Below are positions 1 through 64,000 of a DNA stretch of 64,000 nucleotides, piece by piece. The notes under the pieces are model-generated. The model saw nothing but the letters and a program-made list of their open reading frames with translations, did no database searches and was not told the DNA's origin. The DNA lies in the NCBI GenBank assembly GCA_010015805.1, contig ML978121.1, forward strand, positions 3,844,001 to 3,908,000, given 5' to 3'. The DNA is from Rhizodiscina lignyota (taxonomy: Eukaryota). The position numbers were made by a program, and so were the translations under genes. How positions within the stretch are numbered: position 1 is the first letter of the stretch; each line of letters begins with the position of its first letter.

Positions 1-510
1 AAGACCAAGAGCGCCGTATCAATCAATGGAAAGAACAATCGCCCTACCGTTGCTGCATCAGCAGAGAACGGATACTATTTGGCTAGCGTATCTGAAGAGG
101 TCACACCAGATGCAGATGCCGAGGTGAACAATGGGTATATTATGGCTTACTTTAAAATGTACGCACCGCTGACCGTCTTCCAGCGAGACTGTGATCGACG
201 CCGTCGCCTCCAAAGAATCATGGGACAAGCTTTTCGCAAAGCGCGCTGCGCCGTTGTGCGAGGGCCATAGCGAACCGTGCATCACTCTGCTCAGTAAGAA
301 GAAAGGCTTCAATTGTGGGAGGAGCTTCTGGATATGCCCCCGGTAAGTGCGCTAATCCCGTGTCTTTGGATTGTGGTCGCCATGTGACGGAACAAGACTG
401 ACGTGTCGTTGACGTGCAGGCCTCTTGGTCCGTCTGGGAATAAGGAAGTTGGAACGCAATGGCGGTGTCGGACGTTCATATGGTCAAGTGACTGGAACGG
501 GAATGGATGA
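1..510 (+). CDS. APN2: AP endonuclease 2 (DNA lyase), 3' end with zf-GRF domain; partial
   Basis: Not in the ORF track. Removing introns 135-183 and 343-419 gives ...ETVIDAVASKESWDKLFAKRAAPLCEGHSEPCITLLSKKKGFNCGRSFWICPRPLGPSGNKEVGTQWRCRTFIWSSDWNGNG*, the fungal Apn2 GRF zinc-finger C-terminus. APN2 is the classical MAT flank. Confidence 0.93.
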
Positions 511-1622
511 GCGGCTACTTGCTGCTATGAGGGAAGAGTTTGATGCGGACAATGTGCGGTATCATGATCTGGAATGACGGTGATGCCAAGTATCCAAAGC
601 CCGCGGCTTGGTGGGAATTAAAGAACAGGTGTCAACGTCTAGTCAAGATCAAAGAGCCAATAAGTCCCAAACGACATTTTGCTGTATAAATGCGGCATCA
701 ATTGCCTCCTAAATCTCGATATCAGCTACTAGTATTACTGAGGTTACCATCATCTAGCACAACAAAGGGTAACTACTGCTCGAAAAGCTGTAATCACGGA
801 AGTCTTCTGGCGGCCTCTCTCGACAGGATTGACTCCAATTATACCGGCTCGAGAATAAAGTATTTGGCCGCCGGGCAAACTCTCACACCCAAACTCGAAC
901 AGTTCTTATTCTTCGAGGTAGGCGATAGCACATCGAGAAGCTCACTTCTGAATTCCCTGGAGTACATATAACAGTACGAGTCTGTTGAAAAACTTGTACA
1001 CTATATTAGACACAGAGGCTATACATCGAAGCCTCTGGGGTAAGCTTTAATAGCCAAAGCCGAGTTGCTCTTTCTCCTTAAGTAAAGATACCATCGCTAG
1101 ATCTTCGGTTCTACGTTCTTTGGAGTGTGTACTTCTTGGTTGTTCAGTATCTTGCAGGCTATGATTAACTGGTTTGTCGCCATCGAAGCAGCCCGCACGC
1201 AGGAATGGTGGATTGAATTCATCACCATACCGACGACAAAAAAATAAGATTGCGATACCGGAGATTGGCAACAATAGGTACTTAGCTAGCGTGTTTTTCG
1301 CGTTTTCTTCTTCACCATAACAACAACAACATTGCCACGGCCGCGTGAGGAACACTTCACTAGCGCGTTGGCCACGAGCCCACAAATTCTCTTCCCGAAA
1401 ATAAACGAAGCACCACCTCTCATCTTCTTTCTTCTTCCTACACTTCTTCCACCTCACGCCTTGTTATCCACTGCTCATCGCCAAGGCTCTCTCTAATGGC
1501 TGAGAACTCTGCCGGCCATCCTCCTGCGGGAGGTTTTGCCTCTGATGACCCACTTTGTTCGTGTTCCCTTTGTTTGGTTTTCTGTTTTCAGCTTGCTAAT
1601 GCTCATTTCAGCTGTGGCGAAC

Positions 1623-2706
1623 ATGTCGGACGAGGACTATGAGAGACTGTACTTGAGTCAGTTCATTCCGGCAGAGTGGCTGCGCGAATTCCGCGAGCGT
1701 TACGATGGCACACCAGCCGCCGACGCGCCATCGAACCGGAAGAATGAATCGAGCGCCAATACGAAGTCAGACATTGGAAAATCATCCGACGTTGACGCGC
1801 AACCGAGCGATCAGGAGGATTCGAACGTCGATGTGGATCACAACATGGTTTTGGACTCGCAGGAGTTCCAAAATTTGCTACTCCCGTTCGGGGCTTACCT
1901 TGAACGTCGGCTCCGACCAAGTCAACGCGTCTCGAAAGAGGCAGCGGTAAAGATGGACCATGAATTCAGTCTCATGCTCCGTACGGTGATAGGTGCTGCC
2001 AAGGAGCTCCTCAAGTATCACGATGAGGATCCACTATCGATCGAGATCCTCGGGGAAACATGCTCCTACATTGAGAACTTAGTCACCTTGCGCGAGGAGC
2101 GCTCCGATGCGGTGTGGAAGTCTCGTCTTGAGGTTGCGGACATTCGCTGGGCCAGAGAGGTCGAGAGGCTAGAAGGCATACATGGCAAGGGCAAGATCAA
2201 CTTCGACAAGTTGAGGGACAACCCATTGAGTGGCTTCCACGATGAAGGCGCTCCACTCGTGTTGCTTCCGGAAGGTCTCCGCCACCCGCGTTACATCGTC
2301 ACGGCGATACCCCCAGGTGAAATCTCGATGCTCGAGAAGCAGTTCCAGGAAGAGGAGAGCATGGCAACTGCTCTTGGCATCCCGTACCAGAGGCCCTTCA
2401 ACTTCCGGCAGGCCGGCTTGCAGAAAGTCGTTGTGAATGGCGAGGCACGTCAACACATCATGGTACGTAGCGCTTGCACAACATACTCGACGTCATACTA
2501 ACATGATTCAGATGCGTATGCCCAGCGCGCATGTGCCCAATCAAGACTTTGAGGTGCCCGGAGGACCGCACAGCAACTTTGACCACCTCAATAGGCTGCT
2601 TGCGCGTCTCGAGGGACAAGTACCCAGGCAAGGCCCCATGCCCGTGGATATCCCGGTCATGCTAGTCGTGAGGCGCAATCCAGATTATGTGCCCACAGAT
2701 GAATAG
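1623..2706 (+). CDS. hypothetical protein (~344 aa) inside the MAT region
   Basis: ATG 1623, long open frame, phase-0 intron 2463-2511 (GTACGT...TACTAAC...CAG) joining in frame to a second exon ending TAG 2706. No recognisable domain. Confidence 0.75.
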
Positions 2707-3106
2707 TTGGTTGCCCTAATGAGGCGGATGGGGTCAAAGGGTGTACAAGATAGATGAAAGCAAGAGTATAGCAATGAAATAATTAAGGTGCAGAACAGTA
2801 TAACTTCAACCAATGCACGCCTGTGACTATGAGCGCTATTTTAACTCACGCATATTCAACAAGACGCAACAGAAGGTGAACAAGGAAATGAGAACCTATA
2901 AAGGAGCTCCAGGGCGTAACTAAACAATGCTTCTAACAACTGAGTACTCCAGGCAACGAGTAAATAAACATAAAATTTACGCGCCACGGCTGGGTCCGGT
3001 TCATAGGTTATACGTGTCAAAGTAGACATAGCTAAAGGTTGAGTACAAAGGTAGAACGAACAAATGAGCTCCAGAGCACAATTTAATGGTCTCTACTCTC
3101 TCCGTA

Positions 3107-3680
3107 TTATAGCAGAACAGTTAGCTAGTACGAGGGTGACGAAATAGTTGAGTCCTATAAAGCTTGAACGTATTCAGTAAAAACGAGGTTTCCTCTTCAA
3201 CGCTAGCAGGAGCATCTCTGAAAGGTCGATAAGTTATATATTAGAGTTCGCCTATCTAAAATGAAGAGGTTTTATAGCAGAGTAGTTAGCTAGTACGAGA
3301 GTGACAAAATAGTTGAGTCCTATGAAGCTTGAACGTATTCAGCAAGAGCGAGGTTTCCTCGTTAACGCTAGCGAGAGTATCTCTAAAAAGTATTCAGTAA
3401 AAGTAAGGTTTCCTCTTCAATGCTAGCGAGAGCATTTCTAAAAGGTATTTAGTAAAAGCGAGGATTCCTCTTTAACGCTAGCGAGAGCATCTCTAAAAGG
3501 TCGATAAATTATATACTAGAGTTCGTCTCTCTAAAACATATAGCTTCAACGTATATAACTTATATTAACTATCGAGGATATACATCCTCGTAGTTCTATA
3601 TATTGTAGCCACGACTCAATTATTTTGTCACCTACTTAGCCAGATAGCTACGATTAAACTAAACTTAGTAATTACTACCC
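3107..3680. mobile_element. degenerate repeat / MITE-like relic with RIP-like divergence
   Basis: Duplicated ~150-bp block and about four copies of a ~56-bp unit (GTATTCAGTAAAAGCGAGGTTTCCTC...CTCTAAAAG) differing mostly by transitions. GTGACAAAATAGTTGAGTC (3301-3319) is inverted at 3613-3631. A related copy lies at ~43325-43540. Confidence 0.6.
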
Positions 3681-4392
3681 GTCTTTACTAAATAACTTGC
3701 GTCGTACGTAGGCTTACTGTTGCAGTGTTGCACTATTCGGATTCGCGCACAGAACGGAATATCGTGTCTTGTGATATAGTATGTACGTGTTCAAACTCAG
3801 ATATACAGCTTAATATAGACCAATCAGAAGGCAGGAAAAGCGCACAAACAGTAATCTGAAACGTATATTCAAGAATTGAAAGGCATAAGGCTAAGCTAGC
3901 TGTGAAACCATGAATTGGTACGCGATCAATCGCGATGATTTTTCGCGATATCAATAACTAATCAATAACTAAAATAGAATTAGGAAAGCGGCTATTATCT
4001 AACCTAAGGACAATTCCTTCCAGCTAGCTTATTGCCTCTTTAGGCCGCCCACCCCATCGAAATCTTCGACTTTTTGGTAATGCGCCACTTTGCACTTCTA
4101 TAATAACCGCCTACGGCCGAAATTCGAAAAAAGCGCTCCATTTGATTTCAAGTCAAGCCTTCCTACGCGTATTTACTTACGTTTTATAACTATATAGGCG
4201 CCGGTTGTAACGGTCTACTCTTTTGAAATTCCTTCGTGCGCCCGGCGTCACGTGATTGCCGTATATCTTCGAATTTTAAATATTACCTCCTCTCTCTCTA
4301 CAACAACTCACTCGCTTCAACTACAGCTATCTTAGTAGGTTAATCTCAACGTATATATCACGCGTATAAGCTTACTTTTAACGTAATAAGTA

Positions 4393-4810
4393 GCGAGCAC
4401 CGAATAGCGAGCCAGCGAGCACCGAAACAGCAGGCACTCAAGCCAGCCAGCGAGCGCCCGAGCGAGATAGGCACCGAAACAAGCCAGCCAGCAAGCGCCC
4501 GAGCGAGCCACAGGCACCCAAGCCAGCCAGCGAGCACCGAAATAGCAGGCACTCAAGCCAGCCAGCGAGCGCCCGAGCGAGCCACAGGCACCGAAACAGC
4601 AGACACCCAAGCCAGCCAGCGTGCGCCCGAGCGAGCCACAAGCACTCAAGCCAGCCAGCGAGCACCGAAGCCAGCCAGCGAGCCCATAAGCACCGAAGTA
4701 GTAGGCACTTAAGCTGGCCAGTAAGCACCGAATAAGTAGGTATAGAGGCACTGAATGAACAGGTGCAGAAGCACCGAATGCGCAGGCAAAGGCACCGAAT
4801 AAGCATACAC
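4393..4810. repeat. GC-rich, T-poor minisatellite
   Basis: Repeated AGCCAGCCAGCGAGC(G)CCCGAGCGAGCCACAGGCAC and CACCGAAA units embedded in AT-rich flanks. Confidence 0.85.
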
Positions 4811-5727
4811 TTAATGAATTCAATATCCCGTTCACGTCGCGTGCCTTATAACTAATCATATCGCGTGACCATAATCACGTGACATTACCCTCTTCCCCTA
4901 ACACGAAGCAACGCGTGTGGGCATAGGGACTGCAACAGAAATAAAGATCGAAAAATCAATGACTAAGCGCTGAACCCTAACCCTGATCACGTGTTAAGCC
5001 CAAACAGGAAATAGTTCCCGAGCTTCCGCTTGAAATGCGCGCACAGAAATTCCCACACAGCTCAAGGCTTGAATGCTAAGGAGATATTGAAACCTTCATA
5101 AAAGCACCCTTTTTTAATGAATTACAAGGCATCTTGCATATTATTCAGGCAGAAACCCCCACGTGGGCCAAAAATGGCCAATGAAAATCTCTCTCTTTCA
5201 CAGAAATTCCACCACAGCACAAGAACCCAAACTTCAAGCTCCGAAGCAAGCAGCTTTCCCGTGTCAGTAGTAGTGATAGTCCAGAGGTGAGATACATTAA
5301 ACCTAATTTCGGCATGCCTCGCCAACAAGTCGATGGCCTCACAGCTTCAAAAAGTTGGGGAAGAACATTGGTGGATAATCATCCTTTTATTTTTCTATAT
5401 ACCTAGAAGAGAGCTTCGTGTATTCCGTAACCCGCACAACCCGCACAATTCTGCAAAAGAAGTAAGGAAATAGAAGGTTTGCCGTGATGCGCCAAAGGGA
5501 AAATCCAGAAAATCCAGAACAATCCTCCATCATTATTGTCTCTTCCACAATCTGTGAGAACCTCCATCGAGAACAAAGCCAACAATCCAATACCCAAAAT
5601 ATGAAAAGGAAAAGAAGGCCGGCATCAGTGTCGACATAATCATGAATTTTTGTCGAATGTAGACAGGGCCGGTGTCGTAGGAGCAAAGAGGCTTGACCGA
5701 ATCAATTCAGCTCAGGGTAAGATCGGT

Positions 5728-7083
5728 TTAGTTGAAGATACGGGGGTCGATGAAATAGTCCTCTGGGCCGCCGTCGAGATTCCCTCCCATGAAATCGCCC
5801 TCCAAGACAGACAACTCATCGACGAGCTGGTCGTGGCGGTCAGTCTCCATATCGAACGCTTGTGCGACGGAGAGAGGATTCGCTGGGTCGAAGTTGGTAA
5901 GGCCAGGGGAGTGCACATATGGTAGGAATCCATCGGTTCCCATTGCATAAACAGTCTGAGCATCATTTTGGGATGCTTGTAGAGCACTGTTCGCAGTCGT
6001 CGCAAATGAGTCAAATCCGCCGATGAGCCGGTTCTCAAAGGAAGCTGCGCCGACGGGATCGACATCCGCATTGATGTTGTTGCAAAGAGCATCAATCACC
6101 TCGTTCGAGCCATCGTATGGCATCATGGGGAATTCGAAACCGTTTCCGTCAGCTGTCGCGGGGCATGGTGGCGGAAGCCCTGCATGAACCATTTGGAGAA
6201 CTTGGGACCCGTAGACGTATCCAATGGGGTCGAGAATCTCAGCGGTATCAGTGGTTCCACCGTTCGAGGCTGCTGTGGCAAAAGCAGCTTTGCGCTTGGT
6301 CGCTCTTCTCTTCTTTTCTCCTGACTTCCTTGGCTGATAGTGGTAGCCTGGGTGGCGAGCTAGATGCTCGGTCTTCACTTCCATCGCCTTCGCTTTCCAG
6401 CTCTCCTTGACCGTCTCGCTCTCGTTTTGCCACTGACGTCCAAGGATAACAGCTAGAGTCTTGTCAGTCAAAGGTCTACTTAGAATATGGCCGAATACAC
6501 TTACAGATCTCGTTGTTATGCAGATGAGGGTTTGCTTTCTTCAGGTCCGGGTGATGCTTCTGGCGATACAGGATGAAGGCGTTTGGAGGGCGAGGGACCT
6601 TGGATTGGGCCTTCTCTGAAGCTCGAGACACTCCATTTGGAGGTGGAGACGCAGAAGAGGTGGAGGAAGTGGACTTGATGGCAACGATGCCGGCAAGTGC
6701 CAAACTGTTAAGGGATCGATCTTGGATGGCTTTAAGCCGAGACATCGGAATTCCAGCAGGAAGGAAGGGCTGAGGCGGAACGTAGGACGGAGGGATTGGA
6801 ACAGCTCTGCCCGGAGATATGGTTGCCCAGTGTTCCTTGTAGACGATCTCCAATGCAGAAATGCGCATGTGGCGGCTGCTAAAGTCAGTTGCAGCTCAGA
6901 ATTGGGATTAGAGAAAACATACGTGAAGTAGTCCTGAAGAACCGCAGCTCCATCATAGCCAACCAACTGTGTAGGAAAGGAGACTTGATTGCGGTCATTT
7001 GGCAGCTGTCTCATCAGAGCGCCGAACCAAAGGTTGTCAACAAGAGTTTGTTTTGCCGGGTTAAGAACGATGTTGGTCGCCAT
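5728..7083 (-). CDS. MAT1-2-1: mating-type HMG-box transcription factor (~419 aa)
   Basis: Exons 7083-6923, 6878-6505 and 6452-5728. HMG box KVPRPPNAFILYRQKHHPDLKKANPHLHNNEIS|VILGRQW...HPGYHYQPRKSGEKKRR has the intron in the conserved Ser codon. Linked to APN2. Confidence 0.95.
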
Positions 7084-7475
7084 TTTGGAGTGTACTGTTG
7101 AAGATGGAAGCGTAAAGTGAAGAAAAGCTTGGAGAGTTGCTGTTGCAAGCTGGTGAGTTTCGAAGAGTTGGAAGATAGGAAGGATGGAGGACGAGGAGGT
7201 AATCGAGTTACTCCATGGCCTGCAAATGTGGTGGCTGGAATGGCCCCAGTGGTGTGTTGAGAAAACCCAGATTGTTTTCGAGGTGAAATGGTGATTGTTG
7301 TGAGTGCTCCATAAGTTGCGACGTCGGCGCGACAACCAACCTCCTCCACCTTAGTTAGACTTTGCATCACAACACAACACTTTGCCCGAACAAAACTTCA
7401 AATAGTGCACAAGACTATCTTCATCACTTAAAACCTCTTCAAATCCACCATCTGAATTCTTGCATCCCAGCTACA

Positions 7476-8452
7476 ATGCCATCAGAGGGTGAGCCCAGCT
7501 TTATGGCAGAACTGCGAGAGTTGAGGCGCCTTTTCGAACAACACAGCCGCCCTGATGACGCTGAGAGCTCTTCAGGTGAACCGCCGCCGTCGAATGACGC
7601 CCGCATGGGACGCAAGGTCACGATCCCTTATGACGTTAGAATGGATGCGGAGGCCCTGAAATTGCTCGACAAGTCGTACGCTGAGGAGCAGCGCGTAATC
7701 AATCAGCTGTCAGCCGGGTTCGACGACCCTGTTCTCGGTCCTCTCCACGCTGGTGTCTTCAAGAACTACGGAATCGATGACGCGAGGCCGTTGAGGATGA
7801 TGGCCATCAAGGAGGCGATTGGAAGGTGAGCCAACGAAACAGATATACCTTCTGGCACAAAGAAAATTGACTGACTTACCAACGCAGCGAAACTGATATC
7901 GCGGCAAAACAAGCCGGCTTGATCGCCGAGGGGCCCTACGTCAAGAACGTTCCCGTGGATGCTCTCAACCTTCTCGAACAGTTCTTTGAGGACAACCCAA
8001 ACCCCAACCCCGCTGAAGTGGCGTTGCTTTCGCGAGGAACGAGAATGACGAGAGCAGATGTTAACGCGTGGTGTAAGTTTCCCCGTCAGAATCTTAATAG
8101 AGGAGTTTTGTGCAAGACTAACATGATACATGTTCCAGTCGTGTGGAAGAAGAACTCAATCCTCCACGTGGAGATGGTGGAGAAGATGGCGCTGGCAGAT
8201 ATGAAGAAGTCCTACGAGAATATCAAGACCGCCATGGCTCTAATCGAGGCTAAGAAGGAGGCGAAGGCACAGGAGGAGAAGAGGGCGAAGAATGCAAAGA
8301 AGTACGCCAGAAAGAAGGCCAAAAAGCAGGCGGAAAAGCAGGCCAAGCGCGAGGCCGAAGGAGGCGAGACCGAAGGAGGCGAGACCGAAGGAGGAGAGGC
8401 TACAGAAAGCACTGGCGAAGAACAGGATGAGGAGAAAGACATGTTGTCCTGA
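7476..8452 (+). CDS. atypical homeodomain-like protein (~282 aa), MAT-associated
   Basis: Exons 7476-7825, 7888-8072 and 8139-8452 with GT-AG introns and CTGAC/CTAAC branch sites. Spliced ALNLLEQFFEDNPNPNPAEVALLSRGTRMTRADVNAWFVWKK matches homeodomain helix spacing. Lys-rich coiled coil and acidic tail. Confidence 0.75.
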
Positions 8453-10624
8453 TGTTGTCTCAGGGCCCAATACATGAACGGGACCGTCTCGGCTGGAATG
8501 TGGGAGCTTTGTTCTCCCACAAGAAAGTGCACAACCCACACGGCCGCAGCAAGCATTGCTTCTTTTCTTTGTTTCCCTTACCGGCATGGAAGATGGGTCT
8601 CTTCCTCTATTCAACAGGGCGACGGATACACATGAAGTCAGGGCAAGGCATGGAAGGATCCGTCGCGGCGTCGCGGATAAATGTCTCACCCGTCCGCTCC
8701 TTTAGTTTACCCTAATCCCCCTGATTTTCCCATTTCCTCTCTCTCCTAGCTTATACTCTACAAAAATTGACTCCTTTCCTTAACTACATGCTCTCAAGAT
8801 GGTGCAGGTACGTGCTGTCCACGCAGATGAGATCGTTGTGTGCTCCAACGCGGCTTTGTTCCCTCCGCTGTCCGAACGCGACCGTAGCGACCTTAAGCAG
8901 TGAAAGCATGCTTACGATGTCGAACAAAGGCTCACGTGCATTCAGCCGTTCTCAATCAAGAGAATGATTGGGAGGTAAAAGATCCAATCTCATCCACCTT
9001 GCCGAGACAGCATCTGTGGATGCATCGGTCAGTTAGGATCTATTCAGAGAGAGAAACAATGCGCAACCTCGACAATGGCATAAACGGACCAAATTTCAAC
9101 TCAATTCTGCTCTCAAAATCATTTAAACTATATTCTTATCCATTGCTATTGACTTGTGATTAATTTTTTTAATCATCTTCTCCGTTTTATGTATCTTACA
9201 TAAAACGAAGCGTCGCATCCGACCTTCTCCCAGACGGTCATCTCCTTTTAGAATATGCCCTGTAAACCTTCAAACCTTTTCAGAAAACCCCCTGCTCGCA
9301 TCTGAGCCTTTCGAGAAAACTAGGGTGATCCATAACTACCATCTTCCGATAATGTCGAAGGCTGGTGCCTCACGCGGCCATTTCAGGCACAATAGCCCAG
9401 CCTCTGAATAGTGGCAGGCCGGAAGCTCCGACCCCTCCAGCCTCCCCAGCCTCGCCATTATCGTTTTCAGAAAACCTACCCGCCATCCGTCAAACGTTTT
9501 GGGAAAACCTCCTTGCGCAGTCGAACTCTTTGGGAAAATCTCTGCTCGGGAAGGCGCCATACCTGATTTGGCATCTTCGGGTCTTCTAGGCGGTCGAGGT
9601 CTTTTCTCAAGCCGGTTGAAGCAACTACGGGTTTCGAAAGAGTGTCAAGCATATCTTGGCACAAGAAACAGTAGATAAGTCCATCCATTAAAGACATCAA
9701 GATAATTCAAAGTTCCCTCCAAGAAATCAATACAGAGAGCTCCATGGTACTGCCAAAAGACCAGACGAACGCCACCCTCTTATACATTTCACTCGGTCTC
9801 TCAAACGCGCTGAATCTCGCCTAGCGCTGCTCGCCGCCCTCCCAACCCCTCTAGCCTCCGACCAACCACCCCGGCGCCTCCATTGATCAAACACCAACAA
9901 TGGCAGGCTGGCACCAGCCATTCTGTGGGTGGGTAACCTTCCCAGCCTCCCAGCCACCAGGCTTTCGGCGCTTGTTGACCAGGAGAGAGCATGCACCTGC
10001 CACTCTTCCAGCAGCTTCTACCAGCCTCTTCGCCAGCCTTTTCCACCAGCCATGCGAGCGCTCGATTGGGAAAACGGACAACTGCAGCGCCGTTTGTGCA
10101 AAATCTGAGGTTTTCGGGTGCCGCTTGAGGTAGTCCGGCCATAATCATGTTGGGAGACGATGAGACGGGCAGGCGGCGCCTTGATGGATTAGAAGCGCAG
10201 AATACCCATCATGCTTGTATTCACGAGACAAAATGCGATTTACATTACAACCAATTCTCTGTGGGCGTCTTCTTTTGCTTAGATCATTACGCTTTCGTCG
10301 CTATGCGAACCTCAAACTCCAATGCGCACGGACCACGCTCCGACGGAAATCACAGAAGCCGCAAATCCAATTCCAAAGGTCATAGGCATTAGATATCACA
10401 GACTGTGAGGGAGAAGCATTCATTATCCCTCACTCGAAAAGAATAGAATTACACTAATCTAATCCTGTTGTTCCAGATAAATCCGCGCGGTGCCGGTGGC
10501 ATCTCGTGCGATTCAATGCAAATACTCCCCCTTCCTTCCAAGTCTCCAGTGCCCAGAAAACGCCATCGCCATGATCCCACTGCTCAGATGTATCTCACCA
10601 TCCTTCTCAAGCTGTTGCAGTGCA

Positions 10625-13600
10625 TTACGAACTCACACCGCTCACGTCTCGCGTCTGCCGCGCTGGTGGCGGCACATCCTCGTCTTCTGGCACAGTGTTA
10701 GACTCCCATGCCGCCCACGCAACGTCGTCTTCGTCCTCCGCACCGTGTTCCTGACCTTGCTCCTGATCCTGATCGGCGACATGTGCATGTTCATCCTTGG
10801 CTACCGCAGACGGGGTATGAGAGATCTCCTCCATGTCTCCAGCGTCTTGCTCCTCTACAGCGCCCTTGTTCTGCAGAGGTATATTTGGCGCGGCGTCTTC
10901 GTCGACATTCATCTCCATGGGACCAAAGGTCTCTTCCTCGCCCTCGTCTCCGTGTGCGCGGTCAAAGTTTTGTGCTACCTCGTGTTCGTGCGCATCGTCT
11001 GCCATATCGGGGATAGGTTCACTGGATGTGTGCTTGTCATGATCAGCATCAGCATCAGGAGCAGCGTCGACGTCAGGTATTTCGTCTGTATTCTCCTCCC
11101 ACGCGCCGTAGTCGTCATCTCCTTCATCGTCAGGGTATTCTTGAGCGGTAGGTATACGTTCGGCGTGAGGATGGTCTTGACTAGCGAGCTCATGTTCAGC
11201 GTCAGGATAAGAGGGTGTTTCGACGAGTTGCTGAGACACAGGCTTCTCCTCCTCAGCAGGTATCGCGCGCGGCGGCAACGGCGGTCTCGGCACAGGCCGT
11301 TTCTTAATCGACAACGAGAGCCTCTTCCCCAACTCTGGGCTCTGCGCCGCCGCGCCATTGACAGCAACCTCGCCTTCTCGTACATCATCTCCTTTCTCAA
11401 AACTTGGAACAGGCCTTCTCGGCAATGGCGGCGGAGATTTCGACTTCGTGTCAAGTGCCGACACATCCTTCCTCTCCTCACCTTCGTCACCCATCGTCCC
11501 CTCCCCACCATCCTGCCGATTCCCCAAATCCACCGACCCACCGCCTGCACCAGAACCCACAGGCTTCCTCCTCATTCCCATTCCCATATTCATCAACACG
11601 TTCGCACTAGCGCTCACTGCTCCCGCCCACGTCCCGCTACGCTGCGGCCCTGGAAGCGGGGTCCCCGGCGGCGGGAGTGGTTGTCCGCGGCCCATAGGTT
11701 GCAGCGGCGAGCCCGGTCCATGCGGTATAGAAGAGGTAGACGGTGTACGGGCGTGGATGTCCTTTGGTGGTGGGAGGGAGGACGGGAATTGGGGGGAGAG
11801 CGCGGAGGGGGAGAGCCCAGAGGACGGGGAAGGAGCGCGAACTTGTGTGGGACTGAAAGCGCGGAGGGAATTCGATGATGATCGGGAGCTGAGGGTTGGA
11901 ATTTTGGAGGGTGTGGGAGCGCGCGCAGGAGTGGAGGTGGAGCCTTGGGAGGAGAGTGAGTGCGTGGAGACTCGCCGTGGTATCATTGAGGGTGATGCTG
12001 ATCGCGCGAGTTCTGGCCCGCTGGGGGGAGTAGGGCCTTCTAGCGAATTTTGAGATGTCCTGTGCTCTAGACGTCCCGGTGATGGCTCTCGTGGTCCTTG
12101 CTCGACGACTTGTTTGGGAGTCGCCTCGGCTGTCTCTGGCTTTGCTGCAAGAGTAGCGGACCTGGCATTTTGTCTCGCGGCCATATAATTCAGACCCCAT
12201 TTCTTTGCCGCAGCTGCCGCAGTCCCCAGACTCTGGCGTTTGTTCGCCGTAGCATTCGCCAGCATCTTCGCTGTCGTTGTTGAGGATCGTTTGGCCGCGT
12301 TCGGACTAGACTCGTTTTCAAAGGCGCTGATAATACTTGAGCCATCGCTCGTCGCAAAGTCTGTGCTATTTGTGCGCGAATGGGGATGTGACGATACCGG
12401 ATATGACGACGTTGTGCTCTGTCGCTTCGAAGATAACGAGCTGCTTGGCCTCGCAGGCAGTTCTGGAGGGTTGGTAGGTATAATCTGACTCTCCTCTGCA
12501 GTTCCGTCCGCAGCTACGGGCTTTACTGAAATTTCGCTGAGCGCAGCAGCAGCTTTTGCCGCAGCCTCGCTGCCCGCAGCACTGACGTTTGATTTTGTAC
12601 TTCCGATACTCCCGCTCTTGCTCCTCGCCATGGCAGCCGCAGCTTGAGCCATGAACTCTGCTGCCTCTGAGGATCGCTCGAGTGACCCGACAGGACTATC
12701 TCTAGGAGAAGCTGCAAGCGAAATGGATCGACTGGGAGTCTGACTTTGCGATTGTTGTGCTGCAGTTATGTCTTTCATTGCGGCAGCTGCGGCGCCTGGC
12801 GCTGGAAGTGGTGACCCTCGACCAGACGAGCCGTTGTCGACGGTCGCATGGTCACTTGTCAGCATTGGAGAGGCTGCGCTGGGACTAGCGAAGGAGTTTG
12901 AGCGGAGAGCTTTCGGTTTATTCGTCGCTGAGGTTCCGTTGATATTTGCAGACGATGGTCGGGAGACGTTGGCATCTTTGGAAGTATCAAGCCCGCTAGA
13001 TATGCCAATGGCATCAACGGATGTTGTCGATCGTGAAGGTGGACTACGTGCAGTGAGACCTGATGGCGCAGTATTCGCAAGGAAAGGTGTGCTCGCTGAT
13101 TTGCCCCGTTCGGGGAGCATTGGAGGTATTGAGATTTCGGAGGCCCTATCATCCATCAAAGTCGGTTTCTCCTCTGTCATCTCCTCTGTGCTTTCCGCTT
13201 TGGAATCCGCCATGGATGGTGGAGGAGCCATGTGGGGGCTTGGTTTCACATCATCTGCCCACAGGCCGCCACGGAACCTCTGAAGGAACGTCTGATGGAA
13301 GGGCACATCGTCCCAATTAGGGGAAACAAGAGTCTCGCTCAAGACTTCGCGGATCCGGTTTTCTATGGCGCGCAGGATGAAGCCATATGTGATCTGCCTA
13401 TTGGAGACAAGAGGCTCAATGGAAAGCTCCATCTTTGGCGGTGTCTCGAAGGAGAACCAGATTCGATTGCTTGGCGGTGGTTTGATGCGAAACAAGACAT
13501 GACCTTCCAGCTTCTTGAGGATGACGGCAAGGAGCAGGCTGACCTCTCGTGCTTTGATGCGCGAACCAAGATCAATGCGTGCGATCGCTGCTATCTCGAG

Positions 13601-14775
13601 TCGGAATTTCCCATTGTACTTCACATCCACCTCAACGGTCACGTCTCCGTCCATAGTGAGCTCTCGAAGTTTGGGGTGAGTAATCATTGGCGCTGCGTCA
13701 CCCATGTGGATCTGGCCCACGGAAAGGCTATCCAAAAACGCTGGTTTCTGGACACGGGAGATTTTCTTGTTGATCTTTGAGCGGATGAAGTCTTCAATCT
13801 GATTGGTCTTGTAGAGGGACAGGAAGACGCGGCCGAGTAGGGCATTGAACCAACGAGTCTGCAGGTTCTCTTCGGAAGCATGGAGTTGCTGGACGAGTTT
13901 GATGAGATGGGCCTGTTCGAATTGCAGTGGGGTCGGGGGATTCTCTGGGTTGTCTGGTCTTCGCTCTTGATTCTGGAGGAGGGCATGATAGAAGTCCTCT
14001 TTGTTAGAGCAATTCTCAGAGAATAGATAGAATGGTCGTGACCCTTGCGAGACTTCTCCATACACACGCTTGCTCGTCAATCGTATGCAGTTTCGCTTCA
14101 CGAATAACTCTCCCTCTGGTATGACCTCGCCACCCCCGTACAGATCCACTCCATGGTGCGCTAGAGCAATGACGTGTCGAACTTCGAGCTGTTCTGCGTC
14201 GTCGTAGAGCATGAGATGTCCCAATCTAACAATAACATCAGTCACTATCCCCCATCTCAACGTCAGGTCTTGCATAGCATGGCATACCTGAGTACGACAT
14301 AGAACACGTTGTTCGCCCTCTTGACAGGCCTCCCTACAGTTTTTCCACCCTCTATACTTGGAGAACTCGTCTTCTTCCTGTCAAACAGACTCCTATACAT
14401 GCTCTGATACACACTCGGACTCTCCGTCGCCACCACCGACCCGGCAGGTGTCGTGCGCTCTGGCGGTTTCCCATTGACACCACCAGGCACATATTCCCTA
14501 CACACAGCAAAGTATCCCGCTGCAACATCAGGCTCGTGAACGCGCGGTTTCAGCTCTTCCGGCAAATCGGTCGGCACATCCGCCAGATCATCATCTTGCT
14601 TCGTGGAACCATCCTCGCTTAACGAGCCGTTCACGTCTCCGTTCAAGCTTGTGGACGGCGTGGACCGGTCAGGAAAGGTAAGGTGCGCGTGGAGGAGGAC
14701 GGCACATATTACGAGGGGGATGAAGGTGATGCCGCCGAGCAGGTAGGTGATGAGGAAGCCGGTGAAAGTCACCAT
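10625..14775 (-). CDS. NVJ2: PH + SMP-domain membrane-contact-site protein, Nvj2-like
   Basis: N-terminal TM (LITYLLGGITFIPL), PH-like region, SMP motifs (WFNALLGRVF, IKPPPSNRIWFSF), long low-complexity tail. Intron 14287-14226. Confidence 0.85.
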
Positions 14776-15376
14776 GGCGTCCAGAAGGGCGGAGGGCGGT
14801 CGTTCGTGGCCATTGGCACTTATGAAAGGTGGACTGGTCTACTCATGGTCCGCCTTGAGTATTAGTTGCAGGGTCTGAGCTTCTTTGAATGTCGATCAGG
14901 GTCAGATGCAAAGTGAAAGGTGTCAAGAAGGCGGTCTCAGAAAGTTGGAAGCACTCTCTTTCGACTCTAGGTTTATTTGGTTTTGGAGGTCTTGGTATGA
15001 GGACAGCTTGAGGATTATGCGAGTATTGAAGCTTCTCCATCTCCGCCCACGAATGGCACTTTCGCCCTGCGGCACCTGACATAAACGGGCTTTAGTCCGA
15101 ATGCAGTTAGCACAAGCCACTTTTAGATCATGGCCAGGACGAGAATGGAAATCATGCAACAATTTCATCACAGAGTTTGGTCAGGACAAAATGGGATTGG
15201 TCAATGTGCATTTGAGTGAACAAGTATTGATTTGGACGCCTAAAGCCCGCTAGTTCAGTGAAGGCTACCGAAGACTTTCTGTAGCCAGAACGCATGATTT
15301 CATCCGCCATTGAATGCCTCTCCTAGGCATCATCTTCATCGAGGCAAGAAGAAGACAGGGACGTTCAAGAAGATAT

Positions 15377-16189
15377 CTACTCCTCTTCCTCTTCTTCACC
15401 GCCCTCCTCCTTCTTCTCAGCTGCCTTGGCCTTCTTTCTCCTGACACGGCCAGGACGCCCACCACCGAACGGAGAAGTAAGAGCGAAGTCAATATGCTTC
15501 TGGGAGTCGAGACGGACGATGAAGGACGGGACGTTGACGATTTGCTTGCCGACACTGTTGCCATTGAACATGATTAGCTGCCGTCTCCAGCATCATTCAA
15601 ATTTGGAATGTGTGATGCACTTACCGAATATGCCTCTGCTTGATCAAGACACGAGCATGATGGATGCTCTTCGCAAGGCCAAGCTTGTACACGCACGTCT
15701 GCAGACGGCGCTCCAAGAAGTCCTCGATCTTCAGCGCGAGCACGTAATCGAGTTTCATGCGGGATTCGTCGAGCACACCGACGCGCACGAGACGGCGAAT
15801 AAGGGCGTTGCCTTCGAACAGGCGCTTGGGGTCTTTCTCATCGAGGGTGAGAAGTTGACTGCAATGGCTGGAGTCAGAACCACCATTTGAAACGACTCTG
15901 ACTGTTGAAAACCGTTCGAGGGATACATACCGGGCAGCACGTCGAATTTTCGACAGCGTCAGCTGCACGCGCCACACCTCGCGCTTGTTGCGCAGGCCAT
16001 ACTCGCCGACAGTCTTCAATTCAGAGTCCCTACATTCCAAAATCCTCTGGTCAATTACATTGTTCAACGACTTGAAGTAGGGAACAAGCCGCTACTCAGT
16101 GGCCGAGAACAGAGTTGTACGTACAGACGTGCAGACTCGAACGGGCGCCGAGGGACCTTGTAGGTCTTGCTGTAGCTCCTGGGAGCCAT
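15377..16189 (-). CDS. RPS9: 40S ribosomal protein S9 (uS4)
   Basis: [55 protein letters not shown] and [18 protein letters not shown] across three introns. Confidence 0.97.
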
Positions 16190-16456
16190 GTTGTCGGCGG
16201 ATTGAGATTGTTGTTGTGAGGAAGTCGACTTGAAGCTCGAGAGGGTGAGCGGCGATGGTTTGATGGTGGGATTTTCGGCTGTGCGGCCGGAGAAACTTGG
16301 CTTCCGACCACACCTCTGGCGGGCGATTTTGAACTGCATCTCGAAGAATCATCAAGTCGTAAACTCCACAACGCAGCGTCAGAGTCGTATGTCTAATTCG
16401 GGCTCGACCAAACGCAGATACTAACGGACATACAGTAATCCTCATCTGTCGCTACA

Positions 16457-17073
16457 ATGGGTCACTCAGCGGGTCTACGCGCAGGCACTCGCTATGCCTT
16501 CAGCAGAGGCTTCAAGCAGCGAGGAAACATCCCTCTCTCAGTCTATCTTCGACAGTACAAGTACGAGATCTGGCTGTCTATAAAATAATCATTTGAGCTA
16601 ATCAATATCCCAGAGTCGGTGACATCGTCGACGTAGTCGCAAACGGCGCCGTGCAAAAAGGGTCAGTCCCTCTATACCCACACCATCCTCTCTCCCCCAA
16701 ATTTCCCTTCGCTCCATAACCAGAATCTAACCTCCCAAATAGCATGCCCTACAAAGTCTACCACGGCAAAACCGGCGTCGTCTACAACGTCACAAAATCC
16801 GCCGTCGGTGTGATTCTGTACAGACAGGTCGGCAACCGCTACATCGAGAAGCGCGTGAACGTGCGCATCGAGCACGTTCGGCACTCGCGCAGTCGCGATG
16901 AGTTCCTTGTGCGCGTCAAGACTAATGCCGAGAAGACAAGGCTGGCGAAAGAGAAGGGCGAGAAGGTGAACCTCAAGAGGCAGCCTGCGATGCCGAGGAC
17001 TGCGAGGACGGTGAGCACAAAGGATAACTGGCCCGAGACGATCACACCAATTCCGTATGAGACGACGATTTGA
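16457..17073 (+). CDS. RPL21: 60S ribosomal protein L21 (eL21)
   Basis: MGHSAGLRAGTRYAFSR...YK|VGDIVDVVANGAVQKG|MPYKVYHGKTG...PIPYETTI. Head-to-head with RPS9. Confidence 0.97.
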
Positions 17074-17275
17074 GGTGGTGGTAGTGGTTGGGGATGGGCA
17101 GATGGGGAAGATACTGCATTTGACTCTGAGGTCACGGATCTTTTTGCTTCGGGTCTTGCGATGAGTGGATGGGCGTACTGCATGTGCCTTATACTCATAC
17201 AATGGGAATGGACAAAACTTCACAATCAAGTGCTTCGATGCGTAGTACATTTCTCGCCGTTGTCTAGCTCATGTT

Positions 17276-18172
17276 TCAGCCCTTCTCGTCATACCACTCG
17301 AATACATCATCTCCCAGGCCCCAATCCTGCGCCAATGACCGTGCGATATCCTTCCACTTGACAATCAAAGGATGCGAGTCCGCAATATCCCGGAATGTCA
17401 CGTCCTCCTTCTCTTCTTCCTTCTCCTCGTCTATCCTGCTGCTTTCTTCTCTGCCATGATGACCATCTCGGGCCCGGACATCCCACTTCCAAATGCCATC
17501 CTCATCGACATACTCCCGCCCAAACACATTCTGTAGCGAGAGATCTGCTTCCGCCTCATGCAGCAACTTCCGTAGCACTACTCGTCTCTGATTAGCGGCA
17601 TCACTCTGCTCCTGCTCCTGCACATCCCGGACTGCTTCCCCTGCGATCGACTGTGACCCTTGCTGCTCAGTGCGCGCATCCATCACTTCCACTTCTAAAT
17701 CTACCTCTTTTCTCCCTTGCAGTACTACCCCATTCGCCTTTCTCCCCTTTCCCTTCCCAAGACTGCCTCTCACAGACATGCGAGCGGGCTGAATCGCAGA
17801 GATAATCCCCTCCAGAACCCCTAGCACTGCCCCAACCCTCAACCCAGCCTCTGCACCCAGCGCGAATCCCTCGTCGAATCCCTCCTGCACGAAGCTCGCC
17901 TTAGAGGCCGACACGCCGTCCCGGTAGCCCGCGGTGGTATGCACGTAGCGTAAGCGCGGGAGGTCTGATAAGTCTTGCTGTGATGTCTCTCTTGGGATTT
18001 CTGGATTTGGCCGCTCCGATGATGACGGGTCTGAGAAGAAGACGTCGTCAAATGGGTCCTCATGGTGGGATTCTTGCTGTAGAGTAGGTTGGTCGTGGTT
18101 ATGATCCAAGCCGGCGGTGGACGACAGTGGTGGGGAAGGAGGCGGAGATGGTGCTGGTTTGAGATGTGCCAT
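17276..18172 (-). CDS. YAE1: Yae1-family protein
   Basis: LRYVHTTAGYRDGVSASKASFVQEGFDEGFALGAEAGLRVG, the Gx3 repeat motif of Yae1. Confidence 0.85.
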   Translation of the reverse strand: MAHLKPAPSPPPSPPLSSTAGLDHNHDQPTLQQESHHEDPFDDVFFSDPSSSERPNPEIPRETSQQDLSDLPRLRYVHTTAGYRDGVSASKASFVQEGFDEGFALGAEAGLRVGAVLGVLEGIISAIQPARMSVRGSLGKGKGRKANGVVLQGRKEVDLEVEVMDARTEQQGSQSIAGEAVRDVQEQEQSDAANQRRVVLRKLLHEAEADLSLQNVFGREYVDEDGIWKWDVRARDGHHGREESSRIDEEKEEEKEDVTFRDIADSHPLIVKWKDIARSLAQDWGLGDDVFEWYDEKG

Positions 18173-19211
18173 TCTTTCTTTTTACTAGAAGAAAACAAAG
18201 GAAATGGTTTGATGAAATAAAGACACCAGTGAGTCTCGCGTTGGGGCGGGTTTGAGGCACGTGGGCTTGAATATCAAGCGCCAGATCAGGCGCACACGAG
18301 CATTGTGCAAGGTGGACCTCGCGGTAACGTCAATAACCTGGACTTGTAATGAATCCAGAAGATTATCTCGTAGACTTGAATGAGAGTAGCCTTCTGTCTC
18401 TCTTGCACCGTAGCGTTGGGAATGTGCGTCGAGGAAGATATGTTTTTGGGTGAAATATCACAGTTGAATTTTGTGAAACCCAAAAATAGCTTAGAAATGG
18501 TCTATGGTCGAATATGTCCCAACTCCGCCCATGAAAAGACTAAGAGTACTAGCAGCTTGAAGTCATATAGAGAGAGAACCATATAGACTTTATATCCAGC
18601 GACTCTAATTGCAGTTGTGCAACATATATCCATCGTCAAAATAATGGTCATCATGGAGCAGGGTTAGGGTTGGGGTTAGATATTCTTTAGAGATCATATA
18701 TCTAAAAATAGCACACGCAGTTTGGACTGCGAAAACTGCTCAAAAACAGATCAAGATGTTCAGTTCTTTGTGTATTAATTTTGAACGATTTCGCTCCTTC
18801 TATTCATGCAGACCCTCTATTGTACCGCCGTATCTCTAATCATACACATGCCAATTCTCAAACGTGATTTGGAAACTGGACCGAAACTATGCCTCGAATC
18901 GGCATGACCCAAAAATGCTGAACCCTTCTCCGTGGAGGGCAATGCAGGATACCCATACGCCCTGCTCGTCATGTCCAATCGTACCATCTAATCTACCGTG
19001 CAGATCGTAACCCCGATGCAAGCGCATCGGCACGTATTATACACGCGTATCACCCCCAATTTTTGACCCATCTCTTCAGACCCCTCCAAACCTTATAACC
19101 CCCTAGCTTATATTTCCCGGCACGTGGAATGGAGCAAGACATTCCTTTTCACTGCGGCGCGCACCCAATATCCGTAGCCATATGATAGCTCAACAACTCA
19201 TGGTCGGCTAG

Positions 19212-21020
19212 TCACCGCCCGCCCTCTTTAATTCGCACCGTGTCGCCAATATGTGGAAACGTGTCGCAGAACGCAGGCCCCAAGCTCCAATTGCTCAGGT
19301 CGCGAAGGTGCGATTCGAATGCCGGGTTCATGATGTACTTCGGCTGGGTATTACCTCCGCTGGATGAATCTTCCGATGGGGTGCCGCGTGAGCGCGTCTG
19401 GGATGCGGGTGTGGTAGAGGTTTGGTGGGAGGAGGGAGGTTGGTACAATGGGTTGCGAATAACGCAGTGGTGTGCTTCGTATGGCCAGTTGAGGGAGAGG
19501 GTGGTGGTGTAGGGAATGAAGAATTGGTCGAAGGGCATGACGGTTTGGGAGTTTACGAGGCGGTCGCGCATTCGTGGCCTAAACCCACACCATCCGTTAG
19601 CTGCTTCTATTTCCTTTCCTTTCTCCTTTGAGAGAATTGAAAAAGACGGAACCCACCAAGGTAAATACGTGCACCACAATGGATACGGCGTGAACAGCTG
19701 ACACGGCCTTGGCTGCACCCACTCGGGCATCAGCTCGTAGTTCTCCCGAGTCGGATGCACCTGCCACCGCATGATCAGGAACATGATATACACCACCGCG
19801 ACCTGCTCCGGCAGGCGGCTGATATCGGGAAAGGTGCGCAGGATGTCTGTGAATAGCTTGGACAGCTCGTGCGAGTGGTGCTCGCGGCCGGGCTCGATCA
19901 GCGGATCAAAGTTTGGGTATTTCGGCCCTACGAGAGTATTGCCGTCCACGCCTTCTGCGCTGCGGCGGCGGCGCTCCGTAAGGAAGTCGCCGAGGAGGGT
20001 GTCGAGGGGGCATGTTGGGGGGAGGTAGCGGGGGAGGGTCGACCATGCTTCTCGGTGGGGAGTGTCTGATGCGATGGAACGGGGAGGATCTTGGGGTGAT
20101 AGTGGTGTGGGCTGTGTGACGGCAATGCCATTCTGCAATTGAAGGTGTCGCTGGCTGCCGTCCAGCAAGAAATCAACGCCCAGTCTTTCATCGTTTGAGT
20201 GACCGAACGGAAGGTTTGGATCGAAGTTCCCACGCTGTACGTCGTACGGGATGGTTGGAGACTCGCCCATGTGCCAATTCCGCGATTGCTGGCCTTCTGG
20301 AGAATCTACGGCGGGGCCGGATCGGCCGGTGCTGATTTGCATGGCGGAGATGGAGCCATTGTATGAGGCGGCGTCATTGATGGAGGTATGTTCGCCTAGA
20401 CCGGGTTGGATTGGGATGGCATTTCTTTCTGCGGCGGCTGCAAGTTCTACAGGGATTCATTAGCAGCTGAGCAAAGCAGTAGATACACATATGACTTTGG
20501 AAATACAGGAAATAGGACAATTGAATCCAGCGGGTCTCCGATTGACATTGGCCTCCACGAGACTATCCAAAATGAAATACACATTCTTGTCCATAGCCTC
20601 CAATTGCTTTTCCAACGCAAAGTACAACTCACCATTCAAGCCCTGCGTTCCCAGCAGAGGCTGTATAATCCCAATTACCGTCGCTAGTCTCCTCTTTATA
20701 TCCTCATTCTCGGCCTGAACAGCCTCCTTCTGCCGTACCGCCTGCTGCAAATCATGGTACGGCTGCGCACTCTCGAGCTCCCGTATCCGCGCATTCAGCG
20801 AGTCGATCTGGTTCTTTGTGCGCTCGCGAATCGCCCTCTGCGCCTCGCGGTCATTGGCCCTCTTGCGCGCGAGCTGCTCGGGCGTGAGGTTCGCGACGCC
20901 GCGAGACGAGCTGCTGGCCGCGGCCGCGGTCTTCTTGCGCTTTGGAGGTGGCGGTTGCGAGCCGTCGTTGGGACTGGCGGCTGCTGATTCTGGGTTGTCG
21001 TCGCCGTTGACGTCGGGCAT
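19212..21020 (-). CDS. bZIP transcription factor with DUF3425-type C-terminal domain
   Basis: LARKRANDREAQRAIRERTKNQIDSLNARIRELE; C-terminal PEWVQPRPCQLFTPYP...LPW|PRMRD...HLRDLSNWSLG. Spliced, start codon uncertain. Confidence 0.85.
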
Positions 21021-21422
21021 GCTGAGGCCTGGACTGGGGCCCTTTGAGCCGCACAAGACGTGGATGTGCAGCGCTGACTACGGCTGCTGCAGGGAGAGGC
21101 GGTTGGTTGATTCATGAAGGTCTGGGGAGCTTGACTCTCGGTGGAGGTGCTTGACTCGTTCCCATGACTCGTGCGGCGGAACTCTCCCGCTGCTCGCACT
21201 TCGTCCAACCTTAGCACCACTTCTCCTCCCGCGGATATCGAGTACCGGCTACAGCGAAATCTCGCGCTCGGATTTGGAAACTATGAGGAGCAGCTTCCGA
21301 GTTTCATTGCGCTTGGCAGTGCGCGCCATCATGTAGGCTTGTAGCGTCTCTCCAAAGGTAGGCCTGAATCGACTTCATCCGCTCCATTTCCTCACCTCTC
21401 AGTCGTCTCTACAGTTCTTATA

Positions 21423-22750
21423 ATGTCGGAGAAGAAAGAGTCTGTTTCGAAGCTCGGCCTGGCTGCTGTGACAGCGGGAACCCGTTCGTTTCCACTCCTC
21501 TCCTTCAGCGACAGAATACTGATCTCTTCCATTCAGTCTTTACAGCCCTCTCGCGACTACTCACATCTCCCTTCCATCCTCATGGCGCACCTACATTGTG
21601 AGAAATTTACCGAAGAAAGCAACATGTTGGCTTACAATTGCTGAACGAGGGTAGTAAACGCGATGTCATGTACGCCGCATCCCGCGCCCAACTGCGCAAT
21701 ATGACGCTCGCGCAAGAGAAACACCTCGAAGTCCCCACCGACAAAGCCTACCTCGATGTTTGCAAAGCTCGCGGCGTCCAGCCGGAAGTCATAGTTCTCT
21801 CCAATGGCAAGAAAGTCAACTGGATAGGCCGACGAAGCTCCAAATACGTCCTTGTATACCTTCATGGTGAGTTACGTCTACGCTACAGCTCCGTTTTATA
21901 TTTATCTTTGATCCTTCCATCTCCTGTAATTCGCATACATAGTATATTAATGAACAACATAGGAGGTGGATACGTCGCGCCCGCAACCCCGGGTCATTTC
22001 GCCTACCTCTCCGACCTAACCACCCTCCTCAACGCCGCCGGCCACGACATCTCCACCTGCATACTATCCTACACACTCGCACCCCAAGCGCAATATCCCA
22101 CACAACTCGCTGAAACATCTGTGCTCATCAACTTCCTCCTCAGCAACGAATCTCGGTCCGCAAATAGCCTCCTGATAGCAGGCGACTCCGCAGGCGGAAA
22201 CCTCTGTCTCGCGCTGCTGAGTCACATTCTGCACCCGCACCCCTCGGCCCAAGTTCCTAGGGTCGACCTGAAGGGTGAGAGCTTGAAAGCGACGGTGCTC
22301 ATCAGTCCGTGGGTCAGTTTCGCCGACGCCGACCACTCCTTTAAATCGAACGCGCAGACCGACGTGTTTGATGCCAAACCCTTGATACGCTGGAGTTCCG
22401 CCTGGCTCGGCCAGTCTCCCTCCTCTGGTCCACCCGTCGGCGATGAATATGCCGAGCCGCGCCGCGCCTCCGCCGACTGGTGGGAAGGTGCAGCAGAGGT
22501 GGCGGGTGATGTGCTGATTTGGGGAGGGGGCGGGGAGATCTTTGTGGATGGGATACAGGAGTTTGCGTGGAAGTTTGCGGAGGGGTATAATCGGGGCGCA
22601 GGAAAAGAAGGGAGGAAGAGAGGGAGGTGCGAGTTGGTGATTAGCCCGCGGGAGCCTCATGAGGCGCCGATTTTGGATGTTATTCTTGGGTTTAAGGAGA
22701 AGGAGCATGGGGCGAGGGCGATTGAAGGGTGGGTGCAGTCGAAGTTGTAA
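21423..22750 (+). CDS. alpha/beta hydrolase (HSL/GDXG-like esterase)
   Basis: LVYLHG|GGY oxyanion motif split by an intron, GDSAGG nucleophile elbow, LISPWV. Confidence 0.85.
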
Positions 22751-23036
22751 TGCAGTGGATGTGATATGGATTGGAAGGATGGCGACGTGATTGCAGACTT
22801 CTTGTAGTTCATGGATGCTAGCTGATATTTGGATAGTTGACTTTGTACATATGATAACTTCGCTGTTGGATACAAAGCGCCTGGAAGCTTGAGCATATCC
22901 GTCTACCATTTCTTGACTTATGGAAGCCGGGTTTCAGTGAATGCGCTGTGCAGAGCGAGACACTCATGTCCTCTTTACACAGAAGTCATAACTTCGAGGA
23001 CTTGATTCTTAGTAACGAGACTGGGGATCTAGCTCC

Positions 23037-24004
23037 TCAAGTCAACAACCTACTAACGTCCTCATACCTCCTTCTCGTCCCCTCAACAATCTCCTCCGGC
23101 ATGTTCACGCCATCCTTGCCCTTCAGCCCGCTCTTCGTCAACCAGTCTCGCAGATACTGCTTGTCGTAGCTCTCCTGTGAACGGCCAGGCTCATATTTAT
23201 CCAGCGGCCAGAACCTCGAGCTATCCGGCGTCAGGACTTCGTCAGCCACCACCACTTCTCCATTTTCGTCCTTCGCAAACTCAAACTTTGTGTCTGCAAT
23301 GATGATCCCTCTCTCCAGCGCATACGCATGCGCCGTCTCATACAGCTGCAAACTCAACTTCTCGATTTTTGCGGCGTATCCTTTACCAACCAAAGCGGCA
23401 GCTTGCGCCGGGGATATGTTCTCATCCTTGTCGCCGACTTCTGCTTTCGTGCTGGGCGTCCATATTGCTTGGTCGAAACGCTCACTCTCCTTCATGCCTG
23501 GGCGGATGGAGATCCCGTGCACGGTGCCGGACGTTTGGTATTCTTTCCACGCGCTGCCGGTGATGTAACCGCGCACAATGCTCTCCAGGGGGAACATCTC
23601 GAGTTTGCGCACGACCATGCTGCGCTGGGATAATTGCTCTGCGCGGTTTGCCTCGAGCTGGTCGCGCACGCTGGGAGGCAGACCAATTGAAATGAGGTGC
23701 GTCTTTAGACCTGGGATTTGGCGTGAGAGGTACGCAAACCAGAAGGCGCTGAGGGATGTGAGCAGGCTGCCTTTCTGGGGGATGCCATTTGATAGGATGA
23801 CATCGTAGGCGGATATGCGGTCCTGCTGAGGGTTAGGATTGTAGACAGATGGGAGGGAGGATGGAGACTGACTGTTGCTATGAAGAGGAGTGCGGAAGAG
23901 TCGAGGAGGTACACGTCTCTGACTTTGCCCTTTGCGAAGATGTCGCGGAATGGTTTCCCTTCGCCAACTAGTGCGCTATCGATGATGGCGGAGTCGGAAG
24001 ACAT
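23037..24004 (-). CDS. ADE1: SAICAR synthetase
   Basis: KGKVRDVY, ESIVRGYITGSAW, IIIADTKFEF, DEVLTPDSSRFW, SYDKQYLRDWL. One intron near 23825-23872; 3' end taken from the ORF. Confidence 0.95.
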
Positions 24005-24600
24005 GCTGAGAGAGGGGTGTGTAGATGTGTATATAGAGAAGTTTTTGGGAAATGGGCTTGGAGATAAATGATTGAAAGACTGGAGAGGTTGATGGAAGAA
24101 GGAAGGGACTCGACGGCTATATGTAGAATTTGAGTTCAACGCCGAGAAACTGTGTCCGACCTTGAACGACACCCCTCACAGACACCTAGTGCACCGTGTC
24201 GATAGGTTGCAATCGATCTGCTTTCGAATTGGATCGAAATGGTCTGAACCTTTTGGCTTCGTGATGTATGGAGTGTCTCCCTTATTTCTCACGTTGTCGT
24301 GTACAACCAAGAAGTGAAGTTGTGCCACGAGACACAGTGGCTCCGACAGTGAAGTCTCCGTAGTCGCTACAGAGTTAGTTTCAGCGAATTGATCACAGTG
24401 ATGGTGTGATCGCAGTTCGAGTTAAAAAATATCGATGTCGGCCCGATCTAATCTAATCTTTTAGATCCAGTGGCGTTCCGAGCTTGTAGGGCTGCAGGGA
24501 GCGAATGGGAGCCGACAGGAAGTTCGTTGAATAATCAAACCTTCAACATCACCATCTTCACAACCGTCTCCCTAATTCACCACCTTCAAGAACGTCCACA

Positions 24601-25863
24601 ATGGCTTCACCAGCACCTCTCCGCCGCGCCGTCACAACGCGACTCCCCATCTGCCGCTCCTGCGCCCTCCGCACGACTCCCTCCGTCCGCCGCCTCGCCA
24701 CCATCAACTCACCTCCAGACAACACCTCCACCCCTCGACGACGCCCAACATCCTTCTCCGACAAGCTCAATGCCGGCCCTTCCTTCACCGACTTTGTGGC
24801 CCCCAAAGCAGAGGAGACGATGTCAAGAGAAGACATGCTTGAGCTGCGGACAGTGATGGTCGGACCGAAGGGCAAGCAGCGCCAAATCACACGACTGCCA
24901 GAGTGGTTAAAGACACCTATCCCCGAAGGCGACAACTACAAGACTCTACGCAACGACCTGCGTGGCCTGAACCTGCACACTGTATGCGAAGAAGCGCGCT
25001 GCCCGAACATCTCGAGCTGCTGGGGCGGCTCGAGCAAGAGTGCAGCTACCGCGACTATCATGCTCATGGGGGATACCTGTACACGAGGATGCCGCTTCTG
25101 CAGCGTGAAGACGAACAAGGCCCCGGCGCCGCTGGACCCACATGAGCCAGAGCATACGGCTGAAGCGCTGTCGCGGTGGGGGTTGGGATATGTCGTTTTG
25201 ACGTCTGTGGATAGAGATGATTTGCCTGACGGCGGGGCGGCGCATTTCGCGGAGACCATTAGCAAGATTAAGGCAAAGAGCAATGGCCAGGTGCTCGTGG
25301 AGGCGCTGACAGGCGATTTCGCCGGCGACGTCGCGCAAGTCGAGCAGGTGGCGCTGAGTGGACTGGACGTCTACGCGCACAACGTCGAGACGGTCGAAGA
25401 ACTCACCCCCATGGTGCGTGATCGTCGCGCGGGCTTCCGACAGTCACTAGATGTCTTGCGCGCCGCGAAAGCCGCGAAGCCAGACCTCATCACCAAGACG
25501 AGCATGATGCTCGGGCTGGGCGAGACGGAAGAGCAGATGTGGGATGCACTGAGAGCCATCAGGGCCGCAGGCGTCGACGTCGTCACGTTCGGGCAGTACA
25601 TGCGGCCGACGAAGAGACACATGAAAGTGCACGAGTACGTTCACCCCGATGTATTTGAAGCGTGGCGGGTGCGGGCGCTGGAGATGGGATTCTTGTATGT
25701 TGCAAGTGGGCCGTTGGTGAGGAGTAGTTATAAGGCGGGCGAGGCGTTCATTGAGAATGTGTTGAAGAAGAGAAGGGGCATTGATGCGAGCGCAAGTGAG
25801 GGCGCTACGGTCATGGCTGAAGCTGTTGGAGGGGAGAAGATTGTAACAAGAAGTTCGACGTAG
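24601..25863 (+). CDS. LIP5: mitochondrial lipoyl synthase
   Basis: [12 protein letters not shown] and CTRGCRFC Fe-S motifs, RSSY motif, presequence-like N-terminus. Confidence 0.97.
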
Positions 25864-27129
25864 GATAACCATACCTTATGAAGATCTTGGTGTTTGAGTA
25901 AGTTTCTGTACAGATGACATCGCCTTATGCTTTCGAAATAGAGGACGCTTGGCCGAAACTCAAGGCAATAGCATCTCTTCCTCTGCCAAAGCACTGGATA
26001 CTGACATCCTAACGTTGGTTGTGCCCATTCAACCGTGCAAGGTCGATATCTGTCAGCCATTTCCCCAAAGGTCGGCCCATCATCGTGATGAGTTATCGGA
26101 TGCTGTTGGAGGACAGGCTGTTTTCTCTCCTCACATTTGTGACTCGCTGTCAGTGATGCTTTCCACAGAAGCCTCTCCGGAGACTGAATCGTCGTCGGAT
26201 GTTAAACCGACGCCAAAGCCTTCGCCCGCGGATCCCACCGAATCTCTCCTCAACTGCGGCTTGCTATTGTAGCACTTCTCTTTGCAGAATCGCAAACATG
26301 CATTTGTGAAATTCCTGAGAGCCAAGCTAACGTTTGGCGCCTTGTAATGTTTTAGTTTGGCAAGCCCTTCGCAATCGATTGTAACATTCCGGAAAGTCTC
26401 CAAGACTGCCTCCTCATAGATGCCATTTGCTTGGTATCTGATAAGCCCGTTGATTGAACGAGAAACGATCTTGCATCCTTATCAACGTTGGACAATTCGG
26501 CTTCTCTGGTGTGCACAAAAGGCTTGTCGGTGCTCTCCGACAATAGCATTGATAGGTATTTGATGGAGAACAGGTATATATGATCGTTGTTGTATGCAGT
26601 TGAGCTAAGACGAGTACATCATCCAATTTTGAAGTGTCGATTGTGGACACGACACAAGGTCCTCTAATCTTCTCGCATTACCTCTCAGCCCATTGAAGTG
26701 CAGACTTCTCATCAGATACAACGTTGACTAAAGGGCGTCTCAAAGGGCAATGGCAATCGAGGTCCTGTTTAACGGCAGGTTTGAGGTCGTCCACGGTTTC
26801 AATGCGAATGTCGTGACCTTCCGGCTTCAGACCATGAACTGGAGAGAAGCAACATGAGTGCGAGGATACTCGATGCAGTAGAAATGGAGGAAACTTTGAG
26901 TGGTCCTGAACTGGATACTTCTGTATCGGATTTCGATTCATCATTGTGGTGAAATGCTCGTGGATAAGACTATTCCCGTAGGACACTGATAATATTGGAT
27001 CTGTTGCGAACGAGTAGTACGATGATGTGTGTGGGGGCCATACCTCTGGAGGAATGAGAGCATTTAAAAGGACCGGAATGCCTTAATGGTTGCGCCGTAT
27101 CAAAGACTGCTGGTCTCACATTTGCGGTT

Positions 27130-28161
27130 TTACAGGCCGGTTGTCGAAGGCGCAATTTTGATGTTGATCCTGGGATAATGTATCCGTACATCAATGCCAT
27201 CCTTTGTCTTTGCCTTCACTGTGACTCTGCCTGCAGTCAAGCCTATCAGCTCTCCAGTGTCTCTGTTTTGGAATCCGTTCGGTACGTCTGTCGCAAATAG
27301 GTCAACTTCAGCTCCTTTCTTCAGGCCCGTCGGATCCCATTCTACAATGTCTAACTCTTCGTGCTCAAACAAAGAGGAATTTTCGATCAACTTCACGGCT
27401 TCATCACTGCTCAGCATCTTGAGTTCACCCTGCTCTTTCCTCTTCTCCTCCATGAACCGATTGAGGCGATCAATCCATGCGAACATCTTCGGATACTTCT
27501 GCTCATTCAACAACTCCGGATACGCATGCTTCATACCCATCTTTTCTGGGTCCCTCAGCATCCAATCAAACGGCCAACCTACATGGACATCCGCTAATCC
27601 TGGCTCTTCCCCGCCTGAGATCCACTCTCGTCCATCCCCCAATAGCATATTCTCCACAATGTCAAGATGCATACGAGCGGCGGCCAGCGCGTCAGGACGG
27701 ATCTGCTCCATGGCTTCTTTACTGAATCGAAAGCCCGAGAGCTGATACCGGTCCTCCAACCACGACGGATCCTGCACGAGTTTCGCATCTGGGGATATGA
27801 GCATCGCCGTCTTCATGAATACGCCCCCTTCGAACGCCCAGTTCTCCAGTAACTTCTGGATACCGGCGTCGAACGGTCGCTGCTTCGGATCTGCGCCCAG
27901 TCTCTGTGTCTTGGGATATAAATCCTCCATGGTCTGAATGATGCAGCGCGAATCGCAATATAAATCGCGCCCGACCGCCAGCACGGGAATGCGACGGTAG
28001 TGCACGCCCAGGCGCTCGAGCACGGGGCGCGGCATTTTGTTGTCGACTTCACAGTGCACGTAGGGGATACGCCGGAGGGTGAGATACCAGTCAAGTCGTC
28101 TGCCAACGACTGATTCAGGGTAGGTGAAGAGGAGTAGAGATGGAGTTTGGAAGGGAGACAT
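27130..28161 (-). CDS. glutathione S-transferase-like protein
   Basis: MPRPVLERLGVHYRRIPVLAVGRDLYCDSRCI (GST-N) and PGLADVHVGW (GST-C N-cap). Confidence 0.85.
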   Translation of the reverse strand: MSPFQTPSLLLFTYPESVVGRRLDWYLTLRRIPYVHCEVDNKMPRPVLERLGVHYRRIPVLAVGRDLYCDSRCIIQTMEDLYPKTQRLGADPKQRPFDAGIQKLLENWAFEGGVFMKTAMLISPDAKLVQDPSWLEDRYQLSGFRFSKEAMEQIRPDALAAARMHLDIVENMLLGDGREWISGGEEPGLADVHVGWPFDWMLRDPEKMGMKHAYPELLNEQKYPKMFAWIDRLNRFMEEKRKEQGELKMLSSDEAVKLIENSSLFEHEELDIVEWDPTGLKKGAEVDLFATDVPNGFQNRDTGELIGLTAGRVTVKAKTKDGIDVRIHYPRINIKIAPSTTGL

Positions 28162-29614
28162 GGTTCGTGACAGTTTTGATGAGAGCTAGATCCAGCTGAT
28201 ACAGAACGTTGGAGAGAGAAGGGTAAACTGTTTCGTGAGTGACAAGAGAGTGGTGCAGGTTTTGTGGTCAAGAATTGCTATATACGAGTTATTACAGTAC
28301 GCATATGGTTAGTTAATTGGCGATGAAGAAGATTTTGGATGCTCAAGTGCTGAAAGTGCCAGCCTGTCTGCTAGACTGCTACCATCGACCCCCCTCTCTC
28401 GGGGAGGTTGAGCAATGGGACGGAGAGCTCCTCTCACGCCTCTCCCAGGCACGCAGAAGCCTCGGTAGGACTTGACGGACGGGAAGCTGCATTGGCAAAT
28501 AAGCGAGGGGGGCAATCAGCGTACGTATGGCATTGAGCGGTGGAAGGGGATGGATGATTCGATGTTGAGCTCACGCCTTGCTGTGCAATGCGATCAGAGT
28601 GCTTGCCCTGCTTGAGCCATCAGCCACATCATACCCCGATCTGAACGGCAAAGTGGCGTTCCAACTGCGGTTCTAGCGCGACATGGGCTCGGCTCCAAGC
28701 GAAAATTTATTTCCAAGGATCGAGTGTGAGATCGCGATCATGCCAGCGCTGCATTCGCGTGTGTGCTCTTCATCATCTTCTGGTATCGAATGCTCTTGAT
28801 ACTCTTTCGGCCGAGGATAGGGTGGCCAAGGACGGGAAGACGTTCCTGAAAGCGCAATCTCGTTGCTCGTGTCACACATGAATGTTTCAACATGGCCTCG
28901 CGTGGCAGGCACCAGAAGGGAGCGGAGGGACAGGGCGAGCAAGCCTGGCCCATGATTCCAGGAAATGTGTTCCAAGGATGACGAAAAACCGGGGGAGCTT
29001 TGGGCTAGTGGCGATCCGAGCTATCTCTCGGCGACATCTGCTTTGGTGGAGCGCGACGAGCGCATTAAGGAGCTGGACCACGCGTCATCCACTTTGCAGT
29101 GTGCTGATGCTAATCGAGTGAACGGCCGGTCCCAGCACATGTGAACCGTCTCGCACGATGGCGGCCTGCGAAGCCAGCGGTGCGCGAATCATGGCAGACA
29201 GAGAGGGATTGGGCGTGCGCATGATTGGCTGGACGGCACGCAGCCGCTCGCGCGCCCAGAATCCGGAATGGCGTGGACGTGGGAACAGGCAGGGCGGCCA
29301 AAAAAGGAGCGATCAAGCCACACCTGGCGGTGATGTCACGAATGCGAAATGCTCTGAGGCGGCGGGCGACCTTGCTCTGTGCGACTTCAATAAAACAGGT
29401 CTCCTCGCAAGCCTCCCTCCTCTCTTCTTTTCCTCCTCACACCTCCACCTTTCCACTTTCCATCAATTGACCTTTTCGTGATACCCCGTCTCGACTGCGA
29501 GATTTTATTTACCTGCTCCCTTCCTAGCTCTGCATCTGCACCCTGCAAGCACCCTTGCATCGTCGTCGAACACCAAACACAACAACAACAACAACACCCA
29601 CTCTCACATCCAAC

Positions 29615-32567
29615 ATGGCGTCGAAGGCTGCAGTCAATGTGCCTGTAAACCAGCAGATTAAGGAGCGCGATGTCAACAACAAGCTCCAGCTCTACGGCAT
29701 CTACTCTGGTACGCTCTCAATTCCACTCATTGCTCGCTCGCGTGACTTGCACCTTGGACGTGCTCGCTGACATCATGATTTTGACAGCTTTCGCAAACGG
29801 CAAAGTGCCTTCCGTAAGACCCAAATTCCCGCTATTGAAGGTGTATTGCTTGGTTTATTGACTTGTAATTCAGAACGCGCAAATCGATGTCGCCCTCAAC
29901 AGTGTGCTTGAGTCCGACGCTCTCTCCAATCCGTCCAAGAAGCTCTCGGCAGAAGGTCAACAGCTTGTCGCGGATCTTCGAGATGTGATCGAGAAGGCGA
30001 AGGTCCTGGTCCTCTCAAAGAATGACGGTAACCTCTTGCAAGACTTTATCTGGCAGACCCAGCAGATCTCCAAGGGCAACTTCAAGTCACCCAACATGCC
30101 AGTCGAGAAGGAAACCGCTCAACAGCACAGCCAAGAAGCTCTTGAGGGCCTTCGCACCCTTGGAACCCTCATCCTTTCTAACGGTCAATTCCGCAAACTC
30201 CGTACGTATATTCCTACCATTTGAGAATGCGCAGCACTAACTGTCATGCAGTCAACGATGCCACTATTCTCCTCCGCTCCATCGCTGGTGACGCTGCTAC
30301 CAAGGCGGCCGGCAAAGTGAACCCCAATGAGGACCAGCTCGCGCAGCTCGATGAGCCAGCGGCTGATGATACCTGGCATGATGTGCCGGACCTGTCCAAG
30401 GATGCTCTGCGCGGCCAGGCTAAGGAAGCGTACAATAAGAACAAACCCTTTGCCAGGAGCGATGTTCAGAAGGCCGCTGGTGATGCGTCTGAAGCTGCGC
30501 ACCCTCGCGGCTCCCGCGATCCTGCTGACGCAGCTGATCTGGCTGCCCAGGACCAGCAAGCTGGTACTGCATCCGGTGTTGACGCTGCTTCGGGCGCTCA
30601 GGCTGGCGTAGAGACTCTTAAGGGTACAGCAAAGGAAAACATTCCAGAAGACACTCAGCAAAAGGGCAAGGAGTACAAGGGCCGTACACAGGATTATCTC
30701 AAGGGCAAGATGCCGAAGGAGAGACGTGAGCAGACCATCTGGCGCCTGAAGAAGATGGTCGTTGAGATCCAAGGACATGAGGACTGTAAGTGGCCTTGAA
30801 CTAAACGTGTGATGACGATGCTAATTGCAATTTAGACCTCCAGGCGGTGGAGACACTGTTGCGTCTCGCTGAAGAGTACAGCGGTCACAGCAAGCACGTG
30901 GCTCTTCAGGGCCACTCCTCCGTTCAGGATGCTCGTGGTGATGACAGCTTGCAGATTGCTGAAAATGACTTGAGGGTGCGTTTGTGTCGTGCATTGTCCA
31001 TCATGGGCTATCAAGGCTGACTTTCTTATAGACCCTGATCGAGCGCTTCGCCAACAGCACTTCGCTCGACGACCTCTTCGATTCGATCGACACCATATAC
31101 AAGGACGCTGACAAGGATGAGCAACTCAGAAACTGGTTCAAGAAGATGGACACATTCGTTCGCAAGTGTCTGAAGGAGCAAGGCTTCATCATGAAGGATG
31201 AGTGCAACGACGAGTGGAACCAACTCTACGATGAGGGCAACTTCCTTCTCCGCGACAAGTACCGCACCCACACTGATCGCATCGTTGATGAGTTCAAGTT
31301 CCTCGGCAACCAGTTCGACGAGGACCCGCAGAACAAGGCTCTCGGCGAGGCCGTGAAGAAGCTCACCCTCGACCTTGGCCAGGACGAGAATGGCAATCCG
31401 AAGTTCAAGCCGCATCTTCTGAAGGATGTTTCCGAGGTCATCATACCTGCCTTCTTTGAGAATATCCGCTACGTGCCTATTCCTCGCATCGAGTATTCGG
31501 ACCCGATGATGGATGCTGTTGTTGAGAATCTTGTGATCGAAGGTGACAACCTCGCTCCCAACGTCTTCGAATTCAGCACCGACAACTACTTCCGTTGGGG
31601 ACGCAAGAAGATCCAGAACAAGAACAAGAATAAGGTTATGGTTGCCGTCTCCGGTGTTCAGGCTGATCTTCGCGGTATGCAGAACCCACACTTCGGGCTC
31701 CACACAAACAATTGCTAACAATTCATAGACGTCTCGTACTACCTCAAGAAGAAGCAAGGCTTCCCGAGCATCACCGATCAGGGCATCATGGACATTCACT
31801 TCGGTGGCGAGGGCCTTGCCTTCAAGATTGAGATGGAGAACGCTGATCCCAAGGATCAGGCTAATTTCTTCAAGATCAACAAGGTTGACGTGCAGGTCAA
31901 GAACTTCACCATCAACGTCAAGCAGTCCAAGCACAAGCTGCTTCTCCTACTCGCTAAGCCGTTGATGCTCAGGGCTATCCGCCCCGCCCTGCAGAAGGTC
32001 GCTGAAAAGCAGATCAAGCAGAACGCTGCACAGCTCGACCAGTTCCTCTATGGCATCAACCAGGAGGCCAAGAAGGCGCAGGAGGACTTCCAGAACAACC
32101 CGGACCCAGAGAATGCTCAGAACATCTACCAGCGCTATGCTTCCGCCTTCAATCAGCAGCTCATGCAAGGCAAGGAGAAGGTCAACCGCGTCGCCAAGGA
32201 CAAGAAGGTCAACATGGCCGTCACTGCCCACGACTCCATCTTCCCCAACATCAAGCTCCCAGGTGGCATCTCATCCAAGGCTACCGAGTACAAGGAGCTC
32301 GCCGCCAAGGGAGACAAATGGGAGTCGCCCATCTTCAGCATTGGCACTGCCAAGGAGTCCTCCAACGTCCCCAAGCCGGACAAGATCTCCACGAAACCTC
32401 ATTCTACTGCTACTAGCGGACAGGGCTTCACCAACGGTAACGTCACCAACGGCAATGCCGCTACCGGTCTCGGTAACCAGATGGACAGGGCGTTCGATGG
32501 TACCAACGGCCAAGCGATGACCAATGGCAGGAATGTGGCCAATGGCAACCGTAGCGTCGGCGTTTAG
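29615..32567 (+). CDS. conserved fungal DUF4449/DUF5923-type protein
   Basis: Multi-exon: KERDVNNKLQLYGI, FANGKVPS, IRYVPIPRIEYSD, IKLPGGISSKATEYKELA. Strong C-ending codon bias. Confidence 0.8.
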
Positions 32568-33156
32568 AATCGCGTTCACATTGAGGCTCCCTCCGCAAAC
32601 GGACAGTAACGAATCGTATGAGGCGTACAGACTGTCATTCTTTCCCTTTTATTTTTCCTTTCACGCATGTGCTCTTTGGTGGTCTGACGGTTTTGGGTAC
32701 CTCTTGATACCCTTTGATACCACTACTGCGTCTGGTTTTCTTTTCGCTCTCTTCCAAAGCGGCCAGCTCCTACGTAATGGGGATGGTTCAGGAAGAGGGC
32801 TGGTTACGCGGTAGATGCACGAAAAATGGCCTTCGCTCGTAACTCACTTGATTGGTGGGAGCGATCGACCTTGGTAGTTGATACATGGTGGTGATGCATT
32901 CTCCTTTGTACACTAGGTTACGATAGATAAAATTTCCTATGCTTCTATGAACCTACTCGTCTTGCATTGTGGTGTCGTCGCTCTCGCAAGCGCAACTTTG
33001 ATCATTGTCCCATCCCTCGAAAGGTGTACGGACCAGCTCCGCAGATGCTGCCCGGACTGACTTATTTTGAGCATTGCGGTAGATCGATATATTTTCGACT
33101 TCACTTCAGACCGTACTATGTGGCAGTATTAGCGTATGCGAATTACCGTTGACAGT

Positions 33157-34127
33157 TCAGAGACTTACAGATTTTGAGAACGAGCTCATTGTTTGCAAAT
33201 CCACCGCGTCGAAAGAGCCACCGTGCTGGGCGATCAATTCTCCATCAGGACCTCTCTCAACCCCAAGCGCTGCAAGCGACGTCAAAGTGGGAGGATCAAA
33301 GAAAACTGGAGCGTCATTCTTTCCGAGTACGGGGATGGTTCTGGCAAGTGGGCCTCTCCAGAATCCATAGTGTGCCTTGACTTGAATTGTGGCGGAGAAA
33401 CGGCCCTCTCCTGGTCGGGTCACGATCAAAGGCAAGTCGACGATGTGAGGGATGCCTTGCTTGGCTACTTCGTCTTCCCTGATAGTCCAAATAATTGCAT
33501 TTCGACGCCGGCCACCTCCTCTTACGCCTTGTACGAGGACTTTCCCCTCTTTGACCTGCGAAATCATGTCAGCCCGCTATCATCCACTTCAGATTATCCT
33601 CCTGGACAGACTGCCGCGTTACATACAGCAGTTGTTGATTGTCCCGCCGCGAGGTTAGCGCCCACGCCCATGTAACCAGCGTCGAGGGAAAATTCCCGGC
33701 GAGTTTCTACCGTTGCCTTCGAGGGATGACCCTCATATAGCTCGGGATAGTATGCTGCTATTGCTGGATGCGGCCATGAGTTGTATCCCTCCAGTGGGCT
33801 GTCCTCGAAGACGATGGTGATGACGGCCGCCTGTACGCGCGACAGCCAGCTCGTCGTGAATAGCTGGAACAAGAAGCGAGTGCGCAGAAGATAAGCGGGC
33901 AGTCCCTTGAAATCTCCGATCAGGAGCGGTCGGCCCAATTCTGCCTGGAAATGAGCGCATCCAGCTGCTTCTGCAATGATTTCTCGCGGTAGTAGCTCCT
34001 CTTGCTCACTGTTTGTTTCAGGTCGGCTGCTGAGGAATTGCTCTGCTTTTGTGTCGATTTCAATCGGCGCGGACCATGAGAACGATGGCGGCGTTTCGAT
34101 ACCGGCAGCCTCGTCTTCGGAAGCCAT
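33157..34127 (-). CDS. uncharacterised beta-rich protein (~299 aa), candidate pore-forming effector
   Basis: Exons 34127-33627 and 33555-33157 (phase-0 intron GTATGT...CTGAC...CAG). Acidic N-terminus, alternating Gly/Ser/Thr hairpin, WTIREDEVAKQGIP motif. The gene model is solid; function is inferred. Confidence 0.75.
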
Positions 34128-34416
34128 TGTATTTCCTTCAGACGCTGTCCGAGCTGCAATCAAAGACTCAAACCTTTATTTGCGGATGCCCTCGCGCAGC
34201 CAAGCGGCCCCTGAGGCTGTACTTAAGTTCACAGCAGGTCGAGACCGTCTGGGCATGACGCCACCAACTTCAGCTCCTGCGCCTTGGACAGCAAATATCA
34301 CACACAAGTCCCTTTGTTAACCCTGTCTCCGAAGCATGAAGGCAAATGTGAGTCTTAAATAGTCATTGTCTGCAGCGACTGCCGCGCTCGAGCGGTACGC
34401 CTTCCTCATTGCGAAG

Positions 34417-37400
34417 ATGCCTCTCATGCCCAACGACTTTGTTGGGCTCAATACCTCTCTTTATTCTACGCTTCACGGAAAGCAAATCGAGCACCTGGAG
34501 CGAAGTATATGGCTCCGACGTGTTGGTCGATTCAACGAAGCGCTCGACATCTTCCGAGAGAATTTAGACGAAGTGAAGGAAGTACCCGTGGTTTTGATAG
34601 AGCAAGCAAACATCTACTTGGAATGCTACTCTTATGGCAAGCTATACAGGTTTCTCGACAAACCCTTGCGGGATCGCGAAGGCGACGAAGAGACCCTCGC
34701 GCGACCGGAATGGCGTCTGATGGCCTTGACGCGAGCCATGGTGGTGGTTCGTCATAGAGGCACAATAGAACCTGCCATTGAAGAGCTTGAGAGAACGCAG
34801 AAGTGGTTGAAAGATTTTCCGGTCGATTCATACACTGACGTACATGTATACATCTCCTCTTGCAGACATATTCACCTCTCCTAATACTGACCACGTTCAG
34901 GTAAATTGCGTCTGGAGATACATTATAGCCTACCTCTTCGTCAAGCTCGGTGCAACGTACGAGTGTCCCGACGCCGAGTTAATTCCTAGGCCTGAATCTG
35001 TCTTTGCACCTTGGCAAGGTCTCACCGACCTCCGGAGCTCATTGCTCAAACGCGGAATGGTCAGACACGCGGCTGGCCTCTTCCGCGTCGAGATCAGTCG
35101 AACGCCTCTGATGGATCGCCTTCGGAAGTATGAAGAAATCATCCCTACTCTTAGTATGATCGAATCACCGCGTAGCCGTCATTTAGCAGAAGCAGACTTG
35201 AGGCTGCGACTTTGCGATGACCTGGCCATCATTCACGATTTGTCTGCTGCGCAAAACGAAGCTGTAAAATGCGAGCTGGCTCTCGACAGTCTGTGTTCTG
35301 ACCCGAACGTAGATTTGGGAGATGACCAGTCGCATCGTCTACATCTCCAACTTGTGCGCCTGGGCTTTATTTCCGATCCCATCGCCAAGTTCAACGCCGC
35401 AATCGAACTTCTAGAACCACTATCGGCACGATCTCATCCCAATCAAGGGAACTGTCTGTACCTGGCCACCGAAGTAGCGGCGATGATCGCACAGACAGGC
35501 TCGGAAGCCCACCTTGTCAAGTTCTACGAGCTCCATCGGAGGCTTGAGCACTTGAATGAGTACGTGTTTGAAGACCTTTGCGACCTGGTATCTTGTCAGA
35601 GTGGTCTCTTAAGTCTTACGGTGGATAATCGTGTCGATGCTCAGAAGTCTCTCGAGTGGATCCAAGGCTTCTTCTTGAAGTATCCACACTTCCAAGCACC
35701 AACGGTTATGGCCAACCTTTATTACAAATGCAGCATCCTGTTCAATACCGTTCGAGACGAGGGAAGATCAAAAGAAGCCCTTGACAGGTCCAGAGAGTGG
35801 GATAGACGCGCTGGCCAGGTCCAGAACATTCATCACCAGAATTATACCAACATCTTCGCCAATAGTGGTGGCTCAGCGGAGGACAGTGCTTACGATTCAG
35901 AGGACGATGTGTCCAACTTCTCCTTCTCAGAACGATGGATACACTGTCTGACAGATATTCCCCAAGGCACAATGATTGTCATGCACGCGATCATTGACTG
36001 GGCCTTTGATGACCTTGGAAAGGACCTGATAACGATAAACACGGTCACAGGTCTTTTTGGAATGGATGCAGAAGATTTGGAACAGATGCGCGAGCATGGT
36101 GCAAACAAGTATCGCGAAAAGCTCAAAAGCGTGGATGCTGGTGCCGTTTTTGAAGCAGTTTACCTACCTGGTGGCCGCCCTTCTCACGAACGATATGATG
36201 CGCTTTCATCATGGTTGCATAAACCTCCCAAAGGATCTCGAAACGACCGCTTGTTCGGGTTGTTGATGTTTCTGTATATCAGGAAGGGATGGCTGGAACA
36301 ACTTCAGTTGCGCGATGTGCACATCGAGGAAATTGACCGGACTCTAGAGCTGCAGTCCAACTTTCCACAAATGCTGAAAGCCTTCAGTTCGCCGTGGCGA
36401 TGGGCCTGGGTGGTTGAAAAGGCCTGGTGCTATTACTTGAAATTTTTAGCGACCGGTGACCTTGAAACTGGCTGGGATTTTGTCTTGAAGGCTAAATGCC
36501 TCGTCGAGGAAGCTGTTTCCGGCTTTCGTGAGACAAAACAGATCGGGCAGGTTGCTCTTGGTCAGCGACTCTCCGCTCAGATCTCACTTCTCTATATTCG
36601 CAAGCTTCAGCAACGAGACAGTGTTCAGGATGCTGGCGGAGCCCATGGGAGCGCAAACCTTTCGATCAACGAACAGATTCGACAGCTTCGCAGAGATGGA
36701 CTCGAAGCAGTCCTCGAGACAGATCGAATTTTCACGGAAATTGAACTCGAGGCATCCTGGCTGGACGGAGTAGAGGGCATTGAGGAGCGCAAGAAGGTGG
36801 CAAGGTTCCAAAACAGCCATACGACCGTCCAGGTTGCAGTTCAATTGCTCCTGTCTGCACCGGATGAGCGCAGTGATGAATCAAGGATGCTCGTCTGGGA
36901 GCTCGTTCAGAAGTTCAAGGCTCGGTCATTGGCAAGAACGATTGGGATGTTTCGTCCGAATCCGCCGGGTCTAGTCAACAAAATCCTCGCTTCTCCAGAC
37001 TGCGGTCCAGTCTATCAAGAGATGCTTGACCTACAAGCTCGCATCGATGCTGCCGAGGCGAAGGATAGGCTCCACTTGCGTCGAACACTGGATGCCCATA
37101 GGAAGAAAATGAAAGAGCACGACCTTTTGAGGCAGCTGATAAACCGTCGTGAAGGGACGCCATTCGACCTAAGTGAGCTTGACGGAATCCAGTCGCAAGC
37201 TGGCAAGCCTGTCGTCTTGGTAGACTGGTTTTTTGTCCCTCCGTACTTCAATGATCCTCCCAAGATGGGGGACGGTTTCATTATTCTTCTTACTGCACGG
37301 GCCCGGCAGACTCCCACTATCGATATCTTGGATACAGATCCCTCTGCAGCGGCCAAGTGGATAAAAGCTACCTTTACGGCTCAGAAAGATCTCGATCAAC

Positions 37401-38437
37401 CCATGCTTGGTCGACATTCTGCCAAGACCGACTTAAATCAATTGTGCGGCAGTCTCGTAACCCCTCTCGAGCGGAGAACAAGGGAGGGTGATGTGCTCGT
37501 GTTATGTCCGACTCACGAGCTGCACAGGTTGCCGATGCATGCTTTAGATGTGGATGAGGAGCCGCTCATTCGGCGGAATCCAGTGCTTTATATCCACTCT
37601 CACTCATTGCTAAGGTCTTGTCAATCCGCTGCGCTTTACGCAGCGGACGTACAGTCTCCTATGAATGCGCTGGTATTTTCCGGCATAGGACGTATACATG
37701 ATCGAAGCTATAGGGCTGGCCGAAAATCCGTAGTGGATGTTGCCGCTCGTTTGAATGCTGAGCCACTCATCGACGAAACTGCTACAAAACCCAGGTTCCT
37801 GGATAGTGTAACGCGCTCACGGGTCTTTCATCTTCACACCCACTGCTCATGGAATGCTAGCGACGCACTTGAACATAGTCTGGAGTTTCCAGTCCTCACA
37901 GATCCTCCACCTCAATCTCCAATACCAATACACGACACGACCGAACGTCCGAAACTTACTGCTCGGGAGATTTTCGATGTTCGTCTTCAACAAGGAGGCC
38001 ATGTCAATTTGATTGCTTGCTCGGCAGGTTCCATTGATAATCAAGCCGGTGATGAACCAATGGGCCTGGTCCCGGCAATACTTTATTCGGGAGCAAGCTC
38101 GACAGTTTCTACCCTTTGGCCGATTGAAGACGATGTCGGTGACAGATTTTCGAGGTCATTTTTTGATTCTTTTATCCGCCAGGCTAAAAAGAATGACCAA
38201 GGAGCTTTGCGCTCGATAAGAGAATTGGCTCAGGCTCTCCCCGAAATAGACAGGGAGTATAGACGAGGAGAAATCGAAAGAAGCGTACGGTGGATCGACA
38301 TTGCAGAGGCTGTACAACTCGCAGTCCTCTCACTGGACCCTCAACAGACGGAGCCATTGCTGTCTTGGGCTGGATTCATCCTTCACGGATTCTGGATGTT
38401 TCCAGTGACTGGAGATGAAAGTAAGGAACTGAAATGA
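34417..38437 (+). CDS. CHAT-domain (caspase-like) protease with long helical N-terminal region (~1320 aa)
   Basis: Intron ~34846-34900. CHAT motifs VLCPTHELHRLPMHAL, FHLHTHC (His codon 37841), VNLIACSAG (Cys codon 38018), DEPMGLVPAILYSGASSTVSTLWPIEDD, WAGFILHG. Confidence 0.9.
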
Positions 38438-38688
38438 AGCAGCAGTCCAGGTTCGTCTTGTGGAGTACTTATTAGGGTTGTGGTACAATCGATGGCATTC
38501 ATTCGCAAGCATATATCTCAACAATTGATTCCAAATAAGAGCCGCTTTCTCGTGGGCGGCGCTGGGCAGGCCACACTCCGAAGACGGTGTTAGAGTCACG
38601 TGCAAGCCAGGGGCCATAAAGCATATATATTTTCTCGCTTTGTAGTCTTCTCTTTCAACAGTCAACTCTCTGAAACACCTCAACTAAT

Positions 38689-39300
38689 ATGCCTTCGAGT
38701 ACAATCCAACCCCGTCCACAATCACCAAAGCGAGTTTTATGCCTCACAGGATTCTCCAAGGAAGAAATACTTAAGTTGCAAGGCACATTCACATACCGTG
38801 CCGCAGAGCTCGCACTTCTCAAACACGGCGAGGCAAGCAGTGTGCAATGGCCCGATGGCTTCGACGAGAATTTCTTCTTCATCCTCCACAACCAGGCCCT
38901 CCTCTCGAAAGCTGTCGCGGAAAGCTGTCAACGCTTCTTCGGTCTCGTCTGTGATCTTTACGAGGACATGTTGACGAAAGAGGATATCTCATCTCGCGTC
39001 ACCACGACTGGCGTTTTCCATGATCTACATGCCAAGTTAATAATCGACTTAAAAGGCTCGTGCTGTGTTGACGGAAGCTACGCCTTTGAGGACATTGACA
39101 AAGCCTTCTCTTTCGTGTTCAAATTGGCGATGGAGGAGATTGACACGGTGCTGAAAGTTTTTGCGCACTTTGCGATGGTGTATGCGCGCATACTCAATAG
39201 GGAGGGTGAGATAAAGGCAGAGGGCGAGGGGTACCCGGAAGGCCGAGGAAGGCTCACACCTGAGGGTATACTGGGCATTGGGGGGACGACACCAGAATGA
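38689..39300 (+). CDS. hypothetical helical protein (203 aa), paralog of 40007-40579
   Basis: Intronless ORF with colinear similarity to the next ORF. Confidence 0.75.
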   Translation: MPSSTIQPRPQSPKRVLCLTGFSKEEILKLQGTFTYRAAELALLKHGEASSVQWPDGFDENFFFILHNQALLSKAVAESCQRFFGLVCDLYEDMLTKEDISSRVTTTGVFHDLHAKLIIDLKGSCCVDGSYAFEDIDKAFSFVFKLAMEEIDTVLKVFAHFAMVYARILNREGEIKAEGEGYPEGRGRLTPEGILGIGGTTPE

Positions 39301-40006
39301 ACTGTTGAAACCTCTTAGGTGGAGAAAAGATGGAACGAACAGTGCCAATACGGAGAGGCTTGAGTTGAGGTTTGAGATATGGGGCGCAGAATCAGCCAGC
39401 TTTGATACAACGGATAGAATAGCAGACAGGGATAGGGATTGAGAACAACCTTGGCTCAAGCGTGGTGTCATTAAGTACGAAGGAGATCCTTTGAGTGAAT
39501 GCCACGCCTTTATTATCAATACAGTTCCTGGGAGCATCTTCATGTCGCGGCACACTCGACTTGACCTAGTTTCCTGTGAGCGAACGATTTACAGAGCGTC
39601 TCTGTTAGGAGTTCTTCTACGAAGCTTACGCATAGTAGTAAGTTTACATTCGAGATTATTAGGGCGTAGCTTACTAGGCCTGTCTTAAGAAATTTACTTC
39701 TTGTTATTGCGGAAAAGAGACGTAGTTTAGGCCTTACACACTCACGAGAAACTGGCTCCTTCGTAAGCTACCTCTGTACAAAAGTAGTTGTGTCGGGTAA
39801 AGGAGCAAATATATATTCTCTGTCGTGCTTCTCCCCTCCGTCAATGAAACAATTCCCTCTTAAAACAACTCTCTGCGCCATCCTCATAACCCTTAACAGG
39901 TTGAACCTCGGCGCGTACGCATCGTAGGCAGCGAATATTCCCATGGTACACCAAATCATCCCTCATCCATCCGTTCACAAGATTCACTTTCAAGACGTCA
40001 ATCAAG

Positions 40007-40579
40007 ATGGCGCAGACACCACAACCAATTCAATGTCAATGCCTCACCGGCATTTCCAACGACGAGATATCCGAGTTATGCGCAAGACTCACATATCGCT
40101 GGGCCAGAGTCCATCTTCCTTGGTCCATCGATCTTCACATCCTTTTCGTACACGCCTTGCGCTCGAAAGAAATCGCGAAAAGCCTATACCGGAACTTCGC
40201 CAGCATCTGCGCGATGCACGAAAACGCCTTAATACTAGAGGACTATTGGGCGGAGGACGACGAATTTGCGGAGGATATTATCACGATCTGCAGCAGAGCG
40301 GATTCGACGGCTGATCTGACAGACCACGTACACCGCGTTATCGAGGACGCCGAAGTGCTTCGGGATGTTGAAGTCGCCAACCGCGTGCTGAACGAGATGG
40401 CAAGGGAGAAACTGAGCATGGCAAAGCCTATATTCAATGTCTTTGCGATGGCGTATGCCCACACTCTGGATATGGAGGAAGACGATGGCACAGAAGAAGA
40501 CGACACAGAAGAAGACAGTCCGGTGTCGGATTACCTGGAGCCTTGTCCAACACCAGGGCTATTTGTGGAAGAAGATTAA
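40007..40579 (+). CDS. hypothetical helical protein (190 aa), paralog of 38689-39300
   Basis: Intronless ORF sharing CLTGxSxxEI..TYR, ALxSKxxAxS and FAMxYA with the previous ORF. Acidic tail. Confidence 0.75.
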   Translation: MAQTPQPIQCQCLTGISNDEISELCARLTYRWARVHLPWSIDLHILFVHALRSKEIAKSLYRNFASICAMHENALILEDYWAEDDEFAEDIITICSRADSTADLTDHVHRVIEDAEVLRDVEVANRVLNEMAREKLSMAKPIFNVFAMAYAHTLDMEEDDGTEEDDTEEDSPVSDYLEPCPTPGLFVEED

Positions 40580-40828
40580 GTGGAAAAGAACTTGACGTGC
40601 AATGTGAATAGGGAGAAGTTTGAGCTTAGTGGTTGGGATACTCAACGGCATATTCAGCTTCGCTACGAGCACACAGCGGCTGCAAGAAAGGTGGTGAGAA
40701 CATGGGAAGTACAAACGCTCTGATGCTTTATGAAGCTTAATAGAGAGTATATCTGAATGGGACAATACCACGCTATGGAAGCAACCAAGTTCATCCCATC
40801 GAACGTCATCGTTTCCAATCGTGATACA

Positions 40829-43216
40829 TCATATGGTGAAGTTCTCATCCCACTCCGGTCGTCCTTCCTCTCCCCATTCATCGAACGGCCCACTGCCTGG
40901 CATCTCAATGCCGTTGCTAAGTCTTAGGCGCGGGAATAAATCGTGCGCCCAGACATATCTGTATCCTGGGCGTGGCGAGCCGAACGGATTGTAGCGCGAC
41001 TGGGTAGTGCTGGTTTCGCTGCCAACAACTCTCTGATATTGATCTTGCCTAGAATGATTCAGATCCACAAGCGGTAGGCCCAAGAAGCTGCGGCCGAAGT
41101 TGTACAGGACATTGAATACGGTGCTGATGCTAAATCCAGCCGCACCCTGTACGTTGTCTATGGATGTTGACGATTCCGCTGTTATTGATGCTTCATCGAC
41201 CTGCTCTTCCGGCCCCTCAGGCTCCCTCTCCTCAATACTGTCATCTTTCACGATACAGCTCTCACCAATCTTCTTCACCAACTCTTCATTCACAAGCACC
41301 AGCGCACCACTATGCCACCCCGCAGCCGCCACGCTGAGCGCAAAGTAAGCGCCCAACCCATCTTCATCTTCCTCTCTAATCTCCGGCCTCTTATCCCATG
41401 CCCGTCCACGCTGCTCGATCCACTCGCTGACCTCTCCTTGCATATTCTGCGCTCTCGTTATTATATCCGGAGGACCCGATACTGGCGTCCTTCCCCTTGC
41501 TAACGCTGTACTTGGATATTTCCCTCCTGCCGCCAGGAACTCCAGCCACACGCGCTTCTCGGGCTGGAACCAGACTTGTCTTCCTCTAGCATACGCGTGT
41601 GGCAGCAGTTTGCCATCGCGCGCGAAACCTTGCGATCTGATGCCGCGCAGCATGCCTTCGGATACCTCCGATTCTGATGGGGCACATTGGCCGAGCCCAA
41701 GAGCACCACATCCCTGTGGCTCGACGCCGTACGATGTGATAGCGCCGGAGGCATGTAGTGCATGGAAATGGTAGTCGCCAAAGGCCATGGCGATGACGCC
41801 GGCATTCTGCAGTGCTGAGATACGGTGGATGTGTCCTCTGAAAGGAGCATGCTCGTCCTGAGAAGCTGGGCTGGCTGTTGCTGGAGCGGGAGGTGGGACG
41901 GGATCGCCGTTGGAGTATGGCAGGTCAACGAGGCTGCCGAGAGCGAGCGTGCCGGAAAATGCAATGTCCCAGCATGCATCGAGGTATTGTTGTTTGACGG
42001 TAAGGACCTCGCCGGTGGATTTGAGGACGGCGAAAGAGCGAAAGGATCCATGGATGTCAGTGATACAGGGCGTTGAGTCTTCGGTGGAGGTTCGTTGTAG
42101 AGGTAGGAGTTCGAGTATGTTTGCCACGTCGAGGAAGTCGACATTGAATGTGACTTTTGCACAAAACAGGCGGCACAGATCCGTGACGAAGAGAACGTAA
42201 TTCTCCAGGATGATGAAGGAGGTCACTTCCCCAACTTCCTCGCCGAGTTGATGCGTGGCAGAATCAATGTCACGATGGGACCTTCGCGGCCGTAGATAGG
42301 AAGCCTTGGGAACAACAGCGGTCTCATTGATGAGCATAGTGTCGAGCTCGACGCCGGCTGCTTGAGCCTCGAGGCTGACTGGTTCCCAGAGCACAATGCC
42401 TATGCCAGTGATGTAGGCGGAACTTTTATTCCAGCCTGCCACTACTCTTCGGACATGTCCATGCCTACGGCTGGACGAGTCGGCGGATCCGCTTTCGACG
42501 ACATCGTGATGCAGAAATTTGATGTGCAGTCCGGCCTTAGGCTTGTCATACCATGACCATATCGTACCGCTATCTGCGACGCCCAAGATGTGTGAACGCC
42601 CAGATGAGAATTGGCGAATTGCGACGTATGGATCATAACGCTCGGTCGGCCGTGGAAACCCTGACGGAAACTTCAACGGTGAGAGTATAGGATCCGTCCA
42701 CGCGCGATTCCCTCCGTCCAACGTACCCACATTATACAAGATGCCCTTTGAATTCAGTAGCGTTGTAGACCAGCCACCGCACTGCAGGTCCGCAATGATG
42801 CCAATATTCCGCGAATTTTCCATCTCCTTCGGCCACGATACGCTATCTCTCAACATCAACCGCCGCATCCTTGGTGGATCTCCACCTCTTCCCCATACCG
42901 TCGGTGCAACTTTATCATAGCTATGGCCCAGACAGCCATTCGTATTGCTGCCCCATGTGAACACCCTGCTCTGTGTGAGGAGCCGCCTATACAGTCGCTG
43001 CCATCGCCGACCGTTGGATTGTACGATGGGGCGGTTTGGAATGCGGAAGGTGGTGCGGGTTGCGTGGCTCCAGAATGTTGGATCGAGGCGGATATTGTCC
43101 TGGTGGAGGTCTTTGCAGGTGCTGCAGAGGGAGAGGAAGGACTCGGCGTCGAGGTAGGGAAAAATGAGGACGAGGATGTCGAGGGGGAGGTTTGCAAGAT
43201 TTGATGATTCAGGCAT
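40829..43216 (-). CDS. F-box + RCC1-repeat protein, Saf1/Pof9-like
   Basis: LANLPLDILVLIFPYL F-box; RCC1-like motifs VFTWGSNTNGCLG, LQCGGWS, FSSGRSH, MAFGDYH, VAAAGWHSGAL. Confidence 0.85.
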   Translation of the reverse strand: MPESSNLANLPLDILVLIFPYLDAESFLSLCSTCKDLHQDNIRLDPTFWSHATRTTFRIPNRPIVQSNGRRWQRLYRRLLTQSRVFTWGSNTNGCLGHSYDKVAPTVWGRGGDPPRMRRLMLRDSVSWPKEMENSRNIGIIADLQCGGWSTTLLNSKGILYNVGTLDGGNRAWTDPILSPLKFPSGFPRPTERYDPYVAIRQFSSGRSHILGVADSGTIWSWYDKPKAGLHIKFLHHDVVESGSADSSSRRHGHVRRVVAGWNKSSAYITGIGIVLWEPVSLEAQAAGVELDTMLINETAVVPKASYLRPRRSHRDIDSATHQLGEEVGEVTSFIILENYVLFVTDLCRLFCAKVTFNVDFLDVANILELLPLQRTSTEDSTPCITDIHGSFRSFAVLKSTGEVLTVKQQYLDACWDIAFSGTLALGSLVDLPYSNGDPVPPPAPATASPASQDEHAPFRGHIHRISALQNAGVIAMAFGDYHFHALHASGAITSYGVEPQGCGALGLGQCAPSESEVSEGMLRGIRSQGFARDGKLLPHAYARGRQVWFQPEKRVWLEFLAAGGKYPSTALARGRTPVSGPPDIITRAQNMQGEVSEWIEQRGRAWDKRPEIREEDEDGLGAYFALSVAAAGWHSGALVLVNEELVKKIGESCIVKDDSIEEREPEGPEEQVDEASITAESSTSIDNVQGAAGFSISTVFNVLYNFGRSFLGLPLVDLNHSRQDQYQRVVGSETSTTQSRYNPFGSPRPGYRYVWAHDLFPRLRLSNGIEMPGSGPFDEWGEEGRPEWDENFTI

Positions 43217-43324
43217 TGTTCACAATCGAGGTGTGGAGTCTTTTGGGGATGGAGGTTAACTGCCCTGGCATGGGGGTGATAAAATAGCTGAGCCTGATCA
43301 CGATACTGGGTGAGGTGCTCCTGC

Positions 43325-43540
43325 AAAATCGAGGTTTGCTCCCCAACACGAGCAAGAGTATCTCTAAAGCTTAACTAAACATATACCAGCTAGTATTTAT
43401 CTAAAATGCGTAGATTTAGTGTGTACAAGTTGTATTGACTGCCGAGGATATGCATCCTTGGAGTTCGACATATTATAAAACTCAACTTTCTGTCACCCAC
43501 TTGCCTGGATCGCGCCAGAACCGTGAAACTTTCGTAATTA
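43325..43540 (+). repeat. dispersed degenerate copy of the 3450-3675 repeat
   Basis: GAGGATATGCATCCTTGGAGTTCGACATATT vs GAGGATATACATCCTCGTAGTTCTATATATT, and ACTCAACTTTCTGTCACCCACTT vs ACTCAATTATTTTGTCACCTACTT, colinear. Confidence 0.65.
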
Positions 43541-43936
43541 GATTTCGAACGTGCCATCACCTGGAATTGCTAGAAATATGAGCATTATTGAATTAGAGGG
43601 GTTATATAGCTTTATAGTCGTCGGGGATATCATTGGCGCATATCCTCCTTAGCCTTTCCAATTCTGGTTAACGTGCCTAATACAATAAAGCGTTCGTCGC
43701 ATCTGGAGAGTATTGACGAAGGATATAAAAAGCGCCTCCATTATTGTATGACAGCACTTGCTTCTCGATACAAGTGCTGATTGGTGAAAATTATCCATAC
43801 ATCGTACTGTCATTCCATTCAATCATACCGGTCATTCGTCTATTCCAGAAATGTCGGAATCACTTCGATCCAAACTGAAAGCCGTATCTATTCCTTCCAA
43901 GCCTTTCCATTTCCTCCCTCTTACAATTACCAGATT

Positions 43937-45991
43937 TCAAATCACACAAACAGGATTACTCCATCCCACCGTCCACCTTACACTCCCCATAATCACCACC
44001 AGCAACCCCAACCCCACACCCACACTCGTCGTCCCGTAAACCCAAGCATGCCGTCTCCTCAGCCCATCCAACTCAACGACCCACGTACTCACCGTCGTCA
44101 GTGCGCCACAGAACCCATCCATCACTCCATTTAATACCTGACACCCAACTCGCCCGCCGCCAACCATCCCGCTTGCCAGGCTCACATGCTGCAGATCATA
44201 TGCCATGCCAAGTACCGCAGTGCCGAAGATATTCACGGCAAACGTACCTAGTGGAAACGAGGGCGCTAAGGCGTTCATGTAGAGTGAAGCGTAGTATCGA
44301 CCCAAGCAACCTAGCGGTGCGAATACGCACGCGAAAATCGCTTCGCCGCGCCACGTCTCGTTGCTCCACGGCCCACGTGAAGACGGTCCGCCGGGGCGGT
44401 CTGGCGGCCAGATGGCAAGGAAGACGGCACCGAGCCAGGAGCCTACTGCTAGCACGGGAACTGAGAAGTCGAATGCTCTGCGGAGCGAAGGAGCGCCGAA
44501 GATGTGTAGAGGGAATGGGGCATGTTCGAGTCCAATGGCAGCATGTGCACCGACTTTGAGTGCGCCAAGTGACAGGGAAACTGTGAGGATGATGACGGCG
44601 ACGAGAGCCATGAAGGAGTACCCTCCATTACGGTGAGTGGAGGGCTCGGCGGCGTGGAAGGCGGTGCCCGGGGGTGGGCCTTGGTTGAAGGGTGTGGGGA
44701 GATCGTTGGAGAGGGCGAGGAAGACGTCGCGCATGAAGGAAGAGAAGGAAGTGAGGGAGCCGCAGAAGCCGGTTGTTAGGCCGATGTATAATGGGATGGA
44801 CTTTTTGAGTTTCAGAAAGGCGATGAAGCGGTCTGCGGACATGCGTGAGCGCCGGCGGAAGATGCGGTTGCTGTTCTTTTCTGTTACTGCGACTTCGGAG
44901 AGGGCACCGCCTGTTTCGCCGGCGGAGATTAGTGGCCTGCCTCGCCCGTATGAGGAGGATGAAGAGCGCTGGGCTTCGCGGAAAAGCATCCGGTCTTCGG
45001 ACAAGAAGCCCATCATCATGCTGCCTGCGAAGTTGGCCCATAGTACACCCAAAACCGCTGGGGCACCGGGGTAGAACGTGAGCCATACGAGCCCCATACG
45101 AGCAAGTGTGCCGAGAATGGAAAAGAAGACGAGATACGAGAGTGTGAAGAGCGGCGTGGTTACCAGTTCTGCTACGGATGCTCGTGGAGAAGTCTTGTCG
45201 TCACTTTCTTCGGGAGAGTATGACAACTCTGGGTCTATACCTGCCTCGAGCGTGCCTTCGAGATCAGGCCGACGAGGATCGCGCTTTGGAGATGGTACGG
45301 TGGGGGCAGGTGCCGCAAGCTCGGATAGATCAACGGTAGCATCATGCTGCTGGTAGCTGGACGAGCGGCGTTCATGTCGCGTGTGTGTTGTCCTACTACT
45401 GCTGCCAATCCCACGACTATGTGGACGTCCGCTTGTGGATCTGCCACTTCGAGCCTCCTCCAGTCTCTGATATGCCCTTTGTCGTACTGCCTCGATGGTG
45501 TCATCGCGATATAGGTCGTTATCGTCTGGATCAGCCGGGGCGGGGGACGCAACCTCAGTGAGGTGCTCGTATGGTGACTCTGCCAATGTATACTCGTCCG
45601 ATATATGCTGTCCACTCCAGCTCTTCATTGCCTTTGGCCTCTCCCCTGACATCGGTCTCTGCTCCTCCGCTTCTCTGGCCTTTGAAGACTCGCCGCCGCT
45701 CATATTACTCCCAATGCTGCGATAGCTCTCCCGATGTTTTCTTCTGCTGCTAGTCCGATGCTCTGGCTCATCGTCAACTCTTATCGCATGCGTACTCGCA
45801 TCTACGACCTGCGGACCACTCCTCGGCCTTGACGGCGGCCCTGTCACCTCGCTGAGACTCTGGAAGCTCGTGGGCTGGGGGTAGTATAGCTCTGCAGCGC
45901 TGTGCGGTCGCGAGCGCGGATTCGATGCCGACGAGCCTATCGACGCACGCTTCGAATGGCCCGATGCCCGCTTGCTGCTGCTCTCGGCCAT
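43937..45991 (-). CDS. FEX1: fluoride exporter with two CrcB/Fluc domains
   Basis: GTLARMGL, WANFAGS, GLTTGFCGSLTSFSSF, FPLGTFAVN, GFCGALTTVSTW. Confidence 0.9.
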   Translation of the reverse strand: MAESSSKRASGHSKRASIGSSASNPRSRPHSAAELYYPQPTSFQSLSEVTGPPSRPRSGPQVVDASTHAIRVDDEPEHRTSSRRKHRESYRSIGSNMSGGESSKAREAEEQRPMSGERPKAMKSWSGQHISDEYTLAESPYEHLTEVASPAPADPDDNDLYRDDTIEAVRQRAYQRLEEARSGRSTSGRPHSRGIGSSSRTTHTRHERRSSSYQQHDATVDLSELAAPAPTVPSPKRDPRRPDLEGTLEAGIDPELSYSPEESDDKTSPRASVAELVTTPLFTLSYLVFFSILGTLARMGLVWLTFYPGAPAVLGVLWANFAGSMMMGFLSEDRMLFREAQRSSSSSYGRGRPLISAGETGGALSEVAVTEKNSNRIFRRRSRMSADRFIAFLKLKKSIPLYIGLTTGFCGSLTSFSSFMRDVFLALSNDLPTPFNQGPPPGTAFHAAEPSTHRNGGYSFMALVAVIILTVSLSLGALKVGAHAAIGLEHAPFPLHIFGAPSLRRAFDFSVPVLAVGSWLGAVFLAIWPPDRPGGPSSRGPWSNETWRGEAIFACVFAPLGCLGRYYASLYMNALAPSFPLGTFAVNIFGTAVLGMAYDLQHVSLASGMVGGGRVGCQVLNGVMDGFCGALTTVSTWVVELDGLRRRHAWVYGTTSVGVGLGLLVVIMGSVRWTVGWSNPVCVI

Positions 45992-46559
45992 GACGTCTCC
46001 TTTGCCTCTGACTCTTTATATAGCTACAACTGATTTATCCAGAATCCCAGCTGGTGTCCCGCGTGCCAGGTCGCGAACCTTGCTCTTGTCCAGGGCCCTT
46101 GCTGGGAATGGTCAACGAACGGTTCGTGAACAGTTCGCGAACTTGCTGTCATCAAGGCATGTTGGCGAGGAGACAGACCTGCACGCCAGGTGAGGCTGAG
46201 GAGTGGGACTCGTGCATGCTGCGTCGCTGCGTCGGCGTATGCAGCGGCGGGCCATTTTGCGCAGTCGGTGCCGTGCCTTGCCTTAGCAGATCTGACTCGC
46301 AAGCCACCAGCCACTTACGCTCCACAGCTCCGATTGCGGCTAGCGAGCGAGTTGGAGCTTCTGATCACCGCAGGGATGAGCTTGTCGGCATCGGCGCACC
46401 GCAGACTTGGATATCAGATCGATATCAAGACCACTCCAACTTCTTCTCCACAGGCACCTCCATCTCCCCAGAAGCGCCAATTGCTCTTCAACCAGGTCTT
46501 AGAGTTCCTGCACTTACTGCTTCCTTATCATCACTGGTTGGAATTGGCTTTTAGACACT

Positions 46560-47378
46560 ATGTCGACGGCTCTGCCAGCAAACGCTCACGTTTCGAAACA
46601 TCCGTGTACCAGGGCGAAGCTATCGCAGCTAAGATCTCACACGACAAACGCAAGAGAAACAAAGCTGTTAATACATGAGATTGCGACTATAGTCGGCTGC
46701 GAGGCATTGGCTTCGTGCGTGGAAGCTGTGGAAGATGGAACGGTGCGTTCATCTTATCACTCTCCCCGCATTTGCGGATAGACGGCCTCACGAGACGCTC
46801 AAAACTAGTCGTAGAGAAGCTGACACTGGTTGGGTTTGTAGGATGTTTCCCCCCTGAACTATGAATTTGAGCGCCAAACAATCTCCCCTCAACGTATCTC
46901 CCTCGTCCCCATCCTACGCTCTGGTCTCTCAATGACAGATGCTCTCCTCGCGATACTCCCCTTCCCTGTACCAGTCCACCATCTCGGTCTCTACCGCGAG
47001 AAGTCAACCCTCCAGCCAGTCGAGTACTACAACAACCTACCCTATCACCGTCCACCACCTGAAGAATTAGGCGACCATTCCCACCACGTTGAGGGAAACG
47101 CTGCGGCGTCAGAACTGGCAATAGTCGTGGATCCGGTGATCGCAACCGGTAGCACGATGTGTGCGGCTATTGAGACTCTAAGAGATTGGGGTGTGAAGAG
47201 GATTGTTTGTATCAGTGTGTTGGCGAGTGAGGGAGGTCTCCGGAGGGCGTGCGAGGAAGGTGGAGATGGGGTTGAGATATGGGCGGGTGGTGTGGATGCT
47301 GAGACGGACGCAAAGGGCATGATTAAGCCTGGCTTGGGAGATGTCGGTGATCGATTGTTCTTGACTCTGGGAAAGTGA
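46560..47378 (+). CDS. uracil phosphoribosyltransferase family protein
   Basis: HPCTRAKLSQLR, LVPILRSG, VDPVIATGST PRPP loop, PGLGDVGDRLF. One intron ~46743-46842. Confidence 0.9.
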
Positions 47379-49965
47379 ACGAGAAAATGACATCGGCATC
47401 AAGGAAAGAAAAGATCAGGATGGTTCGATGATTGCGAATGTGAAATGCGAATATCACGGCTAACGATCCATTTGCGATAGAAGGTTGATATGGCTCGATA
47501 CCGTATAGCTTTTGACGAATATGATACCTTCGATTCGCTTGTACTCCATTCGCGGCTGGCCTGAGAGTAGTTATAATGGCACGCCAATCAAGCTAACTAG
47601 CTAATAGAAGGTTTGGCGTGGGATAATCCCAAGTTGGCCGATTCGTCAATTTTGTTAAGGACAACTAAAAGTCTCCTCCCGTTTGAACTGTGCCGGATCC
47701 ATAATGAACTCACAGCGTGATCTTCCTTTGTCGGAAGCCTAGCTACAGCAATTTGCTTGTATGCTAAGCCGCCACTCGGTTGCGTTGCATATCTATTACC
47801 GCTAGGCATGTGATGGGCAATATCTCGCTATCTAAGCTAAAGTACAGTAAACATTAACGAGCTCAAGCTTGTCACGTCTTATAGAGTATGTACAGAAGCA
47901 GGTTTGTTATAGTTGAAATCGCTAATCCAATGTCTTTATGGAAGAATGTATGGGTTGCGTGAGGGCACAAAGGGATGGCCAATGAAAGCTGCAGTTTGTT
48001 GAGCCTCAGCCTTGCAAACTGAAAATATCTCAATTGAATAGACTAGTAAAAATCATATTGATTGTCGCCAAACGGTGCTTAAATGGAACTTTTTCTTGCT
48101 GATGCGAGCCAATAATCTTACATGGATCTAACTATTCGCCAACATCAACCTGATTCTGATGAGAATTATATTGATGCTCGGTTATCAGTGGCTATAGGCC
48201 TCTTTACTTGTGCTAATTAGTGTTACCTAAGATTTCCATGTCAGGACGTGCTTTATTAAGGAGTATCAAACTAAACAAATTAGGCCTCAAAGCCTGAATT
48301 GGTACCGCTTGATCAAGCACTACAGTTATGTGGTCATTGACTATATATTTGAAAGTAAATTTTAGTGTACTCACTTAATCAGAGTTGTCTGGTGTAGGGG
48401 GCAGCCCCCTCTACCTCCACAGCGTAACCGGAACTCGTTGTTCCAAATAACCCGCTGTTCCAAATGGAGTCAGTCTTTTAATGGGTTTCTAAAGACTTAA
48501 ATAACTACCTGTTCGATCCATGGTGGATCACCCTTTTTTTTTGGGCTGTAATTTTTTTTAAATCTTTTTTTCCCCTCCCACAGACTCGGGTCGATCCTCT
48601 TATATAACATACGCGATCCGATACTAGTTGACCTCGTATTTAAGAAAGAAGCTATTGAATTATTACTAACGAGCCCGGTTGATGGCTAGTCTTTGCTAGA
48701 TGTGGGTAGCTTTCAACTTGCACTCGCACCGTAGTTATCAGCCCCTTCTCCAGTCGAACTTTTACTGAAGTATAGATCCGATCCTAATCATCGCTTTAGA
48801 GGATACTGTGTATGGGAAATGGTCTTGTGTCACGCTGAAAACTTTCGTCCAAAGCTTCATCGATACTAGTAACATCCGAGACTATGAATGCTGGCTTAGC
48901 TCAGACTGGAAATAATTCTGGGTTGGGACGATCGTTCGGAGGAGCTTGGGAGTGAGAATGAACGAGGTAGGAAAGGAGAAATAAGAAGAGGACAGGGGTT
49001 TCATTTAATAAGGAATCTTGGACAGTATGACGAGGCAAGGAGAGAGGACAGTCCATGTGCCCCCGCTCAACTCTTAAGACTTATCTTCCATTGTCGATGC
49101 AGAACCTGAATACGCCGCGATATTCGCCGCGGCACGCAACGATGTCACTCCAGCGTCCTTACAGAAACATGGACACACGTATTTTTCCTTTCCTCCCCCC
49201 TCTCCCCCTCTCCCTTCTCTCACTTCTCAAAACACTATACCATAGACGCCTTGATGGCCGCTCAAAAGCTCTACACCAGTGCTGTATATATGACGCTGAG
49301 ACGTTTAAGGGTGTCGAATGTGCTCTTGAATTCACGCATGCCGACAGGCGCGAGGCATTACTCGATCTATATGCGTAAGCAACAAGTCGAGCGCCCGAGC
49401 ATAATCGAATTGAAGCTTGAGACCTGTGCGCCAGTTGGAAGCTTGGTAGGGGTGTTAAGTTGAGTTAAGACTTCACCTGCGCGTGGAAACTGTAAGCATA
49501 CACCCCAAAGAACGTAGAGCCGAGCTCTCGGAGATAGTCTCACTCACCTTAGAGTACAAGAGCTGGGGCGTTACTGCTTGCCTAGCGGGCAAATATTTTG
49601 TCACCCTCAAGCCATGCAACCTCACATGGACGTCACAAAAACTAAGAGATCACAATGCTCACGTTGCATGTATGAGAGGGCGATGTAGCACATAAACATT
49701 ATATATACTAGACGTATCATCAGCTTCGTTATCTTTACACGGCTCACATGCACTGCGGAAAACGAGATGGACTCAAGCTTGTCGATCCAACCATCAAACG
49801 CGCAAATGACCGGGTGCGCCAGTGCTACTGTATCCCATCCTAGCGCCAGTTTTGCAAATATGCATATCCATAGTTCAACTTCCCTCCAGATTATCATTCT
49901 TAGTAGAATCCATCCGTTCGCCTCATCGCATGCAATTTCCATCCCCTCATAGTCCCTCCAGGCCT

Positions 49966-50907
49966 TTACGAATAATCATCCTTGACTCTTCCACCCAATC
50001 TGTCCCTCTCGCTATCAAGGAAGCTGCCTCGGCTCACTCCACTCTTCTGACTCCTCGCGCTCCGCACGCTACGCCTGTTCCGGCTGAAGAATCCACCTCG
50101 CGTGCCTCGCGTGCCTGTGCTATATCCGTAGGCGTCGTTCGTGCTGCGGTTCGATGCGCCGGCGAGGCAGTATAGTATCGTGGAGAGGAAAAGGCACGCC
50201 ATGGCGGCCCAGGTGAAGGCGTAAGCCTTGACACCGAGCTTGGATGATTGGCCGGCGGAGCGGAAGACATCGCGGCCTTGGATGGTCCATGCACTGGTAT
50301 AGAGTCAGTCTTGTAAGATGCAAAGATTGCCATTATCGAGAGCACTCACGTCATCAAGCTCGCCGTGATGGCCTGGAAGAAACAAGCGACTGCCGTGCTC
50401 AGTGCAGACACGTACGCACCCAGCCTTGCGCACATCGCCAGGAAGCCCGTCAACAGCGCCATCACAGCGAAGAACAGCGCGATAAGGTAGAATGCGAACA
50501 TGAACCTGCTCAAGTAGTAATAACGGTTCGTGCCAATGAACTGGTGAGGCACGCCTGTGGTCGTACCAAAGTCATTATGATGAGGTGGGTCGAACGGCAG
50601 CGCTGGGACAACATGGCGACAGTTGGTGTTGTGTCCGTTCGAGTTGACGCCGCAGATGGCGAAGAAGGTCCATCGCGCGGGATTTGGTGCGCCAGGGATG
50701 CCGTTGGTGCTGGTTTGGAGGAAGTAGATTTGGTCTTCGGGGGAGCCGTTTGTGCCGCCGGAGAGGATGACGAGGAATTGGAGGACGATGGCGCCGGCGA
50801 CGAGGATCCAGGATACGAGAGATAAGTGTGTCTCTGATGGAGAGATGCATTAGCAGTGAGAACGAACAACGGGTTTGGAGGGTGATGTCGGACGTACGAA
50901 CAGCCAT
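49966..50907 (-). CDS. SUR7/PalI-family membrane protein
   Basis: Spliced; four hydrophobic segments, RWTFFAICG motif, YYYLSRFMFAFYLIALFF, LGVKAYAFTWAAMACL. Confidence 0.85.
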
Positions 50908-53673
50908 GGCGGAGCGACCGAAAATCGAGATGGCGCGCTAATTGCGATTGCCTGATCGAGGCTGGGATTCTGTTTCGATTGAGTTGGACCCCGGAGGTTG
51001 ATATTTCAAAACAAATCGACCTCTGGAGGCTTGTAATTGCCTTTGAAACACGTTTTTGCAGACTGGAGGGGCGCAGAAGGCGGAGTGACGAGGATAGAAG
51101 CTCTTGTATGGATGGCAGCTCCTGCAGCTTCGTACGCCGAACCGGGGTGACGTATATTTTTCACTTCTTTGTACGGAGTATACGCGCGCAGCACGGCACT
51201 AGCCCGATCTAAATGCAACACCAGGCGAATTGAACAGCTCGAGGCTCTCTCTGGCTCCTCAGAAACCAGGTTTTGCTGCAAACAGCTTTGTGGGGGAGTG
51301 GGCTCTAGCTCGATTGCAACACGTCACTGTCACTGGAGCACGACAGATCCCGGTATGGACATGGACCGGATCACACTGGAAAAGTGTTTCAGACGAGCCA
51401 ATTGCACGGGCTAAGGAGACGCTGCTCGAGTACGGCCTAGCCTTGGTGGTAGAACGCTGCTTCGGGCATTCGTGAGAGCTGATCCTGCACCGCGTGGCTT
51501 CTCGCGCTCACGATGACGTATACAGCACCATTTCACGATGGGGAGAAGGTCCAGGCGAGCGGAGTCTGGGCCGAACTGCTAAAAGATGGAGAAAAGACGT
51601 CGCATGAGGGATGGCTCAAGCTTAGGGCAAAGGGCGAGCGACGACTTTTGCGGTCGGAGGAAGCCGCGAACGGGCCCAACGGCTGAGTCTATCCAGACGA
51701 CAAGTCGACCGGACGAAAGCGCCAAGGTACTCTGTGATTGTCAATATAGACTCGATAGTCCCTTCGTTGGATATTTTGAATTAGAAGAATCATCTCAAGC
51801 CTTCCATTGTTCTGATAAAAGCCTCAATTACCTCACTCGCTCGTCTCCACATTGCATGTAGCAGCGTAGCTTTGCCTCGACCCACGCATCGTACGACTGA
51901 ATGACTTGACGGATGATAAAAGGGGTCGATGAGAAGAAGTGGATGTGGGTGCATTTAGCTATGCACGTCCAGGAATTGTATAGTGATTGAAACCCAACGA
52001 CGCAGAGTGGAATGGCGAGGGAAACGGAACAGCAAAGAGATGGAGTTGCCACGGTGGGACCATGTTACGAAAGAATCACTTCAAGACTTGAAAACAATAC
52101 TTGATGCGATGTATCTTCCTCTGCGAAAATCATCATGCAGCTATGTGCTTGTTTGGAGCGGAACCTACGCATAACGCTCTAGAGTTGGAGGAGACAGACA
52201 TGGGGAGAAAAGCGGACGTTGGACTGGACATTCAAACCCTCCCTGAGGGGGAATACAGAACGAGAAGTATGAACAGGAAAAATAGAAAGAGATAATGATG
52301 AGAGAAAGAGGAGTTTGAGTTGGTATCGTTTCTCTCGTTTTCGTTCCCTTCTGTGCCCTTCAGGCGATGATTCCGTCGCCATCTCTTTTTAAATGAACTT
52401 GAACCTCGCTTTCTCTAAATTATTCAGGTTTGCAAAGTAAAATCTCGTATATACGGAACTGAAATCGCAGCTGAGGCTGAATGTGTCTGAGAGAGCGTGA
52501 CGGAGTGATCACCAGGGGCGGCATCTTGGCACAATAACAGCTTGCAGCAGCCACCACAGGTCGATTAGACTTGGAAAAAGAGTCGGCGGTTTTTGGAATG
52601 TTTAGAGGGTCGCTGTGGCTTGGAAAGAACTGCTGGGAACCTTATTTATTGCGTTGGTGGCCCGTGGCGAAGCGTTTTGTTGACAATTATTTTAAGGGTC
52701 GGTAGGTATATATTCAAAATCGAATTTCGGTTTTCTCAGCGGGCTGCGGCGGACAACTTAGTACCGGCGGTTGGGGGAGGCATTCCGTACTGAGGTTTGC
52801 TAACGATATCAATGCGTTCGTGGGCCGATTCCCACCCAGCTCCATTGATTTTTTTTTCTCGTCATTTTTTTCTTTTCTTCTCTCCTCATTTTTTAAAATT
52901 TTTTATTCAAAGTTTTGTGCTCTCACAGGCGTAAGATGGGAGCTGTCTTGAGCAATTCCCGACCCGCTCTATGAGCGGCGCTTGGAGCTAATCACGCCGA
53001 AACTTGGAAACCTATCTATCTGTGGAGATTTTTTCTACCATTGGCATAACCTGCAGTACAAAGTAACAAAGTAAGATATGACAGCCTGCAAGGTATTCAC
53101 AACTATCTGCCGCTTTCGCTGGTAATGGCGCTTATTTCATATTATACGTATTAACCTATGTAAAGCAACTCGGAATCTTAGATCCCTCAACAATCTCAAG
53201 AAGGCTCGACCGTTTAACAGGGCTGTATTAGGGCGTAATGGCGCAAGAGGCAAGGGGTTGTGAGTTCGTACTATCATTTCATATCGTGCATATGTATATT
53301 TCAATAATTTCAATCGCAAAGTCGATCGCAGCAATTGTATTGAATCTCTGCAGCCACTCGTATCACCAATCAAAGCAGTTTAGAAGACGAGCGACACCGA
53401 GCTAAAGTTTTTCTACATGTTCAAATAAGAGGTTCGTCACAGAGACAAGAACTAACAAGGTAGCTGCAAAAGCTGACGACATATCATTCCTAGGCTACAC
53501 CATAATCTTTTGAATCCAACCCTCCAGACTCCGCATGCTTTGCAAAGCACAATTCACTACCCACGACGGGGGCGACCATACTCCATTCCCCCTTCTTCCG
53601 CTAGCAGCGACACGAAAAGCCCAAACTTCATTTGTCTCATGGCACATTGCTCGCACTCCAGCCACTGTTCCAA

Positions 53674-56600
53674 TTACGCCACACTTGCGACAACGAGTGT
53701 CGCTACAGCCGGCTCATCGCTTCTCGCCTCGATCTTCATGGTCACACCCGTCTTCGCGCTGTACGCCATGCGCACCAGTGCCGCGACTTTGCCGCCGCCG
53801 ATTGTCTTACCGTAAAGCTTGAGCGTGTGCGTTGAAGAATTGAGCGCGACGTCTGTGCCTTCGAGCGGCTGGAGGGAGAGTGTCTTGGGGAGGGTCTCGA
53901 CTGCTTCTGTTCGGTTATCAGTAACTTGTAGTAGCAGTGATATTTGCGTAGCTCAAGCATGGGCTTGATGATGTTGGGAAGATGAAACATACCTGAGATA
54001 CTCTTGACTCCAGCCAATTGCAATGTCTCACTAGCCTCATCCGCCTCATCACCAGCGCCCGCCTGCTCCCATACATTGTCGAAGCTACCCGCATATGCCG
54101 GCAGGACGTAGTCACTACCACTGAGCTCTAGATCCTCAACCTGGTATTCGTCCTCGTATCCACCTTCTTCCGGCTCGCTTGTCGTCGGGTCGATTTCCTT
54201 AAGCGTGAATTTGAGCACATTGGTGAAGCTCGCAGCAACATATTTCTGCGCCTCTGGATCGACCTTCTTGAACGCGACATAAACCGTACCCGGAATGTCA
54301 GTGACGAGTTTCTCGGCTGGGATAATAAACTCTTCTTCCAGCATGGCACCGCCATCTTCGTCTTCCGATGGTGTAGAGACAAGAGAGACGTCGGCGAGAA
54401 CGGTGTCGGGAAGCGTGTTCTTGATAGAGAACTGTAGGACGATGTGGCTGGCGAAGATGTGCTTGATGCAGCTGACGACGTACTCGGTCTCGCTCTCGGT
54501 GAGTTCGACAGTGAGGCTGCTCTTGAGGACGCCACCGAATGCAGCAATCTCGGGGATCTTCTGCAGTTCGGCAGCATATTGCTGCGTGGCGGCAGCGGCG
54601 TTCTGGGCAGCGTCGGCACCGGCACCTCTCGCAGTTGGTTTCGGCCCGGTAGAGGGCGCCTTGAGAGTGGGAGTGGCGGTGGTGAGCTTCTTCGTGCGGT
54701 CTTCGGCGTCTGCTTGTTCGCGCGTGACGACAGGAATTTTGGAGAGGTCGAATGGCGTAGCGAAGGTCTCTTTTGAGGTATCCGTGACGTACATGACCAG
54801 TTGGTGCTCGAGGACAGGGAGGGAGAACATTGAGTCTACGGGACGTTAGCACCTATTGGACCGCGGAGGGTGTGTGCGCATTGAGGAACTTGCCATTCCT
54901 GATGAATCGCTCTGCCATATCTTCACCTTCCTCACCTTCCTTCTCCATCAACCGCAAGTTCAGCGCTGCGCGATCTCTGACTTCGTCGTCGGTGTCATCC
55001 AAACATCTTGTTAGTAGCACGTGCACGCTGCGCTTGACTTCGGGGTCCTTCTGTCCGACACCAAACTTGGCCAGGGCAGTGACTGCGGCGGCGCGAACGA
55101 TAGCATTTTCGAGTACGACGCGGTTGTAGATGTATCGGATGTATTTCGTCGGATGTGGTGTCTTGGGACCTTCCATACCGAGAAGGTGGAGGATGCGAAC
55201 AGCGAGCTTCGTAAACTCGCAGTCTTCGATGAATTCGCAGAGGTGTGCAAGGGCTGCAAACTATCAGAAGCATTCATGAAGAGAGGATTCTTAAACTTAC
55301 CGTCTTCCTTGCTCTCAGGCACAAACTTGATCAGGTCGAACATGCTCTCCACGACAGCTCGCTTGAACTCATAGCCGCCCTCATCTCTGAGGATGCCGCT
55401 GAGGAATGCAAGCATGCCCGCCTGCTTGCTTGGGAATTTGAGGCACAATGTGCGAATGGCTTCCACAATGGTAACCTTGAACTCGTCGGTGATCTCCGCC
55501 ATGAACCCAGATATCTGCTTCATCAAACGATCAACGCTCGACTCATTGCCAGTCTTCAGAAGCGTGGTGATGGCGAACGTGGCTATTGACCGGTTGCTGT
55601 TTGTGATGAGCGCCTCGATATCCTGATTGCACGTCCGTACCGAATCTGGCTTGAACGAGGCGAAGCTGTGCAAGATACGAATCGCTGCGAATTTGGTGAC
55701 AGCACGTGGGGAGGTTAGGAACAGCTGGAGGACATGAATGGCTTGGACGACTTCTGCATCTGTAACATCTTGCATGTCGCAGATGGCTTTTGCGGCCTCG
55801 AAGTTGACCATTTCGCTCTTGTGCCTTAGCCATCCATCGAGTAGTTGTATCATTGGTTTCCGCAAGCCAGGATCTTCCTCTGCAAGCTTAGCCGCTAGTC
55901 GTACGAGCATGACGGTTGCTGCTGGGCTCTTGACAACACCTGCAGCACTGTATTGTTGGACCATCTTGACCAGAGCCATTCTGTCATGCGATCGCATCTG
56001 GTATAGCAAGCCAATGGCGTGGTACTGTGTCATGTAATTTGGACTCGTCGTTGCTAGCGCATGACTGCTGGAGGATCCTCCAAAGCCAAGTGAGAAGCCA
56101 CCACCAGACTTTGCACCTGATGCGGCTTCCTGTGTCTCGCTTTGCCATCTTCGAACCACATCGCGCGCTATGGGAAGGAGGTGGTATGCGGAAACAAGTG
56201 CGGCGGAGGAGACGGAGGGGACCTTGTCGACAATGGCGGTTTTGATAGACCGCTCGATTGCTTGCACGGTTGAAGCCTAGACAGATATCAGCACCTTGAA
56301 ATGCCAGCCTCTGGAGATCAGTCTCTTACGTCTATTATCCGACACAATGCCCGAATGGCGTTTGCTCGATATACAACGTCGCTTCCCATAGCCGTATCCT
56401 TCATGATACTGCTCGTGACCATAATGATATCCTCCGCCGTTGTCGCCAGCTCCTTGATGACAAGGTATACCATCTGCCGTAAACTGGCATCTTTGTTCTG
56501 GAAGAGCTTCGATATGCCAAAGAAGAGGTCGGTGGCTTCGGTGGTAGGAAACTTCTCTCCCGTGAAGAGAAGGAGAGCAATCTTGGTGAGAAGGATGCGG

Positions 56601-56761
56601 CATTTTCGAGGCGAGACTGGAGAAGTATTGAAGACTCGCGCTACAACGTATCAGTTCATAGCATACGGGTAAGACTGTAACTGCACACCTTCTTGGAAGA
56701 CGGACGTTCTGTCCACCTTCACAAGAGCCCCGTCCACGTCCTCATCCTTCTTATAACTCAT
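53674..56761 (-). CDS. SEC21: coatomer subunit gamma
   Basis: [58 protein letters not shown]. Multi-exon. Confidence 0.96.
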
Positions 56762-57563
56762 TTTGTGTGAAATGTGGTGCGCGAAAAGAGAAGCTTCCTA
56801 GCCTCTTTGACAATTGCTTGAGTAGTGGGATTTTGAGGGTTGACCGCGAATTCCAACTTCGACGGAAGGTAGGAGGATGACCCAAGGGTTCTAGTCGTCC
56901 ATGCTCGGATGTACAACAATGAGTGAAGCGCTTGGAATAGAGAACGAAACGACTGCACAGCTTGGGAATGGCCCTTGGGTTCGTAATTCGAATTGCTGCT
57001 GTATTATTTCGAGGTGCGGTGTCCATTCACCATTCCAGGGTCAGCTCCGTCCTTGGCGTCCCCAATTCTGCTGCGGTCCGCCTCAGTCGCTATTTCAATT
57101 TCCTACAGCAAAACGAGAGGCAGAAAGATTGCAGTCTTACTCTCAGTTTGAATCTATATCTGTGATCGCCAAGGCCCCGCACTCATGCAACTCTACGTCA
57201 GTCATTTCCAATTGTTCAAATCTTCGATCTCAACTTCCATCATGCTTCTCTCATTGCGATGTATTCTCATCCGCCCAAGCATTGGCGTTAGCTAAGCCCC
57301 TCAAGCTCGTAACCTCATGCCCGAAAGGGCATAGACTCGTATAGGTCACCCTGAATTGGTATAGAATCTTGACGCGTAATTCGGCGAGCGGAGAGTTAAG
57401 TTTCAGGCGCCAACAATCCACTTCGCCGAGAGCCATAGTGGTATATGTAGGAGACATTTCCTTTCTTCCAAGCCAGAGCAGAATGCTCAGAATTTCACCT
57501 TTACGGCCAAGCGGGCTGAAGATTCACATTTAACGATACCGGAACTCCTGAGGCGCATAGCCA

Positions 57564-58864
57564 ATGATGGCTTTCTATGAAAGGTCTCGATCGCGGGGAA
57601 ACATCTTCTATCTTTCCATCACAGTCGCCTTCATTGTGACATTGCTCACGCTATGGCTTGGGCTGCTCTCATACACGACTCCTTTCCCAGCCGCCCCTCC
57701 CCACCAGGAACCGGTCGCAGCAGATGACGATAGTCATCATGGTATGGTTTTGAATCCTCTACAAGAAAATCCATGCATGAATGTTCCTAATTAATTTCCA
57801 GAGTCAGCAGACATCCAGAACCCAGAGAATTTAATTCAACTACAGCCCCAATTCTTCACAGACCTTGGCAGCAAGCGCGTCCAAATCAAATATGGACCGT
57901 TCACAGTACCCGGATCCGGCACCAACAATGGCATGAAAGATTTCGTGGACGAAAAAGCAACTAAGCCATGCGATGATTGCCTCATCACGTACATGCGGGC
58001 TGGCCTGCAGTACCCGGACGGAGCGAATGCAAATGCCAACACAGGCATGTGGCTGCACCATGTCGTGCTTCTCGATACTGCAGTGCCTGATACCGTGTGC
58101 CCAAAGGACCGGAAAGGTCGCCCAGTGCCAAATCGTTTCTTTGCGAGTGGTAACGAGAGGACGGCTATGGATCTGAGCGGCGCTAGGTATGTCCCATGGC
58201 ACCAGAGCAATACAATGTCCTGTTCGTGATATGGAATACGGACCTGTGCTGACCCTGAATGCACAGCACCATTCAGACTGGGTATTTCCTCAGCGCTCAG
58301 TCGCAAGTGGTTGTTACACTCGAGTTGATGAATCAAATGGCTGAGGCCAGAGAAGCCGTCCTTACGGTCGAATACGAGTTCATTCCTTCACCGATTCCAA
58401 AGTCTTTCAAGCATGCGAAATCCATTTGGCTCGATATCGGTGGCTACTGTGGCAATTCCGAAGCCTCCGTTCCAAACGACACATCGACTTTCGATTTCAA
58501 CATGCAGCCGGGATGGAAGGTTCCCGATGGTTGGGAGGAGAATTTGCTAGTCTTTCTCGGTGGCCATTTGCATGATGGCGGAACTCATTTGGAGGCCATG
58601 AAGAGCGGGGGCATCTTTTGCGACAGTGCAGCGACATACGGCGCAAACGATGATTTTATCGACGGGACGGGCGAGAAGATGGCTCATATATCGAACATGT
58701 CATTGTGTCACAAGGCGACGACGCTTAAGGCGGGAGATGAGCTGAGCGTTAAGGCTTATTATGACAAGACGGCGCATCCTATGATGGTGGATGCAGATGC
58801 GAGTTTGGAACCAGTGATGGGAATTGCGATTTTATATGCGGCGCAAAGTGAGGGAGGGAATTGA
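57564..58864 (+). CDS. signal-anchored uncharacterised protein with His motifs resembling PHM-type copper monooxygenases
   Basis: Three exons; N-terminal hydrophobic segment; MWLHH, FFASGNER, GGHLHDGG, PVMGI. Confidence 0.7.
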
Positions 58865-60223
58865 TGAGTCGATGTACATTCAAAGATATATGCTTGGGAA
58901 TATCCGGCCAGTCTAATCTAGTTAGTTGGAACATTGTACCCCCGTCATTCATCCTAAAGTACTATCTGTCAAGGAATCTGCGCCGCATTCAGCTTCAAAC
59001 CACCGCTGAACGTGCGCTAGTTTGTTGACCGTCCGTATAGGCTCCTGCATTCGTGAAAGGGTGTACATCAAATTCCTTCCCAGATTCTTGTGGCTATCGA
59101 TGAATTCGCACTACTTCTCGAACTTTTTCTCGTTAAGTCGTACCATACCTACGAAAAATTGTAAGAGAATCCCTCTATTCCAGTGCCATTGCATCGTTTC
59201 CGCGTATGATTGTAAAGCTATCGTTTGACGTAATTCGGGAGCTACTTCCTTGCTTGGCGCTGACTTGGGGATATTCGACTGTGCTGGCCTGCACCATCCT
59301 TCTGCATAAGACCGTCTCCGGAAGTACGCAGACCTATTAGCAAATAACAGAAAGCAGAAAGCTCCCAGGTAAGAAAAGCTTGCATTCAGTTATCTTGGGG
59401 ATCCGCCTTTTGATTTTCTTGCAGCCTTTAACTGCTCCACTTTTGCGCACAGTCGTTCCTCGACTTTGTCGCTACAGACTTATAAATTTGGCAATGGTTC
59501 AGTCGCCTACGGTAAGCTGAGCTTGCGCTCTGTCCGACTCCGTAACATGCGTGAGGACCGGTATTGTTCATTGACGAATCGAAAGGAAGAGCGGATCGTC
59601 GACAATCGAGGAGAGAAGTGGACCAAATGTCCTCGATTCTGCTCCAGTCTGCTGCTCTCGCTCGACTTCATCCCAATGTTATCTCAGATTGAACCAAGAA
59701 TTTGAAACCAAAAACATGATTCAAACTTAGTTGCGAGCCACTGCATATGACCATTATGTACTTGAGCATTTGGATAAGGCACAAGGTCTTAATGGATCCA
59801 TGCTTCAATCATAGCGGGCAACGTATTCAAATAAACAATCGCTACTCTTGTAGCACTAAAGGGTTGTATGTTTCATTATTGGAATCTGAATGCGCTGGAG
59901 CTACCATTGATTAGACGTCTAATGCTTTTGGCTCCATTCCGCATCCTTTTCCTTTCACGCTCTGTCAGCGTTGTCGGCGTAAGGTTTGATTTGTTTAAAA
60001 TACTCCGTAGTCGTTGCGTATCGTATCATTACCCTGGCACGCAAGAACAAATTCCTCAGTGTGCTACCGTAGTGAATTTCGTTGTAAGACCGATAATATG
60101 CGTGGTGCTATCTGCTACGCGTCGTTATAGTTCGCCCAAGGTCACACAGGGCACGATATCACCACCAAACGCCAAAAGAACCATGAGTGAATAGCAAAAG
60201 GAAGAAGGGACAAAAAAAATACC

Positions 60224-60421
60224 AAAAAATAATGGACAGTCTTAGTTTCATCTTATTAAGATTACTCACACCCAGTACCACGAGAAGGTGCTGTCCGTTA
60301 CTGAGCGCCTAAATGTTAGTATTTTGATCCCTTCGGGGATCGAACCACCCTGCAACACGTTAACCGTACCCGTTCTTTTCAGTTTAATCTCTGTACCGAT
60401 TACCCCACGATGCCCGAAGGC
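60224..60421 (-). ncRNA. putative Pol III-transcribed, intron-containing U6-like small RNA (~137 nt spliced)
   Basis: TATATAA at -31, 5' GCC-UUCG-GGC hairpin, A-box-like TGGGGTAATCGG, ACAGAGA, intron 60369-60309 (GTACGG/TACTAAC/TAG) containing B-box GGTTCGATCCC, 3' stem, T6 terminator. Confidence 0.75.
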
Positions 60422-60887
60422 GATAGTCTGTAAAACTTAAGTTAATTATATAGTCAACAACCACATAACACCGTACGTAGAACTTGGGCTTACAAGAATA
60501 TTTTCGTATAGGTTTCTTTTGGAGCAGCGTTCAGTTAACGTTAAACACGCCCATTCTTGTAAGTTGTGCTTCCTTTCCTATTACTCGGGGTAAAAGGGAG
60601 CACTGCAATTCCGTGCAGCAGTCTTCTGAAAGGCCCATATACCTACACTTCCTTTCCCTGACAACGGAGTCAGCGACAGTCGCTGTCCATGAAAGCGGTT
60701 CAATGTTCACTGAGTAATGTTGATAGATATAAGGCATCAAAGGAGACATATTGGAAAAGAATATGTTGGAGGAGTTCTTGGATCCTGACGTCTACGGAAA
60801 GCGATCATAACAGAATCCTACCCATAACAAACGCTCAACCTGTACCGCACAGAATCCAGCACGCTCTCAGCGTTCTCATACACATCA

Positions 60888-63822
60888 TCAATTATCCTTC
60901 ACACCTCTAGCTCTCCTCCTCACCCTCGTCCCGACGCCACCGCTGTCCTCCAGACTGATACCCATATCTCTAACAACGCCGACACTCTCGCTAGCAATAA
61001 CCCTCCTACCGACGACTTTTCCGCCCATCCTGCGAATCATGTCCTCCCTCTCGCGCTGCACCGACGCGTCTTCAAAGACGAGTGCTTGACTCGGCAGCGG
61101 AGGCTGCTTCTGCAGCGCTTGTGTCGCAGGCCCCGGATTATCCGACGTAATCGAGCTGGTCCTGGACAACGGGTTTGATCCTGGGCCCCCGGCGCCGGAG
61201 GTTGAAGGGTTAGATGTCGTAGAACCGGCGCGGCCCAGAACGCGTCGGTTTCGTCGACGGGGTTGGTTCGCTTCGGGAACGTCAGCTGGAGGGGGGATGA
61301 CATCCTTTGCGGAGGGAGGTCGCGCGGCTTGCTTCTGGGCGAGGAGGACCGATATCGCATTATGGATATACCGTGAATTGTTTGGTTTGGGGACATCTCC
61401 ATCTTCAGTTTCACCTTCAGATGGTTGCTTGGCTTGTGTAGATGGCCCCGATGTATCGCCCGCTGGCGGCGTGTTCTCGTCGACTTGAGAGCTCTGCGCG
61501 CCATCAAGTGCTGGGACATCTCTGGTATCGGTCTGAGATTGAGATTGAGACTGAGAGCGGCGTGCAGAGCTGTTCACTTCCGGTGGAAGTTCTTGCAGAG
61601 GGCGAGCACTGGATACGGACTCGGGAGGGTCATCTTCGTCGCGGGCGGGCATGGGAGCTTGAGATCTGGAGGAGTCGAAGCCGTCATCCAGAGCACGCAG
61701 TTTCTTAATATCTTCTGGTGGACGCTCTTTTAGAGGATGGGTACGGGCGGCTGGCTCGAGAGGGGGTTCATGCACTTTGCGAGCAGTCGTCGGAGCTTGT
61801 GACTTGGAAGGTTTGAAGCCGTCATTGAGAGACCGCGGTTTCTTGAACTCGGAATTATTCGTTTTTGGTGCTGCTGGTGTAGACCTATAGAAATGAGTAA
61901 GCCATTGTATTATTAAACGACATGGTTTCAACCCGGAGAAAGCGACTCGGGCCATGAGACTGGCGATTCGAGGCTTTGGAAGCGTGAGCGACGATGTGCG
62001 ACATTCTATTAAGCGCGCGAAAGAGTATGATTAAGGGGGGGGGGGGAGTGCCTACCTGTGCTGTTCCTCCGGCTTCTGGAGCTTCACCGTATCTTGAGTC
62101 CGGGCTTGCGATACCTCAAATGCGGGATAGCGCTGGAGCCTAGGTGTCTTGCTGTATCCTTCAGTCTTCTCGGAAATGGCGTCAAGGAGGTAGTCGTCGA
62201 CGGGGTCTAGTTTCCCGTTATGGTAACTCATCCATAGCCATCTAGCATTAACGACTGGAATCCCGTAGCGGACCGCAAACTGCAGCTTCTCCTGATTTGG
62301 AGTTTCAGAATTGCAGATAAGAACAGATGTTCCTTCTTTGAGATATTCATCGTATCTCCCTCCCATCATTTTGATGAATTTGGCCAAGTGGAGGATGTTA
62401 ATAGGAGCGAATCCAGTTGAGCAGACGACAACATCCTCGAAGCCTTCTATATGAGACTTTCGAGGAGGGCAGCATAATATCTGCAATGTTTCGTCGTCTG
62501 CGGGCTCAACCACTATCTTGCTATGCAGGCAAGTTTCAACCCAGCACTCATTCACCAACTGGAATTTGGCATCGTCTACGATATAATCGTACCGATGCAC
62601 ATGCGTGTCGTGCGGGACAACTAGAAAGCCATCGACCTGTTCGTCTTCAGCGGCCTCACGTAGCTCATCCAGCGAAACGACAACGGCGTCGTTTGATATG
62701 AGGTGCTGACGTAAAATAGAAGTCTTCTTCTCATCAAATCCGTCAATAGAGACAAGCCGATGTTGGAAAATTCCCGCCCGCTGCAGCTTGCGAGACGGTG
62801 CAAGTGCAAGTTTGCCATCGTTATGAGAAGGCTCAGGATCAGGTTCTTGTGTCTCCTCTTCGGTACGCTTCGACATTGTTTGCGAATCGACGTCACCCTC
62901 TTCAGGTTGCACATCCGGTTCTTTGTGGTCTTTTTGCTGAGAAGTGATATCTGCCCACATTGCACCGGCCTGGCTGCCAAATTTCTCACTGACTGTCCTC
63001 CTGAGCTTTCGTCGACTGGGAGCTTGAGCAGCTGTTTGTTCGTCCTCCTGTCTCGGTCTCTTACCAATTACAGACTCCAGTGGCATCTTTCGCCATGCGC
63101 CTTGGCCTCTTTCTTCCGATGGAATATTCGGATCGTACAATGTCTCATCCAGAGCCATCCCACGCACGATACTCTCATTCAGCCATTCGAGCGAAACAAC
63201 TTTGACGTTCCATTGGCGCGCATATTCGTACTTCTTTCCTTTTGGAGCGGCAGCGATGAGGTGGGTGATGTCTCGAGTCAAGTCGCCGCTATACTCTGCA
63301 CCAGATCTTCTAACATTTTGGGAGATTTCCTCTCTTTCGTCTAGATCGTCAAATCCAGTAAGACATATCTTCAGGCCGAGGAATGGTGGTGCTCGATATT
63401 CATCCTCCAGTGCTCGTACATCGACATCCTCAGCGGCCATCCAAGTGTCACGTACAGCAAGAACCCAATCCGGGGTCAAGACCTTGATATCGGGGCGTTC
63501 TTTTGCGACGTATCTGTATTTCGGGGTATTAATGTCGCCGATTAAAAGATGCGTCACGTCAGAGGTGAGGTCGTATTTGTGCTCGGCGCCCATTTCCGCT
63601 GCAATTGCGGATATTTTTGTCTGTACAGGAAGGAGGTATTAGTCGAATTGAATGGGTTTACAACTCTGCCTGATCGTAGGACTGGGCACTGACGCGATCC
63701 TCTGGGCCGATGGATGTACAGCACAAAACAACGCCTTTCAAAGGCATCTGGCTGGCGTTCTAACTGGCTGTCAGCTTCAATAATGGCCGACACGAACGGA
63801 GTGGACACACTTCTGCTGCCAT
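60888..63822 (-). CDS. DPB11: BRCT-repeat replication/checkpoint scaffold (Dpb11/Rad4/TopBP1)
   Basis: PLKGVVLCCTSI, MGAEHKYDLTSDVTHL..TPKY, GLKICLTGF..YSGDLTRDITHLI..GKKY; four BRCT-like units. Start inferred through a short first exon. Confidence 0.9.
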
Positions 63823-64000
63823 AATGGTGCATTGCGAGCGGTGTCGCGTTGTCTGGGACTGGGTCTCTCGTCGGCGTGTCTCGAGCAGTCTGGACAGGCG
63901 CGTCGTCTGGTCCGACGCGTATCTGCGCTGCCAAGAGCTGCATGTGCGGCCTAACCCCAGATGCCCTAGCGCCTGGTCGACGCCACGCCGTTAAAACCCC

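Follow-up and report, generated by a model that had tools for sequence, protein, structure and literature searches.

On the minus strand of a stretch of the genome of the filamentous ascomycete Rhizodiscina lignyota (the window, 64,000 nt, analysed at its full length) there is a locus that appears, with the balance tilted modestly in favour of this reading, to be one copy of a repeated Pol III-type unit, the final 79 nt of which, directly preceding the terminator, would constitute an HDV-like self-cleaving ribozyme. The preliminary description of this DNA had seen there a U6-derived RNA with a B-box-bearing spliceosomal intron and a 3' half of a different nature. All the motifs it listed are in place when the minus strand is read, and the coordinates of the features, together with those of a second unit in the same window (locus B), are collected in Table 1.

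Table 1 Features of the main locus and of locus B, numbered within the window
Feature	Position	Strand	Remark
Upstream element, 23 nt	60469-60447	minus	ends in the TATA box; 21/23 identical to 48325-48347 (plus)
TATATAA box	60452-60446	minus	31 nt 5' of the putative start; direct reading
Predicted leader (5' cleavage product), 113 nt	60421-60309	minus	start from TATA spacing alone
5' UUCG hairpin, 3 bp	60421-60412	minus	opened by G60421
A-box-like 12-mer	60407-60396	minus	loose match
ACAGAGA	60394-60388	minus	followed by TTAAAC
Putative intron, 61 nt	60369-60309	minus	GTACGG; TACTAAC 60321-60315; AG ending 60309
B box GGTTCGATCCC	60346-60336	minus	within a 6-bp hairpin, 60341-60326
Predicted cut	60309/60308	minus	same position as the proposed 3' splice site; G60308·U60268
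Predicted HDV-like ribozyme, 79 nt	60308-60230	minus	descriptor and weak Rfam match
P1, 8 pairs	60308-60301 with 60275-60268	minus	first pair a G·U wobble; reading
P2 (stem arms, 10 nt each)	60300-60291 with 60239-60230	minus	9 pairs, one C·A mismatch
P3	60289-60287 with 60279-60277	minus	
L3, 7 nt	60286-60280	minus	U60286, G60281
P1.1, 2 pairs	60284/60285 with 60267/60266	minus	reading
P4	60262-60258 with 60254-60250	minus	
J4/2	60247-60240	minus	candidate catalytic C60245; A60243, A60242
T6 and T8 terminators, Pol III-type	60229-60224; 60219-60212	minus	directly 3' of the last P2 pair
Locus B, second Pol III-type unit	48325-48560	plus	same upstream element and TATA box
Locus B, A-box-like motif	near 48391	plus	
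Locus B, GTTCGATCC	48511-48519	plus	in a hairpin; followed by T10, T8 and T7 runs

Hybrid Pol III genes combine a TATA box approximately 30 nt upstream, an A box approximately 15-20 nt after the start, a B box further downstream and a T-run terminator, without internal runs of four or more T. The main locus has this layout—TATA box, A- and B-box-like motifs and T-run terminator, with no run of at least four T between 60421 and 60230 on direct reading of the minus strand—the putative transcription start at 60421 being placed by the TATA spacing alone. The window holds a single match to the B-box consensus GGTTCGANYCC (shuffle mean 0.27, with at least one match in 24 of 100 shuffles), and such a match alone is weak evidence; among the six B-box-like sites with at most one mismatch, the one at 60346-60336 is the only one flanked both by a TATA at most 220 nt upstream and by a run of at least five T at most 220 nt downstream. 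As for the 23-nt upstream element, two matches were found in the window and none in any of 100 shuffles, the second match belonging to locus B, where the spacing between the TATA box and the A-box-like motif was read as equal to that at the main locus. In an alignment with locus B the likeness was confined to the upstream region, the bodies of the two genes being unrelated, and neither Rfam nor the ribozyme descriptor described below gave any match at locus B, the fold of which has z = -2.45. Concerning the main locus, its single-strand folding is not unusually stable in comparison with shuffles (z = +0.18 for 60421-60224, -0.92 for the putative intron, -0.61 for the putative exon 1 and -0.39 for the 85-nt putative exon 2). 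The motifs, the recurrence of the promoter element at a second locus and the T runs kept at the 3' edge of other copies support the assignment of 60469-60212 as a putative Pol III-type small RNA gene, in agreement with the preliminary description.

The 3' half of this gene, taken previously for an unknown domain outside U6, may instead be given a name, the segment 60308-60230 fitting—according to a weak Rfam match and a descriptor—a complete HDV-like self-cleaving ribozyme, which exactly fills the space from the AG at 60309 to the T6 run. On reading, all the helices of a nested P1-P1.1-P2-P3-P4 double pseudoknot with a 7-nt L3 can form; the 3' stem recognised earlier is retained as helix P2, and the UCAGU thought to pair across the exon junction falls in helix P1. 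The latter usually comprises 7 pairs in HDV-like ribozymes and here possibly 8. Structural work on HDV points to a G·U at the cleavage site, a U and a G in L3, and a catalytic C followed by N-A-A in J4/2, and these core residues are all present at the locus.

The descriptor asked for the helices P1, P1.1, P2, P3 and P4, for an L3 of 7 nt carrying U as its first and G as its sixth residue, for C-N-A-A in J4/2 and for the G·U wobble. Its sole match in the window is the site at 60308, compared with two matches in 968 simulated 64-kb windows (about 0.002 per window), a frequency that is optimistic because the core constraints, known from the HDV literature, were chosen after the sequence had been seen, with one tolerance widened after a first miss. 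The structure-only version, lacking the core residues, is not selective (2 matches in the window versus 1.49 expected). In Rfam, the putative exon 2 matched drz-agam-1 (RF01787, the nearest model) and no other HDV-like family, the score being 14.1 bits versus a gathering threshold of 37 and the E-value 0.94 (98 nt) or 8.6 (901 nt). With such values, far below gathering, the match alone is not significant, and the predicted ribozyme falls outside the drz-agam-1 sequence family. The alignment has 12 of 13 identical positions in the P3/L3 core and covers also the C-U-A-A of J4/2, P2 and P4; P1 and P1.1 are unscored by the model, yet both of them were read to pair fully. A check of Rfam for a known snRNA or snoRNA, proposed earlier, returned no such match, only this weak one.

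The locus belongs to a multi-copy family, as seen from contig depth in a DNA run of the organism, and the idea of a single-copy U6-derived regulator or decoy is not supported. Twenty-five contig pieces align to the locus at a likeness of at least 80%, and the depth—summed over the contigs of this one run and not to be taken for copy number—rises 4-22-fold relative to the flanks across 60212-60467. With the flanks at 141-148, it is highest over the ribozyme (1881-3284 at 60228-60307, i.e. 13-22-fold) and the start region (1607-1947 at 60404-60435, about 11-13-fold), and lowest over ACAGAGA and the putative intron (4.5-7-fold at 60324-60403, with 649, about 4.5-fold, at 60324-60371), the putative intron being covered by only one 146-nt contig of depth 649. 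Of all parts of the family, ACAGAGA and the putative intron are shared least. No copy in the run lacks exactly 60369-60309, one contig skipping 60292-60371 instead. It should be noted that the contigs are short, and the linkage of the 5' and 3' repeated blocks could be followed only for about four near-identical copies. The listed differences between copies in the ribozyme, at 60254, 60255, 60257 and 60262, are all within P4, the change at 60262 turning an A-U pair into G·U; P4 is the freely varying helix in HDV-like ribozymes. Towards the outside, where the contig ends are loose, similarity reaches upstream to 60451-60461, and to about -60 in one copy, and beyond 60224 or 60212 the other copies carry further T runs on the minus strand. 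The window itself contains only one copy of the unit.

If this repeated unit works as its layout suggests, TFIIIB and TFIIIC would assemble on the TATA box with the upstream element as well as on the A- and B-box-like motifs inside the gene, and Pol III would start near 60421, transcribe a 113-nt leader followed by the ribozyme and stop in the T6 or T8 run. With the emergence of the 3' strand of P2, the double pseudoknot would fold and cut the RNA between 60309 and 60308, giving a leader that has a 5' hairpin and ends in a 2',3'-cyclic phosphate rather than in a U tail, and a ribozyme product that has both a 5'-OH and a U tail. What looks like the 3' splice site would then be the cleavage site and the putative exon 2 the ribozyme, the RNA being probably cut at 60309/60308 rather than spliced there. 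With regard to the role, our guess is a repeat family, either selfish or of recent expansion, in which only the promoter, the start hairpin and the ribozyme are kept, this being likelier than a splicing regulator. A further proposal, which we consider unlikely, is that at least a dozen Pol III genes are natural cassettes with a common external promoter and 5' hairpin, an insert of about 95 nt differing from copy to copy, and a common 3' HDV-like ribozyme removing the U tail; the small RNAs produced would be diverse and end in 2',3'-cyclic phosphates, and their variable parts might serve as guides, decoys or antisense RNAs. The variable part of the copy studied holds, in terms of such cassettes, the splice-signal look-alikes ACAGAGA, GTACGG and TACTAAC.

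The reading of the preliminary description, i.e. a U6-derived Pol III RNA with a B-box-bearing 61-nt spliceosomal intron at 60369-60309, spliced to approximately 137 nt and acting as a splicing regulator or decoy, is very improbable, despite some of its elements being sound. The intron signals do stand in the correct order and spacing over 61 nt, a typical length for a fungal intron, with GTACGG, a perfect TACTAAC and a YAG (here TAG) 7 nt past the branch A; the strict intron-like pattern (GTRNGN, 25-75 nt, TACTAAC, 2-18 nt, YAG) occurs only three times in the window, the other two occurrences lying between open reading frames of coding genes. These signals are not trivial, therefore, and the ribozyme reading leaves them unaccounted for; their use is unsupported. 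B-box matches in the introns of Schizosaccharomyces U6 are reportedly the subject of a separate paper. It is also in favour of splicing that the S. pombe U6 intron adjoins the catalytic triad and that fungal U6 genes may have up to four introns (PMC5855946). On the other hand, no match to U6 (RF00026) or other snRNAs was obtained from Rfam, either in the whole window at gathering scores or in 59900-60800 and 60360-60430 at E ≤ 10, and direct reading of the minus strand bears out the earlier remark that the AGC triad and the ISL are missing after ACAGAGA, so that the gene is rightly described as not being a canonical U6. ACAGAGA itself carries no information, because it is found in the window at chance frequency (nine times versus a shuffle mean of 10.4), and, like the putative intron, it is among the least shared parts of the family. 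The putative exon 2, moreover, is fitted by a complete HDV-like fold having its cleavage site at the proposed exon junction, and self-cleavage at 60309/60308 would remove the 3' exon, which argues against splicing, as does the copy with a partial skip not corresponding to the intron. A chance assembly of motifs in a repeated but non-functional sequence, with neither dedicated transcription nor catalysis, would agree with the ordinary frequencies of the B box and ACAGAGA, with the lack of any fold of 60421-60224 better than shuffles, and with a sub-threshold Rfam match and no homologue found; it is nevertheless judged quite unlikely, given the promoter 23-mer repeated at locus B with matching geometry, the rarity of the core-residue descriptor, the exact fit of the predicted ribozyme between leader and T run, and the confinement of the listed copy differences within it to P4.

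The alternative deserving the most attention, albeit rather doubtful as well, is a SINE- or retrozyme-like mobile element. The repeat would then be a short, non-autonomous retroelement in which an HDV-like ribozyme accompanies a Pol III promoter head, or else just a ribozyme with a T tail that landed behind Pol III-type genes; the ribozyme would trim the RNA of the element, as happens in R2, L1Tc/NARTc and the Schistosoma SINEs with hammerheads. The multi-copy unit has sharp boundaries, located at the T runs and close to the TATA box, and the existence of copies with the ribozyme only, or with a different head, would account for the higher depth of the ribozyme block in comparison with the start and the middle. 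Furthermore, the majority of eukaryotic HDV-like ribozymes are linked to retroelements, and ribozymes occur in some SINEs (PMC6765202, PMC3185411). Compared with what characterises SINEs, the locus is multi-copy and dispersed, but it has no target-site duplication—this copy is without any flanking direct repeat of at least 6 nt—and the copies do not begin at the transcription start; A-rich or LINE-like tails are likewise absent and the ribozyme is situated at the 3' rather than the 5' end of the unit. The similarity of copies extends 5' of the putative start into the TATA box, which speaks against retroposition, since that region would be missing from a retroposed Pol III transcript, and the same upstream element accompanies the unrelated locus B. 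No reverse-transcriptase gene is present among the five open reading frames scanned nearby (55011-63593).

Several other identities were rejected. A tRNA was ruled out, ARAGORN finding no tRNA gene and no cloverleaf in the window, and so were 5S, SRP, RNase P/MRP, U1, U2, U4, U5, U3 and snoRNAs, none of them matched in Rfam. An Sm site at T6GG is contradicted by the other copies, in which the T run is preserved and the GG following it is not. The LTR and MITE options were discarded, since terminal repeats are absent on reading the minus strand, and a 30-codon open reading frame passing through the T runs extends past the repeated block.

Relatives of the locus in other species were sought in metagenomes, genome contigs and viral contigs, and none was found there, hence no covariation. 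The metagenome scan gave no match with the 23-nt promoter pattern and 13 loci with the CTTCGG-TACAGAGA-B-box pattern; on reading, none of the 13 resembles a U6 gene or the studied locus, and they have the appearance of random hits in bacterial DNA, the majority of them adjoining tRNA-like sequence. A 22-nt stretch of the ribozyme core had no match in either the genome contigs or the viral contigs.

With HDV, CPEB3 and drz-Agam-1, the predicted ribozyme shares the order and size of P1, P2, P3, L3, P1.1, P4 and J4/2, and with HDV-like ribozymes in general the G·U at the cleavage site, the U and G of L3, the C-N-A-A of J4/2, the cut at its own 5' edge and the multi-copy occurrence. It differs from the known ones in its setting, being located in an ascomycete, where it closes a short unit on the 3' side, right before a T-run terminator, and is neither intronic nor placed at a retrotransposon 5' end. 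In eukaryotic repeats, HDV-like ribozymes are widespread and often multi-copy, and some SINE-like Pol III elements carry ribozymes (PMC6765202). The R2, L1Tc/NARTc Pr77 and Schistosoma Pol III SINE-like elements resemble the locus in being short repeated units with a promoter and a self-cleaving ribozyme, which in those elements frees the RNA from upstream sequence (PMC6765202, PMC3185411). Unlike the retrotransposon 5' ribozymes, the locus has no open reading frame, conserved downstream body or target-site duplication, and its promoter is partly external (TATA box and upstream element); the Schistosoma elements, moreover, have hammerheads rather than an HDV-like fold. Theta ribozymes, i.e. 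minimal HDV-like ribozymes directly after phage tRNA genes, share with the arrangement predicted for the locus an HDV-like ribozyme directly 3' of a small RNA, whose 3' end is made by the cleavage; they are, however, from phages, lack P4 and follow a true tRNA, whereas the predicted ribozyme is eukaryotic, full-size with P4 and preceded by an RNA that is not a tRNA (PMC10879173). In the literature consulted, the one fungal HDV-like fold mentioned is from Penicillium, in a remark on unpublished laboratory data (PMC3185411). The U6 genes of fission yeast and other fungi have in common with the locus the upstream TATA box, 5' hairpin, A-box-like motif, ACAGAGA, B box in an intron-like segment and T-run terminator; the locus departs from fungal U6 in lacking the AGC triad, the ISL and an Rfam U6 match, in being multi-copy with a poorly shared ACAGAGA, and in its 3' half, which fits a ribozyme. 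In the case of the yeast Pol III genes RPR1 and SNR52, protein enzymes take off a leader containing the A and B boxes from the downstream RNase P RNA or snoRNA. The locus is similar in that the promoter elements of a 5' leader would be parted from a downstream structured RNA, and different in that the removal would be autocatalytic and the downstream RNA a ribozyme only.

The main known sources of HDV-like ribozymes are hepatitis delta virus, animal introns, the 5' ends of retrotransposons and, recently, phage tRNA genes. If confirmed, a full-size HDV-like ribozyme that closes a Pol III-type unit of a filamentous ascomycete would represent a new setting and a documented HDV-like ribozyme family for fungi. 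Engineered cassettes consisting of a promoter, an RNA and an HDV ribozyme are used to give guide RNAs exact 3' ends, and the unit would be their natural counterpart; the 23-nt upstream element found at two unrelated genes may, in addition, define a class of fungal small-RNA promoters useful for guide-RNA expression. The locus also cautions that intron signals close to consensus, when met in a small RNA gene, do not prove splicing. Should the proposed reading be true, Pol III transcripts would be able to escape the usual oligo-U/La pathway by self-cleavage.

The preliminary description had listed a series of motifs at locus A, the putative Pol III-type unit on the minus strand at 60212..60469; read directly from 60560 to 60100 on that strand, all of them are present (see the table). 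It is also agreed that the hallmarks of U6 expected after ACAGAGA, i.e. the AGC triad and the internal stem-loop, are absent. Taken singly, the motifs are weak, being more informative jointly: the B-box consensus turns up in 24 of 100 shuffles, and ACAGAGA is found 9 times in the window versus 10.4 expected; of the six B-box-like sites in the window (at most one mismatch), only that of locus A lies between an upstream TATA and a downstream T run. Of the earlier interpretation, what finds support in the motifs and in the lack of a U6 match in Rfam is a gene of Pol III type distinct from U6. At gathering scores, no Rfam family matched anywhere in the window, permissive searches of 59900-60800, 60360-60430 and 60215-60312 revealed no U6, other snRNA, snoRNA, SRP, RNase P/MRP or 5S, and ARAGORN found no tRNA in the window. 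Ordinary folding energies at locus A do not differ from those of shuffles. Its 5' block could be common to the true U6 genes of the species.

Motifs on the minus strand of locus A and summed depth of contigs aligned along it (summed contig depth does not equal copy number)
Feature	Position	Strand	Basis	Summed depth
TATATAA	60452-60446	-	direct reading	
G opening UUCG hairpin	60421	-	direct reading	
A-box-like 12-mer	60407-60396	-	direct reading	
ACAGAGA	60394-60388	-	direct reading	
GTACGG (5' splice-site-like)	from 60369	-	direct reading	
Consensus B box	60346-60336	-	direct reading	
TACTAAC	60321-60315	-	direct reading	
AG	ends 60309	-	direct reading	
3' stem, two arms	60300-60291 + 60239-60230	-	direct reading	
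T6 and T8 runs	3' end of locus A	-	direct reading	
Interval	flanks			141-148
Interval	60228-60307			1881-3284
Interval	60308-60323			921
Interval	60324-60371			649
Interval	60372-60403			803-1069
Interval	60404-60435			1607-1947
Interval	60436-60451			1052
Interval	60452-60467			460

In place of the spliced U6-derived regulator proposed previously, we put forward a repeated unit made up of a leader, an HDV-like ribozyme and a terminator, a model that, as a whole, we regard as somewhat probable. Within it, the stretch of 79 nt from 60308 to 60230 formerly taken for the second exon is quite likely to represent an HDV-like ribozyme fold, as judged from a single sequence together with a descriptor test and coarse data on paralogs; the predicted ribozyme fills exactly the gap from the AG at 60309 to the T6 run. 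Within the 3' block, Rfam matched a single family, the HDV-like self-cleaving ribozyme drz-agam-1, at 14.1 bits over 60307-60235 (gathering score 37); E was 8.6 in the search of 901 nt and 0.94 in that of 98 nt. The alignment takes in P2, identical with the 3' stem already described, the P3/L3/P3' core, which agrees with the consensus at 12 of 13 positions, P4, and J4/2 carrying C-U-A-A. The two pseudoknot helices cannot be scored by a covariance model and therefore offer an independent check on the fold; both can form, P1 pairing 60308-60301 with 60275-60268 (8 pairs including 3 G.U, one of which is the opening pair, a wobble at the predicted cleavage site) and P1.1 pairing 60284/60285 in L3 with 60267/60266. 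The site also carries every residue expected of an HDV catalytic core, namely the U and G at positions 1 and 6 of L3 (60286 and 60281) and the J4/2 C at 60245, followed by N-A-A (60243-60242).

A descriptor based on structure only is not selective, giving two matches in the window versus 1.49 on average across 300 simulated ones; the other match, at 19306 on the plus strand, lacks the core residues and corresponds to the chance rate. With the core residues added, locus A is the only match in the real window, and scanning both strands of 968 simulated 64-kb windows gave two matches, a frequency that is optimistic, since the constraints were picked after seeing the sequence and one tolerance was widened after a first miss. 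The listed differences between copies inside the ribozyme (60254, 60255, 60257 and 60262) all fall in P4, the helix free to vary in HDV-like ribozymes, that at 60262 changing an A-U pair to G.U. Promoter and motif scans of metagenomes and a ribozyme-core search of genome and viral contigs yielded no relatives in other species.

Contigs from the organism's one DNA-type run, aligned on 60100-60560 with at least 80% likeness, gave 25 pieces (8 at ≥99%, 7 at 95-99%, 7 at 90-95% and 3 below 90%). Many copies share the start region and the 3' 80 nt of locus A, the contigs being short, so that linkage of the two repeated blocks is visible only in a few near-identical copies; ACAGAGA and the proposed intron are common only to a few such copies, the depth over 60324-60371 coming from a single 146-nt contig (60282-60427, two differences). 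Similarity among copies ends upstream at 60451-60461, except that in one copy it continues farther, interrupted by a deletion of 6 nt. Past 60224 or 60212, other copies carry more T runs on the minus strand; an Sm site at the T run plus GG was rejected, since they keep the T run without the GG, which favours a terminator. At plus-strand position 60347, next to the B box on its 5' side, the window has A and the DNA run G, probably a paralog difference rather than an error, the contig being a collapsed multi-copy one.

Self-comparison of the window led to locus B (48325-48560, plus strand), a second candidate small-RNA gene of Pol III type, which shares with locus A a 23-nt element with the TATA box at its end (21 of 23 positions identical), the pattern of which matches twice in the window and never in 100 shuffles. 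In locus B, an A-box-like motif follows the TATA at the same spacing, and GTTCGATCC, a B-box core, lies inside a hairpin directly before T10, T8 and T7 runs. Its body of ~165 nt matched no Rfam family, and its fold is moderately more stable than those of shuffles (z = -2.45); by alignment, the putatively transcribed parts of the two loci are unrelated. One upstream element preceding two different bodies, both ending in T runs, argues for a real small-RNA promoter of the Pol III type; in promoter architecture, locus A resembles the U6 genes of fungi and also the leader-containing Pol III genes of yeast. In both loci (60341-60326, minus; 48514-48528, plus), GATCC, the 3' half of the B box, makes up the 5' strand of a short hairpin whose other strand is GGATC, with an A after it, a common module in otherwise unrelated predicted transcripts. 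Their aligned 3' flanks (60201-60229, minus; 48527-48582, plus) are also alike in style: T run, few bases, second T run and a C/T-rich CCCTYC stretch. Some 50 nt past the last T run of locus B, a further TATATAA followed by an intron-like GTATTT ... TACTAAC ... TAG (48600-48690, plus) may indicate where an adjacent Pol II gene begins.

The window is ascomycete DNA. ORFs near locus A encode BRCT and adaptin/coatomer-type domains, the BRCT protein clustering with Ascomycota proteins. A 355-codon low-complexity ORF without a Pfam domain (60888-61955, minus) ends 420 nt upstream of locus A on the same strand, so close that the repeat unit may lie in or just past the 3' region of that gene.

Transcription by Pol III would start near 60421 and produce a 113-nt leader (5' hairpin, A-box-like motif, variable segment and B-box hairpin), then the 79-nt ribozyme, terminating in T6 or T8; a cut between 60309 and 60308 would leave the leader with a 2',3'-cyclic phosphate and no U tail, the ribozyme retaining its U tail. 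At one and the same phosphodiester, self-cleavage would preclude splicing and vice versa. The intron signals are good and not accounted for by this model, locus A being among three matches to a strict intron-like pattern in the window, the other two lying between open frames of coding genes; use of the signals at locus A is unlikely, and one contig skips 60292-60371, which does not match the proposed intron.

The family could instead be a SINE-like retroelement, as its copy number and the link of HDV-like ribozymes to retroelements in the literature (PMC6765202, PMC3185411) would suggest; the locus A copy, however, has neither a target-site duplication nor an A-rich tail, its ribozyme is the 3'-terminal part of the unit, similarity reaches upstream of the start, and the upstream element is used by locus B too. 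The predicted ribozyme would work like HDV-like ribozymes; by score, it belongs to no Rfam HDV-like sequence family. Its nearest functional analogues are the theta ribozymes behind phage tRNAs (PMC10879173) and ribozyme-carrying repeats, for example R2, L1Tc/NARTc and Schistosoma SINEs (PMC6765202, PMC3185411); for Penicillium, an HDV-like fold is noted solely as unpublished laboratory data (PMC3185411). Among the copies, the promoter with the start hairpin and the ribozyme are kept and the middle varies, a pattern expected of a repeat that is selfish or has recently expanded, and also of a cassette expressing different inserts.
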